In this document: piece after piece, positions 1 through 64,000 of the stretch | Position numbering within the stretch: position 1 is the stretch's first letter | Layout of the letters: each line of letters begins with the position of its first letter | Sequence record: MZ311863.1 | DNA: 64,000 nt | Origin: Escherichia phage vB_EcoM_LNA1 | Direction: 5' to 3' (one strand) | Notes under the pieces: model-generated | What the model saw: the letters and a program-made list of their open reading frames with translations, nothing else | Databases searched by the model: none | What the model was told of the DNA's origin: nothing | Made by a program: the position numbers and the translations under genes

Positions 1-1602
1 ATGGACTTAAATGCTGTTAAGCAGAAGCGAGTGGAAGATGTTAGGAAAGTCCTAGCTGGAGAGTTGGGGCTTTCTGATGAAGTAAAAGAAATTATCAAAT
101 CATTCGGTAAAGACCCCTCTAAATTCCTTCCAACTCAAATTCTGACTTTATTAAGATACACACCAGACCAAGTTCGCCTTATCTTTAAATTGATGACTGA
201 TAAGAACTATGTAGCCCCTCAGCCGGGTTCTCAAGAGGTCTTTTTAAACACTAATGCTGACTTGGTTCTCTATGGTGGTGCTGCTGGTGCTGGTAAGACT
301 GCCGCATTGTTAATGGACTCTTTAAGATTTATTGAAGACCCTAACTATAATGCTGTATATTTCCGTCGAAATACAACACAGTTACAAGGTGGTTTATGGC
401 CTGCTGCAAAGAAACTATTTGGTAAGTTTGGTGGGATTCCTCACGAGCAGAAAATGACTATCACATTCCCTTCTGGGGCGACTATCAAGTTTACCTACCT
501 AGAACTTGAAAAGCACGCTGAAGGTCATCAGGGTATTGAATACTCAGCTATTTACTTTGACGAAGGTACACACTTCTCTGCTTCACAGATTTCATACCTA
601 CAAACCCGTCTACGTTCTGGTGCTGAAGGTGATTCATACATGAAGATTTCCATGAACCCAGACAGAGACCACTTTATTTATGATTGGGTGGAGCCATTCT
701 TAGATGAAGAAGGTTATCCAGACCCTGAGAAGTGTGGTCGTATTCGTTGGTATGTTATGAATGATGGTGTGATGGTTTCTGATTGGGAAAGAGACAAGAT
801 TCTGGAAATGTTCCCTCTTGAGATTCCTCAGACATACACCTTCATCTCTGGTACGATTGATGATAACCCAATTCTTGACTTCTTAGAACCTAAATATCGT
901 GGTAAGTTGGAAAACAACACGCCTGTAAACGTTGCAAGACTTCGTTTTGGTAACTGGAAGGCTCGTGCAGAAGGTTCAAACTATTGGCAAAGACAATGGT
1001 GTGAAATTGTTGATTCACTCCCAGAGGATGTGTTTGATGTCAGAGCATGGGACTTAGCAGCAACTTTACCATCTGAAATTAACCCTAACCCAGACTGGAC
1101 AGCGGGTGTTAAGATGGGTAAATCTAAAAAAGACGGTTGCTATTATATCATTGATGTAGTAAGATTTAGAGATAGACCCTCTGGAGTCGAAACACAAATT
1201 AATTTGACTGCTGAAAGTGACGGTAAGCGAACTGGTATTTTTATCCCTCAAGACCCAGGCGCTGCTGGTAAATCCTATGCAACATCCCTCATCAGGAAAC
1301 TTGCCGAGAAAGGTTATCGCGCAAGAGCTAAACCAACAAATAAAGATAAAGTTACCCGCTTTGCGGGATTTTCTGCTGCTTCTGAAGCTGGACTTGTAAA
1401 AGTCTTGAGAGGCAGTTGGAACGAAGCTTACTTTCAAGAACTTGAAGGCTTTTGTGGTGATGGCAAAACTAAAGATGACCAAGTGGATGCTACCAGTGAT
1501 GCTTTCAACAGTCTTAACGAAGTTAAATTATTCAAGCCACCATCAATGGGTGCTCACACAGACTTAGTGAGAGGAAATCCATATGAGGGGCTTAGACGTT
1601 GA
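1..1602 (+). CDS. terL: terminase large subunit
   Basis: 533-aa ORF with Walker A-like LVLYGGAAGAGKT near N-terminus; first gene of the head module; may be 5'-truncated by window edge. Confidence 0.8.
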   Translation: MDLNAVKQKRVEDVRKVLAGELGLSDEVKEIIKSFGKDPSKFLPTQILTLLRYTPDQVRLIFKLMTDKNYVAPQPGSQEVFLNTNADLVLYGGAAGAGKTAALLMDSLRFIEDPNYNAVYFRRNTTQLQGGLWPAAKKLFGKFGGIPHEQKMTITFPSGATIKFTYLELEKHAEGHQGIEYSAIYFDEGTHFSASQISYLQTRLRSGAEGDSYMKISMNPDRDHFIYDWVEPFLDEEGYPDPEKCGRIRWYVMNDGVMVSDWERDKILEMFPLEIPQTYTFISGTIDDNPILDFLEPKYRGKLENNTPVNVARLRFGNWKARAEGSNYWQRQWCEIVDSLPEDVFDVRAWDLAATLPSEINPNPDWTAGVKMGKSKKDGCYYIIDVVRFRDRPSGVETQINLTAESDGKRTGIFIPQDPGAAGKSYATSLIRKLAEKGYRARAKPTNKDKVTRFAGFSAASEAGLVKVLRGSWNEAYFQELEGFCGDGKTKDDQVDATSDAFNSLNEVKLFKPPSMGAHTDLVRGNPYEGLRR

Positions 1603-1609
1603 TAGCTAG

Positions 1610-3085
1610 GTGAGAAGAATGGCAGATATTACAGAAACACAAGAAAGCTTACCACCATTTAGAATGGGTGAAGTAGGTTCTTTGGGTCTGAAGGTTAAGA
1701 ATGGAAGAATCTATGAAGAACCTCGTCAGGCACTAAGGTTCCCCGAAAGTATTAAAACTTTCCAATTAATGATGCGTGACCCTGCTGTAGCAGCATCTGT
1801 AAATATTATTAAGATGTTTGTCAGAAAAGTCAACTGGAGATTCGTACCTCCAAAGGGAAAAGAGCAAGACCCTAAAATGCTTGAAAGAGCAGACTTCTTT
1901 AATTCTTTAATGGATGACATGGAGCATGATTGGGCAGATTTTATTAACTCTGTAATGTCATTCTGCACTTATGGGTTCTGTGTTAATGAAAAGGTTTATA
2001 AGAAACGTCAGGGTAAGAAAGGAAAGTACCAGTCAAAATTTGATGATGGTCTGATTGGATGGGCTAAGTTACCAATCAGAAACCAATCAACGCTTGATAA
2101 GTGGTATTTTGACGAAGACTTTAGAAAAGTTACAGGTGTTAGGCAGAATCTGAGAAATGTTTCACATATTGCTGGAGCAATTAATCTTGGAGAAAGACCG
2201 CTAACAAGAAAACTGCCACGAGCTAAATTCATGCTGTTTAAGTATGATGATGAATATGGAAACCCAGAAGGTCGTTCACCATTACTTAATGCCTATGTAC
2301 CGTGGAAGTATAAAGTCCAGATTGAAGAGTACGAAGCTGTTGGTGTTTCAAGAGACTTGGTAGGTATGCCAAAGATTGGTTTACCACCAGATTATCTGGA
2401 TGAAAATGCAGAACCTGAAAAGAAAGCTTTCGTACAATACTGCAAAACTGTTGTTAATGATATGATTGCTAATGACAGAGCAGGTTTAATCTGGCCTAGA
2501 TATATCGACCCAGATACTAAAGAGGATATTTTTGAGTTCTCATTAGTTTCTAGACAGGGTGCTAAAGCATACGATACAGGTTCTATTATTGACAGATATT
2601 CCAAGCAGATTATGATGGCATTTATGTCAGATGTTCTTGCTATGGGTCAGTCAAAATATGGTTCATTCTCTCTTGCAGATTCTAAGACAAGCTTACTAGC
2701 AATGTCAGTAGATATTCTGCTGAAGCAAATTAAGAACGTAATTAACCGTGATTTAGTTGCACAGACTTATGCTCTTAATATGTGGGATGATGAAGAACAT
2801 GTACAAATCACATATGATGATATCGAAACCCCAGACCTTGAAGTAATTGGTTCTTATATTCAGAAGACTGTTGCAGTAGGTGCTTTGGAAGTTGACAAAG
2901 AGCTATCTAACAAGCTTAGAGAGCATATTGGTCTTCCTCCTGCTAATGAGTCTCAGCCAGTATCTGAAAAGCTTTCTCCAAATAGCCAAAGCCGTTCAGG
3001 AGATGGTTATAAGACCGCTGGAGAAGGTACTGCAAAGACACCTTCAGCGAAAGACCCAAGCACAGCAAATAAGGCAAATAAATAA
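1610..3085 (+). CDS. portal protein (putative)
   Basis: 491-aa ORF directly after TerL, before protease/capsid genes; call by size and synteny only. Confidence 0.6.
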   Translation: MRRMADITETQESLPPFRMGEVGSLGLKVKNGRIYEEPRQALRFPESIKTFQLMMRDPAVAASVNIIKMFVRKVNWRFVPPKGKEQDPKMLERADFFNSLMDDMEHDWADFINSVMSFCTYGFCVNEKVYKKRQGKKGKYQSKFDDGLIGWAKLPIRNQSTLDKWYFDEDFRKVTGVRQNLRNVSHIAGAINLGERPLTRKLPRAKFMLFKYDDEYGNPEGRSPLLNAYVPWKYKVQIEEYEAVGVSRDLVGMPKIGLPPDYLDENAEPEKKAFVQYCKTVVNDMIANDRAGLIWPRYIDPDTKEDIFEFSLVSRQGAKAYDTGSIIDRYSKQIMMAFMSDVLAMGQSKYGSFSLADSKTSLLAMSVDILLKQIKNVINRDLVAQTYALNMWDDEEHVQITYDDIETPDLEVIGSYIQKTVAVGALEVDKELSNKLREHIGLPPANESQPVSEKLSPNSQSRSGDGYKTAGEGTAKTPSAKDPSTANKANK

Positions 3086-3585
3086 TGGCTGAAGTTATCT
3101 CTATTTCAAATGCTACACGAGTGCATTCGTATAGAGGTGTTCTTATTATCACTGACAAATTATCTGTAGAGGCTGGCTCAAGGGTTAGCCTTTCAGGTTA
3201 TGTAAGTGATGGTGGAGCCTCTGACGTTTTCACTATTTGCAGGTTACTTGATGCTCCAATGAGTGGAAAACCGTTTATTTCAGGAAATTGTAGTGAAATT
3301 GTTAAAATTCCATTTGACAGTTCATGCCTTTTGGGTGTAAAGTTATATAACTGCGAGAATAAACGTATCAATGTTAATAGCATTGAAGCCGCTTTCATTA
3401 CCCTCGACACTGCATTTCAATCTCCAATGACAGTTAATAAAGAAACAAACAGACTTGAATACATTTTTTCACAAAATGATTACAAAGTACTTGTCAAAGG
3501 CAAAGTTTATGATATGATTGTAAATGTGGTAGATGAATCTGGTAACCATTCAACAGTCCTTAAACAAAAAGTAAGGTTTAATTAA
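3085..3585 (+). CDS. hypothetical head-module protein
   Basis: 166-aa ORF, start overlaps portal stop (ATGA coupling). Confidence 0.3.
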   Translation: MAEVISISNATRVHSYRGVLIITDKLSVEAGSRVSLSGYVSDGGASDVFTICRLLDAPMSGKPFISGNCSEIVKIPFDSSCLLGVKLYNCENKRINVNSIEAAFITLDTAFQSPMTVNKETNRLEYIFSQNDYKVLVKGKVYDMIVNVVDESGNHSTVLKQKVRFN

Positions 3586-3917
3586 TGGGAACATTAACTA
3601 TTGATGGTAAGAATAAAATCCTCGCCACGCTAACCCCAACGACTATTATTTTACACAATGTAGACCCAACGGCAGACCCTACAGCAAATAAGGTTACTCA
3701 GCCAGTGGCTATTTATTTTTCTGAACCGGATAATGGCTTAATTGCCTCAGAAGACACAGTTAATATTACTGTCCCAGCTTCTGCAACGGTCTCACACTAT
3801 AGCTTGTGGGATGCTAACGATAAATGCGTGGCAACTGGTGCTCTTAGCAAACCTCAATTCTTTGCTGAAGAAGGTATCTATGTTATCTCTTCAGTCTCTG
3901 TAGATTTAAACAAATAG
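3585..3917 (+). CDS. hypothetical head-module protein
   Basis: 110-aa ORF translationally coupled to upstream gene. Confidence 0.3.
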   Translation: MGTLTIDGKNKILATLTPTTIILHNVDPTADPTANKVTQPVAIYFSEPDNGLIASEDTVNITVPASATVSHYSLWDANDKCVATGALSKPQFFAEEGIYVISSVSVDLNK

Positions 3918-3928
3918 GGTGAGTAAAA

Positions 3929-5275
3929 ATGAGTTCGAATATCTTCAGACTTGCTGATAGATTATTCAACCAACCTTTGCTAGCCACTGAATCATTAGCT
4001 CACTCAGCAGCAACTTATGTGAATAACAGATTGCTGGGTGATGTCCAAGCAGCAGTAAACTTTGATAAACCCAAAGGTGAAGCAAGAAGTCTTTTAAAAG
4101 TGAAAGATGACATTGCTATTATCCCTATTATGGGTGGTTTAACCCATCGCATGACATTCATTGATGCCATGTGTACAGGTGGATTAAGCTCTTATGAAGG
4201 TTTGCGTAGAGGCTTTGACGAAGCTTTAGCAGATGAGTCAATCAAGACTATTGTTCTGCACATCGATTCTGGTGGTGGTGAAGCTTCAGGTTGCTTTGAA
4301 TTAGCACGTCACATTATGGCTTCAAGAGGCCAAAAGAAAATTATTGCTTATGTAGATGAGTTCGCTTGTTCCGCTGCATACGCTCTTGCATCTTCTGCTG
4401 AAGAAATTATTGCATCACCAGATGCAGATGTTGGTTCTATTGGTGTAATTATGGTTCATCAGGAATTAACTAAAGCATTTGAAAAGAATGGCGTGACAAT
4501 TAACGTCATCAAAGCTGGTGAGTTTAAAGGTATGGGTTCACCATTCCAAGCACTCTCAGAAGAAAGCAAAGAAAGACTTCAAAAGAGAATTAATGATACC
4601 TACGCAACCTTTACAGGTTTTGTAGCCGAATCTCGTAATCTCTCTGAAGAAGCTGTAAAGAATACTGAGGCGAATGTTTATTCTGCTCAGGAAGCTCTTG
4701 AACTTGGTTTAATTAACTCAATCATGTCTCAAGATGATTTCTTAAATTACTTACAAGGTTCTGAAGAGGCTCCTGTAAGTTTAAACGTTAACAATTCAGG
4801 TGAAGAAATGACTGAACAAGAAAAGCAAGAACTAGAAGCTTTGCGTCTTCAGGTTGCTCAAATGAAAGCTAAAGAACAGGAAGCTGCTTTGTCAGATTTG
4901 ACTAATAAGATTTCTGCTTCTGCTGAAGCTTTTGGATTTGATGCAAAAGAAGCTGCAACGACTATTTTAGGTGCTGGTCTTGATAACCCTCTGAGTGTTC
5001 TGTTTATGAATGCTCTGGAAGGTGCTAACCAGAAACTTAATGAAACTATCGCGTCCCATGCTTCTGCAATGGAAGAAAAAGAATCAGAAATTACCAAGCT
5101 GAAAGAAACTGCTGGTGCTGTTCTTGAACATTCCAACGCTATGGAAGAAATGGGTAATGACGGCGAAGCTGATTTGGTTGAAGAAGAAAAAGAACCAGCT
5201 AAGAATGCTTCCGAAGACACCGCTGAACAACGCAAACTGGCTCTCCAGAATGCTCTAAAATCTCTTATCAAATAA
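3929..5275 (+). CDS. prohead protease (S49/ClpP-like) with C-terminal scaffold-like coiled-coil domain
   Basis: N-terminal two thirds resemble S49/SppA-ClpP fold proteases (IDSGGGE, GSIGVIMVHQ); C-terminal third is Ala/Glu/Lys-rich coiled coil; lambda C/Nu3-like position. Confidence 0.65.
   Translation: MSSNIFRLADRLFNQPLLATESLAHSAATYVNNRLLGDVQAAVNFDKPKGEARSLLKVKDDIAIIPIMGGLTHRMTFIDAMCTGGLSSYEGLRRGFDEALADESIKTIVLHIDSGGGEASGCFELARHIMASRGQKKIIAYVDEFACSAAYALASSAEEIIASPDADVGSIGVIMVHQELTKAFEKNGVTINVIKAGEFKGMGSPFQALSEESKERLQKRINDTYATFTGFVAESRNLSEEAVKNTEANVYSAQEALELGLINSIMSQDDFLNYLQGSEEAPVSLNVNNSGEEMTEQEKQELEALRLQVAQMKAKEQEAALSDLTNKISASAEAFGFDAKEAATTILGAGLDNPLSVLFMNALEGANQKLNETIASHASAMEEKESEITKLKETAGAVLEHSNAMEEMGNDGEADLVEEEKEPAKNASEDTAEQRKLALQNALKSLIK
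4808..5275 (+). CDS. possible nested in-frame scaffold protein (Nu3-like internal start)
   Basis: In-frame ATG at 4808 preceded by AGGTGA Shine-Dalgarno 5 nt upstream; downstream region is coiled-coil scaffold-like. Confidence 0.3.
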   Translation: MTEQEKQELEALRLQVAQMKAKEQEAALSDLTNKISASAEAFGFDAKEAATTILGAGLDNPLSVLFMNALEGANQKLNETIASHASAMEEKESEITKLKETAGAVLEHSNAMEEMGNDGEADLVEEEKEPAKNASEDTAEQRKLALQNALKSLIK

Positions 5276-5286
5276 GGAACACAATA

Positions 5287-5664
5287 ATGGCATATCAAGG
5301 TTTTACTAAGTTAGGTAAAAGAGAACCTCTGAATGATATCATTCTTTGGGAACAGGTTACCCCAACAGGCCACTCTCGTAAAGAGTACACTCCGGTTGCT
5401 TCAACAGAATACCGTGTAGGTGAAGTTCTGAAAGCAGACGGTACTAAAGTTACAGCAGGACAAGAAGCTCAGGCTGATTCTGTATGTATCGTTAACTTTT
5501 ATGCAGACTCACAACTGTCTTATCACGGTCAGTTGAAAGTGGTAGGTATTTACCGCGACGCAGAACTGAAAGACATGCTTACTCTTGAGTCTGGTGTTAA
5601 TGCCGAGAACGTCAAGAAAGCTCTGGCTGCTAAAGGTATTGATTTCGTACCAACTGGCCTGTAA
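5287..5664 (+). CDS. head decoration-like protein (putative)
   Basis: 125-aa ORF between protease/scaffold and major capsid gene, as lambda gpD. Confidence 0.4.
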   Translation: MAYQGFTKLGKREPLNDIILWEQVTPTGHSRKEYTPVASTEYRVGEVLKADGTKVTAGQEAQADSVCIVNFYADSQLSYHGQLKVVGIYRDAELKDMLTLESGVNAENVKKALAAKGIDFVPTGL

Positions 5665-5697
5665 TAACAATAATAAGACATTCTGGAGAATTTTACA

Positions 5698-6804
5698 ATG
5701 TTGACTAATTCTGAAAAAAGCAGATTTTTCCTTGCTGACCTGACTGGTGAAGTCCAGTCTATCCCAAATACTTATGGGTATATTTCCAACTTAGGTCTGT
5801 TCCGTTCAGCACCAATCACCCAAACTACTTTCCTGATGGACTTGACTGATTGGGATGTTAGCTTGCTTGATGCGGTAGACCGTGATAGCCGTAAAGCAGA
5901 GACTAGCGCACCTGAGCGTGTTCGTCAAATCAGCTTCCCAATGATGTACTTCAAAGAAGTTGAAAGCATTACTCCTGATGAGATTCAGGGTGTACGTCAG
6001 CCAGGAACTGCAAACGAACTGACTACTGAAGCTGTAGTACGTGCTAAGAAGCTGATGAAGATTCGTACCAAGTTCGATATTACTCGTGAGTTCCTGTTTA
6101 TGCAAGCTCTGAAGGGTAAAGTTGTTGATGCTCGCGGTACTCTGTACGCTGACCTGTACAAGCAGTTCGACGTTGAGAAGAAGACTATTTACTTCGACCT
6201 TGACAACCCTAATGCTGACATCGACGCTTCTATCGAAGAACTGCGTATGCACATGGAAGACGAAGCTAAGACTGGCACTGTAATCAACGGTGAAGAAATT
6301 CACGTAGTTGTTGACCGTGTATTCTTCAGCAAACTGACCAAGCATCCTAAGATTCGTGACGCTTATCTTGCACAGCAGACTCCACTGGCTTGGCAACAGA
6401 TTACTGGTTCTCTGAGAACTGGTGGTACTGACGGCGTTCAGGCTCACATGAACACTTTCTACTACGGTGGTGTTAAGTTTGTCCAGTACAACGGTAAGTT
6501 CAAAGACAAGCGTGGTAAGGTTCATACTCTGGTGAGTATTGATAGTGTAGCAGCAACTGTTGGTGTAGGACATGCTTTCCCTAACGTTTCTATGCTGGGT
6601 GAAGCAAACAACATCTTCGAAGTGGCATATGGCCCATGTCCTAAGATGGGTTATGCGAATACACTTGGTCAGGAACTATACGTATTCGAATACGAAAAAG
6701 ACCGTGACGAAGGTATCGACTTTGAAGCTCACTCTTACATGCTGCCATACTGTACTCGTCCTCAGTTGCTGGTAGATGTTCGTTCTGACGCTAAACCAAA
6801 CTAA
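5698..6804 (+). CDS. major capsid protein (putative)
   Basis: 368-aa ORF after protease and decoration genes; codon usage typical of highly expressed genes (ctg, cgt, gct, aaa rich); strong SD. Confidence 0.65.
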   Translation: MLTNSEKSRFFLADLTGEVQSIPNTYGYISNLGLFRSAPITQTTFLMDLTDWDVSLLDAVDRDSRKAETSAPERVRQISFPMMYFKEVESITPDEIQGVRQPGTANELTTEAVVRAKKLMKIRTKFDITREFLFMQALKGKVVDARGTLYADLYKQFDVEKKTIYFDLDNPNADIDASIEELRMHMEDEAKTGTVINGEEIHVVVDRVFFSKLTKHPKIRDAYLAQQTPLAWQQITGSLRTGGTDGVQAHMNTFYYGGVKFVQYNGKFKDKRGKVHTLVSIDSVAATVGVGHAFPNVSMLGEANNIFEVAYGPCPKMGYANTLGQELYVFEYEKDRDEGIDFEAHSYMLPYCTRPQLLVDVRSDAKPN

Positions 6805-6825
6805 TATTCTTAAGGAGGGTTATGA

Positions 6826-7275
6826 ATGTGTTATACAGGCGACCCAGCCAATAACCCTCTTGATAGAGTAAGAATCCTCTGCACAGACACTAATAATGAT
6901 GAAATTCTTATTGAGCAGTCTGTGCTAGAGTGGTTCTATCTAGAGTCTGGAAAGGATGAAAAGAAAGCAGCCATCAAAGCTCTTAAATATTTACTCTTTC
7001 AGGTAGCCAAGATGGGGGATGAGAAGGTTGGTGGTGTTTATTTACGTAACTCTTCCAGATTCAAGTCTCTGAAAGCTGTTTATGACGACCTTGTTAAAAG
7101 CTCTGTTTCAGGACTACCCTATGCAGGTGGTATTAATCAGTGTGATATTGACATGCGTCGTCAGAATCCTTGCTCTGTCAAGAAATACACAGAATATGGT
7201 GATGCTGCCAGATACGAAGGCAGAGATTACTGCAACCGTGTTAATGGCGTATTTATTATCGAGCGAGATGAATAA
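6826..7275 (+). CDS. hypothetical head-tail joining protein
   Basis: 149-aa ORF with strong SD (AAGGAGGG) in head-tail connector region. Confidence 0.3.
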   Translation: MCYTGDPANNPLDRVRILCTDTNNDEILIEQSVLEWFYLESGKDEKKAAIKALKYLLFQVAKMGDEKVGGVYLRNSSRFKSLKAVYDDLVKSSVSGLPYAGGINQCDIDMRRQNPCSVKKYTEYGDAARYEGRDYCNRVNGVFIIERDE

Positions 7276-7757
7276 TGGTTAAAAGGGTTATTCACCCCGC
7301 TAGAGCAAAATTAGTCGGGGCTATGAAGAACTTGCAAACGGCTAATGCTCAAGTTGGGTATTTTCAAGAACAAGGTCAACATAGCTCTGGTTTTTCTTAT
7401 CCTGCTTTAATGTATTTGCAAGAAGTTATTGGGGTTCCTTCAGCTTCTGGTAAAGTATATCGTAGGTTGTTTGAAATCACTATGATGCTAAACAAACAGA
7501 CCTTGTTAGAGCAGACTAAGAAGAATCTATATAAGCAACTTAGCAGTCTCAACACAGACCCTTCAAATACCTTAGAAGCATTTGCAAAGAATGCTCAAAA
7601 GGCAATTAAAAGAGGTTTTGGTAACTCTGCTATCCTCCCTCCTAACGCACCTTCCACAGTCAAGAAAAAAGGCTTTAACGCACCTCTTGTTGAGACAGGT
7701 GACTTAAGAGATAACCTTGCTTATAAAATTTCTACTAAGAAGGGTATTAAGAAATGA
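7275..7757 (+). CDS. hypothetical structural protein
   Basis: 160-aa ORF, coupled starts. Confidence 0.3.
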   Translation: MVKRVIHPARAKLVGAMKNLQTANAQVGYFQEQGQHSSGFSYPALMYLQEVIGVPSASGKVYRRLFEITMMLNKQTLLEQTKKNLYKQLSSLNTDPSNTLEAFAKNAQKAIKRGFGNSAILPPNAPSTVKKKGFNAPLVETGDLRDNLAYKISTKKGIKK

Positions 7758-8155
7758 GACTCTTAAACAGACACAGCTTTGTAGTAAAGCGTAAAGTCTC
7801 TGAAGACGGTTATTATAATGATGATGGTGATTGGGTAGCTTCACAAGATATTGTAGAGGTTAACTGTAAAGGTAATATCCAGCCATATATCAAAGGTTCT
7901 GTAAAGAATGGTACACAGATTGCTTTACCGGAAGGTATCAGGCTTACCGATACAAGAATCCTGTATACCACATATAAACTTAGAACTTCAGATGATGTAG
8001 AGTGGAATGAGTCTGATATTGTTATGATTGATGGTCATGAGTATGAAGTATTTATGACTATGGATTGGTCACAGCAATTAGCCCATACGTCCCATTATGA
8101 ATATATCATTATTAGAAGGGATAAAATGAATGCAGTTAGAAACAGCAGAACTTGA
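7754..8155 (+). CDS. hypothetical structural protein
   Basis: 133-aa ORF overlapping neighbours by 4 nt. Confidence 0.3.
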   Translation: MRLLNRHSFVVKRKVSEDGYYNDDGDWVASQDIVEVNCKGNIQPYIKGSVKNGTQIALPEGIRLTDTRILYTTYKLRTSDDVEWNESDIVMIDGHEYEVFMTMDWSQQLAHTSHYEYIIIRRDKMNAVRNSRT

Positions 8156-8729
8156 AAAAGGTCTAGTTAGAACCTTAGTGGATGTTATTGGTCACAGACT
8201 GGCTCGTGATAAAAATAATAGACCAAATGTAATTAGAGCTTACCCTTCTGATAACTCAAATGACAAAGGTTTAAAACCTGACCAGCCATTTATTACCGTA
8301 TACTGTCAAGATGCTGCAACACCTTATGGTTGGGTTCTTGATAAGTTTGTTGAGGATGATGTAGTTTGCTACAGAATTGCTTTTCAGATTCCAGTATTAA
8401 TTACGGTAAATGGTAAAGGTGCTCACAGTATTATGCTTGAGCTTAAACAACGATTAGAGATGAGTTCAGTCAGAGATTTAATCCTTGAAGAAACAGGAGC
8501 TACAGTATTAGACACTGGAGCTATCCCGAATGACTATACTTATCTCAATACAGATTTCGAAAATTCTGCACCTCTTGTTGTAACTCTTATAAAAAACTCA
8601 GTCCTGAAAGATGAACGTGGAAGTATTATTGAGCGTGTCATTGTTGATGGTGAGTTGGTTTATGAAGAAGGACAAGAGCCACCAGAATATACTATCCATC
8701 TAGATGTAGACTCCAAAGGGGTAAAATAA
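8130..8729 (+). CDS. hypothetical structural protein (tail completion?)
   Basis: 199-aa ORF preceding sheath-like gene. Confidence 0.3.
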   Translation: MQLETAELEKGLVRTLVDVIGHRLARDKNNRPNVIRAYPSDNSNDKGLKPDQPFITVYCQDAATPYGWVLDKFVEDDVVCYRIAFQIPVLITVNGKGAHSIMLELKQRLEMSSVRDLILEETGATVLDTGAIPNDYTYLNTDFENSAPLVVTLIKNSVLKDERGSIIERVIVDGELVYEEGQEPPEYTIHLDVDSKGVK

Positions 8730-10082
8730 ATGTGGAATCCAATTGTTAATGTAGATATTACATTGAACACCGCAGGAACTACAAGAGAAGGTTTTGGTTT
8801 GCCACTATTCTTAGCTTCAACAGATAACTTTGAAGAAAGAGTGCGTGGTTACACTTCCTTAACTGAAGTTGCTGAAGATTTCGATGAGAATACTGCTGCA
8901 TATAAGGCTGCTAAACAACTTTGGAGTCAGACTCCTAAAGTAACTCAGCTTTATATTGGTAGACGTGCTATGCAGTACACTGTATCAATTCCTAATGCTG
9001 TTGCTGAAAGTACAGACTACTCAATTACTGTAGCTGTTGGTGGTGGAGTCTCTCAACCATTCCAGTACACAGCACAAGATTCAGACACTGCTGAGGTAGT
9101 GTTGCAACAGTTTAAAACACAGATTGAAGCTGACCCAACAATCAAAGATAAGGTTTCTGTGAATGTAACTGGTAGCAATGGCTCTGTCACAATGATTATT
9201 ACCAAAGCTGGTGATAATGACTTTGTGAAAGTAACAACCACAGCACAGACTGTATATATTGCAAGTACAACTGCTGATACAGCAGCAACTGCTCTGGCAG
9301 CTATCGAAGCTTACTCTACTGACTGGTATTTCATTGCAGCAGAAGACAGAACTCAACAGTTTGTCTTAGCAATGGCTTCTGAGATTCAGGCTCGTAAGAA
9401 AATCTTCTTTACGGCTAACTCCGATGTAACAGCCCTACAAGGTACAGAATTAGCCAGTGCAAATGATGTTCCAGCACAGCTTGCTAAGAATATGTACACT
9501 CGTACAGTTTGCTTGTGGCATCACGCAGCAGCAGAAGATTATCCAGAGATGGCATACATTGCTTATGGTGCTCCATATGATGCAGGCTCAATTGCTTGGG
9601 GTAATGCTCAGCTAACTGGCGTAGCAGCTTCTCTACAACCATCTAATCAGAGACCTCTGACAAGTATTCAGAAGTCTGCTTTAGATGTACGTCACTGTAA
9701 CTTTATTGACCTTGATGGTGGTGTTCCAGTGGTTCGTAGAGGGATTACTTCTGGTGGGGAATGGATTGATATCGTCCGTGGCGTTGACTGGTTAGAATCA
9801 GACCTGAAAACTTCTCTGAGGGACTTGCTAATTAACCAGAAGGGTGGTAAGATTACTTATGATGATACTGGTATTACCCGTATTCGTCAAGTCATTGAAA
9901 CCTCTCTACAAAGAGCAGTCAACAGAAACTTCCTGTCATCTTACACAGTTAATGTTCCTAAAACCTCTCAAGTTGCTTTGGCAGACAAGAAAGCTCGTAT
10001 CCTGAAAGATGTTACCTTCGCAGGTATCTTAGCAGGGGCTATCTTGGATGTTGACTTGAAAGGTACAGTGGCTTACGAATAA
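8730..10082 (+). CDS. tail sheath protein (putative)
   Basis: 450-aa ORF immediately upstream of tube-like gene, chaperones and tape measure; synteny-based. Confidence 0.45.
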   Translation: MWNPIVNVDITLNTAGTTREGFGLPLFLASTDNFEERVRGYTSLTEVAEDFDENTAAYKAAKQLWSQTPKVTQLYIGRRAMQYTVSIPNAVAESTDYSITVAVGGGVSQPFQYTAQDSDTAEVVLQQFKTQIEADPTIKDKVSVNVTGSNGSVTMIITKAGDNDFVKVTTTAQTVYIASTTADTAATALAAIEAYSTDWYFIAAEDRTQQFVLAMASEIQARKKIFFTANSDVTALQGTELASANDVPAQLAKNMYTRTVCLWHHAAAEDYPEMAYIAYGAPYDAGSIAWGNAQLTGVAASLQPSNQRPLTSIQKSALDVRHCNFIDLDGGVPVVRRGITSGGEWIDIVRGVDWLESDLKTSLRDLLINQKGGKITYDDTGITRIRQVIETSLQRAVNRNFLSSYTVNVPKTSQVALADKKARILKDVTFAGILAGAILDVDLKGTVAYE

Positions 10083-10097
10083 TAGAGGTAAATTGGA

Positions 10098-10544
10098 ATG
10101 GCTATGTATCAGCAATATTCCCCTAAAGACGTTGTATGTAGCTGGAATGGTATTGCCATTGAAGGCTTTGCCCCAGATTCATTCTTGCGTCTACAGAGAA
10201 CATCACCGCTTGTGACACCAGTTGTTGGTGCAGGTGGTCAGGTTGCTCTGACAAGAAATGCAGACAAGACAGGTACTATTGAGATTGAGTTAATGCAGAC
10301 TTCTCTCTCTAACCAGATGCTTTCTGCAATTCAAGCTAAACAAGACAATATGGAACTTGAAGAAGATATCTCTTCTAACTTCGTAATCTACGACCCATCA
10401 GGCTCTGTTCTGGCAACTGGTATTAATGCTTGGTTGCAGGAGTTACCACAGATTGAACTTGGTCGTGACCAGAACTCTAAAACTTGGATTTTTGGTTGTG
10501 AGAAGCTAGAATACACTTCTACAATTCCAGCGTCAAGTGTTTAA
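10098..10544 (+). CDS. tail tube protein (putative)
   Basis: 148-aa ORF between sheath-like gene and chaperone pair; followed by strong terminator. Confidence 0.45.
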   Translation: MAMYQQYSPKDVVCSWNGIAIEGFAPDSFLRLQRTSPLVTPVVGAGGQVALTRNADKTGTIEIELMQTSLSNQMLSAIQAKQDNMELEEDISSNFVIYDPSGSVLATGINAWLQELPQIELGRDQNSKTWIFGCEKLEYTSTIPASSV

Positions 10545-10556
10545 TAAATCCTATAA

Positions 10557-10588
10557 GGGGGAGACTTTAAAAGGTCTTCCCCTTTTTT
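10557..10588 (+). terminator. rho-independent terminator
   Basis: GGGGGAGAC / GTCTTCCCC 9-bp stem (one G.U), 8-nt loop, then TTTTTT. Confidence 0.7.
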
Positions 10589-10617
10589 GTTTCTTTTAAA
10601 AGTATTAAGGAATCACA

Positions 10618-11016
10618 ATGAAAACAGAATCTAGAGTAATTAACGGTAAGAAAGTGAATATCATTCTGCTTGGGGCAAGAGATGGTATTAAGATGTCTAT
10701 GAAGTTGGGTAAAATTGTTGTTCCAACTTTTGCACAGATGCTATCAAGTCTGACTGACAAGGGTAAGAAAGAAGCTCCAATGGTTCCATTTAAAGAGCTT
10801 GTTGAAGCTTGTTTTGACAGAATTGAAGAAATTAACCTTGAAGAAATGGCAACTCTGTTATTTCAAGGGGCAACTGTTGACGACTTCCCACTTAATATTG
10901 ATACGTACTTCCAAGCAAACTACGGTGAATTTATTGATTACTTAGCATTTGCGCTGGAGGCAAACTTCGGAAGTTTTTTCGAAGCAAGCATTTTCAAAAG
11001 CCTAACTTCTCAGTAA
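10618..11016 (+). CDS. tail assembly chaperone (gpG-like)
   Basis: 132-aa ORF upstream of tape measure; ends just after a TTTTTTC slippery heptamer. Confidence 0.5.
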   Translation: MKTESRVINGKKVNIILLGARDGIKMSMKLGKIVVPTFAQMLSSLTDKGKKEAPMVPFKELVEACFDRIEEINLEEMATLLFQGATVDDFPLNIDTYFQANYGEFIDYLAFALEANFGSFFEASIFKSLTSQ

Positions 11017-11257
11017 ACATGGGTAACACTCTACAGACACCACTAACTGATGCTGCTGTAGAGGCAACCTATGAAGAAGCAGACGAGATGAAATTTGTGC
11101 TTGCTATTTATGGTATGGAAGGGTGTAAAGAAACACTTGACCAACTCTTTGCTATGACATTCTCTGATTTATTATCATTGAGACAATTTCTTGAGATTCA
11201 GAGGTCGTATAAAGAGGAAATTGCTTACAACGAACTTAGAAGAGCAGGAAAAATGTA

Positions 11258-11258
<1 letters not shown>
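10618..11258 (+). CDS. tail assembly chaperone frameshift fusion product (gpGT-like), predicted
   Basis: Joining 10618..10979 to 10980..11258 after a -1 shift gives a continuous ~213-aa product; canonical position between tube and tape measure. Confidence 0.4.
10974..10980 (+). other. -1 programmed ribosomal frameshift slippery site (T TTT TTC)
   Basis: X XXY YYZ heptamer in the 0 frame of the chaperone ORF; the -1 frame is open from here through the downstream ORF 11019..11258. Confidence 0.5.
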
Positions 11259-19289
<8,031 letters not shown>

Positions 19290-19291
19290 TA

Positions 19292-20440
19292 ATGGCAGTA
19301 GGTGAAATTCAAATTAGTGCCTTGCCTCAAGCAGCCTTACCAATTGACCTTAGTGATATCTTCCATCTTAAACAGGGTATCGAGGATAAGAGATGCACTC
19401 TTGAGCAATTACTTGCTCCACACTCAAGCCTAAGAAATAACCCTCATGGTGTTACTAAGACACAAATTGGTTTAGATAACGTTATTAATGCTCTCCAGTT
19501 AGTTGCTGAAAATAACTTATCAGACATTGTTAATGTAGCTGAGGCAAGAGCAAATCTACAGATTATGTCTTCAGAAGAGGTTAATAATCTTATTCAACAA
19601 CATATTGATGATAAGAGCAACCCACACAATACCACTAAGGCACAGGTTGGGTTAAGTAATGTTCAGAACTGGGTGACATCTAACCTTTATAACGAGGATG
19701 CAGATAAGTATGCTACAGCAAGAGCAGTAAATAACTTGTACAAGGCTGTTCAGGCTTCTTATCCAGTAGGTACTATCCATCTCTCTATGAATCCTGCAAA
19801 CCCTTCTACATATTTAATTTGTGGAGGTACTTGGGAGTTAGTTTCAAAAGGAAGAGCACTTGTAGGTTATGATAGTGCTTCTAGGCCAGTTGGCTCAACG
19901 TTTGGTTCGCAGACTACTGCACTGACAGTTAACAACATTCCTGCACATACTCACTCAGTATACGTCACTGGTGGTGGTCACACACACGGTGCAACGGCCT
20001 CTATCAGTGCTTTTGACTACGGTACTAAAGGGACTACAACGTTTGACTATGGAACAAAGACTGTATCTACTTATGACTATGGTAACAGAACAACCAGTGC
20101 TGCTGGTTTAACACAAACAACATTCATTAATCGTGGTTATGCTGATGGTGGTTGGAGAGGTTTATCAGTTGAGGGGGCAAGCTATGACCCAAGAGCTACG
20201 CTGACAACAGCTAACAACCACACTCACTCTGTAGCAATTGGTGCGCATAATCACACAGTTGGTATTGGTGCTCACAGTCATTCTGTTGCAATTGGCTCCC
20301 ACAACCACTCAGCAACAGTAACAGTAACCGGAGCAGGTGAGCATTCGCACTCTGGCACAACTGGCACAACTGGTTCTGGTCAAGCATTTAGCGTTGAACA
20401 GCCATCCTTCGTATTGTATGTATGGCAGAGAACAGCTTAA
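19292..20440 (+). CDS. tail fibre protein with His-rich (HxH) C-terminal tip
   Basis: N-terminal repeated NPH..TK.Q.GL.NV motifs; FDYGTK triplet repeat; C-terminal HTHSV/AHNHTV/AHSHSV/SHNHS boxes and ...GSGQAFSV...W.RTA end shared with next gene. Confidence 0.6.
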   Translation: MAVGEIQISALPQAALPIDLSDIFHLKQGIEDKRCTLEQLLAPHSSLRNNPHGVTKTQIGLDNVINALQLVAENNLSDIVNVAEARANLQIMSSEEVNNLIQQHIDDKSNPHNTTKAQVGLSNVQNWVTSNLYNEDADKYATARAVNNLYKAVQASYPVGTIHLSMNPANPSTYLICGGTWELVSKGRALVGYDSASRPVGSTFGSQTTALTVNNIPAHTHSVYVTGGGHTHGATASISAFDYGTKGTTTFDYGTKTVSTYDYGNRTTSAAGLTQTTFINRGYADGGWRGLSVEGASYDPRATLTTANNHTHSVAIGAHNHTVGIGAHSHSVAIGSHNHSATVTVTGAGEHSHSGTTGTTGSGQAFSVEQPSFVLYVWQRTA

Positions 20441-20450
20441 TTTCTTTACA

Positions 20451-20470
20451 GGGGCTATACAGCCCCTTTT
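20451..20470 (+). terminator. rho-independent terminator
   Basis: GGGGCT-ATAC-AGCCCC hairpin followed by TTTT, 10 nt after fibre gene stop. Confidence 0.6.
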
Positions 20471-20486
20471 AAGAGGAAAATTTATA

Positions 20487-22838
20487 ATGGCAGATTACAA
20501 GTTGAGTGAATTAAACTCAATTGATACAATTCGTTCAGACGACCTCCTTCATGTCAGGGTTAAAAAGAGACCTGAAATGCTGGGCGATGAAGACCGTCGA
20601 ATGACCTATCAAGACTTCTTAGCATCTTTTAAACTAGAAAGATTTGTCCAGATTGCTGGTAGCACTATGACGGGTGACTTAGGAATTGTCAAGTTACTTT
20701 ATGGTGGTAAGGCAGTATTTGACCCTACAGGTGCTTCTGAGATTGCTGTTGGGGATGTTTTAAAGACTTTTAAAATCAACGCAAACGGCCTTAGACTAAC
20801 TATTGCAGATGCTTCAAGGTCAGCAACTGTTTATCATACTCTGAATAAGCCAAGTCCTAATGAACTTGGGATGAGAACTAATGAAGAGAATGACGCAAGA
20901 TACTCAAGATTAGCTGTAAATAACACATTTAGAGGTACTCAAGCTATTCTCTCTGACAATGAAGCTCTTATTGTTAAGAATATTACACAAGGAATGCCGC
21001 TGTATATTCGTGGTCAAGATGCAGATGGTACTAATAGGTGGTATCTAGGCAATGATAATAGGGGTACAGATAATCTGGTTATCAAAAATGTCAAATCCGG
21101 TGCGTATTTAGCTATTTTGGATAACCTAATCTCTGTGAACAAATCAATCCAAATCACTGGTCAAGTTCAACCTTCTAACTTCTCTAACTTAGATGCTAGA
21201 TACTTTACTCAGACAGCAGCTAATCAGAGATTTGCGCAGCTAGTTGGTAATAACACATTCAGTGGTTTAAACACATTCAACCAACTAAGTGTTTTCAAAA
21301 AAGATGGTGAAGCAATTAGGCTACAGAATGCCAATGCTGCACAACCATTGTACATTAAGGCGATTGATAGCACAGGTGTCAACAGATGGTACATTGGTAA
21401 TAGTAACGAAGGTGATAACGTAGCTCTAGAAAACTACAAAACTAGTGGCAAGATTACTGTAGGGACAAGTGTTAATATCAATAAAACACTAACTGTAACT
21501 GGTCAAGTTCAACCTTCTGACTGGACTAACATTGACTCTCGTTATGTTCTTATCGGTTCATACGCAAATCTTGCTAAGAAGAATGAAGCTAACACATTCA
21601 CTTTACAGCAGAATATTCAATCTGATGGTGAAGCATTAAGAATCTACAGCAAGGCTCAGAATAATTCTTCTTACATTGTTGGTAAGAATACTGATAACAC
21701 AAATAAGTGGTTTATCGGTTGTGGTACTAATGGTTCTGGTACGGCATCATTCCATAACTACTTGACTGGTGCAAGACTCGATTTAGCTGACGAAGTTCTT
21801 CTGTCTAAATCTCTACAGATTACTGGACAGGTAAAACCTTCTGATTGGTCTAACTTAGATGCTAGATACTTCACTCAGTCAGCAGCTAATCAGAGATTCA
21901 TGGTTGCAGGTTCTACAGGAGAAGCTACAGAGCAGAATGCAGATGGTGTGGCATGGAACGCTAAAACAGGCTTATATAATGTAACCTCAACAAATGCTGA
22001 TTACACAGCACTTGTGTTTCAAATGTATCAGGCGGTGCCATCTTCTACTGCCTGTGCGCAACTAAAGTTCCAGTATAAAAATGGTGGGATGTGGTACAGA
22101 ACATCTGTAGACAGTAAAGGTTTTGAGGCTAAGTGGTCTAAGGTTTACACAGAGGCTCAGAAGCCAACCCCTTCAGAGCTTGGTGCATACACTAAAACTG
22201 AAACTGACCAGAAGATTGCACAGGCAGTAAGTGACTCTACAGACCTTAACAAAATCTATCCAGTAGGTATTGTAACGTGGTTTAACAGTAATGTTGACCC
22301 TAATACAGCACTTCCTGGTCTAACTTGGACGTACCTCAACAATGGTGTTGGTAGAACTATCAGAATTGCAGCAGCAAACGGTTCAGATGTTGCTACAACT
22401 GGTGGTTCAGACTCTGTGACGTTAGCTGTTGGGAACTTGCCTTCACACACTCACAGTTTTTCTGCTACCACTTCATCTTTTAACTACGGTACAAAATACA
22501 CTAACACAACTGGTGCTCACGCTCACTCTGTAAGTGGCTATACTTCATCTGCTGGTCACCACAACCACGCTATCTCGTGGATTGGTCAGAACTCTACACA
22601 CTATTCTGGTGGTGGTGGTGGTAGAATCGGTACAGGTCCGGGTTACACTGATGGGGGTGGTGACCACGCGCATTCAATTAGTGGTACTGCCGCCTATGCT
22701 GGTGACCATGCTCACAGTGTTGGTATTGGTGCTCACAGCCACACAGTTAGTGGTAACACTGGTGGTACAGGTTCTGGTTCAGCATTTAGTGTTACTAACC
22801 AGTTCTACAAGTTAATGGCTTGGGTAAGAACTGCTTAA
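20487..22838 (+). CDS. long tail fibre protein with three ~110-aa tandem repeats and His-rich (HxH) tip
   Basis: Start moved to ATG at 20487 (AAGAGG SD); the track's upstream extension overlaps the previous gene and the terminator. Repeats at about 21153, 21495, 21819; C-terminal HxH boxes. Confidence 0.65.
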   Translation: MADYKLSELNSIDTIRSDDLLHVRVKKRPEMLGDEDRRMTYQDFLASFKLERFVQIAGSTMTGDLGIVKLLYGGKAVFDPTGASEIAVGDVLKTFKINANGLRLTIADASRSATVYHTLNKPSPNELGMRTNEENDARYSRLAVNNTFRGTQAILSDNEALIVKNITQGMPLYIRGQDADGTNRWYLGNDNRGTDNLVIKNVKSGAYLAILDNLISVNKSIQITGQVQPSNFSNLDARYFTQTAANQRFAQLVGNNTFSGLNTFNQLSVFKKDGEAIRLQNANAAQPLYIKAIDSTGVNRWYIGNSNEGDNVALENYKTSGKITVGTSVNINKTLTVTGQVQPSDWTNIDSRYVLIGSYANLAKKNEANTFTLQQNIQSDGEALRIYSKAQNNSSYIVGKNTDNTNKWFIGCGTNGSGTASFHNYLTGARLDLADEVLLSKSLQITGQVKPSDWSNLDARYFTQSAANQRFMVAGSTGEATEQNADGVAWNAKTGLYNVTSTNADYTALVFQMYQAVPSSTACAQLKFQYKNGGMWYRTSVDSKGFEAKWSKVYTEAQKPTPSELGAYTKTETDQKIAQAVSDSTDLNKIYPVGIVTWFNSNVDPNTALPGLTWTYLNNGVGRTIRIAAANGSDVATTGGSDSVTLAVGNLPSHTHSFSATTSSFNYGTKYTNTTGAHAHSVSGYTSSAGHHNHAISWIGQNSTHYSGGGGGRIGTGPGYTDGGGDHAHSISGTAAYAGDHAHSVGIGAHSHTVSGNTGGTGSGSAFSVTNQFYKLMAWVRTA

Positions 22839-22845
22839 TCCCTTA

Positions 22846-22874
22846 TTGACTGATTGTTAAGATGGTGTTAATAT
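22846..22874 (+). promoter_or_regulatory. sigma70-like promoter (TTGACT-N17-TAATAT)
   Basis: Hexamers read directly; 9-bp inverted repeat AAGATGGTG/CACCATCTT (22859..22867, 22891..22899) brackets the -10. Confidence 0.45.
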
Positions 22875-22917
22875 TCTTTATGGGTATTCTCACCATCTTG
22901 GCTGATGAGGTGATTAA

Positions 22918-23112
22918 ATGCCTACAATCCTAGCAATTCTTCTAAAAAATCTAGGTAGCTTCTTCTGGAAACTCATTTTATCCCTTCTGAGTGAATACAT
23001 GATTGAGAAAGTGTTCTTTAGGCTTGCAAGATATCTTGCGAGTAAAACAGACACACCTATTGATGATGAGTTCGTAGATAACTTAGAAAAAGCTTTTAAG
23101 GGGGAGAAATAA
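22918..23112 (+). CDS. small membrane protein (holin-like candidate)
   Basis: 64-aa ORF with hydrophobic N-terminal segment; downstream of tail fibres, own promoter. Confidence 0.3.
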   Translation: MPTILAILLKNLGSFFWKLILSLLSEYMIEKVFFRLARYLASKTDTPIDDEFVDNLEKAFKGEK

Positions 23113-23484
23113 ATGAAGTGGCTAGAGGAAGCTTTTAAAAATAATATTGGTGCAATTGTAGTTGGTATTTTTAGTGTTATTGGAATGTATACCACCATGC
23201 AAGTTTCGGAAGGTAAACAAGAAGTGTCTATCACAACAAAGTTACAGCAGTTAGATAATTATTCCAAAAGTAATTATTCAGCTATTCGTGATTTACAGTC
23301 TGATATGAGGCTGCTTCAGCTAGGGATGGAGAACCAGAAAGTCCAGTTAGAGAATGTTAAGGGTGAGAACGCAAAACTTACCAAAACCCTTGATAAATTC
23401 TCTGATAGCGTGAACAATCTGGCTCAATCAGTATCAGCCCTCCAAGCTATTACTGAAAAGAACACAAAGAATACTGAAAAGTAA
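23113..23484 (+). CDS. membrane-anchored coiled-coil protein (holin/spanin-like candidate)
   Basis: 123 aa; one N-terminal TM segment (IGAIVVGIFSVIGMY) then coiled coil. Confidence 0.3.
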   Translation: MKWLEEAFKNNIGAIVVGIFSVIGMYTTMQVSEGKQEVSITTKLQQLDNYSKSNYSAIRDLQSDMRLLQLGMENQKVQLENVKGENAKLTKTLDKFSDSVNNLAQSVSALQAITEKNTKNTEK

Positions 23485-23489
23485 AGTTT

Positions 23490-23518
23490 AAGGCTCCTTT
23501 TTACGGGAGCCTTTTTTG
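23490..23518. terminator. rho-independent terminator between convergent gene blocks
   Basis: GGCTCC / GGAGCC stem, loop TTTTTACG, then TTTTTT; sits between plus-strand structural block and minus-strand thyA. Confidence 0.65.
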
Positions 23519-23520
23519 TT

Positions 23521-24420
23521 TTATTTACCTACTGACAAAGGTGCTTCAATCTTTCCTGCATGTTGGTAGTTGTTAATTCCACCGATAAAGTCACTTGCAG
23601 TGAGATGTTTTAGGTCACTTAAAGTATTAAGTTGTAAACCAATCTCAAAAGTAGGTGCATGAAACTCTTCATTGTTCATCAGTTCATAAACCTGCTTCAT
23701 ATGATTCTGATAAATCTGAGTATCTCCAAAGACACCTATCAAGTACCGTGGAGTGTATCCAGTCATCTTACAAAGAACTTCCAGAATAAAACCATAAGAT
23801 GCAATATTAAACGGGAGTCCTAAAAAGGTGTCTACTGAACGTTGATACCATTGTAAGTCAACTTCACCTTCGTTAGTGATATAAATCTGAAACAGAACAT
23901 GACAAGGTGCTAAAGCCATTGAGTTAGCTGCAATATCTGCTGCATTCCAAGCATTAACAAGCATGTAACGGTCTGTGATATCACCTTTCATCTTCGTTAC
24001 TAAGGTCTCTAACTGGTCTACAACACAACCATTATGGCCTTCAAAGTTTCTCCACTGAACCCCGTAGATTCTCCCACCTGCATCTTCTAACCAATCTTGT
24101 TCAGAAGAATAGTTAGAGCTTAACCAGCGTTTAAAATCATCTGACCAGATAGTCCAGCGTTCTCCATCATTTTCACCCCAAGTACGGTAACGGAGTTCAC
24201 CAAGCTTATTCTCACCATTCAGGAACCATAAAGCTTCCCCAATAACTTGCCGTGTAAACACCTGTTTAGATGTTAAGAGTGGGAAACCAGTACGCATGTC
24301 AAAACGAAACTTCGGTGGAGCAAATGCAGAGATAACATCTCCAGTTCGTGTAGTACGCAGTTCACCAACTGATAAAACATGGTTCAGGATATTTTTGTAG
24401 CTTGTATCTGCTTGTGACAT
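23521..24420 (-). CDS. thyA: thymidylate synthase
   Basis: Motifs RIYGVQWRNF and active-site ALAPCHVLFQ (PCH cysteine); 299 aa. Confidence 0.85.
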   Translation of the reverse strand: MSQADTSYKNILNHVLSVGELRTTRTGDVISAFAPPKFRFDMRTGFPLLTSKQVFTRQVIGEALWFLNGENKLGELRYRTWGENDGERWTIWSDDFKRWLSSNYSSEQDWLEDAGGRIYGVQWRNFEGHNGCVVDQLETLVTKMKGDITDRYMLVNAWNAADIAANSMALAPCHVLFQIYITNEGEVDLQWYQRSVDTFLGLPFNIASYGFILEVLCKMTGYTPRYLIGVFGDTQIYQNHMKQVYELMNNEEFHAPTFEIGLQLNTLSDLKHLTASDFIGGINNYQHAGKIEAPLSVGK

Positions 24421-24421
24421 A

Positions 24422-24967
24422 TTAAAAGTGCCCTTTTACTTGTGGAACATAAATTTCAAAGGTTGCTTTACCATCCTCTGATGGTTTTGACTGTACCTTT
24501 GTAAATACACGGTTATCATACAGCTTCTCAAAGAAGTTTTCAAAAGGTAAATACACAGTGGCCTCTTCAGTAACTTTATGGAAAACAGTATGGAACACCA
24601 CACTAGCATACGGTAAAGCATTGACAAGGATACCTGCACCACCAATTACAAAGACATCTTCATCAATAGAGCTATCAAGATACTTCAAAAATGCTCCAAA
24701 TGACTCTTTACTGGCTTTAGCATACATTACATCATCTTTTCCAAAGTCTATGCCTAAGTATGGTACAGAATTTGTTAAGATGAGGTTTGCACGTTCTGGT
24801 AAAGGTTTACTACCCAGAGTCTTAAAAGTCTCATTACCCATAACTACTAAGTTATTTTTAGTGAGTCTCTTAAACTCTTGCATGTCCTGTTTGTGTCGAG
24901 GCCACGGCATACCAGTCGGTGTACCAAATTCACCGTTTTCACCACTTGCAAATATTAGTTTAATCAT
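24422..24967 (-). CDS. frd: dihydrofolate reductase
   Basis: VVMGNETFKTL and VIGGAGIL motifs typical of DHFR; 181 aa; adjacent to thyA. Confidence 0.8.
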   Translation of the reverse strand: MIKLIFASGENGEFGTPTGMPWPRHKQDMQEFKRLTKNNLVVMGNETFKTLGSKPLPERANLILTNSVPYLGIDFGKDDVMYAKASKESFGAFLKYLDSSIDEDVFVIGGAGILVNALPYASVVFHTVFHKVTEEATVYLPFENFFEKLYDNRVFTKVQSKPSEDGKATFEIYVPQVKGHF

Positions 24968-25224
24968 TTTGTAAACCCTTTCTTAATGAACCAGTTGATG
25001 ACACTCTTCACAAATTTACTACGATGGTAGATAAAATGTGGAGAGGGTTGGTATGAACCATAAGCCCAGAAAGCGATAATTTCATTACACCCTGTGCATC
25101 GGGTACTTTCTTCAGCAATATGACCGTTGACTATTTCACTTACCTCACCTTGTAAGTCTGTACACCCACAATGTGGACATCGGATAGGTGTTCCATCAGA
25201 CTCATAGCAGTGTTCAATTTTCAT
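24964..25224 (-). CDS. zinc-ribbon protein (hypothetical)
   Basis: 86 aa with CPHCGC ... CTGCNE cysteine pairs. Confidence 0.35.
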   Translation of the reverse strand: MKIEHCYESDGTPIRCPHCGCTDLQGEVSEIVNGHIAEESTRCTGCNEIIAFWAYGSYQPSPHFIYHRSKFVKSVINWFIKKGFTK

Positions 25225-25740
25225 TTATTTAACCTCAAAAACTGGCTCAAGAACCAATATAAAGTCTACACAGTCATCTTCTTCATCCAGAATACCATCA
25301 AAGTTCTTAGGAACGAAGTCGAAGAGGCTCATAACAAAGCAGTCAGAAGTGACCTTGATAGTCCCTCCCATGTTCTCTACAGTCAACACTGTACGACTTT
25401 CTTTTACCTCCCTCAGAAGATTACCCACAAAGTCGTCTAAGAAGTACTTCATCAGTGACTTGAAACCTTTAGGGTAATCTGTACCAGAGTATGTTTCAAT
25501 CTGAGGAACAAGCTCAACATTTATACTAGTCTTTGTTAAGAACGTTTTAGAGAACATACTATCAGGTAACTTACAAACAGTCTTTCCAGTACCTTCATGC
25601 TCAATCTCAACAAAACCAGCTTCGTCGCCACATGTAACTATTTTAAAAGATGCTTCATTCTCATACTGTGAAGCCATAAACTTTTTAAGCATCTCTTTAA
25701 GGAAGTCTGCATGAGCATCTTGTAAGAAGATATCAATCAT
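25225..25740 (-). CDS. hypothetical protein
   Basis: 171-aa ORF, coupled to neighbours. Confidence 0.35.
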   Translation of the reverse strand: MIDIFLQDAHADFLKEMLKKFMASQYENEASFKIVTCGDEAGFVEIEHEGTGKTVCKLPDSMFSKTFLTKTSINVELVPQIETYSGTDYPKGFKSLMKYFLDDFVGNLLREVKESRTVLTVENMGGTIKVTSDCFVMSLFDFVPKNFDGILDEEDDCVDFILVLEPVFEVK

Positions 25741-25753
25741 AGTTAATCACCTA

Positions 25754-26113
25754 TTATGGGAACAAACACTTAATGTCATCGTTTTTGAAAACAAAACTTG
25801 TGTAATTATGACCATCAACATCCAGCCAAACAGCCTGAACATCTACACCATCAAGATTTTGGTAAAGCTCTTTGATGAAGTGGTCTTTTACAATCTGACT
25901 GCTAGTTGTTTCCAGCTTAATATTTGAGATTGCTGAACCTACAGCCATATAGCCCATGACACGTTTCTTCTCAGTATGCTTAATCTTACCATCTTTGTAA
26001 GCCATAATGAGATTGGAAAGAATCTTCACACCATAATACTTTTCAAGGTGAGTAGGTACACCATAAAAGCCTAATGCGAAGTTTTCAGAGTGGATAATGT
26101 TTTCACGTTTCAT
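25754..26113 (-). CDS. hypothetical protein
   Basis: 119-aa ORF. Confidence 0.35.
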   Translation of the reverse strand: MKRENIIHSENFALGFYGVPTHLEKYYGVKILSNLIMAYKDGKIKHTEKKRVMGYMAVGSAISNIKLETTSSQIVKDHFIKELYQNLDGVDVQAVWLDVDGHNYTSFVFKNDDIKCLFP

Positions 26114-26114
26114 A

Positions 26115-26447
26115 TTAATCTACCAGCCTTAAATTAAAATTAACACCAAATTTTTCACATACTTCCAACATATACTCAAGGGAGACATTGCCAGTGAGGT
26201 GGATTATGTTGGATACACGAGCCTGAGAGATACCACAAATTTTAGCAACTTGCTCTTGAGAAAGACCTCTTGATTTAATCTCTCTCTTAAAACGATGTGC
26301 AACGAAGTCTCTCATTTCGTCTACATCCATTGGACAAATATAACTCTCCATTTCAGCCTCTCTGTCAGCCTCCCAATCATCTTGTGGAGCATAAGGGTCA
26401 AAAACCTCATTCATCTTTCTTCTTCTTCCGTTTGCGTGAAGTATCAA
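26115..26447 (-). CDS. HTH (XRE-like) DNA-binding protein
   Basis: C-terminal LSQEQVAKICGISQARVSNIIHLTGNVSLEYMLEVCEKFGV resembles Cro/C1-type HTH; acidic N-terminus. Confidence 0.45.
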   Translation of the reverse strand: MILHANGRRRKMNEVFDPYAPQDDWEADREAEMESYICPMDVDEMRDFVAHRFKREIKSRGLSQEQVAKICGISQARVSNIIHLTGNVSLEYMLEVCEKFGVNFNLRLVD

Positions 26448-26622
26448 TTAATGAATCTATGTTTGTAGCCCTAACCTTTTCACGTTCATCATTAAGATAA
26501 TCGTCAAGAGCCTTTTCAATCTGTGAATCATCTTGACAGATAACTGTAAAGACTGTAAAGCCGTCTGTATCATCAATTATCTTACCATAACCGCTTCTGG
26601 GATGTAACTTTTTAAGAGCCAT
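26407..26622 (-). CDS. hypothetical protein
   Basis: 71-aa ORF overlapping downstream gene start; basic C-terminus. Confidence 0.25.
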   Translation of the reverse strand: MALKKLHPRSGYGKIIDDTDGFTVFTVICQDDSQIEKALDDYLNDEREKVRATNIDSLIDTSRKRKKKKDE

Positions 26623-26623
26623 A

Positions 26624-27007
26624 TCAAATACCTGTGCAGCTTCTGTTTTCTAAGAAATACTCAACACCATACATAGCTTTTTGCATCAAATCTTCTTTAA
26701 ACTGGATACGATGGTTGAGCATAGCCTGTACATCAATATCATCACGGTGTTTCTCTTTAATGTTTGCAGATTGCAGGAAATACTCTGCAAGAACACGATA
26801 CTGGTAGTCAGTTACCTTATCAGTCATCTCTGTTAAAGACTCTTCAGAGGTTGGTTTAAGTAACTCACCATTAGCCAGAGCAACACCTTTAACAATCTGA
26901 CAAGTATCTTCTGGAACACCGGATAAGTCCACATTTGGGAGTTCTGTTGCATTGACTGGTAAATTCATTGCCATGACCATTGCAGCAGCTAATAAAATCT
27001 TTTTCAT
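26624..27007 (-). CDS. secreted/periplasmic protein (hypothetical)
   Basis: N-terminal signal-peptide-like MKKILLAAAMVMAMNLPVNA; 127 aa. Confidence 0.4.
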   Translation of the reverse strand: MKKILLAAAMVMAMNLPVNATELPNVDLSGVPEDTCQIVKGVALANGELLKPTSEESLTEMTDKVTDYQYRVLAEYFLQSANIKEKHRDDIDVQAMLNHRIQFKEDLMQKAMYGVEYFLENRSCTGI

Positions 27008-27294
27008 AATGACCTCAAAGTTATATTAAATTTTGTATTACGTTGAGTATAAAAATAAGCTATAACACCTGACTTGTCAACAGATTTTATAGCTTATTTG
27101 GCAGATTTTTTATAAGGCTACTGCCATCCTTCCATACCAAACCACACCAAACCCTGCCAAACCAGAGCCTACTAGACCATACCGAACCAAACATCACTTA
27201 AAAACCCTTTTAAAAGGCTCTTAAGTGATGCTGGTGAGTACCCGTTGGTTTATGCTGCTCAGTATACTCACCAGATTATCTATGTCAACAACTT

Positions 27295-28395
27295 TTATTC
27301 ATAATCCCTAATAATTAGCCCTACAGGGAACTGTAAAGACCCCTTACGAGTCATCTTCTGGAACTGAACCGTTAAAGGTTTCCCGATAAACTCTTCAGGG
27401 TGTTCAGCAAGATACTGTTTCTTCTCGTGAGTAGTCTTCCATGAGACATCTACAAAGACGTTAGGAAGAGTCTCTACAACGAACTTGCCATGACCACGTT
27501 TATCGGTCTTTACACCAGTCACTTTAAACTCTTCAGTGTGCATCTTCTTGTGCTTAATCAAGAAGTATGAACGGTGACAACACTCATAGAAGGAGTCTTC
27601 AGAGATTGAACGGTACATTGCACCTTCAAACTTAGCTTCAACCCACTTATCATGAGCTTCATCAAACTCTTCCCAAGAATTTACACGGATAGTCTGTACA
27701 GGAACCACTCTACAGGTATCCCCAAGCTCAACAATAGGTGAACTATCAATAACTTCACGACGCTCAGGCCAAGATTTTGAATTGTCACAGATATCATACC
27801 AGTAGAATTTAAGAAGGTGACGGTCTGGATTGTCAGCATTCTTAATCATAGAGACAATATCTTCTAAGTCCCAACCATGAGCATAAATCTCACCATCAAA
27901 GTCTTCAACTTGTGGATGTAATTTAAGCAACAAAAGTAAGTCTGGGATTAGTTCTGCTGGAACGTTGTAAACAGTATTCTCACGAGAATAAGCCGTGAAA
28001 CTAACTGAATCATCATCTCTTGAAATCCTACAACGGACACCATCAAGTTTCGGTTGAGCATCAGCAGGGAACTTCAGATACTTTGCATGGCTAACCTTTG
28101 CAGCATCGTGAGCAAGCTGTACACCTACCTTCTCAGTATTCTGTGCAGACTCTTTTGTGTAAGCATAACCTTTGCGGTCAACTTGCTTTTTATACTTAGC
28201 AGCAACTTCAAAGAGAGCTTGCTGTTCAGCGTTACGCTCATTCTTTTTACCGATGTTTTTAGGCTCTGCTGTGTACTCTTCAAACATCATCTTGCCATTT
28301 TCTTTACCGTAGGTTGTAATAACTTTGTCACCTACAGCAACGCATGACCAAACGTTGAAGGAACCATCTTTATTTTGTTTGTACAGAATTGTCAT
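27295..28395 (-). CDS. ATP-dependent DNA ligase
   Basis: Motif I KxDG (PKLDGVRC) with adenylation lysine; 366 aa, T7 ligase-like size. Confidence 0.8.
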   Translation of the reverse strand: MTILYKQNKDGSFNVWSCVAVGDKVITTYGKENGKMMFEEYTAEPKNIGKKNERNAEQQALFEVAAKYKKQVDRKGYAYTKESAQNTEKVGVQLAHDAAKVSHAKYLKFPADAQPKLDGVRCRISRDDDSVSFTAYSRENTVYNVPAELIPDLLLLLKLHPQVEDFDGEIYAHGWDLEDIVSMIKNADNPDRHLLKFYWYDICDNSKSWPERREVIDSSPIVELGDTCRVVPVQTIRVNSWEEFDEAHDKWVEAKFEGAMYRSISEDSFYECCHRSYFLIKHKKMHTEEFKVTGVKTDKRGHGKFVVETLPNVFVDVSWKTTHEKKQYLAEHPEEFIGKPLTVQFQKMTRKGSLQFPVGLIIRDYE

Positions 28396-28649
28396 TTTCT
28401 CTTACCACCAATCTCTACGTCGATAACTTGAACATCGCCAGCAACATCAAACTTATGAATGATGCTTTCCACAGTGTAAGTCCAACCCTCAATGCGAACC
28501 AACTCACCTTCTCGTGGGACGATTGGATTACGTTGAGCTACGGTTGTAGTGGAGTGAACAACATCATAACAATAGATGTAGTTTACTAAGACTTCCATCG
28601 AGAAAACCTCACTCAATAACCGTAGTGTGTGATTGTCCATTTTTGCCAT
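28392..28649 (-). CDS. hypothetical protein
   Basis: 85-aa ORF coupled to ligase start. Confidence 0.3.
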   Translation of the reverse strand: MAKMDNHTLRLLSEVFSMEVLVNYIYCYDVVHSTTTVAQRNPIVPREGELVRIEGWTYTVESIIHKFDVAGDVQVIDVEIGGKRK

Positions 28650-28866
28650 AGTTGTAAGATGTTGTTGTTTGAGAATTTGGACATCTTACAACAACAATAT
28701 CTCTGCTTATAGCATCACCATTGAGTTTGTAGATTTTGCAGTCTTGCATCTCTGGAGGGAGGCTGTAAGAAGCATCTTTGTTTTCATAAGATGGGTTGCA
28801 TCCAGCCAGAAAAATTACTCCAAGTGCAACCATTGCTTTCACACAAATCTTAACCTTATTGTTCAC
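28609..28866 (-). CDS. putative lipoprotein
   Basis: Signal peptide with lipobox LAGC (MNNKVKICVKAMVALGVIFLAGCNP); 85 aa, 4 Cys. Confidence 0.4.
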   Translation of the reverse strand: MNNKVKICVKAMVALGVIFLAGCNPSYENKDASYSLPPEMQDCKIYKLNGDAISRDIVVVRCPNSQTTTSYNYGKNGQSHTTVIE

Positions 28867-28998
28867 GATAGTCTACCTCTCTGTATGTTTTTAAATAGTG
28901 AGTGATGAGTTCTGGTAATTCACTACGTTTAACGTTTGAACGAAGAAGTGTCCAGTCAAAACCTTTACCAACCCTTCCCCAGAGACTGTACAGTTTCT

Positions 28999-29232
28999 TC
29001 ATATCAACTCCAGAATATCAATACGTTCACCCTTAAGGACTCCTGTACGGTCTCTTGCAATCTTACCGTCAACGATAAGGATATGCGCGACCTTTAAAGC
29101 CTCACGATTAAAACCTTTTAAGAACTTGCTAGGCATCACGACAATGGACATCTCCTGAATCAACTCTGGAGTATAGCAATTGTCATGAAGTTGCTGAATA
29201 ACGTCTGCAAGTGTCATTTTTGGTGTCTCCAA
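28999..29232 (-). CDS. hypothetical protein
   Basis: 77-aa ORF. Confidence 0.3.
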   Translation of the reverse strand: METPKMTLADVIQQLHDNCYTPELIQEMSIVVMPSKFLKGFNREALKVAHILIVDGKIARDRTGVLKGERIDILELI

Positions 29233-29423
29233 TACTCAATGTCAATAAGTTCTTGTGCAATGCTTTTCAGATTACCTTTCAAGAAAACCTTCTCAGAACC
29301 TGAAAGAGATGAATTGTCAATTAACCTGTTCATTCTCTCAAACAACTTATGCTTACGGTTCTTGATAGTTTCCTTTGAAGCACCTTTCATCATCGCTGCA
29401 TGGGTTCTTCCACGGTGGCTCAT
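29214..29423 (-). CDS. hypothetical protein
   Basis: 69-aa basic ORF. Confidence 0.3.
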   Translation of the reverse strand: MSHRGRTHAAMMKGASKETIKNRKHKLFERMNRLIDNSSLSGSEKVFLKGNLKSIAQELIDIEYWRHQK

Positions 29424-29474
29424 AAGCCCTCCTATACAAGATATAGTATAAGGTACTCTTCCCTGAGCACCTTG

Positions 29475-30026
29475 TCAACTTAGTTTTGCAAACTCTCCGT
29501 GGAGTTTAATAGCAGCTTCACAGTAAGCTTTATGGGCTTCTTCAGGGGTGTCAAACATACCAAGATGATAGTTTTTACCTTGTAAACGTATCATTGCTCG
29601 AAACCTTTTACTTATCTTCTGTACACCTTTTGGCAACCCAGATGGGGACTCTCTTGACCGATTGCAAGAGTTTTGTGAAGCTGTACAAACCCTTAAATTC
29701 AAGTACCTGTTGTCCCAACCGTCCCCATTCTTATGGTCAACCTGTAAGGTTTTATCAGGTAGATATCCATCCATATACAAGATAACTAAACGATTTGCTT
29801 GGTAACCCCTTCCATCAATCAGCAACTGAACTGACTTGTGTCCATCAGTATTTGTTCTGTAGTTTCCAGCCCTCTTACCTCCAAATCTAGAGTTAAAGTT
29901 TGCATTACCTTCTCTAAACTTCCAAGTAAAGACCCCTGTTTCGGGGTCGTAGTCCAATAGCTCCTTAAGACGAATTTCTGTAATCATTTCAACACCATCA
30001 ATGTACCTCATACCAGCTCTTACCAA
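29475..30026 (-). CDS. HNH homing endonuclease with AP2-like DNA-binding domain (free-standing)
   Basis: HNH motif LQVDHKNGDGWDNRYLNLRVCTASQN; C-terminal AP2-like GKNYHLGMFDTPEEAHKAY; start overlaps the 3' end of DNA polymerase exon 2. Confidence 0.7.
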   Translation of the reverse strand: MVRAGMRYIDGVEMITEIRLKELLDYDPETGVFTWKFREGNANFNSRFGGKRAGNYRTNTDGHKSVQLLIDGRGYQANRLVILYMDGYLPDKTLQVDHKNGDGWDNRYLNLRVCTASQNSCNRSRESPSGLPKGVQKISKRFRAMIRLQGKNYHLGMFDTPEEAHKAYCEAAIKLHGEFAKLS

Positions 30027-30554
30027 CCTTTGCTGTACCAGTTACAAGTGTTTCTTTCCTCAAACCTAAGTTTTTTGAAGCTTGTCCATACATCCAGTCA
30101 GCAATTGCTTTCATATCCTGTGTCATACCCTCTGGACATTCCCAACTATTTTCATCGTGATATGCCAGAAGTAACCTTGCTCCGATAGCTGGTTTTCGAG
30201 CATTCAGTTTTGTCAGGCCATCTTCACAGGCTTTTCTTGCTGCTAGGTTGATGGCCTCATTCTGAATCTGTGCTTCCGAACTCATCAGGAGGTAGTTCAG
30301 GAGTTTATGTGGAGATTTGCACCATATCCATGCTCCAGCGACCCTGATATAACCACCTTTAGCAATTGAAGAATTCTTCCCAAAAACCTCTTCCAGAGCC
30401 TTTTTAGACGCCTTAAAATCGGCTTCTAAGCTGTCAAGTAACTTCTTAATCTTCGGTAGACGCATATAGTAAGTCTGCTTAGTCAATGCACCTTCTTCTG
30501 TAGATGATGCCTTGATAGTTTTTGCAAACTTCTCATCACCTGCACCGAACAATA
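29998..30554 (-). CDS. DNA polymerase (family A), exon 2
   Basis: Encodes remainder of motif B (LFGAGDEK) and motif C (LAYHDE); reading frame opens just after a stop; joins exon 1 in frame when intron 30555..30822 is removed. Confidence 0.75.
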
Positions 30555-30822
30555 CATCTGGTCAATACACTCGCAAGGTGTACCAGTTCTCTTATGAACT
30601 TCTCCGCATTTCTACGGAGTGTCGGACTATATCACGTAGTAGTAATACTACCGTTGCACTTGGGAATGGTCATTAGCTTACCACCCTACTCTACTCAGTT
30701 CATACATTAAGTATGCTTTTCGATAGTCTCTGAACGTTCCTCTCAAGAGGCTTCGCTGCTGATTACCGTATCTTCTCAGACTTAGGCTTCCAGCAATTCA
30801 CAACGTTTTACATGCGCCACTG
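30555..30822 (-). ncRNA. group I self-splicing intron (ORF-less, 268 nt) in DNA polymerase gene
   Basis: Exon 1 ends in U; P1 pairs exon ATGCGU with intron GCGCAT (U.G at splice site); P/Q/R/S-like elements AATTGCTGGAA, AATCAGCAGCG, GTTCAGAGACTATCG, GATATAGTCC; terminal G before exon 2. Confidence 0.7.
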
Positions 30823-32965
30823 ACGCATAAATGCCATTTTTGGCTTTCTTACGACCTTTTGTAATCTCGTGAAGAAGTTCCTCGTCCTGTGTCCCCCTAC
30901 AACGAACAATATCTTCTTCCTTGTTCAGACCAAAGTAAATACTGTTCAGTGTGTGTGCATCAGTACCTGTGTAGACTTCGTAGAGGTCATTCTCAGCATC
31001 ATAACGAAGATACTTATCAGTTTCTGGATTGAGGTACTTATCAAGATGCTTGCAATAGTATCTCCCATCATCTTGCTTAGTAAATTCTACAAACTCTTTA
31101 CCTTCAGTTACCGCTTTGGTGAAGTCTTTATCACCCATAAAGTTACACAGTAAAACAAGCTGTGCAGAGTTCTGGTCAACAGAAACAATGTTAGTACCCT
31201 CTTCACAAATCCACACTTCCCTCATAGGTGCTCCATAGACAGCAGCACCAGATGGTACGTTTACAATACCATATTGTGTCATACGTCCAGTTGAAGTACC
31301 AAATACCATTGCACCAGCACTAAGGCGACCATCGGGACGAATCTGGTTCAACCAACCTTTTTCATCATCCTTTGAGTTCTCAATAGTTCTGCGTCGGTGC
31401 ATCAAAGTATAGTACTTAGCAATCTTCTGTCCAAGCTCACCTTCAATCGTATCATAAGATGATTCAGTAAGCTTTGGTGAAGTACGGATTAAGCAAGGCT
31501 CAAGCAAATCTGTGTATTTCTTCACAGACCAGTTATGCTCAATGTACTGTACACCTTCATGTTCAACATAGCTCAAACCACACCGCTCAACCATTTCCTG
31601 CCACTTAGGATGTTTTGTAATCATCTTTTTATTGTCTTTGAAACGACAAACTTTGACAGGGCGACCATCTGAGTCTTTCTTGTAGTTCCAGTCATCTGGA
31701 ATCCAACCAACTGATTTCAAGTAATCTTTAACAACTGCTACCTGAGTCATACGAGAAACTTCGAACTCAATTGGTGTATAAGGTGCATCAATCAAACCTG
31801 TGTAGCGACTTGACTCAAGCTCAAAGTGATTAACAACATGGCTGTTATAGTACTTCACAGTTTTAACTGTTTTTACTGGCTTCCAGTCTTTGCATTTCTT
31901 ACCAATCTTTGCATTCAACTCATTACAAATTGCACGAGCATCCTTCATTGCTACAAAACCTTCCTTGTACTCTTCACCAGTTACAGAGTTGGTTGGTGTA
32001 TAGCAATTTCTCTTTTCAATGTTAAAAATCTTTGTAGTTGGCTTACCAAATGGTTTGATTTCATAAGTCTGCATCTCACCATTACGTACCTGCTGACGAT
32101 ACTTTGTCTTAGGATACTTGGTAATTCTCTTCAGTCCATCTGCATGACCAAATGTTTCAACATACTCATTCCAAGCTTTTGCAAACTCTTCTCCAGTGAC
32201 TTTACCTTTAGTCTTAATAGTTGGAGGAAGATGTGGTTCAACTTCTGAAGCAAGCTCATTAGTCAACTTGTCAAGTTCCTTTACATGGAACTCCATAAGC
32301 TCTTTATCAGCTTTCCAACCATTGATAGCCTGTTGACTCATCCAGAAAGATGTTTCTTTAGCTCGCATGTAGGTTTCATAAGTATCTACGCCACACTTCT
32401 TTAGCTTGAGATATTCATTATCCAGTGCGCGTTTAGTTTTGGCGTTAATACGGATATCTTCCACAACACGAGTGAAGATTTCTGCATTCCACACACCCCA
32501 ATGTTCAATCTCTGGTTTACGTACACCAACACGAGCACCCCATGCAGCCAAGCCATGAGCACCTTTATAACCTTTTGGAGTTGGTCTATCCATCCACTGA
32601 ACACGGGACTGGATAAGAGAATCCTGAAAGAAATTACTCCACGGTTTACACTTTGGATTATCAAAGTTCCATAAATCCGGTGCAATGTGATTGAAAACCC
32701 ACCAGTCATAACCGAGACCGTTATGGATACAAAGACGTTTTGCCTTTAACGCAAACTCAACACCTTCACGTAAGCCACCCTTAATGTACTTAGTGTACTT
32801 GTGACCGAGGATAGGCTCATCTGTAAAGACCCATACAGGTGGCTCTTCATCGTCAGATTTATAGTCTGCAAAGGCCATTACGTGAACTTTAGTGAACTCA
32901 AGGAGTAAACCATCAGTTTCTGTATCACCAACCAAATGTAAGTTTTTAAAATCTACGTTTTCCAT
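30823..32965 (-). CDS. DNA polymerase (family A, T7 gp5-like), exon 1
   Basis: 3'-5' exonuclease motif DTETDG near N-terminus; motif B start RKKAKNGIYA interrupted; the ORF-track stop at 30782 lies inside the intron. Confidence 0.8.
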
Positions 32966-33223
32966 TTTTTACTCCCTCTAAAACCATTAACCTCATACAC
33001 TACTGCAAAAAATTATAAAAAGCAAGTTGACAATGCACTTGACAAGGTGTTAATCTTTGCGAAGTGGGTTTTTACTTAAAAGGTTACTTAACAGTTTAAC
33101 TATACAGATACTTTAAAACTCTTAAAAGATTATTTAATAGCTTTTAAAAAGCTTTAAAGTATAACGTATAGAATACGTTAAGATAAAAGATTAAAACTTA
33201 ATAGTTACTTAAAAGAGGCTTAC

Positions 33224-33646
33224 ATGCAGAAAATGTTTGTTCACCCAGACATAGCTGACTTTGTTAGAGCTTTGCAGAAGTTGGAAGAACTTGACATTGC
33301 TGCTCAACGGGAATATGCTCACCATCACAGGAGAATGGTTGATATACAACATGAAATAGAGTTGTCTGAAAACTATGAAGATGACTTAAAATGCTCTGTA
33401 TTTGAGCATATGAAAGATGTTGCTACAGCTAGACGTAAAGCTAAAGACACAGTTGCTTTACTAGATTCTCTTAAAAAGAGGTTGCAAAGTGGTACAGACC
33501 TGTGTAATCTAGCGTCACTGATTAATGATGTTGAAACTTCTTGGGATAGACATTACTATCCACGTTCTGAAAAGACACTTGACTTTTCTTCATCCGAAAA
33601 CTTAAAATGTTCTAGAAAGAAACTTAACCAACTGAGAGAGAAATAA
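33224..33646 (+). CDS. hypothetical protein
   Basis: 140-aa ORF, first gene after AT-rich divergent intergenic region. Confidence 0.35.
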   Translation: MQKMFVHPDIADFVRALQKLEELDIAAQREYAHHHRRMVDIQHEIELSENYEDDLKCSVFEHMKDVATARRKAKDTVALLDSLKKRLQSGTDLCNLASLINDVETSWDRHYYPRSEKTLDFSSSENLKCSRKKLNQLREK

Positions 33647-33647
33647 T

Positions 33648-34460
33648 ATGAATACTACTGTAGACCAGATGCTTGAAGAAAAAGGTATTGACGAAGCTTT
33701 CTTAATCAATGCCGTAGAAAGCATGGCTATGATTCTTCGTGGAAACAACTACACAGAACAGTTTATGCCTGCAAGCTATAACCTGCCTAAAGACAAGTCT
33801 GATAACGGTGCTTTTGCAGAACAGGTTAATATGATGCTGTGTGACAAAAAACTTGCTTTAGCATCTATTGTTGTAGGTGTTGATGCTCTTGCAGAGTTCA
33901 TTTTTTATGAGATGCAGAAAAATGACTATATTGCCATGACCTCTGAAGAAAAAGACTCGCTATTGCTCTTAGATAATAATGAGCTAGTTGACCTGTTAAT
34001 TTCGTCAACGAGTGCTGTTATGGCTGCTCTTGAGAAGCGCATGGAAGAGAAGCTGTCACGATATGAAAAACTTGATTGGGGTGTAGAAGAGTTAAGCCCA
34101 CGAATCAAAGAGATTATCCAGCAAACCAAAGACTCTTTAGCAGAAGCTGTGAAAGATGATTCTGTAGCTGATGTAGAACCACTACAGGTGAAGGTTGCTC
34201 TGATGATTCCAGCTATCTCTACGATGATGAATATCGTTGCACTAATCCAGCTTTCACAGATGATGGGTGCAAGCATTGAGTTCATTGAGAGCATGACTGG
34301 TGGTGTGAGTATGCAAGCAATCAATGATGTTTTGGTAAGCATCGGTGCTTCAATCATTGAAGAGAAGCTGCGCACTAACTTTGGTGATGATTTTGTGAAG
34401 CAAATCTCAGCTATGGCTGAAAAAGAACACTCACAGATTACCAGTGACCAACTGCACTAA
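33648..34460 (+). CDS. hypothetical protein
   Basis: 270-aa ORF. Confidence 0.35.
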   Translation: MNTTVDQMLEEKGIDEAFLINAVESMAMILRGNNYTEQFMPASYNLPKDKSDNGAFAEQVNMMLCDKKLALASIVVGVDALAEFIFYEMQKNDYIAMTSEEKDSLLLLDNNELVDLLISSTSAVMAALEKRMEEKLSRYEKLDWGVEELSPRIKEIIQQTKDSLAEAVKDDSVADVEPLQVKVALMIPAISTMMNIVALIQLSQMMGASIEFIESMTGGVSMQAINDVLVSIGASIIEEKLRTNFGDDFVKQISAMAEKEHSQITSDQLH

Positions 34461-34477
34461 GTCTTTATAAATCTTAC

Positions 34478-34502
34478 AAGCCTCCTTAGTTGGGGGCTTT
34501 TT
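34478..34502 (+). terminator. rho-independent terminator
   Basis: AAGCCTCC / GGGGGCTT stem with one U.G, then T-run. Confidence 0.55.
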
Positions 34503-34521
34503 AGTAATTAAGGGAGATAAA

Positions 34522-35265
34522 ATGAGTAGTATTATCGCATTTACTGGAAAGGCACGTTCTGGAAAAGATACCTCATGTTCTATTGTGAAGAACATCTTAG
34601 AGGATGAATACGGCTATAATGTTGAAGTAATGGCCTTTGCAGACAACCTTAAGCTATCTGCATCAAAGATATTTGACCTGACTTGGAATGACCTGTATGG
34701 TGAAACTAAAGAGACTTCACAGGTTTTTGACTTATCATATCCTGAACTGATGTTCAAAGTCACAGAAGCTATGGAGTTTACGTTCAAAGATGAACGTTAC
34801 CATATGGATTTTAAACTTATGTCAGAACTAACCGGACGATTAATCATGGAGCTTAAGAAGGTTGCTAAACCGACTCTATTGACACGTCTAGGGTTTAGTA
34901 AAAAGTATAAATTCTCATCAAGACAAATTCAACAGATTTGGGGCACTGAAGTAATCCGTAAAGTTATGGGTGACAAATTCTGGGCTAAAGACCTTGAAAA
35001 ACGAATGGCTCGCTTCTTTGAATCTTGTTCACTTATGAATCAAGAGGGTGTTGTTTTAATCAGTGACTTAAGGTTTGACTCTGAAGCTGAGTGGTTGAGC
35101 AGATTTGCACACCAAATTATTGAAGTAAAAAGAGACAATGTGGATAAGGTTTCATCACATGTTTCAGAAAATGGAATTTCTACCAAATATGCGCGTGACA
35201 TTATCCATAATAATGGTACTCTTGAAGACCTTGAAAGCAAGCTAAGAGCTATCCTGAAGATTTAA
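34522..35265 (+). CDS. deoxynucleoside monophosphate kinase-like protein
   Basis: N-terminal P-loop IIAFTGKARSGKDT resembles T4 gp1 dNMP kinase (GVKRSGKDT). Confidence 0.55.
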   Translation: MSSIIAFTGKARSGKDTSCSIVKNILEDEYGYNVEVMAFADNLKLSASKIFDLTWNDLYGETKETSQVFDLSYPELMFKVTEAMEFTFKDERYHMDFKLMSELTGRLIMELKKVAKPTLLTRLGFSKKYKFSSRQIQQIWGTEVIRKVMGDKFWAKDLEKRMARFFESCSLMNQEGVVLISDLRFDSEAEWLSRFAHQIIEVKRDNVDKVSSHVSENGISTKYARDIIHNNGTLEDLESKLRAILKI

Positions 35266-35273
35266 AAGAGAGA

Positions 35274-35474
35274 ATGAAGATGAGAGTAAAAGACAATTTT
35301 AAAGTTATTGACCACCGTTTAGTGGAACTCTCATCTCTTTCCAATGAGGTAATGATTGAACGTCTTAAGAGAGTTGAATCACGAAGGAAAGAGATTGCAG
35401 ATGAAATTCATGAACTGGACAAGATTGAAAATGGATTGAAGGCAGAACTACAACGAAGAGGTGCTAATGTCTAA
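35274..35474 (+). CDS. hypothetical coiled-coil protein
   Basis: 66-aa ORF. Confidence 0.3.
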   Translation: MKMRVKDNFKVIDHRLVELSSLSNEVMIERLKRVESRRKEIADEIHELDKIENGLKAELQRRGANV

Positions 35475-37452
35475 AGGTCGTAAATTGAAAGAGGCTGGTC
35501 AGTTTATTGGTCATTGTGCATGTCCACGTTGTGGTTCATCAGATGCTGGTTCAATCTACCACCATGACGATGATTCTTATTCGATGACTTGCTTTAGCTG
35601 TAACAAAGGTTTCCCAGAGTGGGATTTTGATAAAGGACAAATCGTGAGCACTTATTCTACTGGTTCAGATAATAAAAACCGTACTTTCCGTGGGATGGAT
35701 TTAGATGATGTAAAAGAAAACCTAGAAGCAATGGACTTGAAAGACAGGAAGATTCCTGCAAAAGTTCTTGAACGCTTAGGTATCAAGGTTGACATTGATA
35801 GTGATGGTGAAATTGATGCACATTTCTATCCAACTTACAAACGTAATGAAGATGGCAAGCTAGAACATGTTGGCTACCGTGTTCGTCACCGTTACCCAGA
35901 AGACCATCCAAAAGAACACCTACGTGGTAAGCTAAAAGACTTTTCAGGTGGTGTTGGAGATATTAAAGGTGAACTGGCAATGTTCGGTTCATGGATTGCT
36001 CCAGAAGGTGGTAACCGTCTATTCATCTGGGAAGGTGAGATGGAATGCGCTACAGCAATCTACATGACTTCTCTGGCAATTAAAGATAAGTCTCGTCGTA
36101 AGAATTACTGTCACGTATCTGTTCCATCAGGTGCAAACATTAAGTCTATCAAAGACAACTATCAGTACATCACATCATTTGATGAGATTTACTTGTGCTT
36201 TGATAACGATGAAGCAGGTGCTAAAGCTACCAAAGAGGCTGCTGGTATCCTTCCTATTGAGAAGGTTCGCTTATTCCAGTACCCAGAGGGTGTAAAAGAC
36301 CTTAACGAATGGTGGACAAAGTTCTATAAAGAGAAAGATACAGTTCTGGAAGGATTTAAGCAGCGTATCTACAACGCACCTCGTTACTGTCCTGCTGGTA
36401 TCAAGAACTTTGCAGATGGTTTTGAGGCAATGAAGAATCGTGGTCAGATTCCATTGATTCCTTTCCCAGAATCTTTCGGAGACTTGAACAGGCTAACTTA
36501 CGGTGGTTACGGTTTAGGTGAGATTACGACTATTGCAGCACCATCTTCAGTAGGTAAGTCAGCTTACACCCGTGAGATGATTTATTCAGCTTGGAAAGAA
36601 ACTGATTATAATATCGGTGTAATTCCTGTAGAAGATACCTATGAAGAGTTGATGGAGATGCTCTGTGCAATCCACCTAAGCAAGCAGATTTCCGAGATTC
36701 CTTATGATGAACGAGATTGGGATGAATTAAAGGGAGCACACGCCGAGCTTTCAAAAGGTCGTCGCATTCATATCGTTGACCATCAAGGGGCAATTGACCA
36801 AGATAACCTGCTGGAGTTTGTTGACTATCTTGTTAATAGTTTAGACTGTAAGATTATCATTCTTGACCCTATTACGTTGGCTCTGTCACGTTCAGATACG
36901 GATGAAGAGGAAGTTTTATCTGAGCTATTGCGTCGTTGCAAACGCTACCAGTATGCACAGGTGAACGTCTGTCACGTTCGTAAGAGTGCAGGTGGTCAGA
37001 AGGCTAACTCCGAAGGTGGAGATATCTCTGAAGAGGATATTAAAGGTTCTGGTGCGTATTTCCAGATTTCTATGAACAACATTCTGTTAATGCGTAACAA
37101 GGTTGACCCAGACCCTGTTAAGAAAAACTTGACAAAAATCAAGTTAACTAAATGCCGTCGTCACGGTAAGTCAACAGGTATTGCTGGTCATACTTGGTAC
37201 AATCCAGATACAGGGCGTCTCATTAAAGCCTCTGGTTGTGGAGTTGACATTGATGGTGCAGCAGAAAATATTCGCCAACAGTTTGGTATTGGTGAAGCTG
37301 AAGACCATTACGATGACTCTTTGCCACATTATGAGGATGAAGTGTTTGACCGTGAGACTGGTGAAGTCTATACTGAAGAGCAGCGTCAAAGCTCAACGAT
37401 TCCACCTGTATTAAGTGAGGATGCAGATGACTGCCCGTTCGAAACTGAGTGA
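35461..37452 (+). CDS. DNA primase-helicase (T7 gp4-like)
   Basis: N-terminal Cys4 zinc ribbon (CACPRCG ... CFSCNKG), central TOPRIM-like region, C-terminal DnaB-like Walker A (APSSVGKSAYT). Confidence 0.8.
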   Translation: MLMSKGRKLKEAGQFIGHCACPRCGSSDAGSIYHHDDDSYSMTCFSCNKGFPEWDFDKGQIVSTYSTGSDNKNRTFRGMDLDDVKENLEAMDLKDRKIPAKVLERLGIKVDIDSDGEIDAHFYPTYKRNEDGKLEHVGYRVRHRYPEDHPKEHLRGKLKDFSGGVGDIKGELAMFGSWIAPEGGNRLFIWEGEMECATAIYMTSLAIKDKSRRKNYCHVSVPSGANIKSIKDNYQYITSFDEIYLCFDNDEAGAKATKEAAGILPIEKVRLFQYPEGVKDLNEWWTKFYKEKDTVLEGFKQRIYNAPRYCPAGIKNFADGFEAMKNRGQIPLIPFPESFGDLNRLTYGGYGLGEITTIAAPSSVGKSAYTREMIYSAWKETDYNIGVIPVEDTYEELMEMLCAIHLSKQISEIPYDERDWDELKGAHAELSKGRRIHIVDHQGAIDQDNLLEFVDYLVNSLDCKIIILDPITLALSRSDTDEEEVLSELLRRCKRYQYAQVNVCHVRKSAGGQKANSEGGDISEEDIKGSGAYFQISMNNILLMRNKVDPDPVKKNLTKIKLTKCRRHGKSTGIAGHTWYNPDTGRLIKASGCGVDIDGAAENIRQQFGIGEAEDHYDDSLPHYEDEVFDRETGEVYTEEQRQSSTIPPVLSEDADDCPFETE

Positions 37453-37708
37453 TAGCTATAAAAGAGAGGGGTTCACACCCTTATTTGAAGAAAAAAGTTT
37501 AAATAAATTTCATGAAGAGTGTTTGACAAAGATTGATAGGTTCTATAGAATGCTCCACATGAAATGCGATGGAGAAGTTGAAATAGAACAGCAGTTCCAT
37601 CAAAGTATGATTACAGTCATCATTACACTGCCTCAGCATAATATTGGTTGGCTGTTTATAATGAAAGAAAATGTGTTTGAATATCAAGTATATCGGAGAA
37701 TATCATGA
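37415..37708 (+). CDS. hypothetical protein (uncertain)
   Basis: 97-aa ORF overlapping 3' end of primase-helicase gene; may be spurious. Confidence 0.2.
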   Translation: MRMQMTARSKLSDSYKREGFTPLFEEKSLNKFHEECLTKIDRFYRMLHMKCDGEVEIEQQFHQSMITVIITLPQHNIGWLFIMKENVFEYQVYRRIS

Positions 37709-37854
37709 AACACTCTAAAGCATTTGAAAAAGTTTTTGGGGATTCCTTAAAAGCCACTGCTGGTAAACCAGCAAAATACTATGAAGAGAAGCGTGTAAGA
37801 ACTGGAAAAACTGCACGTAAAGCAGCTTCTAAAGATAAGCACAACTTCCAGTAA
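37705..37854 (+). CDS. small lysine-rich protein (49 aa, below ORF-track cutoff)
   Basis: ATG at 37705 with GGAGA SD; translated by hand: MKHSKAFEKVFGDSLKATAGKPAKYYEEKRVRTGKTARKAASKDKHNFQ. Confidence 0.3.
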   Translation: MKHSKAFEKVFGDSLKATAGKPAKYYEEKRVRTGKTARKAASKDKHNFQ

Positions 37855-37861
37855 TTAATGT

Positions 37862-37890
37862 TTGACAATAGAGTATCAACAAATTAGAAT
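37862..37890 (+). promoter_or_regulatory. sigma70-like promoter (TTGACA-N17-TAGAAT)
   Basis: Hexamers read directly upstream of the SSB-like gene; short inverted repeat GAGTA/TACTC flanks the -10. Confidence 0.5.
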
Positions 37891-37926
37891 TGGTACTCTT
37901 CATAAATTGAGATAGAGGTTTAAATA

Positions 37927-38784
37927 ATGTCTAAAGTTGTCAAAATGAAAGCTCCGGTAGAGAAGTACAATGGTACTGAACGTCAAACTCTGCGTTACCT
38001 TCTGAAAGATGTTTGGTTCTATTACCTGAACACTTCACCACGTCCGGGAAAAGGTAAATCCATCGATAAGAAATTCCCAGGCAAAGACTGTAACTACAGT
38101 GTTTCAATTCTGGCAGAAGATGGTAACAAGCTGTTTAAAGAGTTTACTAAGTCTAAGAAAAACCCAGAAGGTTGGGATAAAGTTACCACTGAAGCAGTTG
38201 ATGCAGATGACTTCGAAGAGAAGTTTGGTTGCAAACCACCATTTGAAGCAGACACTTACTACATCTTGAAAGTAAGTCGTGCAGCAGCTTATAAAGATGG
38301 TGCTGTGTGGACAGCTAAACAGTCATTCCCTGTAATGCTGATTGAAGAAGTAAACGGTAAGCGTGTAGCTGTTAAACAGCCGATGAAGAAAATCAAAGCT
38401 CAAGCATCTGACAAACATGAAGATGACAAAAACTATGATGTAATTCATCCAGATATTGCAGTTGGTAACGGTTCTTTTGGTAGTGTGATTCTTTCTACTC
38501 ACTTCTACACTTTTGAGAACAATGTTCTGACAAAACCTATTCAGGAACAGTTTATCATTGATACTCTTGTACCTTACACTGGTGGTAACGGTGCTAACGG
38601 TGAACCTGAACTGGATGAAGACGAACTGGCTATGCTTGGTCTTGATGGCGTTGAAGATAATGGTGAAATCACTGAAGAAGACGCAAAAGACCACAAACCT
38701 TCGAATGATTCTGATGATGGTGACGATGAAGACTTGCCAGACCCAGATGACGAAGAAGATGAAGACTTCGATACAGAAGACTAA
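37927..38784 (+). CDS. single-stranded DNA-binding protein (T7 gp2.5-like, putative)
   Basis: 285 aa with highly acidic C-terminal tail (DDGDDEDLPDPDDEEDEDFDTED); strong promoter and SD; sits between primase-helicase and exonuclease. Confidence 0.45.
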   Translation: MSKVVKMKAPVEKYNGTERQTLRYLLKDVWFYYLNTSPRPGKGKSIDKKFPGKDCNYSVSILAEDGNKLFKEFTKSKKNPEGWDKVTTEAVDADDFEEKFGCKPPFEADTYYILKVSRAAAYKDGAVWTAKQSFPVMLIEEVNGKRVAVKQPMKKIKAQASDKHEDDKNYDVIHPDIAVGNGSFGSVILSTHFYTFENNVLTKPIQEQFIIDTLVPYTGGNGANGEPELDEDELAMLGLDGVEDNGEITEEDAKDHKPSNDSDDGDDEDLPDPDDEEDEDFDTED

Positions 38785-38801
38785 TCTCTAAAAGTTACTT
38801 T

Positions 38802-38830
38802 AAAGCCCTGTACTTAGTATGGGGCTTTTT
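38802..38830 (+). terminator. rho-independent terminator (weak)
   Basis: AAGCCC / GGGCTT stem with long loop, then TTTTT. Confidence 0.4.
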
Positions 38831-38846
38831 CATATGGAGAGTCACA

Positions 38847-39887
38847 ATGGAGAAGTACACGCTAACAAAACTTCCCGATTCAGTTACACATGTCTTTATT
38901 GACTCTGATAGTATTGCCTATAAAGGTGCTTGTGTAGTTGAGAAAGCAAAATATAAGTATGTCAATAAACTCACAGCAGAAGAATCTGAACCATTTGATA
39001 ATGCAAAAGATGCGGCAAGATGGTTAGCAGACCAGAGAATCCTTGTGGAAGAACTTGGCCTGACATTTAATGAAGATGAATGGGAAAGACAGACTTGGAA
39101 AGAAGCTAAGAGTGAAAAAGAAGCTATCATGGCTACTCAGCAGGTTCTTCAGGAATGGCTTAAGGTTGTTGGTAAAGAAAGAACTTGGGTAGGTTATTTA
39201 ACAGAGAAGGGTGTACACAAACATAAAGACGTTAAAGGTCTTGAGCACCAATATCAAGGTAACCGTAAAGATGCTGTCACACCAACACACTTAGTTGCTT
39301 GTCGTGAATATCTTCTATCAAGACCAGAGTTCAAACTCTTAAAGGGAGGCTTCGAAGCCGATTCCATCGTAATTGCTAAAGCTGAAAAGATGGGTAAGAA
39401 GGCTGCTCTTATGAGTATTGACAAAGACCTTCGACAAGCTGAAGGGACTTATTGTATTGATATGACTTATGAAAAGTCACCACTAATTTTTATTGCTGAC
39501 AATAATGTTGGTGATATCTGGGATTGCCCTATCAAATCAAAACCAAAAGCTGCAAAAACAGTTGGTGTAGGTTTTAAATTTTTGTGTTATCAGGCTGTTG
39601 CTGGAGATAATGCAGACAACTACTTCGGCCTTAAAGGTGCTGGCAAAGTAGCTGTGATGAATGCTTTAGATGGTAAAGAGACCTATAAAGAGTGTCTTGA
39701 CGCTATCTATGAACTCTATGCTAAAAAAGAGTCTTACACCTATGTGTCATGGGATGGACAGACTGTCACAAAGACACCATTAGAACTAATGGAACAGCAT
39801 TTCTGGATAGCATATCAAGAGAGAAATCCAAAAGATAATTTCTCTTTTAAGAAATATAATTGGGAGCCGTGTATGAATGAAGATTAA
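38847..39887 (+). CDS. 5'-3' exonuclease (FEN family, T7 gp6/T5 D15-like)
   Basis: H3TH-like motif AGDNADNYFGLKGAGKVAV; N-terminal acidic cluster FIDSDSIAYKGA. Confidence 0.5.
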   Translation: MEKYTLTKLPDSVTHVFIDSDSIAYKGACVVEKAKYKYVNKLTAEESEPFDNAKDAARWLADQRILVEELGLTFNEDEWERQTWKEAKSEKEAIMATQQVLQEWLKVVGKERTWVGYLTEKGVHKHKDVKGLEHQYQGNRKDAVTPTHLVACREYLLSRPEFKLLKGGFEADSIVIAKAEKMGKKAALMSIDKDLRQAEGTYCIDMTYEKSPLIFIADNNVGDIWDCPIKSKPKAAKTVGVGFKFLCYQAVAGDNADNYFGLKGAGKVAVMNALDGKETYKECLDAIYELYAKKESYTYVSWDGQTVTKTPLELMEQHFWIAYQERNPKDNFSFKKYNWEPCMNED

Positions 39888-40374
39888 AGGATTTGGCAAT
39901 TGTCCCACCTATGGTCATTGGGTATCTTTATGTGGGGAAGTTGACCCCACTAAACATTTTGGTTTTGTCTATTTAGTACACTGTAAGAAGACCGGACAAT
40001 ATTATATTGGAAAGAAACAGCTTAATAGTGTGACCAAAAGAAAAGTTGCTGGTAAGACTCGGAAGAAGGTAGTCACTAAGGAGAGTGATTGGATGACTTA
40101 TGAGACATCTTCTGAGTATATCAAAAAAGATATCGAGAACTTTGGAAAAGAATTTTTTGACTTTTACATTATCCAAACCTACTACACAAAAGGTGGTCTA
40201 GTTTATGGCGAAGCAAACCTTCAACATAAATTCGATGTAATGACAAAAAGAATTGACTCAAAGCTCAGACTCTTCTACAATGCCAATATTGCAGCAATTA
40301 AGTTTATCACTAAAGAAACTTATGAAGATGCTGAAAAAAGAATCCATAAGGTAATGAAAGCAAATTGTGCTTGA
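39877..40374 (+). CDS. GIY-YIG nuclease domain protein (putative homing/Seg-like endonuclease)
   Basis: GFVYLVHCKKTGQYYIGKK matches GIY-(x10)-YIG spacing; downstream YGEAN; 165 aa. Confidence 0.4.
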   Translation: MKIKGFGNCPTYGHWVSLCGEVDPTKHFGFVYLVHCKKTGQYYIGKKQLNSVTKRKVAGKTRKKVVTKESDWMTYETSSEYIKKDIENFGKEFFDFYIIQTYYTKGGLVYGEANLQHKFDVMTKRIDSKLRLFYNANIAAIKFITKETYEDAEKRIHKVMKANCA

Positions 40375-40395
40375 TAACTATTGAGAGAGAATAAA

Positions 40396-40644
40396 ATGTT
40401 TAACAAAAGTAAAGCTGTGAGTCATGTAGCAAAGGTTGACAGCAAGATTGAAGAACTTGAGCGCACTCTTGCAAATGCCAGAGAGTCAATAATTAAAGAA
40501 GTTGAAGCTGTTGAATCTCAAATGCAGCACCTAATGCTTAAACGTCAAGAGTTACGTGAGCATCTGGAATATATTGAAACACGAGAGCTAAAGGTTAACA
40601 GATATTTTAAGGAGTCCAAATGTTTAACTCAAGAGAATCAGTAA
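40396..40644 (+). CDS. hypothetical coiled-coil protein
   Basis: ATG at 40396 with GAGAGAG SD (track start at 40381 is TTG). Confidence 0.3.
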   Translation: MFNKSKAVSHVAKVDSKIEELERTLANARESIIKEVEAVESQMQHLMLKRQELREHLEYIETRELKVNRYFKESKCLTQENQ

Positions 40645-41375
40645 AAAACTGGAATCTTCGTTGTGGAAACACTCAAAAGCAACCCTACAGCAATGAGTAT
40701 TGGGAATCTTTGAAATCTCAATCTCTATGTATGCTTGAAGAAGCAAAAGAGCTTGTAAAAGCAATTGAAGAGAAAGACCCTATTGAGACACTGGATGCTC
40801 AGGCAGATTTGCAATATGTTCTTGACGGTCTGATTTATCTGTCACAGCATGACCACAATGGCGCTATGGAAGCCGTTTGCCATAATAATGACCTGAAGTA
40901 CACAGACGACTATGAAGAAGCTTTAAAACGTCTTGCAGACATTGAAAAGCGTACTGGTCAAGAGTGTATTATCAGAATGTCAGTAGTTGATGGTAAAGAG
41001 TGGTATGCTATTGTTCGTGCAGACGATGGGAAGATTATGAAGCAATCAAATCTCCCTAAAGTACAGCTTGGTGAATACATTGTAGAACTTGAAAGCCAAG
41101 AACTTTTTGTGGTAGTATCTGAGACATGCGTTATCTGCAAAGGTATTGTAGGTAGCTTAAAGGATTTGGGTGTAGATGGTTTTGTAGAAGTTAATCCAAT
41201 TACCTCTAAAGCAGATAAAGACTTCTGTAAAGAGAACGGACTATGGATTGCAGATATTGTCTACTATGATGGTGAGCAGTTCCATGTAACCTCATACCCG
41301 AAACTGAATTATGATGCTAATAACCTGAAGTGCTGGTTAAAAGGGGTTGGTTATAATGGATTCACAGAACATTAA
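40620..41375 (+). CDS. hypothetical protein
   Basis: 251-aa ORF. Confidence 0.35.
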   Translation: MFNSRESVKNWNLRCGNTQKQPYSNEYWESLKSQSLCMLEEAKELVKAIEEKDPIETLDAQADLQYVLDGLIYLSQHDHNGAMEAVCHNNDLKYTDDYEEALKRLADIEKRTGQECIIRMSVVDGKEWYAIVRADDGKIMKQSNLPKVQLGEYIVELESQELFVVVSETCVICKGIVGSLKDLGVDGFVEVNPITSKADKDFCKENGLWIADIVYYDGEQFHVTSYPKLNYDANNLKCWLKGVGYNGFTEH

Positions 41376-41679
41376 TAAAGAGGGTGTGGCTCAGAAGAGC
41401 CACTTCTCAAACTACAATATTTCTATGACGGTGTTTATGAATGACCCGTTACTAGAAAAATATGGTGAGACTCCAGATACACTTCTGGACAATGAACAAG
41501 TTTTAAAAGCAGTCCTGTACAAATACGGTATTGATATTGAGAAAGAGTATTCTTTTGAAATCTGCCAACACAGAAACACTTTTGGTAAAGTTGTGATGGC
41601 TCCACTCTTTATGGGCGTAGAAAGGACTGACTATGGCTGGTTGTATCTGAAAAGAAACTTGGAGAAATACCGTGTCTAA
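41347..41679 (+). CDS. hypothetical protein
   Basis: 110-aa ORF. Confidence 0.3.
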   Translation: MVIMDSQNINKEGVAQKSHFSNYNISMTVFMNDPLLEKYGETPDTLLDNEQVLKAVLYKYGIDIEKEYSFEICQHRNTFGKVVMAPLFMGVERTDYGWLYLKRNLEKYRV

Positions 41680-42007
41680 AGCAAAAAAGCTATCTTATGA
41701 TGACATTATCTCAGGTGCTAAGTTAGGTGTTGATAGTATCGGACAAGATGTTAAGCACGGAGACACAGTCATGTACTGTGATGACCGAAGAGGTAGAAGT
41801 GCAATCTTGTTTGGAAGAATTGTTTGCAAGATGAGAGGTAATTACGTTGTTGCAGACATGGATGTGAACGTTACACAAAAACTTGAAACAATTATGGATG
41901 CTAGCGCACCATCATGGTTCCTAAATTGTATGCACACCTCGTCAGTCACAAAAGTAAGTGATAAGTTTTACGATATGTGGCAGAATGAGCAAATTTTCAA
42001 GATTTAA
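41672..42007 (+). CDS. hypothetical protein
   Basis: 111-aa ORF. Confidence 0.3.
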   Translation: MSKAKKLSYDDIISGAKLGVDSIGQDVKHGDTVMYCDDRRGRSAILFGRIVCKMRGNYVVADMDVNVTQKLETIMDASAPSWFLNCMHTSSVTKVSDKFYDMWQNEQIFKI

Positions 42008-42013
42008 ACTATG

Positions 42014-42035
42014 GAGCCTCTTCGGAGGCTCTTTT
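42014..42035 (+). terminator. rho-independent terminator
   Basis: GAGCCTC-TTCG-GAGGCTC hairpin (UUCG tetraloop) then TTTT. Confidence 0.65.
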
Positions 42036-42053
42036 CATCTGTAGGATTCAAAA

Positions 42054-44288
42054 ATGATTAAGACAATTAAAAAATCAAACGGCACAGTAGTAAGCTTTGA
42101 CCCAGAAAGACTGAATAAGTGGGCATCATGGGCAGATAAACGTGGGATTATCTGGTCAGAAGTCACTATGGAAGCCATGAAACGTGTCTATGAGGGTTGC
42201 ACTACAAAAGAGATGCACCAAGCCATGATTGATGTTTGTGTTGATAAACAAACTCAAGAGTACTCAGATATGGCTGGACGACTGCTTTTGGGTATTATCT
42301 ACAAAGAAGCCTTTGGAGGCTTTACTAAGGTTCCTACGCTGGTTACCTTCGTTAAAAATATGGAGAGAGCAGGACTTTGGGAGAAGATGGATTATTCACA
42401 GGAAGAGCTTGAATACCTGCAAGGTTACATCGTACACTCAAAAGATATCTCTTACGGTTATGCAGTCTTGAAACAGTTCAGAGACAAGTATGGTATCCGT
42501 GATATTAAAACGGGAAGACTTTTTGAGTCACCACAATTTATGTTTATGGGTATGGCTATGAAAGCTTTTGAGAAGCAACCAAAGCACCGTAGACTGCAAG
42601 ATGTTATCAAGCTGTACACTTATCTATCTGACCTGAAGATTAATGCTCCCACACCTTATTTAAACGGTTTAAGAGCTACTAAATCAGGTTATGCGTCATG
42701 CTGTTTGATTAAGGCGAATGATACTGCTGAATCTCTAGGTATTGCTGCAAAGGTTGCCTATGACATGACCACAAAGCAAGCTGGTATTGGGATGCTGATG
42801 GAGACTCGCACTATTGGTGATGGCATCCGTCAAAATACTATTGAACACATGGGTAAGCTGCCTTATTATAAGCTTGTACGTTCATCTGTAGAGGCAAACA
42901 AACAGAAGAGTCGTGGTGGTTCAGCTAATAACTTCTACACTGCTCTAGACCCGCAGATTGAAGATTTACTGCGTTTGAAGCACCCTACAACGGTTCCTTC
43001 TAAACGTATTAATGAGATGGACTACTCATTCGGCACAAACGATTATTTCTGGCAGTGTGTTCAGTATGATACAGATTGGTTGCTATTCTCTTACAAAGAT
43101 GCACCAAAACTCTATGACATGTTCTACACAGCATCTGCTGATGAGTTTGCTATGGCAGTTGGTCACGCAGTACATACAGGAGTTAAGCACAGACGAGTAA
43201 AGGCTCGTGAAATTGCTAAGCTGTTTATTCAACAGCGTTATGCTACAGGTCGTGTGTATCCATTCTTCACTAACAATGCAAACACACATACACCATTTAA
43301 AGAACCATTGAAGATGTCAAATCTTTGTATGGAAATTGTATTGCCAGTGTATGGTTTTGAGAAAGAGACAGACCTTTACAGAGACGATGCTGTGAAAGAG
43401 GATGGTGAGGTGGCTCTTTGCTTCCTAGCTAGTTTGGTTGCAGGGAGAATTTCAGAAGATGAATACGCTGACGTTGCTTATTATGCTCTTGCAATGGTTG
43501 ACTCCGTTATTGACCTTATGGATTATCCGTATCCGTCGATGCGTAACCATGTTCAGAAGCGTCGTTCTGTTGGGATTGGCCTTACAAATGTGGCTCATTA
43601 CCTTGCGAAGAACTACGTGAACTACTCTTCACGAGCAGGTAAAACGAAACTTCATGAACTTGCAGAGATGCACTCTTACTATCTGCATGAAGCCTCTCTG
43701 AGACTTGCTAAAGAGCGTGGCGTTCCAGAGTACATGAAGTTCACTAAGTATCCTGAAGGCTGGGTTCCTCCAAAGACAGCTAACAAGAAGATTGATGAAA
43801 AGCATGATGCAAAACTACGATATGATTGGGATGACTTAGCACAACGTATCAAAGAAAATGGTGGAATCCGAAACTCTGTATTAGAAGCTTACATGCCTAA
43901 TGAGAGTTCTTCACTAGCAACTAATACGACAAACGGCTTGTACCCAATTCGTGACTTTATTTTAACTAAAAAGTCTGCAACCGGTAACGTACTGTTTATT
44001 GTTCCAGATTATGAAGAACTGAAGTATGTCTATGAAATTGCTTGGGATATTGACACCTTTGATATGATTGATTGTTATGCAATTGTTCAAAAGTTCACTG
44101 GTCAGGCTATCTCTTCAGACTTCTATGTTGACTATGCAAAGTCTAAGAAGGTATCATTGGCTCAAGCTTTGAAGTACATGATTTATGCCAACTCGGTAGG
44201 TATGAAAACCATGTACTACCTTAACAGTCGCATTGGTGTAGGTAAATCTGCACTGCAAGATGCTTATTGCGAGGGTTGTGGTGTTTAG
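42054..44288 (+). CDS. nrdA: ribonucleotide reductase class Ia large subunit
   Basis: N-terminal ATP-cone (IKKSNGTVVSFDPERLNKW); active-site NLCMEIVL; C-terminal YCEGCGV cysteine pair; 744 aa. Confidence 0.85.
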   Translation: MIKTIKKSNGTVVSFDPERLNKWASWADKRGIIWSEVTMEAMKRVYEGCTTKEMHQAMIDVCVDKQTQEYSDMAGRLLLGIIYKEAFGGFTKVPTLVTFVKNMERAGLWEKMDYSQEELEYLQGYIVHSKDISYGYAVLKQFRDKYGIRDIKTGRLFESPQFMFMGMAMKAFEKQPKHRRLQDVIKLYTYLSDLKINAPTPYLNGLRATKSGYASCCLIKANDTAESLGIAAKVAYDMTTKQAGIGMLMETRTIGDGIRQNTIEHMGKLPYYKLVRSSVEANKQKSRGGSANNFYTALDPQIEDLLRLKHPTTVPSKRINEMDYSFGTNDYFWQCVQYDTDWLLFSYKDAPKLYDMFYTASADEFAMAVGHAVHTGVKHRRVKAREIAKLFIQQRYATGRVYPFFTNNANTHTPFKEPLKMSNLCMEIVLPVYGFEKETDLYRDDAVKEDGEVALCFLASLVAGRISEDEYADVAYYALAMVDSVIDLMDYPYPSMRNHVQKRRSVGIGLTNVAHYLAKNYVNYSSRAGKTKLHELAEMHSYYLHEASLRLAKERGVPEYMKFTKYPEGWVPPKTANKKIDEKHDAKLRYDWDDLAQRIKENGGIRNSVLEAYMPNESSSLATNTTNGLYPIRDFILTKKSATGNVLFIVPDYEELKYVYEIAWDIDTFDMIDCYAIVQKFTGQAISSDFYVDYAKSKKVSLAQALKYMIYANSVGMKTMYYLNSRIGVGKSALQDAYCEGCGV

Positions 44289-44343
44289 TTTTAATAACTA
44301 TGAGGGTCGTAAAAGACCCTCTAAAAATAACTTTGGAGAGACC

Positions 44344-44601
44344 ATGAAAGATTTAATAGAAAAACATGAGCGACCTATATACTTGCTCCACAAGCCTCGG
44401 AAAACGATGTACTATGTGAGTAGCACAGACATGATGATAAAACAAAAGGATGACTCATGGGTTGCTGGTATATCTTACATCTCTACAGCAGATGGTAAAA
44501 TCTACGCAAGACCTTATGAGATGTTCAATGAAGAAAATTGGGAAGTTTTAGACAGAAAACAAGCCTTAGAAATGATAAAGAAAGGAGAAATCACACTATG
44601 A
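44344..44601 (+). CDS. hypothetical protein
   Basis: ATG at 44344 with GGAGAG SD; lies between nrdA and nrdB after a stem-loop (44302..44321). Confidence 0.3.
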   Translation: MKDLIEKHERPIYLLHKPRKTMYYVSSTDMMIKQKDDSWVAGISYISTADGKIYARPYEMFNEENWEVLDRKQALEMIKKGEITL

Positions 44602-45671
44602 TTAACCAGCACCCAATCTTTTTAGGCGGTGAGAGAAAAACTTTTGACTCACTTAATAAGCACTACCCAAAAATCTTTGAACTTTATAAACAACAAAAAG
44701 CACAAGACTGGTCAGAAGATGAGTTCCCTTTTGAGCAATCACGTCTTGATTTTGAGAGTGTGCCAGCATCAATGTCAGGTGTAATGCTTGAGATTCTTAA
44801 GTGGCAGTGGGAAGCAGATACCCAAGTTGCTAAGAGCTTGGCATTCGCCTTTGCACCATTCATCTCTGATGATATTTATGCAACTGCAATTATGAAGCAG
44901 TCTGAGATTGAAAACCTACATGCTCTAACTTACTCGGAGATTGTAAGGCAATGTATTAAAAATCCTGAAACAATCTTAGATGAGATTAACCAGAACGTTG
45001 CTGTACAAGACCGATTAAAAACTGTGAATCGTGTTCTTGAAGAATTACTAGATGAAGGTATAAACTACCGACTGAGTTATGTCCGTGGCTCACTTCTGGA
45101 CAAAGACCCTTTACACTTCCATAAAGTGATTCTGAAAGGTCTATTTGCAGTGACTGCACTGGAAGGTATATCTTTTATGGCATCCTTTGCATGTACTTTT
45201 GCACTTGATGCTCAAGATAAATTTCAGGGTATTGCTCAAGCGGTACAGAAAATTATGCTTGACGAAATCCTTCACACTAAAATTGATATTGAAGTTTTAA
45301 AAGAAACTTTAAGAGATGATGAGTGGCAGAAAGCTTTTCAACAAATTCTTCCAGAGATTAAAGTAATCTTAGATGAAGTAGTTGAAAGTGAAGAGAAATG
45401 GTCGTATTATATCTTCTCCGAAGGACGTGCTGTAGTTGGCTTAAATACAAAGCTTCTTCATGAGTGGGTTTACTATAATGCTGCCCCGCTGTATGACATG
45501 TTTGGCATTCAAAGAGATTTTGTAGCTCCTAAAGAACCACCTTTGAAGTACATGATTAAGAAGATGGAAATTGATAAAGAGCAGAATGCTAATCAGGAGC
45601 AACAGAACGGTGCGTACCTGTTGAATACTGTTGTAGACGATTTGAATAGTGGATTTTTAGAGGTTCCTTAA
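44598..45671 (+). CDS. nrdB: ribonucleotide reductase class Ia small subunit
   Basis: Start set at ATG 44598 (AAAGGAGAAA SD), beginning MINQHPIFLGG; ferritin-like diiron protein by position and size (357 aa). Confidence 0.75.
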   Translation: MINQHPIFLGGERKTFDSLNKHYPKIFELYKQQKAQDWSEDEFPFEQSRLDFESVPASMSGVMLEILKWQWEADTQVAKSLAFAFAPFISDDIYATAIMKQSEIENLHALTYSEIVRQCIKNPETILDEINQNVAVQDRLKTVNRVLEELLDEGINYRLSYVRGSLLDKDPLHFHKVILKGLFAVTALEGISFMASFACTFALDAQDKFQGIAQAVQKIMLDEILHTKIDIEVLKETLRDDEWQKAFQQILPEIKVILDEVVESEEKWSYYIFSEGRAVVGLNTKLLHEWVYYNAAPLYDMFGIQRDFVAPKEPPLKYMIKKMEIDKEQNANQEQQNGAYLLNTVVDDLNSGFLEVP

Positions 45672-45913
45672 TGACTTATGTAATTTACTCCAAAACTGGA
45701 TGCCCTCAGTGTGAGACTGCAAAGAATTTTGCAAAAGCTCGTGGTATTGACCACGTTGTGAGAATGTTAGGGCAGGATTATGAGCTATCAGACCTGATGG
45801 ATATTGCACAGATGCCAGTTCGTCAGATGCCATTCATCATGAAAACTGATGGACAAAACCTAAAACCTGTTGGTACGCTACAGAATTTTATGGCAGAGGT
45901 GAATAATGCTTAA
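45671..45913 (+). CDS. glutaredoxin-like protein (NrdH/Grx)
   Basis: Redox motif CPQC near N-terminus (YSKTGCPQCETAK); 80 aa; follows nrdB. Confidence 0.7.
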   Translation: MTYVIYSKTGCPQCETAKNFAKARGIDHVVRMLGQDYELSDLMDIAQMPVRQMPFIMKTDGQNLKPVGTLQNFMAEVNNA

Positions 45914-46112
45914 ACGCCTTTGGGAAGGTTTGGTTGTTGATGCACCAGCTATTGTGATTGGTATGCTTATTGTTAACCTATTTACTGACTTTGAACAAGG
46001 TTCATTGTTTGGAGCCATGTTACTATGGGTTATCTTTGAAATATTAGAGATACAGTTAGGTATCACTGAAAAACTAAGAGAACTCTTTGCGAAGTTTTCT
46101 AAAAAGATTTAA
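45906..46112 (+). CDS. small membrane protein (hypothetical)
   Basis: 68 aa, hydrophobic. Confidence 0.3.
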   Translation: MLKRLWEGLVVDAPAIVIGMLIVNLFTDFEQGSLFGAMLLWVIFEILEIQLGITEKLRELFAKFSKKI

Positions 46113-46120
46113 AATGAAAG

Positions 46121-46141
46121 GGTCTCTTCGGAGACCTTTTT
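46121..46141 (+). terminator. rho-independent terminator
   Basis: GGTCTC-TTCG-GAGACC hairpin then TTTTT. Confidence 0.6.
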
Positions 46142-46160
46142 AGCATGTAAAGGGGCAATA

Positions 46161-47357
46161 ATGAACAAAGTACAGATTATTAAAAAGAATGGCTCACTTG
46201 AAGAACCTGATATCAAAAAAGTTTTAGCAGCAGTCACTAAGTCAGCTAATAGGGTTGGGTATAAAGAACTACCACCAGATGTTACCCAAGCTCTTGAGTC
46301 AGCATTTATGAGGATTCTGGTAAAATCCACTAAGCAGAATAATTTACTCATTTCAGTAAATGATATTCACAGTATTGTTGAGGGTGCTTTGGCAGAAGTC
46401 AATCACGAGATTTATGAGTCTTACTCAACATATAGAAATTACCGTAAAGAAGTTGCTCAAAATTGGGATGAACTCTACCAGAAGACCAAAGATACACTCT
46501 TCTTAGGTGACAGAGAGAATGCTAACTTTGACAGCAGTTTAATTTCTACAAAAGGCTCAATTATTCGTGGTTACCTGACTAAAGAAATCTTTAAACAGTA
46601 CCATTTAACACCAGAGGAACTTGAAGCCATTGAAAAAGGGTTTATCTATATCCATGATTTAAGAGACCTGATTTTTGGTGGTATCAACTGTTGCCTGTTT
46701 GACATTGGCAAAGTGCTGAAAGGTGGCTTTGAAATGTCTGGCATTGAATACTGTGAACCGAAGTCTGTACTGTCAGCCTTACAGGTTATTGGTGATGTAG
46801 TTCTTTCAGCAACTGCACAGCAATTTGGTGGCTTTACTTTAGCAGAGATTGATAAGGTACTTGTACCGTATGCTAAAAAATCTTTAGTGTACCACTCAGA
46901 GAAAGCTGAAGAGTACGGAATCCCTAAAGAGCAACACTATAATTACGTAATGGAGCAATTACAGAATGAGTTAACACAAGGTTTCCAATCTCTTGAAATG
47001 AAACTTAACACTGTTCCTTGCAGTCGCGGTGATTTTGCATTTACTACTCTGACATTTGGTCTGTTGGAACCAGATATGCACAATGAAGATAACCGTCTTC
47101 AGTTTATGATTGCCAATACAATCCTTAACGTAAGGATGAACGGGCAAGGAAAAAGCAAAAAACCTGTTGTGTTCCCTAAACTTGTTTATATCTATGAAGA
47201 AACGAGACATAAGCTTGATGTATGCCAAGCAAGGTTGTTTGAAAAAGCTATTGAGTGTTGCTCTAAAGCGATGTATCCAGATTTCTTAAGTGTGTCTGGT
47301 CATGGTGCTGTAGCAGAGGCTTTTGAGCGTTCTGGTAAGGTAATTTCACCGATGGGT
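46161..47357 (+). CDS. nrdD: anaerobic ribonucleotide reductase (class III), exon 1
   Basis: ATP-cone at N-terminus; ends ...ISPMG immediately before intron; the in-frame TAA at 47358 is intronic. Confidence 0.75.
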
Positions 47358-48099
47358 TAACAAGCTCTATAGCTCATCTAAAACGTGCCTAAACAGGGAA
47401 ACTCTACAGATGTAGATAATCCTGTGCTAAATGATGTAAGATGTAAGAAACTATATAACATAGGAGTATTACATGCCAAATTATCATGTTACTGAAGACG
47501 GAAGAGTCTTTAGAGAAAATGGTGTAGAGCTTACACAGTGGAAATCCAACACTGGGTATATGAAAGTAAAGTTTTACGGTAAGAAGAATCGTGACATGTA
47601 TGTCCATAGGTTAGTTGCTGAGAAATATGTACCTAACCCAAACAATCTTCCAATTGTAAAACACAAAGATGATAACAAACTGAACAACCATGCTTCTAAC
47701 TTAGAATGGGGAACTCATTCTGAGAATGTTAAAGAAGGTTATGAGAACGGTTGCTACAAGTTTTGTAAGCGTTCATATGCTGTGAAGGCTACACACAAAG
47801 TGACAAAAGAAGTTATTGCTGCCAAGTCAATACGAGAGTTATCCAACATACTCGGATATAATCGCAAGACTATCTCTTCAATATTGAAGGGTGTAAAAGA
47901 GCATAATAACTTTGAACATGAATTTGAATACATCTAAATGCCGAACGACTAACCGTGATGAATGTAGCGGTGTAGGGTCAAGCGACTCGAAATGGTACGC
48001 TACTTAGAAATAAGTAGAAGATATAGTCTGGACTTACTGGTGACAGTAAGCAGCTTGGATAAAGCGGGGTAAGCGTAGCGAACTTACCTGAACAACAAG
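47358..48099 (+). ncRNA. group I intron in nrdD carrying an HNH endonuclease ORF
   Basis: Exon 1 ends in U, intron ends in G; P/Q-like CAGGGAAA (47394) and AATCCTG (47418); R/S-like TCAAGCGACTC (47978) and GAAGATATAGTCTGG (48018); P8-like hairpin with GTGA loop; removal fuses PMG-CRAFL in frame. Confidence 0.6.
47473..47937 (+). CDS. intron-encoded HNH homing endonuclease
   Basis: HNH motif HKDDNKLNNHASNLEWGTHSEN; 154 aa; lies in the loop between the Q-like and R-like intron elements. Confidence 0.7.
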   Translation: MPNYHVTEDGRVFRENGVELTQWKSNTGYMKVKFYGKKNRDMYVHRLVAEKYVPNPNNLPIVKHKDDNKLNNHASNLEWGTHSENVKEGYENGCYKFCKRSYAVKATHKVTKEVIAAKSIRELSNILGYNRKTISSILKGVKEHNNFEHEFEYI

Positions 48100-49047
48100 T
48101 GTAGAGCGTTTTTATCACCATACCATAACGAAGATGGTGAAGAGTTTTATGTAGGTCGTGCTAACATTGGTGCTGTATCTTTGAACTTACCAATGATTTA
48201 CCAGTATTCTAAAGAGAATGGCTTAGATTTCTGGAAAGAGCTTGATAAGTACCTAGAAATGATTCGCAGCTTCCACAAGAAACGTTACGAAATGATTGCT
48301 AATATGCCAGCAAGTTCTAACCCTCTTGCATTCACACAAGGTGGCCTGTACAAAGGGAATAAGAAACCTACTGACAAGGTTGGCTGGGATATCGTGAAGT
48401 CCTTCACAGCTTCTTTTGGGGTTACTGCGCTTGATGAGCTATCTGTTCTTGCTGAAGGTAAACGACTTCATGAAGTTGGAAGCTGTAGTTTTGCATATGA
48501 TGTTCTGGAATATATCAACATGAAGACTGAAGAGTTTAAAAATGAAGATGGCTTCTTATATGCAGTCTATGGCACTCCAGCAGAATCACTTTGTGGAACT
48601 CAGCTAAAACAGTTCAGAGATATGTTTGGCGTTATCAAAGGCGTTTCTGACAAGGAATACTTTACAAACAGTTTCCATATGAATGTTGCAGCAGACATTA
48701 CACCATTTGAGAAGCAGGACTTAGAAGAACCTTTCTTCCATATCTGTAGAGGCGGCAGAATCCAGTATGTAAGAGTGGCTAATCCAGAAAACTTATCAGC
48801 ACTTAAGAGTTGTATTACAAGAGGGATGTTGAAAGGTTTCTATCAGGGACTTAACTTTGACTTAGCAATCTGTGAACATTGTGGTAACAGACCAAAGGCT
48901 GATGTTGAAGAATGTGATGTTTGCCATTCACATGATATTTCTGTGATTAACAGGGTGTGCGGATATCTGGGATGGACTAAGATTAAAGGTGAATCCCGAA
49001 TGAACGATGCAAAAATCGCTGAGATTCGTGACAGAATTTCTATGTAA
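48100..49047 (+). CDS. nrdD: anaerobic ribonucleotide reductase (class III), exon 2
   Basis: Begins CRAFLSPY...; contains glycyl-radical motif RVCGYLG near C-terminus; frame opens 8 codons upstream after a TAG. Confidence 0.75.
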   Translation, partial: CRAFLSPYHNEDGEEFYVGRANIGAVSLNLPMIYQYSKENGLDFWKELDKYLEMIRSFHKKRYEMIANMPASSNPLAFTQGGLYKGNKKPTDKVGWDIVKSFTASFGVTALDELSVLAEGKRLHEVGSCSFAYDVLEYINMKTEEFKNEDGFLYAVYGTPAESLCGTQLKQFRDMFGVIKGVSDKEYFTNSFHMNVAADITPFEKQDLEEPFFHICRGGRIQYVRVANPENLSALKSCITRGMLKGFYQGLNFDLAICEHCGNRPKADVEECDVCHSHDISVINRVCGYLGWTKIKGESRMNDAKIAEIRDRISM

Positions 49048-49056
49048 AACTTGACA

Positions 49057-49096
49057 AGGTGATGCGGGTCTTGATAGGCTTGCATCACCTTTTTAT
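49057..49096 (+). terminator. rho-independent terminator
   Basis: AGGTGATGC / GCATCACCT 9-bp stem, 16-nt loop, then TTTTT. Confidence 0.55.
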
Positions 49097-49109
49097 TTGG
49101 AGTTACATT

Positions 49110-49334
49110 ATGGACTTGTGGCTTTATGTAGCAGTTTGTGGGATTGTATGTCTGATAATCTTATTTATTCTTGGAGTAATGCGATTTAGAGATATTATAC
49201 AGTCAGATTTTTTGCCTGAGTTTGCCATGATAGTTGGGGTTATTACCCTTTGTGTCTTGGCGGTGTTCTATTCATACAAAACTGTGATATGGATGGAGGC
49301 AAACAATTGTGTAAAAAACTCATCAGCACCGTGA
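49110..49334 (+). CDS. small membrane protein (2 TM, hypothetical)
   Basis: ATG at 49110 with GGAG SD; the track's upstream extension covers the terminator. Confidence 0.3.
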   Translation: MDLWLYVAVCGIVCLIILFILGVMRFRDIIQSDFLPEFAMIVGVITLCVLAVFYSYKTVIWMEANNCVKNSSAP

Positions 49335-49433
49335 GGTTACTTATTATGTGAGTGTACTTAGTGGTAGCACTACTATACTTGTCCCACAAACTTCTGTAGA
49401 GTATCTTTACACATGTGATAATGGTAAAACTAT

Positions 49434-49649
49434 ATGGTGGAATTAACAATGACAACACTCTTAAAAGTATTGATACCCATACTACATATAGCAGTCTTCT
49501 TCTTTGGTGTTAGTGTTATGGTATGGGGCTTTTCAGACCCACAATGGAGTTTCTCATATCATGGTCAGATGGACTTATGGTCATGCTTCAAACCATTTTT
49601 AGGGTTAGCTATAGCATTCAGTGCATTACCAACTAAGGTGAGATTATGA
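49434..49649 (+). CDS. small membrane protein (2 TM, hypothetical)
   Basis: 71-aa hydrophobic ORF. Confidence 0.3.
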   Translation: MVELTMTTLLKVLIPILHIAVFFFGVSVMVWGFSDPQWSFSYHGQMDLWSCFKPFLGLAIAFSALPTKVRL

Positions 49650-50041
49650 TTAAGTTGAACCAAAAACAGTCAGAGTGGATTAAAGATTACGCCTCAGAGT
49701 GTGGCTCTTGCGAAAAGAATCACGTAAGATACTCAACATTCCATACGACCTTCACACTGTATATCAGTGAAAATGTTCTAAGTGATTCTGTAGAAGATGG
49801 TGTAGCATTGCCTAATGAATTACTTGATAAACTAGCTGTAGTCTATGGAACTTGGTCTGAGGAAGATGGTCACGAACTGTCTGATGATGTTGTCTTCTAC
49901 ACCCTTGAAAACATCATGAACCCAGAGTACATTATGCTAATGACTTGCGCACAAGATTGTGTACCTTTACAAAGATTTATTAAAGAGCACTGTGAAGAGT
50001 TTATTACCAAACAGGTTCCTTGTCAGGTGGTATTTGAATGA
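49646..50041 (+). CDS. hypothetical Cys-rich protein
   Basis: 131-aa ORF. Confidence 0.3.
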   Translation: MIKLNQKQSEWIKDYASECGSCEKNHVRYSTFHTTFTLYISENVLSDSVEDGVALPNELLDKLAVVYGTWSEEDGHELSDDVVFYTLENIMNPEYIMLMTCAQDCVPLQRFIKEHCEEFITKQVPCQVVFE

Positions 50042-50337
50042 GCAAAACAATTCGAAGAAAAGGTTTAAAGAACGTTCATGGACTTTATGAGTGGAGAAAT
50101 GAGGTACGTAACAGAGAAAATGCTTCAGAGGTCTACTACCACTCTGACATGATGTCTAGAAAAGGTGGCTCTTACGACTTCACAAGCCAGCCTTGTAGAG
50201 AGATTAAGAAGGCTACTAAACGTCTTACAAGAACACAAATAAGGCAGCTTCCTAAGACATCCTTCTTAGATGAAGACTTTGACATTGATAGTAAGTCTCC
50301 AAAGAAAGCTGCTAAGAATACTTATATGTATTGGTGA
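50038..50337 (+). CDS. hypothetical protein
   Basis: 99-aa basic ORF. Confidence 0.3.
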   Translation: MSKTIRRKGLKNVHGLYEWRNEVRNRENASEVYYHSDMMSRKGGSYDFTSQPCREIKKATKRLTRTQIRQLPKTSFLDEDFDIDSKSPKKAAKNTYMYW

Positions 50338-50346
50338 GGTAACTAG

Positions 50347-50832
50347 ATGAATTACATGGAGATTAGACCATTTGATACAGCTAATGGTGAAGGGGTTCGT
50401 GTAAGCCTCTTCGTAGCTGGTTGTAAGCATCACTGTGAAGGCTGCTTTAACAGGGAGTCTTGGAAGTTTAATGCTGGTAAAGAGTTTACTTATGCAAACC
50501 TATACGGAATCATCCAGTTAATGGGTGACGATGCTGTCAGTGGGTTGTCAATACTTGGTGGAGAACCTCTGGATGATAGAAATATTCAAGAGGTTACCGA
50601 CATATGCAAACGTGTTAAAACTGTTTACCCAGAGAAGACTATATGGCTCTGGACAGGTTTTCAACTACACGAAAAAATTCACCTAGATGTGATGAAATAT
50701 GTTGACGTGGTGATTGATGGTAAGTATGATTCATCTAAACCAACAGTTAAACCATATCGTGGTTCTGATAACCAAAACCTCTGGAGAAAAGAGTATGGGT
50801 GGCAAGGTGATTGTCAGTGGAGAGCCGAGTAA
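50347..50832 (+). CDS. nrdG: anaerobic ribonucleotide reductase activating enzyme (radical SAM)
   Basis: Radical-SAM cysteine triad CKHHCEGC (Cx3Cx2C); 161 aa; downstream of nrdD. Confidence 0.75.
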   Translation: MNYMEIRPFDTANGEGVRVSLFVAGCKHHCEGCFNRESWKFNAGKEFTYANLYGIIQLMGDDAVSGLSILGGEPLDDRNIQEVTDICKRVKTVYPEKTIWLWTGFQLHEKIHLDVMKYVDVVIDGKYDSSKPTVKPYRGSDNQNLWRKEYGWQGDCQWRAE

Positions 50833-51172
50833 GTCTCGTCGTAAAGTAGGTTACGGAAAAGGTGAAATCATGGTTCTTTCTTTTAACAGTGCTTTATTAG
50901 GTACTTACAAAGTTAAGACCGAACTACTTGATGAATGGAGAAAGTATACAAACTCACTTTTCGGTAATGTTGGAATGGAAGCCTTAGCAGAGATTGAGAA
51001 GGCTGGAACATTTGAAGTTGTCGGTAAAGGTAACTACACAATGTTCTACAAAACAAATTTAAACGTTGGCGACAGTATTGTTGGTGTCACTGAAGAAGAA
51101 CTTAAAACATTTTGTGAAAAGATTGAGAGAGATACGAAATGGGACTCTGGAACAGTTTTAAATCAAAAGTAA
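50795..51172 (+). CDS. hypothetical protein
   Basis: In-frame ATG at 50795 with GGAGAAAAGAG SD; overlaps nrdG 3' end. Confidence 0.3.
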   Translation: MGGKVIVSGEPSKSRRKVGYGKGEIMVLSFNSALLGTYKVKTELLDEWRKYTNSLFGNVGMEALAEIEKAGTFEVVGKGNYTMFYKTNLNVGDSIVGVTEEELKTFCEKIERDTKWDSGTVLNQK

Positions 51173-51396
51173 AAGCAGCACTAGCTTCATTAGGTATGCT
51201 CACTGGTGTTGATGTGACTCATCTTATGCAGAACTTTAAGATGGATGAGGAGCTGACTAATGAGATTATGAAAAGTATCTATGTAGGCCGTGGCAAAGGT
51301 GGTAAGAAACAAGCCCACCGCCCGTCTGGTGCAGCAGCTATTAAACGAGCAGCTAAGAAAGCTCGTAACCGTAAACGTAATAAGAAGGCTAAATAA
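51139..51396 (+). CDS. hypothetical protein with basic C-terminal tail
   Basis: 85 aa ending KRAAKKARNRKRNKKAK. Confidence 0.3.
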   Translation: MGLWNSFKSKVKAALASLGMLTGVDVTHLMQNFKMDEELTNEIMKSIYVGRGKGGKKQAHRPSGAAAIKRAAKKARNRKRNKKAK

Positions 51397-51398
51397 TC

Positions 51399-51719
51399 AT
51401 GAGCAAAGTTTATAACACTCGCAAATTACAGATTTTCGTACTGTGTCAGTTTATGGCTAAAGAATATAATTTCTACTATTGTGGCACAGGTTTCATTAGC
51501 GATGATGATGGCTCATACCTACCATTTAAAGAAGCTGTGAAGCTCTTTAATGAAGAGAAAAACTCTAAGAAAGATATTGAAAAGGTTAAGCTAACCTACA
51601 GCAAGAAAGATAAGAAGATTATCTGCCTAGATAACTTTGTAAAAGTTACTGGAGAAGCAAAAGAGTTTATGGATGAGAGTGAGATTTCATTCACAAGCAT
51701 CTTGAAAGTAGCTCAGTAA
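51399..51719 (+). CDS. hypothetical protein
   Basis: 106-aa ORF. Confidence 0.3.
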   Translation: MSKVYNTRKLQIFVLCQFMAKEYNFYYCGTGFISDDDGSYLPFKEAVKLFNEEKNSKKDIEKVKLTYSKKDKKIICLDNFVKVTGEAKEFMDESEISFTSILKVAQ

Positions 51720-51770
51720 ACAGATACTATAAGGGGACTGTAAAGGTTCCCTTTTTATTTTGGAGATAAA

Positions 51771-52286
51771 ATGTATCTGTCAAACCTGAAACGTTCGGCT
51801 GCAATGTCAGTTCTAAGACTCAGCTTTGAGGAACGTCAAGAGTTCATTGACTCCCACCAATACGACCCTTCTAACTCGAATCACATGGTTCTTTGGAATC
51901 GTGATAGTACTCGTGAAAGAGCACTATTCCGCTACTACCCACATTACACCGTAGACAACCTGTATGAATGTTTTGTTGTGAAGAACACCATTACAGTACT
52001 CAATAAACTTTGCAGATACACAGGTAGTCAATCCTTCACATTAGGACATCACAAACCTGTTACAAAGGGTGGTGAGCATCACTGTGCAAACTGGTTTATC
52101 CAGACTAGACTCGATAACCAGAGGCAAGGTGATAGTCTTTTAAGTACCCCTAAGATGTCCTATGAAGAGCAAGAGAAATATATCAAAAATAATATGCCAG
52201 ATGTGCTTGACAACAACTATACAGATTTGGCAATATCTCTCCTGTTGAAGTTCGAGACAGTTTATAGGGCAACTTATAATGGCTAA
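51771..52286 (+). CDS. hypothetical protein with HNH-like motif
   Basis: LGHHKPVTKGGEHHCANWFIQTRLDNQ resembles an HNH nuclease core; weak. Confidence 0.3.
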   Translation: MYLSNLKRSAAMSVLRLSFEERQEFIDSHQYDPSNSNHMVLWNRDSTRERALFRYYPHYTVDNLYECFVVKNTITVLNKLCRYTGSQSFTLGHHKPVTKGGEHHCANWFIQTRLDNQRQGDSLLSTPKMSYEEQEKYIKNNMPDVLDNNYTDLAISLLLKFETVYRATYNG

Positions 52287-52557
52287 AGAGAAGTGGGAGA
52301 TTTTACCATTAGTCAGTGAAGGCGGTAATGGTTGTGAAATGTACATGATACGTGGTCATGTTCCAGAACCAATTGCACTTGAGATGGTAAACAACTTTAC
52401 AGATGGCTCTTACAAAGACTTAGGGGAGCCAAATATAAAGCAGCAATGGGTAAAGCCTGTACCAGACAGCACAGGTAACTGTAGTGTACTTTATCACGTT
52501 GTAGACCCTGCAAAATGCAAATCTGCAATGGCAGTAACAAACGTAACTTTTGATTGA
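52279..52557 (+). CDS. hypothetical protein
   Basis: 92-aa ORF. Confidence 0.3.
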   Translation: MAKEKWEILPLVSEGGNGCEMYMIRGHVPEPIALEMVNNFTDGSYKDLGEPNIKQQWVKPVPDSTGNCSVLYHVVDPAKCKSAMAVTNVTFD

Positions 52558-52568
52558 GAGAGAAAACT

Positions 52569-53450
52569 ATGAAAACTGTTATTGAAGCCGTCGTCACCGC
52601 TCAAGAGAAATTCTTCCACACAGAAAAATTTAATATCATTCAATTCCCATCTGGAGAAATTGGTGGAAACTTCTCTGAAGATTTTGTTAAGTTTACTGAG
52701 CGTAATGCTGGTAAGATTGATAATGTTATAATTACTGTACAGGGATATGACAAAGATACACTGTTTGCATTAGCTTTGGCTAAGGATGCCGTTGACAGTC
52801 TTGTTCCCCAGAAATCAGCGATGAAAACCGTTGTTTTCGGGTTCTTACCAAATGCTCGATATGACCGCCACATGTTCAAAGGTGATGCAGCAGCACTGAA
52901 AGTCTTTGCCAACCTAGTTAATGCAATGGGTTTTGATGCAGTATGTGCTCTTGACCCTCACAGTAATGTTGCAGAAAACTTATTTAAGTGCTTTCAAAGC
53001 ATGAAGCAAAAAGATGTGGCAGTACACTTTGCAAGTGACCCACGCATTGATTTCTTGGTAGCCCCAGATGCAGGTGCAGCTAAGAAGACTGAAGATACCG
53101 CTAAAGAGGTGGATAAACCGTATATCACAATGTCTAAGGTGCGCAATCTTAAGACTGGAGAAATCACTGGTATGCGAATCCTTGACGATGTTGATTTGAC
53201 CGATAAAACTGTCATGATTCTTGATGATATCTGTGATGGTGGTCGAACCTTCGTAGAGGCAGCTAAACACCTACGTGAAGCAGGTGCAAAACGTGTGGAA
53301 CTCTATGTAACTCATGGTATTTTCTCTAAAGGTGTTGAAAACTTGCTTGACAACGGTATTGACCATATCTACACTACAAACACTTTAGGTGAAGCTAAAG
53401 ACCGTGGCTTAACACATTACGCCCAAGTTACTGTAGCAACCATTGATTGA
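52569..53450 (+). CDS. PRPP synthetase-family enzyme; candidate ADPR-pyrophosphate synthetase (Adps) of NARP1
   Basis: Prs-like motifs NARYDRH and PRPP-binding loop VMILDDICDGGRTF; ATG at 52569 (track start is TTG 52554); adjacent to NAMPT-like gene, no NMNAT nearby. Confidence 0.6.
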   Translation: MKTVIEAVVTAQEKFFHTEKFNIIQFPSGEIGGNFSEDFVKFTERNAGKIDNVIITVQGYDKDTLFALALAKDAVDSLVPQKSAMKTVVFGFLPNARYDRHMFKGDAAALKVFANLVNAMGFDAVCALDPHSNVAENLFKCFQSMKQKDVAVHFASDPRIDFLVAPDAGAAKKTEDTAKEVDKPYITMSKVRNLKTGEITGMRILDDVDLTDKTVMILDDICDGGRTFVEAAKHLREAGAKRVELYVTHGIFSKGVENLLDNGIDHIYTTNTLGEAKDRGLTHYAQVTVATID

Positions 53451-53459
53451 AACTTTATA

Positions 53460-53480
53460 GGGGCTTGAAAGCCCCATTTT
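53460..53480 (+). terminator. rho-independent terminator
   Basis: GGGGCT-TGAA-AGCCCC hairpin then ATTTT. Confidence 0.55.
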
Positions 53481-53495
53481 GAGAGAGATTAAAAG

Positions 53496-55277
53496 ATGAC
53501 TAAATCGCTTTACGCAGTACCAGCAGGTTTAAACGCAGATGCTTACAAATCTGGTCATGTTTACCAGTACCCTAGTGCAACAGAATACTTGATGTTCAAC
53601 CTGACACCACGTAGTGACAAATGGTTTAACAGCCCCTTAGCAATTGATGGTGTAGTAGCTTTTGGTATTCAACGTTTCGTTAAAGATTACCTGATAGACC
53701 ACTGGAACGCCACTTTCTTTGAACGTGATAAAAAAGAAGCAGTTGACGAAATCTTAGAAGTCATGAATGGTGTTCTGGGTAAAGATGCTATCGGTCGAGA
53801 GCATTGGGAAGCACTTCACGATTTAGGCTATCTACCAGTTGAAGTATACGCTGTAGAAGAAGGTACAGTTGTTCCTATGCGTGTTCCAATGATTGTCTTC
53901 CAGAACACTGTTTCAGGTTTCCATTGGGTAGCAGGTTATCTGGAAGATGCTTTCTCTGCTGAGATTTGGAAGACTTGCACCATTGCAACTATTGCATTGC
54001 ACTACAAACGTATCTGTAAGAAGTGGGCTGACCTTACTTGCGACAATGACTTACATTTACCTTATCAGTGCCATGACTTTGCTATGCGTGGTATGTCCGG
54101 CTTTACCGATGACGCATTTAATGCTGTAGGTCACTTAACCAGCTTTAAAGGAACTGATAGCTTCCCTGCTGTATACACGGCTAAACGCATCTATGGACAG
54201 TCTTACCCAATTTCTGATATTGGTAGTTCTGTACCAGCCACTGAACACTCTGTAATGTGTGCAAACATTGCTTGGGAAGGTGGTAATGAATTGATTGAAG
54301 AGGAAAGACGCTTTAAAGGTGAGTTGCAAACCTTCCGTCGTTTCTTAACAGAAACTTACCCAACTGGTATTGCAAGTATTGTTTCAGATACTTATAACTT
54401 CTGGAGAACTGTGTCAGAAATCTTACCAGCACTTCGTAAAGAAATTATGGAACGTGATGGTAAGCTGGTAATTCGCCCTGACTCTGGAGACCCTGTACAT
54501 ATTGTCACAGGCTATAAAGCAATCCACTTAGAGTGTGCTAAGAAGACTTATTATGAGCACCTAAGCAAGCTGGAAGCTAGTGACACAATGTTGAATGCTG
54601 TTCTGAACATGAAGCTTGAAAACATCAACTATGGTATTGCTGGATGGCTACTGTCAGAAGGCTACGAAATGGTTGTTGACAGAGAAGACTTTGAAGTTGC
54701 TGATACAGTGATGTTGAAAAATGCTTATATGGTTGGCTCTGCAAACGTTGTAACACGTCCTGTAGCAGAGATTGATGGAGCTATTAAGACCCTGTACAAC
54801 ATCTTCGGAGGGACTATTAACTCTAAAGGGTTTAAGGTACTGGATGAGCACATCGGCCTTATCTATGGTGACTCTATCACGCTGGAACGTGCAAACGAAA
54901 TCCTGAAGCGTCTGTATGAAATGGGTTTTGCAAGCTCTAACGTAGTGTTTGGTGTAGGCTCTTACACTTACCAGTACATGACTCGTGACACCTTTGCATT
55001 TGCTGTCAAAGCAACTCTTGCAAGCATTGGTGGTAAAGAGATTATGCTTGCAAAAGACCCTAAAACAGATAGTGGTGTTAAGAAATCTGCCTTTGGTGGT
55101 GTAGCACCTATGTGGGATGGTGATAAGCTGAAAGCTGTAGATGGCTATGGATTCCAGAGTTTTGCAGATGTACTTGACCACCAAGCTTGTGCTTTACGTT
55201 TAGTCTTTAGCGACTCTGAGCAGTTCGGTTATACAACTCTTGGAGATATTCGAAATAATATTGACAAGCAGCTTTAA
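53496..55277 (+). CDS. NAMPT-family phosphoribosyltransferase; candidate nicotinamide ADPR transferase (Namat) of NARP1
   Basis: NAMPT-like motifs ADAYKSGHVYQYP, FAMRGMSGF, LVIRPDSGDP, IYGDSI; 593 aa (longer than typical NadV). Confidence 0.6.
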   Translation: MTKSLYAVPAGLNADAYKSGHVYQYPSATEYLMFNLTPRSDKWFNSPLAIDGVVAFGIQRFVKDYLIDHWNATFFERDKKEAVDEILEVMNGVLGKDAIGREHWEALHDLGYLPVEVYAVEEGTVVPMRVPMIVFQNTVSGFHWVAGYLEDAFSAEIWKTCTIATIALHYKRICKKWADLTCDNDLHLPYQCHDFAMRGMSGFTDDAFNAVGHLTSFKGTDSFPAVYTAKRIYGQSYPISDIGSSVPATEHSVMCANIAWEGGNELIEEERRFKGELQTFRRFLTETYPTGIASIVSDTYNFWRTVSEILPALRKEIMERDGKLVIRPDSGDPVHIVTGYKAIHLECAKKTYYEHLSKLEASDTMLNAVLNMKLENINYGIAGWLLSEGYEMVVDREDFEVADTVMLKNAYMVGSANVVTRPVAEIDGAIKTLYNIFGGTINSKGFKVLDEHIGLIYGDSITLERANEILKRLYEMGFASSNVVFGVGSYTYQYMTRDTFAFAVKATLASIGGKEIMLAKDPKTDSGVKKSAFGGVAPMWDGDKLKAVDGYGFQSFADVLDHQACALRLVFSDSEQFGYTTLGDIRNNIDKQL

Positions 55278-55292
55278 AAGTATATGATAAGA

Positions 55293-55313
55293 GGCTCCTA
55301 CGGGAGCCTTTTT
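55293..55313 (+). terminator. rho-independent terminator
   Basis: GGCTCC-TACG-GGAGCC hairpin then TTTTT. Confidence 0.65.
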
Positions 55314-55330
55314 AATTTCTGGAGAAGATT

Positions 55331-55666
55331 ATGAAAATCAAAGAAATGAACATTAACGTTGTCCTAGAAGAACGTTGGGAGAACATTAAGAAACCTGAAG
55401 ATGGTAAAAAGTTCCTTAACAAAATTTTAGTAGCAGCTAAAGAAGAACTGACTGGCAAGATTGCAGCAGCAATCACAATAAAAATCTGTGTAAAAGGTCT
55501 TCCACAACATCACCAATTTGCACTTGACGAGTTTAAAGAAAGCTTCTACAATCCAAACAAACAGATGCTTGAAAGTAACTTTGCAGTGTCTACAAGTATC
55601 GTCCATGACAGAAGCTTTATCCTTTACAAGAATATGAGAGGTGAGTCATGCAAGCATATTGGATAG
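55331..55666 (+). CDS. hypothetical protein
   Basis: 111-aa ORF. Confidence 0.3.
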   Translation: MKIKEMNINVVLEERWENIKKPEDGKKFLNKILVAAKEELTGKIAAAITIKICVKGLPQHHQFALDEFKESFYNPNKQMLESNFAVSTSIVHDRSFILYKNMRGESCKHIG

Positions 55667-55824
55667 AAATTTTACTGTCACTTGGTAGTGTAGCAGTATT
55701 TGTTTACCTTCTTTGCAAGTACTATGCAGAGCACAAGAAGTGTGATTACTGCAACGGGGAAGGGTACACAAGAGCAGGTTGTTGCCCTATTTGTGGTGGT
55801 TCTGGTAAAATGTTTAATAAGTAA
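55648..55824 (+). CDS. small membrane-anchored zinc-finger protein (58 aa, below ORF-track cutoff)
   Basis: ATG 55648 with AGGTGA SD; hand translation shows N-terminal TM segment then two CxxCxGxG repeats (CDYCNGEG, CPICGGSG). Confidence 0.35.
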   Translation: MQAYWIEILLSLGSVAVFVYLLCKYYAEHKKCDYCNGEGYTRAGCCPICGGSGKMFNK

Positions 55825-55852
55825 TTTAACAGTAAACTAAGAGGAAAGTATT

Positions 55853-58219
55853 ATGCGCATGGTAAATGACCACGCAGAAGTGATTAAGAGTTCAACTTCT
55901 TTAGAGACGTCTCAAGCACAGATTACAATGACACCTGAGATGTTCAGCCTTTTGAGTTCAGGTGTATACACATTCAAAGAAAGGGCAGTGATTCGTGAAC
56001 TGTCATGTAACGCAGTAGATGCTCAAAAAGAAGCTGGAAAAGAGAACATCCCATTCCATGTGCATTTACCTACTCGATTTGAGCCTTACTTTGAAGTCCG
56101 TGACTTTGGAACTGGTTTAACCCATGATAAAGTAATGAGTTTGTATCTGAACTATGGGGCTTCTACGAAGAATGACTCCAATGATTACATTGGTGCAATG
56201 GGTATCGGCTCAAAATCCCCATTTGCAATTGCTCAGTCATTCACAGTATCTAGCTATGTTGATGGTGTTGTTAATAAGTACTCTGTTTACCTTGAGAATG
56301 GTATCCCTCAAGTAACTAAGCTTACTACCAACCCAACAAATGAACCCAATGGTTTAGCTGTACGTGTGGCAGTTGCTGACCATCGTATTTCAAAGTTCTT
56401 TGAAGAGGCTGGTCACGTATACTCATACTTTGCTGTAAAACCAGAAAGTAACATTGTATATGATGATGTATTAGCAGATATGAATGTCATTGCCCGTGAA
56501 GAGGGTGTTTATGATGCTATGATTCATAAGCAAAGCTGGCGTTCTAGTGGCAACAGGACAGAGTTTAATGTGGTGATGGGTAATATTGCCTACCCAGTGA
56601 ACATGGAAGCATTACTTGGTGATGATTTCTTCAAAGTCTTGCCAGAGTTTTTCCGTAGGAGCGTAGACCTTGTAAACATCTACATGCCTATTGGTTCAGT
56701 TGCTATTGCAGCTTCTCGTGAAGCATTGCAGATGAATGACACGACAAAAAATGTTATCATTGAGGCTACTAAAAAGATAACTGAAGCCATTACAAAGGAT
56801 GTTATCAAGAAAGTTAATAGCCAACCTACACTCATGGATGCTGCACAGGCCTATGCTGAGTTACGTTTGAACTCACGAGAGATGTTTAATGCTGTGTGTC
56901 CAAAGCTAGAGTGGGGTGGCGTTAAGCTTGATTCTCTGGAAGAAGAATTGCTAAACATTCGTCGTGGAATTATCTACGCAGAAGACGGCTCAGTCATTTA
57001 CGAACGTGACGGTAAAGGTAATATTAAGGTTGATAGGAACGGGAACAATATCCCTAAAGTAGATTATCTTTATGACCCAGTTGCTTATGTCAAGTTTAAC
57101 TCTTTAGAGAGTAAGATTCGTGCAACAGCACTATCCTACACTCAAGAGGCGAGCATGTTCAACATCTTTGGTGCAATGCGCAAAAGCCAGATTGGACAGT
57201 TTTTGTTCGTGATTAATGACCGCCGAAATAAAAATGGCACTGAGAAGACTGTTGGGCGTAACCAAATCTTGCGTGGTGCATGTCGAGACTATGCAAGTGA
57301 GTCTAGTCTGTTTCACAGATACAATGGTATTGTCTTTGTATTCTCGACTGAAAAAGAGTTAGATGACTTAATCAATCTGCACAAACTTGATAAAAGCTTG
57401 CTAAAGATTGTGAAAATGTCTGATAAGGAACACCATTACCAGCGTAAAGAAGCTGTAAGAGGTGTTGTAAAACTCTGGAAAGCTGTTCCAGCAGAAGGTG
57501 TAGCCTCCTACAAAGAGGTGTCAGAGGACTTAGACACAATTGAAGAACCTCAGCTTTACATTAAGGCAATTGGTGACACAGTTGATGGCGAATGTTTTTG
57601 CTCATCTCCAGAAGATGTAGCTAAGTCAGTTGCCAATGTCATTGAAAAGACAGTCTATGTTTTCCGAAAAGCAAATTGGAAAAAGATACCAGAAGACTGG
57701 ATTGAAGTAGATGAGAAGCTCTTGAGCAACAGCTTAACTAATGTTCACTGGATTAATCATAACAGGTATATGACACGTATCTATATGAATGGTGTCCTAG
57801 ACCTGACAAGCAGTTGGATTATTGCCAGAAACTTTACGTTCAATAACAGGAAGATTTCTCGTGGCTATTGCTATTCACGGGATACAAACAAAACTATCTT
57901 CCTAGAAGGTAATGAAGAGGCTGTAGAGGCAATGTTTGGTAAAATCCAGTATGTTGCTGCACCATTTGCATACACTTACACTATTAGTGTGTTGAAAACT
58001 TTGAAAGATTGTCTTGACAACGATACAAAGCTTTACAAGAAAATTAAGAAAGCTGGTGACCGTATGGTTATTAAGGTGACAAACTACCTTTCAAAAAGAA
58101 AACAAGAAAACTTCTTGCTTTCCCATTTAGATTGGAATAAAGTGTCACCCATCGAAGTGAGTAAGTTCTTAGGTTTTGATGTGAAGTGTGTTCCAGAAGG
58201 AACTACAGTTTACGATTAA
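55853..58219 (+). CDS. rIIA: rIIA-like protein (GHKL ATPase N-terminal domain)
   Basis: 788 aa; N-terminal Bergerat/GHKL-like motifs (ELSCNAVDA, VRDFGTGL, GIGSKS); followed by rIIB-like gene. Confidence 0.55.
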   Translation: MRMVNDHAEVIKSSTSLETSQAQITMTPEMFSLLSSGVYTFKERAVIRELSCNAVDAQKEAGKENIPFHVHLPTRFEPYFEVRDFGTGLTHDKVMSLYLNYGASTKNDSNDYIGAMGIGSKSPFAIAQSFTVSSYVDGVVNKYSVYLENGIPQVTKLTTNPTNEPNGLAVRVAVADHRISKFFEEAGHVYSYFAVKPESNIVYDDVLADMNVIAREEGVYDAMIHKQSWRSSGNRTEFNVVMGNIAYPVNMEALLGDDFFKVLPEFFRRSVDLVNIYMPIGSVAIAASREALQMNDTTKNVIIEATKKITEAITKDVIKKVNSQPTLMDAAQAYAELRLNSREMFNAVCPKLEWGGVKLDSLEEELLNIRRGIIYAEDGSVIYERDGKGNIKVDRNGNNIPKVDYLYDPVAYVKFNSLESKIRATALSYTQEASMFNIFGAMRKSQIGQFLFVINDRRNKNGTEKTVGRNQILRGACRDYASESSLFHRYNGIVFVFSTEKELDDLINLHKLDKSLLKIVKMSDKEHHYQRKEAVRGVVKLWKAVPAEGVASYKEVSEDLDTIEEPQLYIKAIGDTVDGECFCSSPEDVAKSVANVIEKTVYVFRKANWKKIPEDWIEVDEKLLSNSLTNVHWINHNRYMTRIYMNGVLDLTSSWIIARNFTFNNRKISRGYCYSRDTNKTIFLEGNEEAVEAMFGKIQYVAAPFAYTYTISVLKTLKDCLDNDTKLYKKIKKAGDRMVIKVTNYLSKRKQENFLLSHLDWNKVSPIEVSKFLGFDVKCVPEGTTVYD

Positions 58220-58224
58220 AGTGT

Positions 58225-58254
58225 TTGACAAGGGGCTTCAAAGCCCCTTAGAAT
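58225..58254 (+). promoter_or_regulatory. sigma70-like promoter (TTGACA-N18-TAGAAT) with hairpin in spacer
   Basis: Spacer contains AGGGGCT-TCAA-AGCCCCT stem-loop; upstream of rIIB-like gene. Confidence 0.4.
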
Positions 58255-58298
58255 ATCCTTACAAAATGATTTATTAACTAACAAGAGAGAGTAATAAG

Positions 58299-59408
58299 AT
58301 GACTACTAAAACTAAAGCACAGATTGACGCAGAAATTTACAAACTGGTTAAAGAGGGTAAGCTGACTAAAACAGCTATTGCACAGAAATTTAACACTTCA
58401 ACCCGTTCAGTTGGTCGTGCTGTAGAGCGTCATGAAGCAACCTTAAAAGGTAAGAAAAAGGTAGCTTCTAAACCAGCTACGAAGACTTTGAAGCAAGTTG
58501 CTAAGTCAGTTAAAAAGAAAGCTGGAAAATCAGTTGAAAAGGTTGTTAAAGAGCCTGTACAGAAGGCTCCGGTAAATAAACTACACGAAGCTATGCAGAA
58601 TGGTAACCAGATTGAGTATATGATTACTGGCGATTCTGTTATCATGACTTTCGGTGCAGATTCTGAAATCGTTGAGTCTACCCATCCGAACTACAAAGAA
58701 ATCGTAATGGCTGTTGTAGGCGGTGAGTATAAGAAAGCTTTCGAACTGATGAACATTCGTAAGTCTATCGAAAACTTCACTCAGGGTGCTATCACCATCA
58801 AAGGTGACAAGTTATTCTACGGTGCTGTTGAGATGCGTTCTACTCTGGTTGACCGTATTCTTCACATGATGAAGACTGGAGATAAAGGTTTCGAACGCCT
58901 TGTGATGTTCTTCGAAAAACTGATGGAAAACCCATCTAAAGATTCCGTAGAACAACTTTGGGGCTTCGTATCTCACCTTGATGTTGAAATTGATGAAGAA
59001 GGCTACATCATTGGTTGGAAGAAAGTCTCTACTCGTGAAGGAAAGCTGGTTGACTCCCACACCTACAGAGTACCTAATGATTTGGGTAACATTGTAGAAA
59101 TGCCACGTTGGATGGTTGATAATAACCGTAACGTGACTTGCTCTCAAGGTCTTCACGTTGGTGCTTGGGATTATGTTCGTTGCTTCTCAGGTGATACAAT
59201 CCTGAAGGTTCGTGTCCACCCACGAGATGTTGTATCTGTTCCAACTGATTACAACGATATGAAGATGCGTTCATCTCGTTATGAAGTTGCAGCAATCGTT
59301 GATAACCAACGTAAAGTGCTGAAAGAATGGGATGGCAAGACTGAAGCTTTGCATGTCATCGTTGGCACTGCTGGAGAACTTATCTCTCAGCGTAAACGTG
59401 AAATCTAA
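58299..59408 (+). CDS. rIIB: rIIB-like protein
   Basis: 369 aa immediately downstream of rIIA-like gene; N-terminal HTH-like segment; assignment by synteny and architecture. Confidence 0.45.
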   Translation: MTTKTKAQIDAEIYKLVKEGKLTKTAIAQKFNTSTRSVGRAVERHEATLKGKKKVASKPATKTLKQVAKSVKKKAGKSVEKVVKEPVQKAPVNKLHEAMQNGNQIEYMITGDSVIMTFGADSEIVESTHPNYKEIVMAVVGGEYKKAFELMNIRKSIENFTQGAITIKGDKLFYGAVEMRSTLVDRILHMMKTGDKGFERLVMFFEKLMENPSKDSVEQLWGFVSHLDVEIDEEGYIIGWKKVSTREGKLVDSHTYRVPNDLGNIVEMPRWMVDNNRNVTCSQGLHVGAWDYVRCFSGDTILKVRVHPRDVVSVPTDYNDMKMRSSRYEVAAIVDNQRKVLKEWDGKTEALHVIVGTAGELISQRKREI

Positions 59409-59423
59409 TAAGTAATTTCTTAA

Positions 59424-59447
59424 AAGGCTGCTTCGGCGGCCTTTTTT
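59424..59447 (+). terminator. rho-independent terminator
   Basis: GGCTGC-TTCG-GCGGCC hairpin (one U.G) then TTTTTT. Confidence 0.6.
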
Positions 59448-59508
59448 ATTTGTATTTTGTGCAGAGTGCTGTATAATTGTTGTCACGATAAACTAAACAG
59501 GAGAACCA

Positions 59509-60057
59509 ATGAAGAATTTGATTCTAGGTTTGTGCTTAATGTTTACAGCACACTTATCTTATGCAGTTGACTGCCCAGAGCTATCAATTAGCCAAAAAGT
59601 AAACATGTTAAAAGCTTACCAGTATGGTGAGAATAATATGGGTAAAGGTTGGGGTATCACTCTAGCTGCTATAGCCTTACAAGAGTCAGAGTTAGGTCTG
59701 AAGGTAGAGAATAAAAAGACCCATGACTATGGTATTTTCCAGAATCACTTGAAGACTGTTGTAAAGCGTAACAAAATCAGCCCTAATGTGGCTAAAAAGA
59801 AACTCTTAAAAGACTTTGACTATGCTGCAAAAGAAACACACAAAGAGCTTGAGTTTTGGACGAAGGTGCATGGTCACCCAAAGTCAAAGAAGGCTTTACA
59901 AAAAGTTTTAGCGTCATATAATGCTGGGTATTCGTACAAAATCCCTAAAGCTAAGAAATACTCTCAAGATGTCTATAACAATATGAAAGTTATCGCTCAA
60001 TGTGAATTTGCAACAAACATTTCTAAGGTAAATCATGAAAAAATTAAGAAAGTTTGA
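59509..60057 (+). CDS. secreted lytic transglycosylase-like protein (SLT domain), candidate endolysin
   Basis: N-terminal signal peptide (MKNLILGLCLMFTAHLSYA); SLT-like catalytic region ITLAAIALQESELG; 182 aa. Confidence 0.45.
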   Translation: MKNLILGLCLMFTAHLSYAVDCPELSISQKVNMLKAYQYGENNMGKGWGITLAAIALQESELGLKVENKKTHDYGIFQNHLKTVVKRNKISPNVAKKKLLKDFDYAAKETHKELEFWTKVHGHPKSKKALQKVLASYNAGYSYKIPKAKKYSQDVYNNMKVIAQCEFATNISKVNHEKIKKV

Positions 60058-60730
60058 CGAAGTGCTGTGTCATGCTTATGACTTACATCCCCATGAATTA
60101 GGTATTGATACTGACATATGGACTCCAGAGCAGTGTAGAGACTTTGAAGATACTGCAAGGGAGGTTGTATGCTCACTTGAAGAGTTCCACACACCGGAGC
60201 CAATTGTGAATGCTGTCGATAAAGAGACTGGGAAAGCCATAGGTGTAAGACGTGATAGCCTAGTCATAGTCAATAAAGACCTTGTAGAGAAAGGAAATCT
60301 TATCCTAGCAGATATTGATGGTGTTCTAACATATTTTAATCACGAAGCTTACTCAGCAGAGTTGACTGATGGGTCATTTTCACAGTACACCAACTTACTT
60401 GATGCTGTAAGAGCAAAACCAACATATGTTTTCCACATCATTGATGCAATTGCAAATCATGCAGCAGTTGGGTTCTTGACAGCAAGAGGTGAGACTCAGA
60501 GAATACCTACTGAGATGTTTTTAAGACACAATATAGAACATGATTACTTGCTTTTTATGCGTGGCTTTGGAACAAATTCTCTAAGTGCAGAAAGTTTAAA
60601 GGTTAGGATGATTCAGTCTTGCATTCTTCCTTATTTTAATATAGTATGCTTTATAGAAGATACAGAGAAGAATGTGCAGAAGGTGAACAGAATCCTTCCA
60701 CACATCAAAACCATGTTAGTTAAACATTGA
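60035..60730 (+). CDS. HAD-like phosphatase (putative)
   Basis: HAD motif I-like LILADIDGVLT; 231 aa; weak. Confidence 0.3.
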   Translation: MKKLRKFDEVLCHAYDLHPHELGIDTDIWTPEQCRDFEDTAREVVCSLEEFHTPEPIVNAVDKETGKAIGVRRDSLVIVNKDLVEKGNLILADIDGVLTYFNHEAYSAELTDGSFSQYTNLLDAVRAKPTYVFHIIDAIANHAAVGFLTARGETQRIPTEMFLRHNIEHDYLLFMRGFGTNSLSAESLKVRMIQSCILPYFNIVCFIEDTEKNVQKVNRILPHIKTMLVKH

Positions 60731-60740
60731 GAGAAAACTT

Positions 60741-61205
60741 ATGAACAATATCATTACGGTAGCACTGGACGTTACGGCAAACAAATCTGAAGTAGTTCGT
60801 AACATTATCAAGAACAACTTTGAGGGTAAAATCTTCCGTGCTGTCAACGTAAAAGCAGATGGTAACATTCGAGAGTATCGCGCTCTTTTGAATGTTAAGA
60901 AACACGTAAAAGGTTCTGGCTCAACGACAGCACACAAAGAAAACCTGATGACTATCTATGATATGGGGATGGCTTCAGAATTAGGTGCTGAAGGTATTGT
61001 TAAAGAAGGTGCTCCGTATCGCTCTTTCAATCTGGAAACTGCTCTCATGCTTTCCTTTACAAGTGGTTCTAAAACAACTACTTATCTCTTTACTGATGCT
61101 GCAACGGTATCTGCTATCAAGGATAGCACCGTCAAAGCTGGGGTAGCTGCTGCTGCAAAAGCTTCTTCGATGGCTGCAAATGTCCTTGCTAAAGTCCTCG
61201 GTTAA
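60741..61205 (+). CDS. hypothetical protein
   Basis: 154-aa ORF. Confidence 0.35.
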   Translation: MNNIITVALDVTANKSEVVRNIIKNNFEGKIFRAVNVKADGNIREYRALLNVKKHVKGSGSTTAHKENLMTIYDMGMASELGAEGIVKEGAPYRSFNLETALMLSFTSGSKTTTYLFTDAATVSAIKDSTVKAGVAAAAKASSMAANVLAKVLG

Positions 61206-61216
61206 GGTTAAGATAC

Positions 61217-61238
61217 AGGCTCCTTCGGGAGCCTTTTT
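61217..61238 (+). terminator. rho-independent terminator
   Basis: GGCTCC-TTCG-GGAGCC hairpin then TTTTT. Confidence 0.7.
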
Positions 61239-61255
61239 AAATTCAAGGAGTATTA

Positions 61256-62140
61256 ATGAAACCAATGTTTAAGTATCTTGGTGGTAAAACAAGAATACTG
61301 AAAGAATATGAGCGTTTAGGTGTCTTTCCAGACAAATGTGAAAACTTCTATGACCTGTTTTCAGGTGGTGGTTCAGTAGCTATTTGGGCTTATAACAGAT
61401 ACCCAGAGGCAAAAGTGTTTATTAATGAGATAAATAAACATATTATAGGTCTTTACACAACTTTCAGAGATGACTATGAAAACTTCATGGAAGAATTTGA
61501 GTACCTGTCAAAAAGGTACTTAGCCTTACCTATGCAGGAAGAGTATGCCGTGAAAGGCCAGCGTCATAACCGTCTACGCTATAAAATGTATTACAGTGTA
61601 AGAGAGGAACTTCTTTTGCTTGGTGAAGAAGGAGCATATGACTACAGGTACTATGCCAGACAGTTTTTCCTTCAAAAACTAAGTTTTGGTGGTGTATGGC
61701 AGACTACTAAAGAGATGAAAGGTCACTATGCAACACCTTGCGGGTATTTGCTGGAAGAAGAGATTTTCTTCACAAAAACTAAGAAGTCACTGTCTGAGTT
61801 CTACAGTTTTATCACTGATGAGAGGGTGATACTTAGCAGTGAACCTTATAACAGGGTTGACATAAAACATGGAGAAGGCACAGTTATCTACTGTGACCCC
61901 CCGTATATCAACACCAACCAGAAATATGGTGCAAAGTTTGACATTGAGATGTCTGTAAAATTATGCGAAGATATGATTTCTTGGGGGGAGTTAGGCTCTA
62001 AAGTTTTGATGTCAAACTCTCAGTGGGATGGATGGGCAAACCTAATTCCTGAAAATTTTAACTTGACAGAGGTTAGCCATTCATACACAATACATGCACA
62101 GAGAAGCAAAGATATTAACGAAGTAATTATTCACAACTAA
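61256..62140 (+). CDS. dam: DNA adenine methyltransferase (Dam family)
   Basis: N-terminal YLGGK, AdoMet motif DLFSGGGSVA, catalytic DPPY; 294 aa. Confidence 0.8.
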   Translation: MKPMFKYLGGKTRILKEYERLGVFPDKCENFYDLFSGGGSVAIWAYNRYPEAKVFINEINKHIIGLYTTFRDDYENFMEEFEYLSKRYLALPMQEEYAVKGQRHNRLRYKMYYSVREELLLLGEEGAYDYRYYARQFFLQKLSFGGVWQTTKEMKGHYATPCGYLLEEEIFFTKTKKSLSEFYSFITDERVILSSEPYNRVDIKHGEGTVIYCDPPYINTNQKYGAKFDIEMSVKLCEDMISWGELGSKVLMSNSQWDGWANLIPENFNLTEVSHSYTIHAQRSKDINEVIIHN

Positions 62141-62151
62141 GGTATCAAGTT

Positions 62152-62964
62152 ATGGCAAACAGCATCAATGTAGCACTGAATGGCAAGGTTGTTAAAATTC
62201 ACACTAAGATTATCAGTGTCGAGGATTTTCTTAATGAAAAACGTTACAAAGAAAACCCTCGTCAACGAAATACACTTAAGCGTCTGAAAAGCAAACACCT
62301 TAATGGTGACGTATCACCAGACCAAACAGTAGTCCATGTGGCTAAGTTCGGGAGTTCACTGTTCATCATTGATGGGCACTCACGTAGAGAGGCATGGAAA
62401 GTTGGTAACCTGACACGACCAGAAAACTTGATTGCAGTTATATACCATGTGAACTCTATATTGGATGTCACAGATTTGTATACACATTTTGACTCTGAGT
62501 TAGCAAGAGAGAAGCCTTCAGAAGTTTATTACGGAAATATGAAGATGATTTCTTTCAACCCAGAGTCAGAACTGATGAAAGCATCTTGGGCAACTGCTAT
62601 TAAATATGTTGCTGCATACTACGGTGTACAACAGGTCTCTAACACTGAAACAGTTAAATATCTTAATGACTTTAAAAATGAGCTGGAACAAATTGATTCT
62701 CTTGAAGTACAGCTTAAAGGTGTAGTAAACGCAAAACGGAAATATTCTTCTGGGATTCGTGCAGCAATGTTAATTACACTACGCCTATATGGTGATGCTG
62801 CATTTTCCTTTTGGGAAGACTATAATGATTACTGTGAAGGTATGTCTAACAAATATGTTACAGAGGTATACCAACTGGCATTACAAGCTGGTCGCGGAGC
62901 ACAGGCTGATAAGTTGTTGATGAATCAAGCGATTTCACTTGTCAACTATTACAGTCAAGAATAA
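62152..62964 (+). CDS. ParB-like nuclease domain protein
   Basis: FIIDGHSRREAW resembles the ParB/sulfiredoxin DGxHR motif; 270 aa. Confidence 0.4.
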   Translation: MANSINVALNGKVVKIHTKIISVEDFLNEKRYKENPRQRNTLKRLKSKHLNGDVSPDQTVVHVAKFGSSLFIIDGHSRREAWKVGNLTRPENLIAVIYHVNSILDVTDLYTHFDSELAREKPSEVYYGNMKMISFNPESELMKASWATAIKYVAAYYGVQQVSNTETVKYLNDFKNELEQIDSLEVQLKGVVNAKRKYSSGIRAAMLITLRLYGDAAFSFWEDYNDYCEGMSNKYVTEVYQLALQAGRGAQADKLLMNQAISLVNYYSQE

Positions 62965-62969
62965 TACAC

Positions 62970-62991
62970 AGGCTCCTTCGGGAGCCTTTTT
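62970..62991 (+). terminator. rho-independent terminator
   Basis: GGCTCC-TTCG-GGAGCC hairpin then TTTTT (same sequence as at 61218). Confidence 0.7.
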
Positions 62992-63010
62992 CATTTCAGG
63001 AGATTGTTAA

Positions 63011-63358
63011 ATGACATTTAAAGAGTTCTGTCAAGCTACTTTCATAATTGTTTTCTTAGTTGGGGCAGGTGTCTGGGGAGGATACTCTTATAGAGACTAC
63101 CAAGTTGCTGAAGCTGAGCTAAATAATGAGAAACTGATAAGTGTTGCTAAAGATGCTTATCAGGAAGGTTTAGTCACACTCAGCACTAATTACAAAAATG
63201 ATTTGAAAGATGTGCTTGCTAAGAATAAGCATACAAAAGAGGTATTAACATATGAAAAAACTAAGCCAGAGTTTTATAATGTTTGTGTTACTGATAACTA
63301 TGTCAGGGTGTTCAACGAACAAAGTGAACAGTACATTCAAAAACTCCCAAGTAAGTGA
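63011..63358 (+). CDS. i-spanin-like protein (Rz-like)
   Basis: N-terminal TM segment (FIIVFLVGAGVWGGY) then coiled-coil periplasmic region; 115 aa; overlapped by lipoprotein ORF in another frame. Confidence 0.45.
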   Translation: MTFKEFCQATFIIVFLVGAGVWGGYSYRDYQVAEAELNNEKLISVAKDAYQEGLVTLSTNYKNDLKDVLAKNKHTKEVLTYEKTKPEFYNVCVTDNYVRVFNEQSEQYIQKLPSK

Positions 63359-63521
63359 GAGTGATAAGTACACTCAAGAAGAATCACGGTATATCATCAA
63401 AGGTAACACAGGCAGTGATGTAGCAGCAGCACTTGAGTTCTACCGTGACGGCTTTTACCAGTGTACAATTAAAGCTAATAACCTTATTGACATGATTTTA
63501 TTAGGAAATAAACAGCAATGA
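63252..63521 (+). CDS. o-spanin-like lipoprotein (Rz1-like)
   Basis: Signal peptide with lipobox-like ...LLITMSGC (Cys20); starts inside the i-spanin-like gene in a different frame. Confidence 0.45.
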   Translation: MKKLSQSFIMFVLLITMSGCSTNKVNSTFKNSQVSESDKYTQEESRYIIKGNTGSDVAAALEFYRDGFYQCTIKANNLIDMILLGNKQQ

Positions 63522-63787
63522 CAGAGCATGAAGATACTTTTTACGTAGAAGGGTACTTACTGTTACCGCGACCAAAAGAAACTTATATGCGAATTGACTT
63601 CATACCAACCATTATGGATAATGTGATGTGCCATATCTTTATGCAAGGTGTCACAGCGCAACTTAAGCATGTTGGTAAAGAGTGCAAAATAAAGGTTGAC
63701 ACTCATCCAGAAATCAAAGAGAATCACTACACATGGTTCTTACCAGATTCTAAAGAAATCTTAGCAGTTCTCAAAACGAGGAAGTAA
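63518..63787 (+). CDS. hypothetical protein
   Basis: 89-aa ORF. Confidence 0.3.
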   Translation: MTEHEDTFYVEGYLLLPRPKETYMRIDFIPTIMDNVMCHIFMQGVTAQLKHVGKECKIKVDTHPEIKENHYTWFLPDSKEILAVLKTRK

Positions 63788-63789
63788 CT

Positions 63790-64000
63790 ATGCAGATTAA
63801 TGGAAGAGATTTTGTAGCCGTTTACTATGAGAAAGATAAAGAGGTTGGTGTAGCACAAGTAACCTATGGCAACGGTAAGTGGTTATATGGAACAATCGCA
63901 GTAGTAGGCACAAGAAGTGATACAAAAACTTTTAAAGATTGTGTTGACCTTCTTGAAGAATCCATTCAGAATCATTGGTGTCTGATATGGATGACTGATA
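63790..64000 (+). CDS. hypothetical protein (3' partial, runs off window)
   Basis: ATG at 63790, open frame to window end (MQINGRDFVAVYYEKDKEVG...). Confidence 0.3.
   Translation, partial: MQINGRDFVAVYYEKDKEVGVAQVTYGNGKWLYGTIAVVGTRSDTKTFKDCVDLLEESIQNHWCLIWMTD

What the first reader, a model, noticed from the sequence alone, without database searches (positions are those of the whole stretch)
10974..11258. Programmed -1 frameshift (T TTT TTC) joining the two tail assembly chaperone ORFs
The 132-aa ORF upstream of the tape measure gene contains the slippery heptamer TTTTTTC in the X XXY YYZ register 12 codons before its stop. The -1 frame is open from that point through the next ORF (11019..11258), which has no convincing independent SD. 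This is the conserved gpG/gpGT arrangement of tailed phages, here readable directly from sequence.
Basis: seen in the sequence. Interest (0 to 1): 0.5.

Follow-up and report, generated by a model that had tools for sequence, protein, structure and literature searches.

The report
Phage tail chaperone −1 frameshift site
This is the standard "G/GT" slippery-site frameshift that long-tailed phages use to make a short and a long tail-assembly chaperone, here in a Felix O1-like phage; it is real and strongly conserved but already annotated in close relatives.

Summary
T TTT TTC lies at 10974-10980 in the X XXY YYZ register of the 132-aa chaperone ORF (10618-11016). The −1 frame is open from 10938 to the stop at 11256-11258, giving a 213-aa fusion.

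The window is a Felixounavirus (about 97% identical to Escherichia phage REP11). Gene order is sheath, tube, chaperone, T segment, tape measure.

- Of 60 in-register heptamers in 77 window ORFs, only this one opens a long −1 frame (92 codons; next longest 28).
- The ATG at 11019 has the weakest Shine-Dalgarno pairing of all 57 ORF starts tested.
- The heptamer is invariant across Ounavirinae. It sits in the longest invariant nucleotide run of the locus.
- Relatives at 27-34% identity carry T TTT TTT at the same protein motif.
- Kolesnikvirus genomes have no start codon for 55 codons of the T segment.

The frameshift is already annotated in GenBank for Salmonella phages Mushroom and Meda and Citrobacter phage Michonne, and described in genome announcements. 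I found no experimental proof in this lineage.

Two extras are new: a covarying hairpin just after the G stop codon (11006-11079), and an SD-like GGAGG 13 nt upstream of the heptamer. Verdict: supported, ordinary, low interest.

The parts
10618..11016 (+). Gene 'G': 132-aa tail assembly (tape measure) chaperone, the product of normal translation
   Evidence: ORF. Pfam PF21822 Phage_TAC_15 E=2.8e-19. phrog_1613 tail assembly chaperone E=2.6e-48. AAGGA at 10607-10611, anti-SD duplex -6.1 kcal/mol.
10974..10980 (+). Slippery heptamer T TTT TTC (X XXY YYZ), the proposed site of the -1 tandem tRNA-Phe slip
   Evidence: Register checked. Invariant in all Ounavirinae loci examined. It lies in the longest invariant run (12 nt, 10971-10982) of a 7-lineage alignment of the whole G-T locus; the next longest run is 5 nt. 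U_UU.U_UU.C belongs to the efficient H_HH.U_UU.Y class in E. coli (PMC4066793).
10980..11258 (+). -1 frame 'T' segment: 92 codons plus stop, read after the slip. It includes the 79-codon ORF 11019-11258 that is often annotated as a separate gene.
   Evidence: Translation. phrog_4963 tail assembly chaperone E=2.8e-55. No SD before ATG 11019. The homologous segment lacks any start codon in Kolesnikvirus.
10618..11258 (+). Span encoding the 213-aa GT fusion (10618-10980 joined to 10980-11258, with base 10980 read twice)
   Evidence: The same join is annotated in Salmonella phage Meda ('Tape measure chaperone frameshift product') and Mushroom. Phage CL1, with one extra T, encodes exactly this 213-aa architecture in a single frame.
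10956..10960 (+). SD-like GGAGG 13 nt 5' of the heptamer; a candidate upstream stimulator (inferred, not universal)
   Evidence: Anti-SD duplex -9.3 kcal/mol. A duplex of -7.4 or stronger is present in 8 of 11 lineage representatives, against 2.9% of control positions at -7 or stronger. It is absent in phiEa21-4, L040 and L044. Stimulatory SD-like elements are sought 6-17 nt upstream (PMC4066793).
11006..11079 (+). Conserved extended RNA hairpin starting at the G stop codon. Outer stem 11006-10/11075-79; stem A 11018-24/11067-73, which contains ATG 11019-21; stem B 11032-36/11056-60; stem C 11038-44/11049-55.
   Evidence: MFE -23.7 kcal/mol, z = -3.47. Top 1.7% of 81-nt windows in the 64 kb. 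On 13 distinct sequences, 91% of cells are paired against 32-61.5% in slid controls, and 4 pairs show compensatory changes. It starts 25-37 nt after the heptamer, so it is not a canonical stimulator.
11258..13501 (+). Tape measure protein gene (747 aa). Its ATG overlaps the T stop codon (TAATG).
   Evidence: Pfam PF20155 TMP_3 E=1.9e-16. phrog_4036. AGGA SD, -5.1 kcal/mol.
10098..10544 (+). Tail tube-type virion structural protein gene, immediately upstream (context)
   Evidence: phrog_280 E=2.4e-47 and Pfam PF11681. It follows the tail sheath gene 8730-10082 (phrog_205).

Best explanation
This is a programmed -1 ribosomal frameshift of the lambda gpG/gpGT type in a Felix O1-like myovirus. Most ribosomes translate 10618-11016 and release the 132-aa chaperone G. 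A small fraction slip back one base when tRNA-Phe occupies both TTT (P site, 10975-77) and TTC (A site, 10978-80). The two tRNAs re-pair with TTT TTT (10974-79) and translation continues at CGA (10980-82) in the -1 frame to TAA 11256-58. The result is a 213-aa GT fusion with junction ...NFGSFF|RSKHFQKP.... By analogy with lambda, many copies of G and a few of GT coat the tape measure protein encoded just downstream, and the T part recruits the tube protein. Neither chaperone ends up in the virion. Shown here: the sequence anatomy, the family membership of G, the absence of initiation signals for T, and nucleotide-level conservation of the slip site across deep divergence. Inferred: that the slip happens on the ribosome, its efficiency (probably below a few percent; no canonical 3' stimulator is present), and the assembly role.
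For: The heptamer is in register and the -1 frame is open for 92 codons. It is unique among 60 in-register heptamers in the window. G is a Phage_TAC_15 protein lying between tube and tape measure genes. ATG 11019 has the weakest SD pairing of 57 ORF starts. T TTT TTC is invariant in 30 of 30 IMG/VR Ounavirinae loci and in five named lineages whose GT identity falls to 36-42%. The only blastn match between this locus and the Erwinia phages is a 41-nt island, window 10963-11003, at 92.7% identity. The longest invariant run of the locus is 10971-10982. Five relatives at 27-34% identity have T TTT TTT at the homologous ...NFxSFF motif, with -1 extensions of 91-98 codons ending at the next long ORF. 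From window codon usage, Ser-Phe-Phe would be slippery only about 30% of the time, yet all roughly 10 lineages are. Kolesnikvirus has no start codon for 55 codons of T, and there the annotated 'second chaperone' is a 37-aa stump or is missing. L014 has the ATG changed to ATA. The motif class is efficient in E. coli (PMC4066793). Independent annotators call the same frameshift (PMC4591319, PMC4319497, PMC5543628).
Against: There is no protein-level evidence for GT in this lineage, here or in the papers I could search. No canonical stimulatory structure lies 5-9 nt downstream: the fold of +1 to +60 gives z = +1.17, the consensus fold of divergent lineages is weak, and there is no Rfam match. Efficiency could therefore be very low; motif-only values in E. 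coli reporters are about 0.1-0.5% (PMC4066793). In this genome an ATG sits 2 nt after the G stop, so some free T made by termination-reinitiation cannot be excluded. Most public records, including the Felix O1 RefSeq record, annotate two separate genes.
Confidence: 0.9

Rival explanations
1. G and T are two independent proteins. T (79 aa) starts at ATG 11019, either by de novo initiation or by termination-reinitiation of ribosomes finishing G two bases upstream. The heptamer is then incidental.
For: The window has an in-frame ATG 2 nt after the G stop codon. Most GenBank and RefSeq records annotate two CDS. SD-independent translational coupling over such short distances is established in bacteria (general knowledge).
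Against: There is no SD, with the weakest pairing of 57 ORF starts. The ATG lies inside stem A of a conserved hairpin. The ATG is not conserved: it is ATA in L014, it is shifted to other codons in L034 and Michonne, and no ATG, GTG or TTG occurs for 55 codons in Kolesnikvirus, while the T amino-acid sequence and the heptamer are conserved. The 13 -1-frame codons between the heptamer and the ATG stay open and conserved (RSKHFQKP).
Confidence: 0.06
2. The fusion arises by transcriptional slippage. RNA polymerase adds one extra U in the T6 run, giving an mRNA in which G and T are in frame, and that mRNA is translated normally.
For: A seventh T gives exactly the same 213-aa protein, as the deposited sequence of phage CL1 shows. 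The site is a homopolymer.
Against: Productive slippage by bacterial RNA polymerase is described for runs of about 9 A or T, matching the 9-10 bp RNA:DNA hybrid (PMC5009743). Six T flanked by AAG and CGA is too short. What is conserved is the triplet register (T TTT TTC or T TTT TTT, always in phase), not run length as such. Related G/GT sites in other phages are non-homopolymeric, such as G GGA AAG in lambda (general knowledge; PMC5009743).
Confidence: 0.03
3. It is a chance heptamer with no function: the downstream ORF is non-coding or the arrangement is accidental.
For: In-register heptamers are common, 60 in 77 ORFs. From those counts I calculate about a 7% chance that any one falls in a 25-codon overlap.
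Against: The -1 extension of 92 codons is unique. The T segment is a recognised family (phrog_4963, E=2.8e-55). The heptamer is conserved at synonymous positions across about 10 lineages.
Confidence: 0.01

Closest known systems
Bacteriophage lambda gpG/gpGT -1 frameshift (Levin, Hendrix & Casjens 1993; Xu, Hendrix & Duda 2004, 2013, 2014; summarised in PMC5009743)
   Same: Two overlapping ORFs lie directly upstream of the tape measure gene. [quoted passage not shown] The -1 shift yields a minor long product sharing the N-terminal chaperone domain. The second ORF has no independent start signals. No 3' stimulator is obvious.
   Different: The heptamer is T TTT TTC rather than G GGA AAG. The host phage is a contractile-tailed myovirus, not a siphovirus. 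I did not test sequence similarity to lambda G or T; the Pfam family here is Phage_TAC_15. Efficiency and the G:GT ratio (about 30:1 in lambda) are unknown here.
Annotated frameshifts in the same subfamily: Salmonella phages Mushroom (KP143762) and Meda (MH586731), Citrobacter phages Michonne (NC_028247), Moogle and Mijalis
   Same: Homologous genes, the same heptamer and the same junction. Meda is 97.8% identical to the window over 10560-11300 and carries a joined CDS called 'Tape measure chaperone frameshift product'. Mushroom has a joined CDS. Michonne has a joined CDS noted 'ribosomal slippage'. The announcements state a -1 translational frameshift (PMC4591319, PMC4319497, PMC5543628).
   Different: Nothing material. 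These are predictions by annotation, not experiments. Most other records of the genus, including Felix O1 itself, still list two separate chaperone genes.
Phage P2 gpE/gpE+E' tail chaperone frameshift (myovirus example)
   Same: A contractile-tailed phage uses a -1 frameshift in the chaperone gene upstream of the tape measure gene. From memory, P2 uses a T-rich heptamer (T TTT TTG); I did not check this here.
   Different: Homology to the P2 proteins was not tested here. P2-type efficiency is reported as 2-3 times that of lambda (PMC5009743). The value here is unknown.
E. coli dnaX and IS911-type -1 frameshift signals with an upstream SD-like stimulator
   Same: A GGAGG with strong anti-SD pairing lies 13 nt 5' of the heptamer, within the 6-17 nt range used for such stimulators.
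   Different: There is no hairpin or pseudoknot at 5-9 nt downstream. The SD-like element is missing in 3 of 11 lineages, and it also encodes conserved Leu-Glu-Ala, so its conservation may be due to protein coding.

Membership tests
gpG/gpGT-type tail assembly chaperone programmed frameshift (Xu, Hendrix & Duda 2004) | Two consecutive, overlapping ORFs located between the major tail/tube gene and the tape measure gene | tested here: met
   Order is sheath 8730-10082, tube 10098-10544, G 10618-11016, T 10938/11019-11258, tape measure 11258-13501.
gpG/gpGT-type tail assembly chaperone programmed frameshift (Xu, Hendrix & Duda 2004) | The upstream ORF encodes a tail assembly chaperone | tested here: met
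   Pfam PF21822 Phage_TAC_15, 70.3 bits against a cut-off of 22. phrog_1613 and phrog_3840.
gpG/gpGT-type tail assembly chaperone programmed frameshift (Xu, Hendrix & Duda 2004) | [quoted passage not shown] | tested here: met
   T TTT TTC at 10974-10980, 11 codons before the stop. The overlap spans 10938-11016.
gpG/gpGT-type tail assembly chaperone programmed frameshift (Xu, Hendrix & Duda 2004) | The second ORF lacks its own translation initiation signals | tested here: met
   No SD, +0.7 kcal/mol. The start codon is not conserved and is absent in Kolesnikvirus. An ATG does exist in this particular genome.
gpG/gpGT-type tail assembly chaperone programmed frameshift (Xu, Hendrix & Duda 2004) | The arrangement and slip site are conserved among relatives despite sequence divergence | tested here: met
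   Conserved in 30 of 30 IMG/VR Ounavirinae loci, five named lineages, and five relatives at 27-34% identity.
gpG/gpGT-type tail assembly chaperone programmed frameshift (Xu, Hendrix & Duda 2004) | The fusion protein is actually made at a low, fixed ratio to the short product | not testable with these tools
   This needs western blot or mass spectrometry, ribosome profiling, or a reporter assay. I found no paper reporting it for Felix O1-like phages.
gpG/gpGT-type tail assembly chaperone programmed frameshift (Xu, Hendrix & Duda 2004) | Both products are required for tail assembly and absent from virions; G binds the tape measure protein and T binds the tube protein | not testable with these tools
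   Inferred from lambda (PMC5009743).
Canonical bacterial -1 PRF cassette (heptamer plus a 3' hairpin or pseudoknot at 5-9 nt, as in dnaX and IS3) | A stable, conserved RNA structure beginning 5-9 nt downstream of the heptamer | tested here: not met
   The fold of 10981-11040 is -3.4 kcal/mol, z = +1.17. No such helix appears in the consensus fold. The conserved hairpin starts 25-37 nt downstream.
Canonical bacterial -1 PRF cassette (heptamer plus a 3' hairpin or pseudoknot at 5-9 nt, as in dnaX and IS3) | An SD-like element 6-17 nt upstream of the heptamer | tested here: inconclusive
   GGAGG at 10956-10960, -9.3 kcal/mol. Present in 8 of 11 lineages and absent in 3. It is confounded by coding for Leu-Glu-Ala; Glu GAG makes up 34% of Glu codons in the window.

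The most novel reading that the evidence does not exclude
Frameshift-dependent expression of T may be shaped in this phage group by two non-canonical RNA elements rather than a classical 3' stimulator. One is an internal SD-like GGAGG 13 nt upstream that would raise slippage. The other is a covarying hairpin of about 75 nt that begins at the G stop codon and buries every in-frame ATG of the first 20 T codons. The hairpin would block reinitiation or independent synthesis of free T, or shield the rarely translated 240-nt stretch ahead of the tape measure gene, so that T is made only as GT.
Probability: 0.3. Interest if true: 0.35.

Novelty: already known. Interest (0 to 1): 0.15.

Why it matters
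The practical value is for annotation. Most Felix O1-type genomes, including the RefSeq record of Felix O1, list two separate 'tail assembly chaperone' genes. The Erwinia relatives list a 37-aa stump or nothing. The evidence here says the second product is a 213-aa frameshift fusion. These phages are used in Salmonella and E. coli biocontrol and in engineering, so anyone recoding or refactoring the tail module must keep the heptamer and its register. The conserved hairpin after the G stop codon and the upstream SD-like element are small new leads on how a stimulator-less G/GT frameshift is tuned. The phenomenon itself is textbook and would not surprise a specialist.

Tried and rejected
- **Canonical 3' stimulator.** Folding 60-100 nt after the heptamer in the window and three other lineages gave nothing significant at 5-9 nt. 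RNAalifold on seven divergent lineages gave -8.4 kcal/mol with a positive covariation term. Rejected.
- **Rfam.** A scan of 10500-11400 at E up to 1 gave only three sub-threshold hits, all at the terminator upstream of G.
- **Heptamer-containing helix.** The small helix CUUCGGAA/UUUCGAAG (10965-10984), which contains the heptamer, appears in the consensus fold. It shows only one-sided changes or none, so I do not treat it as an element.
- **Terminator-like site.** The call at 10954-10970 plus the T run is the heptamer itself acting as the 'T tail'. Rejected as a terminator.
- **Solved structures.** A PDB sequence search with the fusion gave no meaningful hit (E=0.62).
- **T-segment homology.** BLASTP of the window T segment against the T segments of the 27-34% relatives gave no significant similarity. 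For those loci only position, frame and length are conserved, not demonstrable T homology.
- **Phage tRNAs.** No tRNA genes lie in the window, so no phage tRNA-Phe is encoded in this stretch.
- **Ribosome-queueing idea.** I considered a terminating ribosome positioning a trailing one on the heptamer. Heptamer-to-stop spacing varies between 11 and 33 codons across lineages. Rejected.
- **L046.** This locus (C CCT TTC, GC-rich) was left out of the conservation argument as too uncertain.
- **Not run.** I did not run structure prediction or the large protein-database searches, because they could not change the verdict.

Full report
**What is in the sequence**

Reading 10400-11500 and translating all three forward frames confirms the observation. 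TTTTTTC occurs once in the region, at 10974-10980. The 132-aa ORF 10618-11016 reads AGT TTT TTC GAA there, so the heptamer is in the X XXY YYZ register (T TTT TTC).

Eleven sense codons follow before TAA at 11014-16. The -1 frame has a stop at 10935-37 and is then open to TAA 11256-58. It contains the 79-codon ORF 11019-11258. A -1 slip on the heptamer gives a 213-aa protein with the junction ...EANFGSFF|RSKHFQKPNFSVNMGNT....

**Context**

The window is a Felix O1-like myovirus. Region 8700-13600 is about 97% identical to Escherichia phage REP11 and to many Felixounavirus genomes; 297 phage records match.

The gene order is:
- tail sheath, 8730-10082 (phrog_205)
- tube-type structural protein, 10098-10544 (phrog_280)
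- the 132-aa ORF
- the 79-codon ORF
- tape measure protein, 11258-13501 (Pfam TMP_3, phrog_4036)

The 132-aa ORF is a bona fide tail assembly chaperone: Pfam PF21822 Phage_TAC_15, 70.3 bits against a cut-off of 22. The downstream ORF is phrog_4963, also labelled tail assembly chaperone.

**Is it more than chance?**

I picked 77 non-overlapping ORFs in the window (19,552 codons). They hold 60 in-register XXXYYYZ heptamers with a median -1 extension of 4 codons. The finding is the only one above 28 codons (it has 92) and the only one that reads past its own stop codon. From those counts, any in-register heptamer would fall in the 25-codon overlap about 7% of the time, so this genome alone is suggestive rather than decisive.

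The anti-SD duplex upstream of ATG 11019 is +0.7 kcal/mol. That is weaker than all 57 ORF starts of at least 100 aa (median -6.1) and weaker than the median random ATG at -2.2.

**Comparative evidence**

A sensitive blastn of 10560-11300 shows that in the Erwinia phages (Kolesnikvirus) the only detectable match is a 41-nt island at 92.7% identity. It corresponds to window 10963-11003, the heptamer and its flanks.

I extracted the loci and 36 IMG/VR contigs found with an alignment of the fusion proteins. The results are:
- T TTT TTC is in register in 30 of 30 Ounavirinae contigs. It is also in register in Michonne (Mooglevirus), SUSP2 (Suspvirus), phiEa21-4 (Kolesnikvirus) and Pectobacterium phage Arno162. 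GT identity to the window falls to 42% and 36% in the last two.
- In a 7-lineage alignment of the whole G-T locus, 27% of columns are invariant. The longest invariant run is 12 nt at 10971-10982; the next longest is 5 nt.
- Five more distant contigs (27-34% identity in G) end their chaperone domain with the same ...NFxSFF motif. They carry T TTT TTT in register there, with -1 extensions of 91-98 codons that stop just before the next long ORF.
- With the window's codon usage, Ser/Thr-Phe-Phe would be slippery only about 30% of the time. All roughly ten lineages being slippery argues for selection on the nucleotides. The lineages are not fully independent, so this is a rough argument.

**Independent translation of T**

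The ATG at 11019 is not conserved:
- It is ATA in the Felixounavirus contig L014.
- It sits at different codons in L034 and Michonne.
- Kolesnikvirus has no ATG, GTG or TTG for 55 codons of the T segment, although the T amino-acid sequence is conserved.

Annotators of those Erwinia genomes left the region blank or called a 37-aa stump. This makes free-standing T an unlikely main product.

**Mechanism**

U_UU.U_UU.C and U_UU.U_UU.U belong to the H_HH.U_UU.Y class, which is among the most efficient -1 motifs in E. coli. They are under-represented in E. coli genes. Motif-only efficiencies in reporters are only a few-fold above a background of about 0.05% (PMC4066793).

There is no canonical 3' stimulator. 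The 60 nt after the heptamer fold no better than shuffles (z = +1.17). The consensus fold over divergent lineages is weak, and Rfam finds nothing.

The most likely picture is therefore a low-level lambda-like tandem slip of tRNA-Phe. It would give a large excess of G over GT, as lambda requires (about 30:1; PMC5009743).

Transcriptional slippage is unlikely. It is described for runs of about 9 A or T, matching the 9-10 bp hybrid, and here the triplet register is what is conserved.

(a) GGAGG at 10956-10960 lies 13 nt 5' of the heptamer and pairs with the anti-SD at -9.3 kcal/mol. A comparable element is present in 8 of 11 lineage representatives, against 2.9% of control positions. It is absent in three lineages and overlaps conserved Leu-Glu-Ala codons. 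It is a candidate dnaX-like upstream stimulator, not an established one.

(b) An extended hairpin spans 11006-11079.
- Its stem A (11018-24 with 11067-73) begins 2 nt after the G stop codon and contains ATG 11019.
- It folds at -23.7 kcal/mol (z = -3.47) in the window. It folds at -30.0, -28.3 and -26.8 kcal/mol in SUSP2, L034 and Michonne.
- It is in the top 1.7% of 81-nt windows in the 64 kb.
- On 13 distinct sequences, 91% of cells are paired against 32-61.5% in slid controls. Four pairs have compensatory double changes, and the covariation score is 0.178 against at most 0.058 in slid controls.
- The structure was derived from these sequences, which inflates the comparison, and the sequences are related.
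- It starts 25-37 nt after the heptamer, too far for a classical stimulator.
- The in-frame ATGs of the first 20 T codons (11019 in the window; ATG-CAG in SUSP2, L034 and Michonne) fall in stems A or B. My working idea is that it suppresses reinitiation of T after termination at the G stop, or protects the rarely translated stretch before the tape measure gene. This is inference.
- Kolesnikvirus and Arno162 do not show the same fold.

**What is already known**

The same frameshift is annotated as a joined CDS in Salmonella phage Meda, which is 97.8% identical here ('Tape measure chaperone frameshift product'). It is also annotated in Salmonella phage Mushroom and in Citrobacter phage Michonne ('ribosomal slippage').

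Genome announcements for the FelixO1-like phages Moogle, Michonne and Mijalis state it explicitly and cite Xu, Hendrix & Duda 2004. Most other records, including Felix O1 RefSeq, wV8, SP116 and the ESCO phages, still list two separate genes. I found no paper with protein-level evidence in this lineage.

**Verdict**

The feature is a typical, already annotated member of the gpG/gpGT frameshift class. Confidence is about 0.9 that the 213-aa fusion is made by -1 ribosomal slippage at 10974-10980. Interest is low (0.15). The only modestly new material is the conserved post-stop hairpin and the upstream SD-like element.

Noticed in passing
window 11006-11079: A conserved hairpin with compensatory changes lies inside the T-coding stretch. 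It starts at the G stop codon and encloses ATG 11019. On 13 sequences from Felixounavirus-, Suspvirus- and Mooglevirus-type genomes, 4 pairs covary and 91% of cells are paired against 32-61.5% in slid controls. Its function is unknown and it is too far from the heptamer to be a classical frameshift stimulator.
   Followed up: partly
window 10956-10960: An SD-like GGAGG lies 13 nt upstream of the heptamer (-9.3 kcal/mol with the anti-SD). It is present in 8 of 11 lineages and absent in phiEa21-4, L040 and L044. It overlaps conserved Leu-Glu-Ala codons.
   Followed up: partly
window 10555-10584 (+ T run to 10594): A strong intrinsic-terminator-like hairpin (13 pairs, 6 G-C) followed by TTTTTGTTTCT lies between the tube gene and the chaperone gene. 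It is annotated as a terminator in wV8, Meda and Michonne. It would lower transcription of the chaperone and tape measure genes relative to sheath and tube.
   Followed up: partly
L047 (Escherichia phage CL1, OK040806.1) 654-664: The deposited sequence has seven T instead of six (TTTTTTTC). G and T are therefore one in-frame 213-aa CDS, identical in architecture to the predicted GT fusion. This is probably a homopolymer sequencing error. If real, the phage would make mostly GT.
   Followed up: partly
L014 (IMGVR_UViG_3300045988_004167) about 1902-1904: In this Felixounavirus contig the equivalent of ATG 11019 is ATA. The 'second chaperone gene' has no start there, and the hairpin still folds at -24.0 kcal/mol.
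   Followed up: yes
L004 (phiEa21-4) 1570-1805; L050 (phiEa104) 731-844: Erwinia phage records leave the T segment unannotated or call only a 37-aa fragment as 'tail assembly chaperone', because the segment has no start codon. These look like annotation gaps that the frameshift explains.
   Followed up: yes
window 11256-11260: The T-frame stop and the tape measure start overlap as TAATG, with AGGA 8 nt upstream. Only frameshifted ribosomes terminate there, so most tape measure initiation must be de novo.
   Followed up: no
window 10990-10995: A second, weaker shift-prone motif, the tetramer T_TTC (ATT TTC), lies 5 codons after the heptamer inside the overlap. It is conserved in most lineages but not in Arno162. 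A slip there would give a different junction (...EASIF|QKP...).
   Followed up: no
window about 49015-49137, 22625-22726, 3137-3224: These are the most stable 81-nt RNA folds in the 64 kb (MFE -31.6 to -34 kcal/mol against a mean of -14.2) in the sliding scan. I did not examine them.
   Followed up: no
hit H91, MG065664.1 'Campylobacter phage A132': A record labelled as a Campylobacter jejuni phage encodes a chaperone fusion 97.3% identical to this enterobacterial Felix O1-type phage. The host label or the sample purity looks doubtful.
   Followed up: no

Follow-up and report, generated by a model that had tools for sequence, protein, structure and literature searches.

The closest described counterparts of the fibres analysed here are gp26 and gp27 of Bas63 (Escherichia phage JohannRWettstein), for which cryo-EM and AlphaFold showed a collar, a needle and a head (Sci Adv 2025, PMC12609058). 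In that study seven di-His motifs were counted in the short fibre and six, with an HHxH, in the long fibre, and it was concluded that both carry a T4-like tip, with iron assumed by analogy (PMC12609058). Bas63 is fully dependent on an intact LPS core (PMC8594841). In the T4 gp37 tip itself iron is bound by His motifs, one ion per HxH motif, and the His residues are essential (PMC6957217); the gp37 domain limits used below are from the same paper.

We have analysed a window of 64,000 nucleotides from Escherichia phage vB_EcoM_LNA1 (MZ311863.1) with genes for a short fibre (STF) and a long fibre (LTF). At a probability of about 0.9, these are the two Felixounavirus fibres with T4 gp37-type tips, a repeated LTF shaft and evolution by cassettes. 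The phage belongs to the same genus as Bas63 and has the same gene order, the fibres are 382 and 783 aa long (382 and 784 aa in Bas63), and, as in Bas63, a collar, needle and head are combined with repeated beta domains that helical linkers join. The feature is an ordinary one, its dual-fibre, His-needle architecture being already known from near-identical Bas63. No new biological question is opened, and the main yield is correct annotation: the STF/LTF assignment, the LTF start codon, the domain boundaries, and the division into scaffold and cassette segments.

Gene neighbourhood and limits of the two fibre genes

The window derives from an E. coli Felixounavirus, a Felix O1-like myovirus, and its DNA is about 96-97% identical to that of phages dune and ekra. 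Its gene order is that of Bas63, dune, heid, VpaE1 and Felix O1: wedge proteins, platform, STF, LTF and two small ORFs, with convergent genes for thymidylate synthase and DHFR beyond them. Full-length similarity and gene order together identify the fibre genes as orthologs of the pairs gp26/gp27 of Bas63 and ORF76/ORF77 of Felix O1. All features given below with coordinates lie on the + strand. The 100-aa protein encoded at 18987-19289 agrees with bas63_0025 in size and position (PHROG 4141, E = 4e-62) and is orthologous to gp25 of Bas63, the platform for long-fibre attachment (PMC12609058). The small ORFs downstream of LTF fall in PHROGs 402 and 4038, of unknown function.

The STF gene (19292-20440, 382 aa), the counterpart of gp26 and ORF76, was assigned from PHROG 2097 tail fiber (E = 1e-127) and synteny. 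Its product is 100% identical to the STF of dune and, in 40-aa bins, matches gp26 of Bas63 at 92-100% identity; the same range holds for the LTF tip, and the HxH counts in Bas63 and the window are equal. In GenBank gp26 of Bas63 is labelled 'long tail fiber protein'; in PMC12609058 it is the short fibre.

The LTF gene (20487-22838, 783 aa), the counterpart of gp27 and ORF77, matches PHROG 4277 over its full length (1317 bits), and its product is 94% identical to that of dune and 70% to that of Bas63. GTG 20337, which lies inside the STF gene, is only a mechanical ORF start; the annotations of Bas63, dune and heid instead give ATG 20487 (MADYKLS), which follows AAGAGGAA. The baseplate-binding N-terminus and the first beta domain together span aa 1-144 (20487-20918); they are nearly invariant among relatives and close with PSPNELGMRTNEENDARY (aa 122), which resembles the linkers. 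No Pfam match was obtained for aa 1-144.

The T4 long fibre is a jointed structure of four proteins, whereas each fibre here consists of one short protein (382 and 783 aa). Searching the window with tblastn for a homolog of the T4 chaperone/adhesin gp38 returned only matches with E > 0.6, so folding must differ from T4 in that respect. The gp38 gene belongs to the accessory equipment of T-even phages and is not part of the tip fold.

The shared C-terminal tip

Seven HxH motifs are present in STF (aa 219, 230, 310, 319, 328, 337 and 351), and all 14 His residues of its last 180 aa fall within HxH pairs. When the STF tip (aa 205-382) was shuffled, 1.0 HxH was found on average and none of 20,000 shuffles reached seven. 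LTF has six motifs (aa 654, 678, 692 as HHNH, 727, 741 and 750), a number reached by 11 of 20,000 shuffles. Every box that had been listed for the two proteins (AHNHTV, AHSHSV, SHNHS, AHAHSV, HHNHAI, DHAHSI and AHSHTV) was recovered, as was the terminus GSG.AFSV...W.RTA in both fibres. Aligned across 41 distinct tips and T4, the motifs keep one register.

The two tips matched each other in composition-adjusted blastp with E = 7e-12, over STF 157-382 and LTF 591-783, the His-poor collar included. In Smith-Waterman comparison, each time against shuffles, collar plus needle scored z = 14.3, the needle by itself z = 12.1 and the final 32 aa z = 14.6. The module common to both C-termini spans collar, needle, head and C-terminal return; at about 195-230 aa it is larger than the C-terminal ~120 aa that had been proposed for structure prediction.

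Both proteins matched the T4 gp37 tip structure 2XGF in phmmer, STF with E = 3.2e-14 (aa 146-352 against chain residues 18-229) and LTF with E = 3.4e-15, and full T4 gp37 in blastp (E = 1e-15 for STF, 6e-20 for LTF). The comparison with T4-type tips that was made at the outset holds as homology on these matches and on the column-by-column alignment of the HxH motifs with H883, H915, H929, H966, H980, H989 and H998 of gp37, all seven of which have counterparts in the two fibres taken together. Like both fibres as read here, gp37 has a collar and a six-stranded needle with a head, and it shares the FDYGTK motif, the GIGAHxHTV returning strand and the C-terminus that runs back to the collar. Its head sequences differ from those here. 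LTF aligns to six of the seven T4 motifs, and STF to five, with two extra: counterparts of the outgoing, head-proximal H915 and H929 are missing from STF, which has aa 230 and 351 instead. Since its motif set is unlike that of T4, the needle geometry near the STF head may differ from T4.

In both fibres a collar of the gp10/gp11/gp12 fold precedes the needle, recognised in STF by Pfam and in LTF below the cutoff, through alignment to STF. The STF collar (aa 157-218, 19760-19945) begins with YPVG and matches T4 gp10 (PDB 2FKK, 5HX2) and 2XGF from residue 18 onward, and Pfam Gp10_C (PF21939) matched STF aa 154-260 with E = 1.6e-17 and 65 bits (cutoff 27). The fold is common to the collars of T4 gp10, gp12 and gp37; in gp10 no HxH needle follows it. 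The LTF collar (aa 591-653, 22257-22445) is nearly invariant among LTFs, gave 21.5 bits with Gp10_C (cutoff 27) and matched PHROG 2097 with E = 4e-48.

From the motif positions and the T4 gp37 alignment, the outgoing STF strand (HxH at aa 219 and 230, three F/YDYG repeats) and a variable head at about aa 255-309 occupy 19946-20218, the block that varies in STF among relatives. The returning strand (20219-20350; HxH at aa 310, 319, 328, 337 and 351) was aligned to T4 H966, H980, H989 and H998, and at 20219-20310 it forms a 27-nt (9-aa) periodic array of 3.4 copies (Tandem Repeats Finder). The C-terminal strand GTTGTTGSGQAFSVEQPSFVLYVWQRTA with its stop codon (20351-20440) is strongly conserved in all STFs and probably returns into the collar, as residues 1010-1026 of T4 gp37 do. 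In LTF, the outgoing strand (22446-22568; HxH at aa 654 and 678, HHNH at aa 691-694) aligns to T4 H883, H915 and H929. The head that follows, the variable distal tip ISWIGQNSTHYSGGGGGRIGTGPGYTDGGGD (aa 695-726, 22569-22664), is a hypervariable cassette among relatives and in the alignment the counterpart of the gp37 tip subdomain, residues 932-965 (T4 limits from PMC6957217). The returning strand (HxH at aa 727, 741 and 750, aligned to T4 H966, H980 and H989) and the C-terminal strand GSGSAFSVTNQFYKLMAWVRTA with the stop codon complete the gene at 22665-22838. The HxH motifs flank a hypervariable central segment ahead of a conserved terminus, consistent with reversal of the chain at a distal head, an arrangement described for gp26 and gp27 of Bas63 (PMC12609058).

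Both fibres would be homotrimers anchored to the baseplate through their N-termini. Each chain would leave the collar and run out along a thin needle to a small variable head touching the host, most likely at the LPS core (the T4 receptor is OmpC/LPS), and then back along the needle, with the conserved C-terminus (...W.RTA) tucked into the collar. Each HxH motif, contributed by three chains, would place six histidines around the fibre axis, so that, by analogy with T4, seven metal sites in STF and six in LTF may act as internal rivets holding the needle. Metal binding, the identity of the metal and its occupancy in both tips are predicted on the same analogy.

Two other readings of the tips were weighed. 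T, G, S, A and H are abundant in both tips (His 8% in the STF tip, 7% in the LTF tip), and an out-of-frame ORF of 93 aa at 22534-22815 illustrates how repetitive the DNA is; Gly/Ser/Thr/His-rich low-complexity tails might then have arisen independently, with no common fold or function. A likeness that is merely compositional is nevertheless ruled out, with next to no probability left to it, by the composition-adjusted blastp match that takes in the His-poor collar, by z-scores of 12-15 over residue shuffles, by HxH counts far above those of shuffles of the same composition, and by 2XGF being matched independently by both proteins, with the motifs in register across the 41 tips and T4. A T4 gp37-like needle could, on the other hand, hold another metal such as zinc, or be partially occupied, instead of carrying a ladder of iron. 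The identity of a metal is not readable from sequence, and the STF motif distribution, two outgoing and five returning, is unlike that of T4. In the T4 short fibre gp12, zinc is coordinated through histidines. Against another metal stand the context G-x-H-x-H-[ST]-[VF] and the 9-aa spacing, which are those of the T4 gp37 iron sites, as well as the iron assumed, by analogy, by the Bas63 authors (PMC12609058), and we regard this variant as unlikely.

The repeated shaft of the long fibre

Pfam gp37_trimer (PF20744) matched LTF three times (E = 4e-63, 209.8 bits; cutoff 21.7), and with pairwise comparison this gave unit 1 at aa 145-254 (20919-21248), unit 2 at aa 255-367 (21249-21587) and unit 3 at aa 368-477 (21588-21917), the last with the best gp37_trimer match (aa 381-471) and a match to the T7 gp17 fibre structure 4A0T. 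The pairwise blastp E-values between units were 1e-21 to 1e-32. Relative to the units of Bas63, which are only 27-67% identical to them, the three in the window represent a different cassette set. Each ~110-aa unit matches PF20744, and a repeat-unit profile matched the T7 gp17 fibre structures (PDB 4A0T, 7BOZ; residues ~369-437) with E = 7e-8. T7 gp17 has one copy, adjoining its tip domain; in LTF three copies follow one another along the shaft. In the Bas63 study the repeat fold was likened instead to the T4 gp34 rod (PMC12609058); a link between gp34 and the repeat units was not detected by sequence.

After the units comes a fifth beta domain of the gp37_C type (aa 483-585, 21933-22241; Pfam PF12604 gp37_C, E = 2.9e-17). 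Residues 322-426 of the phage Mu fibre protein S (S/S' structure, PDB 8JU3) match LTF aa 469-577 with E = 1.9e-16. In Mu the region is near the receptor-binding end; its LTF counterpart lies inside the shaft, ahead of the T4-type tip. The LTF shaft presents three sequence-recognisable beta domains among five structural domains, with linkers of the type ITGQVQPSxxSNLDARYFTQ between them. The positions 21153, 21495 and 21819, previously given for the repeats, correspond to this conserved ITGQV linker, with which every unit closes on its 3' side, and not to unit starts.

The three units had been described as tandem repeats of about 330 bp, and if such repeats were recent, slippage or unequal crossing-over could alter their number and copy number could drive host range. 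The ~110-aa units themselves are real, as Pfam and blastp show, and one stretch speaks for recent repeats: the conserved linker that closes unit 1 (KSIQITGQVQPSNFSNLDARYFTQTAANQRF, 21141-21232) has a 92-nt partner at the end of unit 3 (21807-21898) that is 84% identical, and 18 of 26 identical residues in the two linkers use the same codon, with 11.6 expected, a mild sign of homogenisation. The two near-identical strings quoted for the repeats occur in units 1 and 3 and are absent from unit 2. Between whole units, by contrast, identity is 51-58% in DNA and 35-48% in protein, and no 330-bp array was found in LTF by Tandem Repeats Finder. Comparison of copy number in relatives, as had been suggested, gave no variation, with three units in 26 of 26 related LTFs scored, in agreement with a constant repeat number across the genus (PMC12609058). 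The units occupy about aa 145-477 in every relative, the differences in LTF length (777-849 aa) fall outside them, and in the longer LTFs the motifs downstream of the units are displaced by about 60 aa. The three units are old domain duplications and not recent tandem DNA repeats, and a recent array of variable copy number is very improbable.

Exchange of heads and shaft units among relatives

Identity profiles across relatives show conserved scaffolds with variable heads and repeats. In Felix O1 and UAB_Phi87 the same head cassette is found in both fibres of one phage (81% identity across 270 nt in Felix O1, 91% across 200 nt in UAB_Phi87), and the LTF of AYO145A has a T4-type head with 86% aa and 88% nt identity; tip swaps, which the first-pass annotation had proposed to look for, were found in relatives and with T4. 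Repeat units are replaced singly between close relatives. Unit 1 of the window LTF is unlike that of heid and dune while the remainder of the gene is 95-100% identical, and a unit type found at position 1 in one phage can stand at position 3 in another, with up to 86% aa identity. These comparisons support cassette exchange, in which heads and individual shaft domains are swapped between conserved stretches of scaffold, these being the collar, linkers, GIGAHSHTV strands and C-terminus. The view of paralogous tips and internal repeats as recombination substrates is borne out by head swaps and unit moves among relatives but not within the window. The longest stretch common to its STF and LTF genes is 42 nt at 83%, so there is little recombination substrate between the two fibre genes of this phage.

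Exchange of fibre parts may affect host range, and the annotation should be useful for host-range engineering of Felix O1-type phages in biocontrol of Salmonella and E. coli. The conserved collar, the GIGAHSHTV strands, the linkers and the C-terminus are natural splice points for swaps of heads and shaft domains, and such junctions have been used in nature, where the two Felix O1 fibres have exchanged heads, as have a Felixounavirus and T4. As a speculation, which we hold to be rather doubtful, the shaft repeats might not be mere spacers and, provided that their variation stems from selection by the host surface, might form a second, lateral host-recognition surface, for example by side-on contact with O-antigen/LPS; if true, lateral shaft recognition would add a determinant that has gone unrecognised in fibres of the T4 type.

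The shaft units vary as much as the receptor-binding heads, and they are swapped one at a time, with use of the conserved linkers.

The histidine-rich tips

The short-fibre gene (19292-20440, 382 aa) and the long-fibre gene (start ATG 20487, 783 aa) both encode proteins ending in clusters of HxH motifs. There are seven such motifs in the short fibre (aa 219, 230, 310, 319, 328, 337 and 351) and six in the long fibre (aa 654, 678, 692, 727, 741 and 750), the third of the latter being HHNH. Shuffled tips contained about one HxH on average, and among 20,000 shuffles none reached the seven of the short fibre and 11 reached the six of the long fibre. All 14 histidines within the last 180 residues of the short fibre belong to HxH pairs, and a 27-nt periodicity was detected in the HxH strand by Tandem Repeats Finder (18-24 kb).

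The first-pass annotation had proposed that the two fibres share this tip module, and alignment of the tips bore this out with a composition-adjusted E-value of 7e-12 (short-fibre aa 157-382, long-fibre aa 591-783). The aligned stretch takes in a histidine-poor domain beginning YPVG. Smith-Waterman scores of tip against tip were 12-15 standard deviations over shuffles, a range that also holds when the final 32 residues are taken by themselves. Given this excess and the composition-adjusted E-value, a purely compositional similarity is therefore refuted.

The resemblance to T4-type needle tips was likewise upheld. Both fibres matched the T4 long-fibre tip as solved by crystallography (gp37, PDB 2XGF; E = 3e-14 and 3e-15) as well as full-length gp37 (E = 1e-15 and 6e-20), and the motifs fall in the T4 register, with domain limits and iron sites of T4 taken from PMC6957217. 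In the joint alignment the long-fibre motifs coincide with H883, H915, H929, H966, H980 and H989 of gp37, and those of the short fibre with H883, H966, H980, H989 and H998; two short-fibre motifs are extra, whereas equivalents of H915 and H929 are absent from the short fibre. The domain beginning YPVG has the collar fold that is also found in T4 gp10 and gp12. It is readily recognized in the short fibre (Pfam Gp10_C, 65 bits, with matches to T4 gp10 structures), and more weakly in the long fibre (Gp10_C at 21.5 bits, below the cutoff of 27).

Tips of this kind have been described for the related phage Bas63, where cryo-EM gave lengths of 430 Å for the short fibre (gp26) and 630 Å for the long fibre (gp27), both with a T4 gp37-like tip consisting of collar, HxH needle and head, and with di-histidine motifs that number seven in the short and six in the long fibre, one of them HHxH (PMC12609058). 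An AlphaFold 3 analysis accompanies that work. The short fibre of the window is 92-100% identical to Bas63 gp26 per 40-aa bin (100% to its counterpart in phage dune), and the long fibre is 92-100% identical to gp27 per bin in the tip, but only 27-67% in the repeat region. Given this closeness to the described proteins, the observation as a whole is a correct rediscovery of published biology, and the feature is already known. The short fibre also contains two copies of NPHxxTKxQxGLxNV (aa 50 and 110; 19439-19483 and 19619-19663), which are probably the equivalents of the "triple alpha-helix and turn" elements described for Bas63.

Repeat domains in the long-fibre shaft

The long-fibre shaft had been read as carrying three tandem repeats of about 330 bp. 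Three units are indeed present in the protein, unit 1 at aa 145-254, unit 2 at aa 255-367 and unit 3 at aa 368-477 (DNA 20919-21917). A blastp self-comparison of the long fibre returned the identity match alone, so the units were compared pairwise, which gave 35-48% protein identity with E-values from 1e-21 to 1e-32; Pfam gp37_trimer independently picked out the same number of copies (E = 4e-63). DNA identity between the units is no higher than 51-58%, and Tandem Repeats Finder detected no 330-bp array in 18-24 kb. The units are therefore read as domain repeats that have diverged, and the tandem DNA repeat is rejected. The positions assigned to the repeats, near 21153, 21495 and 21819, do hold a conserved element, the ITGQV linker, but it is located at the end of each unit. 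Likewise, the two near-identical strings quoted for the array occur in units 1 and 3 but not in unit 2, and lie within 92 nt over which these two units agree at 84%. Of the 26 identical residues encoded there, 18 share their codon where 11.6 would be expected, which hints mildly at homogenisation.

A search for T4 gp34-like rod repeats with the sequence profile of the units matched T7 fibre gp17 (residues ~369-437, E = 7e-8) and not gp34, and the likeness to gp34 that was claimed for Bas63 is thus structural only. Downstream, the long-fibre segment aa 469-585 has matches in Pfam (gp37_C) and in the structure of phage Mu fibre protein S (8JU3). Two linker-like motifs (aa 122 and aa 560) point to five domain-plus-linker units in the long fibre overall, in agreement with the five beta-helix repeat domains, with helical linkers between them, reported for Bas63 (PMC12609058).

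Mosaicism among relatives and the probable working of the fibres

The fibre genes were compared with 22 IMG/VR loci, four annotated phages and Felix O1. Repeat copy number, which had been proposed as a point of comparison, did not vary, with exactly three units in every long fibre scored. Long fibres range from 777 to 849 aa; as the residues taken up by the units are identical in number and place in all relatives, the additional sequence is downstream of the units. Short fibres are either of a seven-HxH type (the window, Bas63, dune, heid and two others) or of a commoner nine-HxH type, and long fibres have six or four motifs. In the IMG/VR Felixounavirus contigs L018 (~5355-5371) and L021 (~5048-5086) frameshifts split the long-fibre gene, which may reflect sequencing errors or real truncations.

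DNA identity profiles across the relatives form a clear mosaic. Both N-termini, both collars, the returning strands with GIGAHSHTV and both C-termini are conserved, while the heads of both fibres and the repeats of the long one vary; across the genus, tips and, unexpectedly, repeat domains were previously found to be highly variable at a constant repeat number (PMC12609058). Compared with the window, the long fibre of heid differs almost exclusively in unit 1, with a slight difference in the head, that of dune around units 1 and 2, and that of locus L006 in units 1 and 3, unit 2 being the same. Repeat types also shift position, as seen for unit 1 of L006 and unit 3 of L019 (86% amino acid identity), unit 1 of L014 and unit 3 of L018 (79%), and unit 1 of Bas63 and unit 3 of L014 (76%).

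Heads are shared as well. Felix O1 (NC_005282; 934-2100 and 2151-4499 of its locus) and UAB_Phi87 each carry one head type on both of their fibres (GGRYGGDSIGGK...VSSVAGDHSHT), with the heads of the short- and long-fibre genes 81% identical over 270 nt in Felix O1 and 91% over 200 nt in UAB_Phi87. The needle and head of the long fibre of the Felixounavirus vB_EcoM_AYO145A (KR014248.1, locus 5672-6032) are 86% identical in amino acids and 88% in nucleotides to T4 gp37 residues 896-994, a likeness that points to exchange of a head cassette between an Ounavirinae phage and the Tequatrovirus T4. The idea that paralogous tips and repeats recombine is thus backed by head sharing and positional shifts among the relatives, but in the window itself the heads of the two fibres are different and unrelated, and no stretch longer than 42 nt (at 83%) is common to the two genes. 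Overall, the observation made in the first-pass annotation was confirmed, and its interpretation is supported. The only modestly new points come from the relatives and not from the window: positional shuffling of shaft cassettes, and exchange of heads between paralogous fibres and with T4. A receptor-prediction preprint and a comparative Felixounavirus genome paper contributed no specific information about fibre modules.

To the observed homology, motif register, domain repeats and mosaicism, analogy with T4 and Bas63 adds a putative mechanism. Both fibres would be interdigitated trimers fixed to the baseplate, the short one held by the wedge and the long one by a 100-aa platform protein. Each chain would run out along the needle, make the receptor-contacting head and return into the collar. 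In T4 the copies of each motif from the three chains together hold a single iron ion at the fibre axis, and the histidines are essential (PMC6957217); correspondingly, the HxH ladders would hold seven and six metal ions, probably iron, that give the thin needle its stability. The most likely receptor is the LPS core, since Bas63 requires this core to be intact (PMC8594841), and the presence of two different heads suggests that the phage may address two different surface epitopes.

Genomic setting of the fibre genes

Over the 4-kb fibre region, and also over its first 25 kb, the window aligns with Felixounavirus genomes of E. coli phages (Felix O1-like myoviruses of the subfamily Ounavirinae), with ~96-97% identity over 98-100% of the query for dune, ekra, radambza and JK55. 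The window shares its gene order with Bas63 (JohannRWettstein), dune, heid, VpaE1 and Felix O1. The two fibre genes come after those for the wedge proteins of the baseplate (16658-18127 and 18130-18987) and for the 100-aa protein (18987-19289), and are followed by small ORFs of 64 aa (22918-23112, with a hydrophobic N-terminus) and 123 aa (23113-23484, annotated as holin in dune). The only PHROGs to which these two ORFs belong, 402 and 4038, are of unknown function. A strong terminator-like hairpin (23490-23513) lies past the operon and faces convergent thymidylate synthase and dihydrofolate reductase genes; it was the single convincing hairpin in a promoter and terminator scan whose counts were not above those of shuffles. 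A tRNA scan of the window gave no hits, and no homolog of a gp38-like chaperone gene was found in it.

The long-fibre ORF had been opened at GTG 20337, but the true start is ATG 20487 (MADYKLS...), with AAGAGGAA just before it, and relatives are annotated likewise. The segment 20337-20486 is a GTG-initiated 5' extension overlapping the short-fibre gene, and 22534-22815 is a 93-aa out-of-frame ORF within repetitive HxH-coding DNA; both are mechanical artefacts and unlikely genes. In the GenBank record of Bas63 (MZ501086), the 382-aa fibre (locus 3291-4439) is called "long tail fiber protein" and that of 784 aa "tail fiber protein", the reverse of the naming in the cryo-EM paper.

Follow-up and report, generated by a model that had tools for sequence, protein, structure and literature searches.

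The DNA polymerase locus of Escherichia phage vB_EcoM_LNA1 (sequence record MZ311863.1) rather probably harbors two separate selfish elements, a group I intron that has lost its own Endo VII gene and a free-standing HNH-AP2 endonuclease gene, referred to as cassette H1 here. Strict collaborative homing, in which H1 would cut intron-less alleles where the intron inserts and gene and intron would be copied jointly, is not supported by our comparison with relatives. The window (the whole stretch of 64,000 nucleotides that was analyzed) comes from a Felixounavirus (Felix O1-like), and the comparison set comprised ∼250 relatives. The anatomy given in a preliminary description of this DNA, an ORF-less polymerase intron with a free-standing HNH-AP2 gene adjoining on the same strand, was borne out by Rfam, Pfam, and an alignment with phage Alf5.

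The polymerase gene and its intron

The family A DNA polymerase gene lies on the minus strand, and its motif B is interrupted by the intron. The features of this part of the locus are as follows.

30823..32965, minus strand: DNA polymerase exon 1, family A (ORF and Pfam DNA_pol_A)
30555..30822, minus strand: ORF-less group I intron of 268 nt, in polymerase motif B (O-helix) (Rfam RF00028)
30739..30750, minus strand: minimal P6 hairpin of the intron, CCTCTTGAGAGG (alignment with GEC_vB_B1, Mushroom, JH2, and PC79-13)
29998..30554, minus strand: DNA polymerase exon 2, including the stop codon TGA 30000-29998 (C-terminal part of Pfam DNA_pol_A; collinear with the Alf5 polymerase)

Alignment with the intron-less Alf5 allele gives the exact intron borders (30822 to 30555) and the 3' border of exon 1, which ends in the U of a split Leu codon; the intron is precisely missing from Alf5 and many relatives. 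The spliced polymerase has 899 amino acids, the same length as the collinear Alf5 protein, and an intact motif B (KKAKNGIYA/LLFGAGDEK); the motif B sequence of an intron-less gene reads AATGGTATCTATGCACTGCTGTTCGGTGCAGGTGATGAG. This arrangement corrects the usual split annotation as “DNA polymerase” and “DNA polymerase subunit.”

The intron matches the Rfam RF00028 model over its full length (61.5 bits; gathering score, 50; E = 3.7e-13) and is 100% identical to that of phages REP8-12. Its splice sites are canonical, with U ending the 5' exon and G ending the intron (...CCAGAUG), and P1 consists of 6 bp between exon AUGCGU and intron GCGCAU (positions 6 to 11), with a U.G pair at the splice site. 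The alignment of relatives contains a compensatory U-A to C-G change in the P6 stem. Past exon 1, the reading frame stays open for 13 codons of the intron and closes at TAA 30784-30782, and no ORF was found inside the window intron. In the reading as two separate elements, the intron is nuclease-less but probably still splices. The minimum-free-energy fold was not distinctive (z = -1.49), and the covariance model was used as evidence instead; with Rfam, no other intron was found in the 64-kb window.

In relatives, the P6 loop of the intron holds a gene for a 160/161-amino-acid protein of the Endo VII (DHHRN) family (PF02945, 71 bits). Endo VII nucleases encoded by introns of the Felixounaviruses JH2, EC6, and FSL SP-010 were listed previously (Fang et al. 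2018, PMC6083498); those introns are the same intron at the same site, i.e., nuclease-bearing versions of the one in the window, which unlike them has no ORF. ORF-less derivatives and the neighboring HNH-AP2 slot are not discussed in that work. We found that a 311-nt form of the intron equals the 802-nt form minus its ORF, the deletion lying between repeats GACT(C/A)CCTAA, and that it retains AGC AAA TAA, the last codons and the stop of the Endo VII-family ORF. Since the end of the nuclease ORF is retained, the ORF-less introns can be taken as decay products, at least in the case of the 311-nt form. This runs counter to the earlier proposal that the locus represents a stage on the way to a mobile intron: the relatives' intron carries an Endo VII gene whose end the 311-nt form still contains.

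The HNH-AP2 gene and the slot behind the polymerase

The free-standing nuclease gene directly adjoins the polymerase gene, with the following features.

29475..29987, minus strand: free-standing HNH-AP2 homing endonuclease gene, cassette type H1 (Pfam; PDB profile matches)
29988..30026, minus strand: upstream extension of the longest ORF (TTG 30026, ATG 30011) over the polymerase 3' end, probably outside the translated nuclease (start-codon comparison)
29931..29948, minus strand: terminator-like hairpin GACCCCGAAACAGGGGTC, followed by TTTACTT (terminator scan and fold)
29667..29801, minus strand: HNH_3 catalytic domain (VDHKNGD...DN...NLR...QN), residues 76 to 120 of the 183-amino-acid ORF (Pfam)
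29496..29618, minus strand: AP2-type DNA-binding domain (Pfam and family profile)
29475..29550, minus strand: 3' arm, ∼100% nucleotide-identical in H1, H2, H2b, H3, and Felix O1 H4 (cassette alignment)
29464..29478, minus strand: conserved intergenic motif TTGACAAGGTGCTCA, bounding the cassette on the right

Read from ATG 29987 to the stop TGA 29477-29475, H1 encodes 170 amino acids. The preliminary description had the gene start 29 nt inside the polymerase gene, which corresponds to TTG 30026, and deduced translational coupling to the polymerase from this overlap. However, TTG 30026 is only where the open frame first offers a start codon, and ATG 30011 reads TGG in 6 of the 11 H1 genomes, while ATG 29987, 10 nt past the polymerase stop, is kept in all 11. 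In the alignment it also coincides with the start codon of H2b, a related cassette lacking any start codon farther upstream, and some GenBank annotators use it (HMD-P8 and LMP25). We therefore prefer the conserved ATG to the TTG start with its overlap, and the coupling argument, built on that unsupported start, falls as well. The start codon of the nuclease gene is thereby corrected as well.

The HNH_3 match of H1 scores 45.4 bits (cutoff, 24.8), and all cassette types share the residues D84, H85, N93, N97, and N109. The AP2 match of H1 itself (26.6 bits) stays under the cutoff of 33.3, compared with 38 to 51 bits in the sister cassettes H2, H2b, and H3; the assignment is secured because a profile of the cassette family matches plant AP2/ERF structures (WRI1/ERF; E = 9.6e-11 to 4e-5). 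Among structures, I-HmuI (PDB 1U3E) was matched at E = 1.7e-3 by phmmer and at E = 2.1e-7 by the family profile. All 11 H1 genomes have an intact ORF, with dN/dS values of 0.05 to 0.35, showing that H1 is under purifying selection. By tblastn, neither a second HNH-AP2 copy nor an Endo VII gene was found elsewhere in the window. The terminator-like hairpin sits in the 5' part of the gene, and its stem is kept at the nucleotide level in all cassette types. A TTGACA...TATACT pair past the cassette was discarded as a sigma-70 promoter, given a spacer of 22 nt and its absence from the promoter scan, and is regarded here as a conserved motif only.

Among relatives, the slot behind the polymerase gene is either empty (9 loci) or filled at the same nucleotide position, exactly between the polymerase stop codon and the intergenic motif, by one of five cassette types, H1, H2, H2b, H3, or Felix O1 H4 (29 loci plus the window), so that at least five mutually diverged HNH-AP2 genes use it; Felix O1 itself carries an HNH-AP2 gene after its polymerase gene. 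In an empty-slot phage the polymerase 3' end and junction read ...GGTAAAAGCTGGCTTGAGGTACACTAATTAGTATTGACAAGG..., and in such phages the motif TTGACAAGGTGCTCA lies 6 nt beyond the polymerase stop. Near-identical genomes differ both in the presence of a cassette and in its allele. The 3' arm shared by all types is likely the right-hand recombination arm for cassette exchange.

The window itself has a mosaic makeup. From the tail of exon 1 through the intron and exon 2, it is 92 to 100% identical per 100-nt block to the H2-bearing L005, and the exon 2 block (“type A”) is elsewhere seen with H2 cassettes, while the H1 cassette and the downstream DNA are mostly 95 to 100% identical to phage ekra. 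This places the breakpoint at the polymerase stop and indicates that H1 joined an intron-bearing allele through an exchange there.

How intron and cassettes may be related

To describe the company that intron and cassettes keep, we used a systematic sample of 60 of the 256 records. Both were present in 15 records (H2 in 7, H3 in 4, H1 in 4), a cassette without the intron in 14 (H1 in 3, H2/H2b in 6, H3 in 5), the intron without a cassette in 7, and neither in 24. A cassette is thus found beside 15 of the 22 intron-bearing records and in 14 of the 38 intron-less ones, a positive association, and the sample contains no H1-specific link with the intron. Overall, H1 occurs with the intron in at least 8 records and without it in at least 12, and the intron is also found with H2, with H3, or with no cassette.

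Among intron-plus-cassette records, 49/60 have an ORF-less intron, including about 32 records of one near-identical group with H2 and the 268-nt form, and all 19 intron-bearing records with a contiguous empty-slot junction have a long intron. No clean record of an ORF-less intron with an empty slot was found among the sampled records, versus at least 49 with a cassette, counts that rest on phylogenetically non-independent records in which ∼5 to 6 distinct combinations of intron form and cassette were recognized. Long introns were found with an empty or unrecognized slot in at least 21 records and with a cassette in 14, where the long-intron count, obtained with the Endo VII ORF as a query, is a lower bound because some alleles are too diverged for megablast. 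This co-occurrence fits trans homing of the kind known from MobE or a turnover of nucleases, and it could also stem from shared ancestry. Of the link between nuclease and intron drawn in the preliminary description, the strict version is not supported, and a looser version is favored by this one pattern, in which ORF-less introns were seen only with an HNH-AP2 cassette across the sampled records. Apart from the Endo VII entries listed in PMC6083498 and a passing reference to “two introns” in SPJ41, we found nothing in the literature on a Felixounavirus polymerase intron paired with an HNH gene.

The sequence around the insertion site bears on what H1 might cut. All five typed intron-less H1 genomes (Alf5, ekra, LMP25, LF82P2, and L007) carry the insertion site as in nuclease-free phages, the sole deviation nearby being a synonymous GGT to GGG change at +18 in LMP25. 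Since the site is alike with or without H1, the enzyme would be unable to tell donor from recipient there. Fixed differences between 10 H1 and 9 empty-slot loci are confined to +323 to +553, in the last 235 nt of the polymerase gene, and none was found from -1500 to +322; as simple linkage would also produce such differences, they locate the target only by exclusion. The H1-linked block in intron-less H1 genomes extends at most ∼240 nt upstream, less than the 557 nt that separate cassette and intron, and hitch-hiking of the intron may therefore be rare. That distance lies within the co-conversion range of up to 2 kb reported for T4 (PMC2790892), and the nuclease gene is intact and under purifying selection, as trans homing would require.

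We propose that H1 is made from the polymerase transcript, starting at ATG 29987, and acts as an I-HmuI-like enzyme that would nick or cut H1-less genomes near its own insertion point rather than at the intron site, its candidate target being the last ∼235 nt of the polymerase gene or the junction of polymerase stop and intergenic DNA. Repair from an H1 genome would then copy the cassette along with a variable stretch of polymerase exon 2, and cassettes would swap by recombination between the conserved polymerase end and the shared 3' arm. For the intron to spread, a co-conversion tract would have to extend as far as the intron, i.e., by trans homing of the MobE/I-TevIII kind, or else a co-infecting relative would have to supply the Endo VII nuclease.

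Among the alternatives, the one that fares best assigns the insertion site to H2. The Endo VII-bearing intron would have lost its gene only beside a cassette 557 nt away, H2 would have converged on the insertion site and spread together with the 268-nt intron, and H1 would have replaced H2 later, as a bystander. We regard both this course of events and H2's role in it as unlikely. All examined H2 genomes have either the intron or a Felix O1-type site, in which the wobble positions from -7 to +21 are all changed; this variant site occurs in 7/7 intron-less H2 genomes (three of them in a blind test), compared with 0/5 H1, 1/4 H3, 0/3 H2b, and 0/6 empty-slot loci without the intron. The group of about 32 records with H2 and the 268-nt intron and the H2-lineage origin of the window's intron and exon 2 point the same way, and nuclease turnover of this kind has been proposed by Barth et al. 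(PMC10448857). On the other hand, H2 always sits on a type A exon 2, which makes this perfect association inseparable from linkage, and we keep H2 as a site-specific partner only as a rival idea. Moreover, Felix O1 has the variant site though it carries another cassette, and one H2 copy beside the intron is a pseudogene. We also downgraded the dense substitution patch that L003, L004, and L017 carry around the insertion site as evidence of selection for nuclease resistance: it is the allele of the Felix O1 type, with 4 differences relative to Felix O1 itself, 47-nt windows of equal density occur elsewhere in the polymerase gene, and it could equally be a co-conversion tract left by gain or loss of the intron. 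If H2 did play this part, collaborative homing would have arisen here through nuclease turnover and not as a step toward a mobile intron.

Slightly less probable still is the absence of any functional link, with the intron as an immobile neutral passenger whose cassette company reflects shared ancestry and tight linkage over 557 nt. The records are strongly clonal, as in the H2 group with the 268-nt intron, and the observed H1-linked blocks fall short of the intron. In addition, L003-type and L005-type genomes differ in the presence of the intron with only about ±22 nt of change in its flanks, so that the intron was gained or lost there without cassette exchange. However, three cassette types and several exon backgrounds are represented among the ORF-less forms, indicating that recombination is frequent, and shared ancestry would have to account for the contrast between ORF-less introns, lacking a clean empty-slot record, and the long introns with an empty or unrecognized slot.

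Strict collaborative homing by H1, suggested in the preliminary description, appears quite improbable. The arrangement resembles that of F-CphI with the psbA intron and of T3 gene 5.3 with the intron of phage phiI, as far as these are recounted in PMC3984707 and PMC10448857; motif B is a conserved target of the kind such enzymes use, and the 60 sampled records show a positive association of intron and cassette. But with the insertion site unchanged in 5/5 intron-less H1 genomes, H1 would cut its own genome there and gain no drive, an argument weakened somewhat by I-HmuI, which nicks its own genome too (PMC3428280). Furthermore, H1 is found without the intron at least as often as with it, the intron also occurs with H2, with H3, or with no cassette, and the H1 of the window seems to have met the intron allele through the exchange at the polymerase stop. 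That H1 no longer homes at all, being in decay or recruited by the phage (e.g., as an AP2-type regulator or for competitor exclusion), is very unlikely: its fixed position, its presumed expression with the polymerase, the conserved hairpin in its 5' part, and the decay known in the slot (H2 W75* in MBP4696116) would agree with this, but its ORF is uniformly intact with conserved catalytic residues and low dN/dS, and presence/absence together with allelic polymorphism is a hallmark of a mobile nuclease gene.

Relation to known systems

A free-standing nuclease beside a nuclease-less intron is the proposed bridge from separate selfish elements to composite mobile introns, and few cases have been studied. 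The locus does not represent a new mechanism, and its closest counterpart is trans homing by T4 MobE, which mobilizes the nrdB intron with its defunct I-TevIII (Wilson and Edgell 2009, PMC2790892). As here, a free-standing HNH gene adjoins a gene whose intron has no working nuclease, and the intron is mobilized by co-conversion after an off-site break (a proposal in our case), with distance being critical. In contrast to MobE, the nuclease described here has an AP2 domain and sits downstream of the intron-bearing gene, and the intron has lost its whole ORF where T4 nrdB keeps a defective one.

Collaborative homing has been described for F-CphI and the psbA intron of cyanophage S-PM2 (Zeng et al. 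2009) and for T3 gene 5.3 and I-TslI of phage phiI (Bonocora and Shub 2009), both as summarized in PMC3984707, PMC2790892, and PMC10448857. Judging from these summaries, the layout is shared, with an ORF-less (or related) intron at a conserved site and a nuclease gene beside it, and in the T7-like case the host gene is likewise a family A DNA polymerase gene. For H1, the unchanged sites contradict the hallmark of these systems in the same accounts, namely cleavage at the insertion site, and, unlike in the collaborative cases as summarized there, the intron nuclease of the relatives (Endo VII) belongs to another family than the free-standing HNH-AP2 enzyme. The data argue that collaborative-looking loci can arise when an intronic nuclease is lost beside an unrelated free-standing one, in line with the turnover idea of Barth et al.

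A single genus of easily handled phages offers rich natural variation in this respect, with three intron states (absent, with the Endo VII gene, and ORF-less) combined with an empty slot or one of at least five cassettes, and these locus variants provide concrete substrates for asking which enzyme cuts where. If H2 did take over the insertion site, both the origin and the decay of composite mobile introns would become directly testable with the ∼250 coliphages and Salmonella phages that have been sequenced and are easy to cross.

At the protein level, I-HmuI, encoded in the DNA polymerase intron of Bacillus phage SPO1, shares with H1 the HNH_3 core, the aligned DH...N...N residues, and a two-domain layout with the nuclease N-terminal and DNA binding C-terminal. 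Unlike H1, it is an intron-encoded nicking enzyme with another DNA-binding domain, and identity is low and limited to the core. The domain order of H1 is that of the HNH-AP2 endonucleases (Magnani et al. 2004, as cited in PMC10448857) and of IPA-HNH (Barth et al. 2023), as far as described there. No Felixounavirus entry was found in the text or supplements of Barth et al. 2023 (PMC10448857). Like H1, IPA-HNH genes sit next to essential genes, 29% of them near DNA polymerase genes (PMC10448857). Whereas H1 matches the Pfam HNH_3 model well, the ICP1-type proteins have diverged too far for it.

The polymerase intron and the adjoining nuclease gene

We found that the region 29000-33200 matches ~260 phage records at 85 to 96% identity (megablast), nearly all of them from Felixounavirus, the Felix O1-like myoviruses, with Escherichia, Salmonella, Shigella, and Citrobacter as hosts. 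The polymerase, its intron, and the nuclease gene are all encoded on the minus strand, where we located the following features:

30822..30555, minus strand: group I intron of 268 nt, with borders taken from an alignment to the intron-less polymerase gene of phage Alf5
29475-30026, minus strand: HNH-AP2 nuclease ORF (Pfam HNH_3, 45.4 bits)
29931-29948, minus strand: hairpin resembling a terminator, ~40 nt into the nuclease gene (GACCCCGAAACAGGGGTC, then TTTACTT)

Rfam detects no other group I intron in the 64-kb window (61.5 bits for this one, against a gathering score of 50). U is the last base of the 5' exon and G the last base of the intron, and a P1 with the usual U.G pair can form between AUGCGU of the exon and GCGCAU of the intron. 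Joining the exons gives a family A polymerase of 899 amino acids and restores motif B (KKAKNGIYA/LLFGAGDEK), which places the intron in the O-helix. As the preliminary description held, the intron lacks an ORF: the exon 1 frame enters it (30782-30822) and ends at a TAA after 13 codons. Unspliced mRNA would thus yield a polymerase cut off inside motif B, and GenBank records show this frame as an annotation of its own, a "DNA polymerase" of 727 aa, next to a "DNA polymerase subunit."

The neighboring gene, referred to as H1 here, had been described as an HNH endonuclease with an AP2-like domain. The HNH_3 match bears this out; the AP2 match of the ORF itself, 26.6 bits, is under the Pfam cutoff, and a profile of the cassette family matches AP2/ERF structures (E = 9.6e-11) and I-HmuI (E = 2.1e-7). 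The intron borders and domain matches show that the objects described are real, and the observation was mostly right. The reported 29-nt overlap with the polymerase gene is poorly founded, since TTG 30026 is merely the earliest start codon of the open frame. ATG 30011 is replaced by TGG in 6 of 11 H1 genomes, while ATG 29987, 10 nt past the polymerase stop, is kept in all 11; in the related H2b cassette no start codon precedes its equivalent, and two GenBank records chose it. The H1 ORF is intact in 11/11 genomes, with a dN/dS of 0.05 to 0.35. Felix O1 (NC_005282) carries a further gene of the HNH-AP2 family, ORF106, after its exonuclease gene (20341-20865; 41% identical to H1), and tblastn found no counterpart of it elsewhere in the window.

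Probable cassette exchange after the polymerase

Besides the window, we typed 39 related loci, 16 from IMG/VR and 23 from GenBank. One IMG/VR locus ends upstream of the insertion site (the intron position in motif B) and GEC_vB_BS (GenBank) is without exon 2; the fully typed set comprises 37 relatives plus the window. In phages with an empty slot, the polymerase stop is followed by 6 nt and the motif TTGACAAGGTGCTCA, and in the others a cassette of ~500 to 530 nt sits at exactly the same position. Five cassette types, all encoding an HNH-AP2 protein, occupy this slot: H1 (the window), H2, H2b, H3, and a Felix O1 type. The other proteins are 44 to 53% identical to H1, and the cassette middles are unrelated at the nucleotide level. 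The last 75 to 85 nt, encoding the AP2 C-terminal helix TPEEAHKAYCEAAIKLHGEFAKLS, are common to all five types at ~100% nucleotide identity (29475-29550 in the window; L005, L006, L013, L019, and L020 among the relatives), as is a patch of 18 nt close to the 5' end that can form a hairpin. These near-identical ends suggest that cassettes were swapped by recombination in the shared arms, which would imply that the nuclease part moves between fixed arms as a module, together with the bulk of the DNA-binding domain. The stem of hairpin GACCCCGAAACAGGGGTC is nucleotide identical among types whose proteins share only 44 to 53% identity, and the hairpin may be an attenuator of polymerase read-through or a recombination patch.

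The window itself is a mosaic. From ~31100 to the polymerase stop, it is 92 to 100% identical per 100-nt block to H2-bearing phages such as L005 and MBP4696116 versus only 74 to 84% to ekra. The relation switches at the first cassette base: ekra is 98 to 100% identical across the cassette and mostly 95 to 99% downstream, versus ~50% for L005. Its intron matches that of the H2-bearing phages REP8-12 at 100% identity. The identity switch indicates that H1 was joined to an intron-bearing polymerase allele through exchange at the polymerase stop. HMD-P8 has the same combination.

In MBP4696116 (OP515798), the H2 gene beside an ORF-less intron (3507-4040) has a premature stop, W75*, so this cassette is decaying.

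Candidate nuclease targets and the association of cassettes with the intron

The target of a homing enzyme must exist in genomes without the enzyme and be missing from its own genome. The preliminary description had raised possible collaborative homing of H1 with the intron, which would require cleavage at the insertion site. This is contradicted by the intron-less H1 genomes (Alf5, ekra, LMP25, LF82P2, and L007), as 5/5 have the insertion-site sequence of empty-slot phages, with a single synonymous difference at +18 in LMP25; H1 therefore cannot discriminate there. When we compared 10 H1 with 9 empty-slot loci across exon 2 and the final 1500 nt of exon 1, the two sets were separated only at +323 to +553, within the last 235 nt of the polymerase gene. 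By exclusion, the H1 target would be the polymerase 3' end or the junction split by the cassette; linkage alone would also give this distribution of separating positions.

Cassette H2 would fit an enzyme that targets the insertion site, given that every H2 genome has either the intron or a variant site as in Felix O1:

-22..+21 relative to the insertion site: Felix O1-type site, in L003, L004, L017, L020 (Felix O1), L027, L028, and L037 to L039

All wobble bases from -7 to +21 (10 codons) differ in this variant, and KKAK is changed to KKSK in every locus listed except Felix O1 itself. The variant is found in 7/7 intron-less H2 genomes, three of them retrieved as a test, and the sequence around it is otherwise nearly the same as in phages that have the intron. 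However, H2 always occurs with one exon 2 type, and equally dense substitution patches exist elsewhere in the polymerase gene.

A composite query, built from an exon 1 anchor, the intron, and segments specific to H1, H2, and H3, matched 256 records; 93 to 96 records have the intron. In an evenly spaced sample of 60 of the 256, 15 contained intron and cassette (H2 in 7, H3 in 4, H1 in 4), 14 a cassette without the intron (H1 in 3, H2/H2b in 6, H3 in 5), 7 the intron with no recognizable cassette, and 24 neither, showing that H1 is not specially tied to the intron. Of 60 records combining intron and cassette, the intron lacks an ORF in 49 (length 268 or 311 nt) and is of the long form in 11, whereas the intron with a contiguous empty-slot junction occurs in 19 records, every one with a long, nuclease-bearing intron; EC6 likewise combines a long intron with an empty slot. 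ORF-less introns accompany H1, H2, and H3 on several exon backgrounds, and this co-occurrence favors some link, with the records not independent of one another. It would be predicted by trans homing, as for MobE with I-TevIII (PMC2790892), and likewise by nuclease turnover (PMC10448857). The proposed interpretation was right in kind, a selfish nuclease beside a nuclease-less intron, and wrong in its specifics for H1. The locus combines known kinds of element, a free-standing HNH-AP2 homing endonuclease and a decayed mobile group I intron, possibly with trans homing at the polymerase locus; its intrinsic novelty is modest, and it is good experimental material.

An ORF-less intron with no complete cassette beside it occurs only in GEC_vB_BS (MW006475, ~3175-3640): exon 2, which follows the 311-nt intron, is joined at position +31 to an HNH cassette 3' tail by a deletion of ~1 kb that takes out most of exon 2. 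Either the assembly is wrong here or the genome is defective. MG065664 and MG065668 ("Campylobacter phage A132/A126") are 95% identical to the Felixounavirus locus, including intron and H2, and one "Staphylococcus" record is likewise among the matches; such records labeled with unrelated hosts are probably contaminants or mislabeled.

Probable loss of the intronic nuclease

The preliminary description offered another reading, an intermediate on the way to a mobile intron, and the relatives speak against it. GEC_vB_B1, Barry, EC6, JH2, PC79-13, and many others have an intron of 802 to 805 nt, encoding in its P6 loop a 160/161-aa protein of the Endo VII family (PF02945); those of JH2, EC6, and FSL SP-010 are already listed as intron-encoded F-CphI/DHHRN family members (Fang et al., PMC6083498). 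The 311-nt intron (Mushroom, Tf) corresponds to the 802-nt form after a deletion, bounded by a pair of GACT(C/A)CCTAA repeats, that removed the ORF; the retained last two codons and stop of the ORF mark it as a decay product. In the 268-nt intron of the window, P6 is reduced to a minimal hairpin whose stem shows a compensatory change; the simpler reading of its polarity is that it, too, would probably have arisen by ORF loss. The intronic protein exists in at least two alleles, 79% identical (L019, L023, and L030 versus L021 and L032; intron lengths 805 and 802 nt), and the VpaE1 intron has a third length, spanning 780 nt.

Follow-up and report, generated by a model that had tools for sequence, protein, structure and literature searches.

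A compact group I intron without an open reading frame in motif B of the DNA polymerase gene of the Felix O1-like phage vB_EcoM_LNA1

The family A DNA polymerase of Escherichia phage vB_EcoM_LNA1 is encoded in two pieces, and the question raised by this arrangement is what the 268 nt between the pieces represent and how a working polymerase is obtained across them. The window analysed here is a 64,000-nucleotide stretch of sequence record MZ311863.1 and belongs to Felixounavirus, the genus of Felix O1-like myoviruses; a megablast search with 29400..33000 matched 260 phage records, nearly all of them Felixounavirus of Escherichia, Salmonella or Shigella, the best full-length match being 95% identical. 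On the minus strand, an ORF at 32965..30782 encodes 727 aa that make up the N-terminal three quarters of the polymerase. The initial annotation had claimed that this frame stops inside motif B and is picked up again 268 nt later, and both statements are borne out. Past ...GRKKAKNGIYA the frame runs through 14 codons of the insert and meets a TAA at 30784..30782; it restarts at 30554 with (L)LFGAGDEK, followed by LLAYHDE. The ORF list gives the second piece as 30552..29998 (184 aa, minus strand), starting (L)FGAGDEK and including the LLAYHDE of motif C. The upstream piece, whose last base is U30823, thus carries the exonuclease domain, the thumb, motif A and the first half of motif B, while the downstream piece carries the second half of motif B, the HDE of motif C and the C-terminus, with its stop codon at 29998..30000. 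Apart from the 14-codon read-through, the ORF list contains no sense-strand ORF inside 30555..30822.

When 30822..30555 is deleted in silico, GCG-U is followed directly by UA-UUG and the two pieces become one ORF of 899 aa which matches Pfam DNA_pol_A, in agreement with the in-frame product of about 899 aa that had been proposed. The predicted spliced junction reads ...GGCAUUUAUGCGU^UAUUGUUCGGUGC..., which may also be written ...AATGGCATTTATGCGT^TATTGTTCGGTGCAGG.... Motif B becomes RKKAKNGIYA/LLFGAGDEK, identical to that of intron-less relatives such as Felix O1 and ph2-2, and the region aligns without a gap to R518-K535 of T7 gp5, such that the restored motif is indeed as long as that of T7, as had been stated. 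The insertion point falls inside the codon that corresponds to T7 F528, following its first base (phase 1), and thus lies within the O-helix, between the equivalents of T7 Y526 and Y530. Taking T7 Y526 to be E. coli F762, an equivalence which we regard as established, the site corresponds to E. coli position 764 (L764).

The exact boundaries were examined in a set of 35 alleles, comprising the window, six GenBank loci and 28 IMG/VR loci (one duplicate pair, VpaE1, included), in which the boundaries were located from tblastn-anchored coordinates and direct reading of the bases. The insert is absent from 24 of the alleles, and in the other 11 it starts and ends at identical bases. Alignment to intron-less polymerase homologues was one of the checks that had been suggested, and its outcome is clear: the insert is precisely missing in all 24 intron-less Felixounavirus alleles, Felix O1 among them, each of which encodes the uninterrupted peptide NGIYALLFGAGDEK of the spliced product, the intron-less target being ATCTACGCCCTGTTATTTGGAGCC and its variants. 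A shift of either boundary by a single base would alter the conserved A-L-L peptide. From this peptide and the base-level comparison with intron-less relatives, the boundaries originally proposed are correct. The coordinates of all features are collected in Table 1.

Table 1. Features of the split polymerase locus in the window, with the evidence on which each is placed.
Feature	Position	Strand	Basis
Polymerase 5' exon	30823..32965	-	ORF list; spliced translation; Pfam DNA_pol_A on the spliced product
Polymerase 3' exon	29998..30554	-	ORF list; spliced translation; T7 gp5 alignment
Group I intron, 268 nt, IA2-like, no P2, no ORF	30555..30822	-	Rfam RF00028; exact absence in 24 alleles including Felix O1 and ph2-2; 87 canonical pairs
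P1 hairpin	30812..30828	-	Direct reading; same in all 9 distinct copies; exon bases linked to intron presence
P3 5' strand to P6a	30735..30805	-	Rfam match; structure drawing; sibling comparison
P3 5' strand	30805..30799	-	
P4	30796..30790 / 30762..30756	-	
P5/P5a with GAGA tetraloop	30787..30765	-	
P6/P6a	30755..30735	-	
Catalytic core with guanosine-binding helix (P7 to P7 3' strand, J8/7)	30624..30730	-	Rfam; pairing; compensatory change in P8
P7 5' strand	30730, 30728..30724	-	
P7.1	30715..30701	-	
P7.2	30686..30662	-	
P3 3' strand	30658..30652	-	
P8	30650..30637	-	
P7 3' strand	30629..30624	-	
P9 to intron end	30555..30619	-	Pairing; beyond the end of the Rfam match
P9 with GAAA tetraloop	30619..30602	-	
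P9.1	30599..30586	-	
P9.2	30585..30559	-	
P10 exon 2 strand UAUUG (pairs with intron CAGUG, aligning the 3' splice site)	30550..30554	-	Allele comparison; alignment of copies
Free-standing HNH_3 + AP2 endonuclease gene	29475..30026	-	Pfam HNH_3, E 6e-12; overlaps the polymerase stop codon

Membership of the insert in the group I class is indicated most strongly by the covariance model, a search that had also been named as a check. On the minus strand, Rfam RF00028 scores 61.5 bits (E 3.7e-13) against a curated gathering score of 50, well outside what chance would produce, and it is the only Rfam family to reach threshold within the 64-kb window. The Rfam boundaries, 30885..30602, are off at both ends, in that exon sequence is borrowed as P1/P2 and the match ends at P9. 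At the 5' splice site lies the P1 helix which the initial annotation had described, with its U.G pair: exon AUGCGU (30828..30823) pairs with the internal guide sequence GCGCAU (30817..30812), and U30823.G30817 forms the wobble. The loop of this hairpin, CAGUG (30822..30818), is the guide for P10, and this second pairing (CAGUG:UAUUG), which is absent from the earlier description, also forms. The exon-terminal U and the intron-terminal G that had been noted are U30823 and G30555, and both are invariant in all intron copies. Likewise, the P/Q/R/S-like elements can be assigned as P AATTGCTGGAA, Q AATCAGCAGCG, R GTTCAGAGACTATCG and S GATATAGTCC, and the helices P3-P8 are all present, including the P3/P7 pseudoknot. 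The in-frame stop codon falls in P5.

The full structure (P1, P3-P9.2 and P10) was drawn by hand from the LNA1 sequence, and all 87 of its pairs are canonical in the window. When nine distinct Felixounavirus copies are aligned, 99.9% of the cells are paired; sliding the partners by 1-3 columns lowers this to 29-42%, a control that is partly circular since the structure was drawn from the same sequence; the Rfam score is therefore the stronger evidence. Compensatory changes are seen in P6a (C-G to U-A) and in P8 (U-A to C-G), together with several one-sided changes that keep the pair. These two are the only changes of both sides of a pair within the genus, the covariation being thin among copies so similar to one another (about 98%). 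All other substitutions lie in loops, and L5 appears as GAGA, GGAA or GUAA, which is a GNRA tetraloop every time. Thermodynamic folding to the minimum free energy is unremarkable (z = -1.73), and such folding of the intron does not recover the P3/P7 pseudoknot.

Within the group I class, subgroup IA2 is distinguished by the extra helices P7.1 and P7.2 and by a linker that ends in G-U-A (PMC3428280). Both helices lie between P7 and the 3' strand of P3 in the LNA1 intron, with every pair canonical and invariant, and the linker AACUGAGUAGAGUA ends in GUA as expected for IA2, although its length exceeds three bases. The fold has no P2. In this regard, the IA2 polymerase intron of Pf-WMP3 self-splices although it too is without P2 (PMC3428280).

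Taken together, the covariance model, the precise absence of the insert in relatives, the gapless alignment to T7 gp5 and the P1-P10 fold support the original interpretation of an ORF-less group I intron that splits motif B of a family A polymerase. That part of the claim stands; what has to be refined is its scope, as the element is not unique to one genome. By blastn, the intron core is carried by about 96 GenBank phage records, mostly cultured isolates, and the sequence of the window's copy is 100% identical to that in phages REP8-REP12. Very probably, then, 30822..30555 is a catalytically intact, ORF-less, IA2-type group I intron that is removed to give one polymerase mRNA and that arrived by homing. 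As an observation on these records, two Campylobacter phages, A132 (MG065664) and A126 (MG065668), are about 95% identical to the Felixounavirus polymerase DNA here and have the same intron, while Listeria phage LPML1 (OK283618) shows about 70% identity to the spliced-junction query, in the range of Erwinia phage hits; the host labels of these three records look doubtful, which may reflect contamination or mislabelling.

The polymerase gene is essential and the carriers are cultured lytic isolates, and necessarily, therefore, the polymerase must be expressed despite the intron. The best-supported route, as judged from the sequence, is standard group I chemistry at U30823 and G30555. The polymerase pre-mRNA would fold into P1-P10, whereupon an external guanosine bound at P7 would attack after U30823, held in P1 by its U.G pair with the guide GCGCAU. 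The freed 5' exon, lined up with exon 2 by P10, would then attack after the terminal G30555, and the ligated mRNA would encode one 899-aa polymerase with an intact O-helix. Unspliced RNA would be expected to yield only the 727-aa truncated protein, owing to the stop codon 14 codons into the intron.

It might be supposed that splicing does occur in vivo but depends on a phage or host protein, a chaperone or a maturase-like factor, which would make good, for example, the missing P2. The lack of that helix and a minimum free energy fold that is not unusually stable are in keeping with such a dependence. Against it, no part of the core is missing: P3-P9 are canonical, and both P7.1/P7.2 and a pair of GNRA tetraloops are present. 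Nor does the window's copy contain a maturase-like ORF, and the P2-less IA2 intron of Pf-WMP3 and the introns of PhiI and W31 self-splice in vitro (PMC3428280). We consider a protein requirement improbable.

Less likely again is that the polymerase is truly split, the 727-aa and 184-aa ORFs being translated apart and the proteins then assembling, with the intervening RNA a dead relic of an intron, in the manner of the split gene 43 of some T4-like phages. Such a reading accords with the GenBank records, which annotate two polymerase CDSs, and with an in-frame TTG at 30552. This TTG, the sole in-frame start, has no Shine-Dalgarno sequence and sits in P9.2 and the 3' splice site; a promoter and terminator scan of 29300..33400 found neither kind of signal in the insert; and the break would bisect the O-helix, between the Y526 and Y530 equivalents of T7. 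For these reasons independent translation of exon 2 is unlikely. Moreover, an unselected relic would not keep 87 of 87 canonical pairs, its GNRA loops and the exon bases of P1 and P10 across lineages. That the insert is an assembly artefact, or the gene a pseudogene in a defective genome, is effectively refuted by its recurrence: about 96 phage records that were sequenced independently, and six IMG/VR contigs, have an identical or near-identical insert at exactly this site.

The history of the intron can be approached through its flanks. All 11 intron-bearing alleles have TATGCGT/TATTG around the site and with it both of the exon strands required, AUGCGU for P1 and UAUUG for P10, whereas in 22 of the 24 intron-less alleles position -1 is C instead of T and the leucine codon is CTG instead of TTA. 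Compared with its nearest intron-less relatives (L008, L032 and ph2-2), the window has 11 synonymous differences, all of them in -8..+20; beyond +20 the sequences are identical out to +55, and further downstream they are 99.6% identical. P10 does not require those at +8 to +20, which match the sequence of the other polymerase clade, as would fit a short co-conversion tract from a donor.

The intron itself tells a similar story. Polymerase lineages that share only 72-80% identity in their exons have intron copies that are 95-99% identical. When the window is compared with VpaE1-type phages, for instance, identity is 72-80% over exon sequence up to 400 nt from the site and 95-96% over the intron. 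The distribution is patchy (11 of 35 alleles), the intron is more conserved than its host gene and the flanks appear co-converted, as expected of a homing intron. The contrast in identity and the patch of donor-type exon point to spread by this route, and we infer that the intron was mobile in the past: it would have come to this polymerase lineage from a related phage, together with about 30 bp of donor exon. As a separate observation on the gene, a sharp mosaic boundary divides 29998..31220 (approximately) from 31220..31720 on the minus strand of the window. Between -900 and -400, on the upstream side of the intron site, all Felixounavirus polymerase alleles share 91-100% nucleotide identity, and from about -400 to the 3' end of the gene identity between clades is 72-80%, falling to 52-60% beside the downstream HNH gene. 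This divergent block covers both of the sites that are associated with endonucleases.

Across Felixounavirus the same intron is known in four states. In the first, of about 802-805 nt, an intact ORF of 160 aa, preceded by AAGGAGAG, occupies the P6a loop (its position corresponds to L6a, 30746..30743, in the window) and matches Pfam Endonuclease_7 (E 6e-20); this form is seen in, among others, DE7, EC6 and three IMG/VR contigs. In the second, of 780 nt (VpaE1), a 22-nt deletion shifts the frame and truncates the ORF to 101 aa. In the third, a 311-nt remnant (Mushroom), only the leader and tail of the ORF are left, in an extended P6a stem. The fourth, of 268 nt, in which P6a is short and its loop is UUGA, is the form found in the window and the commonest of all, the intron core being in about 96 GenBank records and the ORF in 21. 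This series is the classic pattern, as far as comparison of the sequences goes, of an invasion and then the decay and loss of the gene for the homing endonuclease; the 268-nt form may be either ancestral or the result of a clean deletion. The window's copy encodes no homing endonuclease and, without an endonuclease VII-family gene, would be unable to mobilise itself. Rfam misses the ORF-bearing forms, scoring 24.6 and 15.2 bits for their two halves, which probably explains why they are annotated as a mere 'endonuclease VII' between two polymerase genes.

Two 268-nt copies share the short P6a and differ in their 3' halves, that of the window grouping with DE7, EC6 and Mushroom (P8 U-A) and that of L013/BPS17W1 with the VpaE1 type (P8 C-G), a difference that suggests recombination between intron forms.

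A free-standing endonuclease gene lies beside the intron-containing gene in the window, which is the adjacency known from collaborative homing. The slot 3' of the polymerase is, in the 35 alleles, either empty or filled by one of at least four HNH-AP2 alleles with 42-53% mutual identity, and is thus a hotspot for free-standing genes of this kind. Its state is independent of that of the intron. Indeed, the window combines an HNH allele of Mushroom type (97% identical) with a polymerase and intron of REP8 type, and its HNH-AP2 protein is unrelated to the endonuclease VII-family ORF of the intron and is 37% identical (E 6e-17) to the HNH protein in the RNA polymerase intron of phage vB_EcoP-ZQ2. 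In a small and non-independent sample, a downstream HNH gene accompanies all four ORF-less or remnant introns, 15 of the 24 alleles that lack the intron, and two of six distinct introns that contain the ORF. That the intron and its HNH neighbour are functionally linked was considered as the main explanation of the locus and rejected, as the HNH alleles vary independently of the intron. There is only a small chance, in our estimate, that the Felixounavirus polymerase locus displays a whole mobile-intron life cycle at a new O-helix target, in which the ORF-less form is still mobilised in trans, by the adjacent HNH-AP2 protein or by the endonuclease of a co-infecting sibling.

A further gene in the window is also split. 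The anaerobic ribonucleotide reductase gene nrdD is interrupted at 47361..48100 on the plus strand, between ORFs at 46161..47360 and approximately 48100..49047, by an insert of about 750 nt with an HNH-type ORF of 154 aa (47473..47937). At 47870..48050 the group I model of Rfam scores below its threshold (38.3 bits, E 3.3e-6), and an S element, GATATAGTC, is present; the insert is probably a second, ORF-bearing group I intron. A 'split nrdD' of these phages has been mentioned (PMC4837284).

A literature search for the polymerase intron in Felix O1-like phages returned no description and just two indirect mentions. The paper on the Felix O1 genome reports no introns (PMC3185647), correctly so, because Felix O1 has the intron-less allele; that on phage SPJ41 lists 'two introns' from an ncRNA scan with no further detail (PMC9951933). 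Comparative papers speak of homing endonucleases inserted 'between genes or into genes' and say nothing more (PMC3728262). Each of the four intron-bearing GenBank records that were examined gives two separate polymerase CDSs with no join. The practical consequence is that about one third of sequenced Felix O1-like phages, many of which are candidate agents of biocontrol or therapy, have two 'DNA polymerase' genes in their annotation, some with an orphan 'endonuclease VII' as well, where the correct annotation is one joined polymerase CDS with an intron. The intron of LNA1, in other words, belongs to a familiar kind of element, has for the most part escaped annotation and occupies a previously unreported site. 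It is conceptually unsurprising and leaves the general understanding of group I introns unchanged. What it adds is a site in motif B to the three published for family A polymerases (674, 676 and 881), together with sequence-based indications that an endonuclease VII-family protein can act as an intron-borne homing gene. The cultivable coliphages and Salmonella phages involved cover every stage of endonuclease gain and loss, and are suited to experiments on intron homing and decay.

Knowledge of group I introns in phage family A polymerases goes back to SPO1, and for coliphages to PhiI and W31; the published sites are 674 (SPO1, SP82, Bastille and Pf-WMP3), 676 (phiL7) and 881 (PhiI and W31) (PMC3428280). 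Like that of LNA1, the PhiI and W31 introns are IA2-type elements in the family A polymerase of enterobacterial phages, and theirs are self-splicing (PMC3428280). Their homing endonuclease ORF lies in P6a, as in the ORF-bearing siblings of the LNA1 intron. They differ in site, which is E. coli Pol I position 881 in motif C as opposed to motif B, and in their endonuclease, the HNH protein I-TslI, where the LNA1 siblings encode an Endonuclease_7-family protein and the LNA1 copy none. The introns of SPO1, SP82, Bastille, Pf-WMP3 and phiL7 likewise interrupt conserved finger-domain codons, and that of Pf-WMP3 further resembles the LNA1 intron in being IA2, in lacking P2 and in having an early intron stop codon; unlike the LNA1 intron, these five occupy other insertion sites and each has an HNH nicking endonuclease (PMC3428280). 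A blastn comparison found no sequence similarity of the LNA1 intron to any of them.

With respect to the neighbouring HNH-AP2 gene, the situation is analogous to the pairs of free-standing and intronic endonucleases described by Shub's laboratory. 'Collaborative homing' was reportedly described by Zeng et al. in 2009 and Bonocora and Shub in 2009 (both cited in PMC3428280), for the ORF-less psbA intron of cyanophage S-PM2 with the adjacent free-standing endonuclease F-CphI and for T3 gene 5.3 beside the polymerase gene. The S-PM2 case is like that of LNA1 in that an ORF-less intron in a conserved phage gene is adjoined by a free-standing HNH-type gene. In contrast to S-PM2 and T3, alleles of the HNH-AP2 gene also adjoin intron-less polymerase genes and are not tied to intron state, and the likeness comes from gene order.

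Outside Felixounavirus, the closest core by blastn is that of the RNA polymerase intron of the N4-like phage vB_EcoP-ZQ2 (72% over 209 nt), which differs in its host gene, in having P2 and in carrying its HNH-AP2 ORF downstream of the core. In the ZQ2 record (L006 460..1380; NC_070874) an 'HNH endonuclease' stands between two CDSs that are both labelled 'RNA polymerase', and the interval scores as a strong group I intron (91.8 bits in Rfam), which the annotation does not name. A more distant blastn relative, in phage cr3_1, is in a polymerase with no recognisable motif B at the break.

Close in position is an insert in the polymerase of Escherichia phage 24-2-1 (Avunavirus), the gene of which holds two unannotated inserts (L039, OK181861; 331..1040 and 1385..1659 of L039). 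One follows '...YYH' at motif C, the PhiI and W31 site, and scores 91.2 bits in Rfam. The other interrupts motif B between ...ITYG and IMYGAQ, a single nucleotide away from the LNA1 site, and has group I core elements and a P9/P9.1/P9.2 layout similar to that of LNA1; its Rfam score of 47.5 bits (E 2.7e-10) is sub-threshold and its boundaries are approximate. It differs in having an HNH ORF in P6 and in being in phase 0 rather than phase 1, and blastn detects no similarity between this insert and the LNA1 intron. On these sequence comparisons, the O-helix site looks like a recurrent target of introns in unrelated groups of phages.
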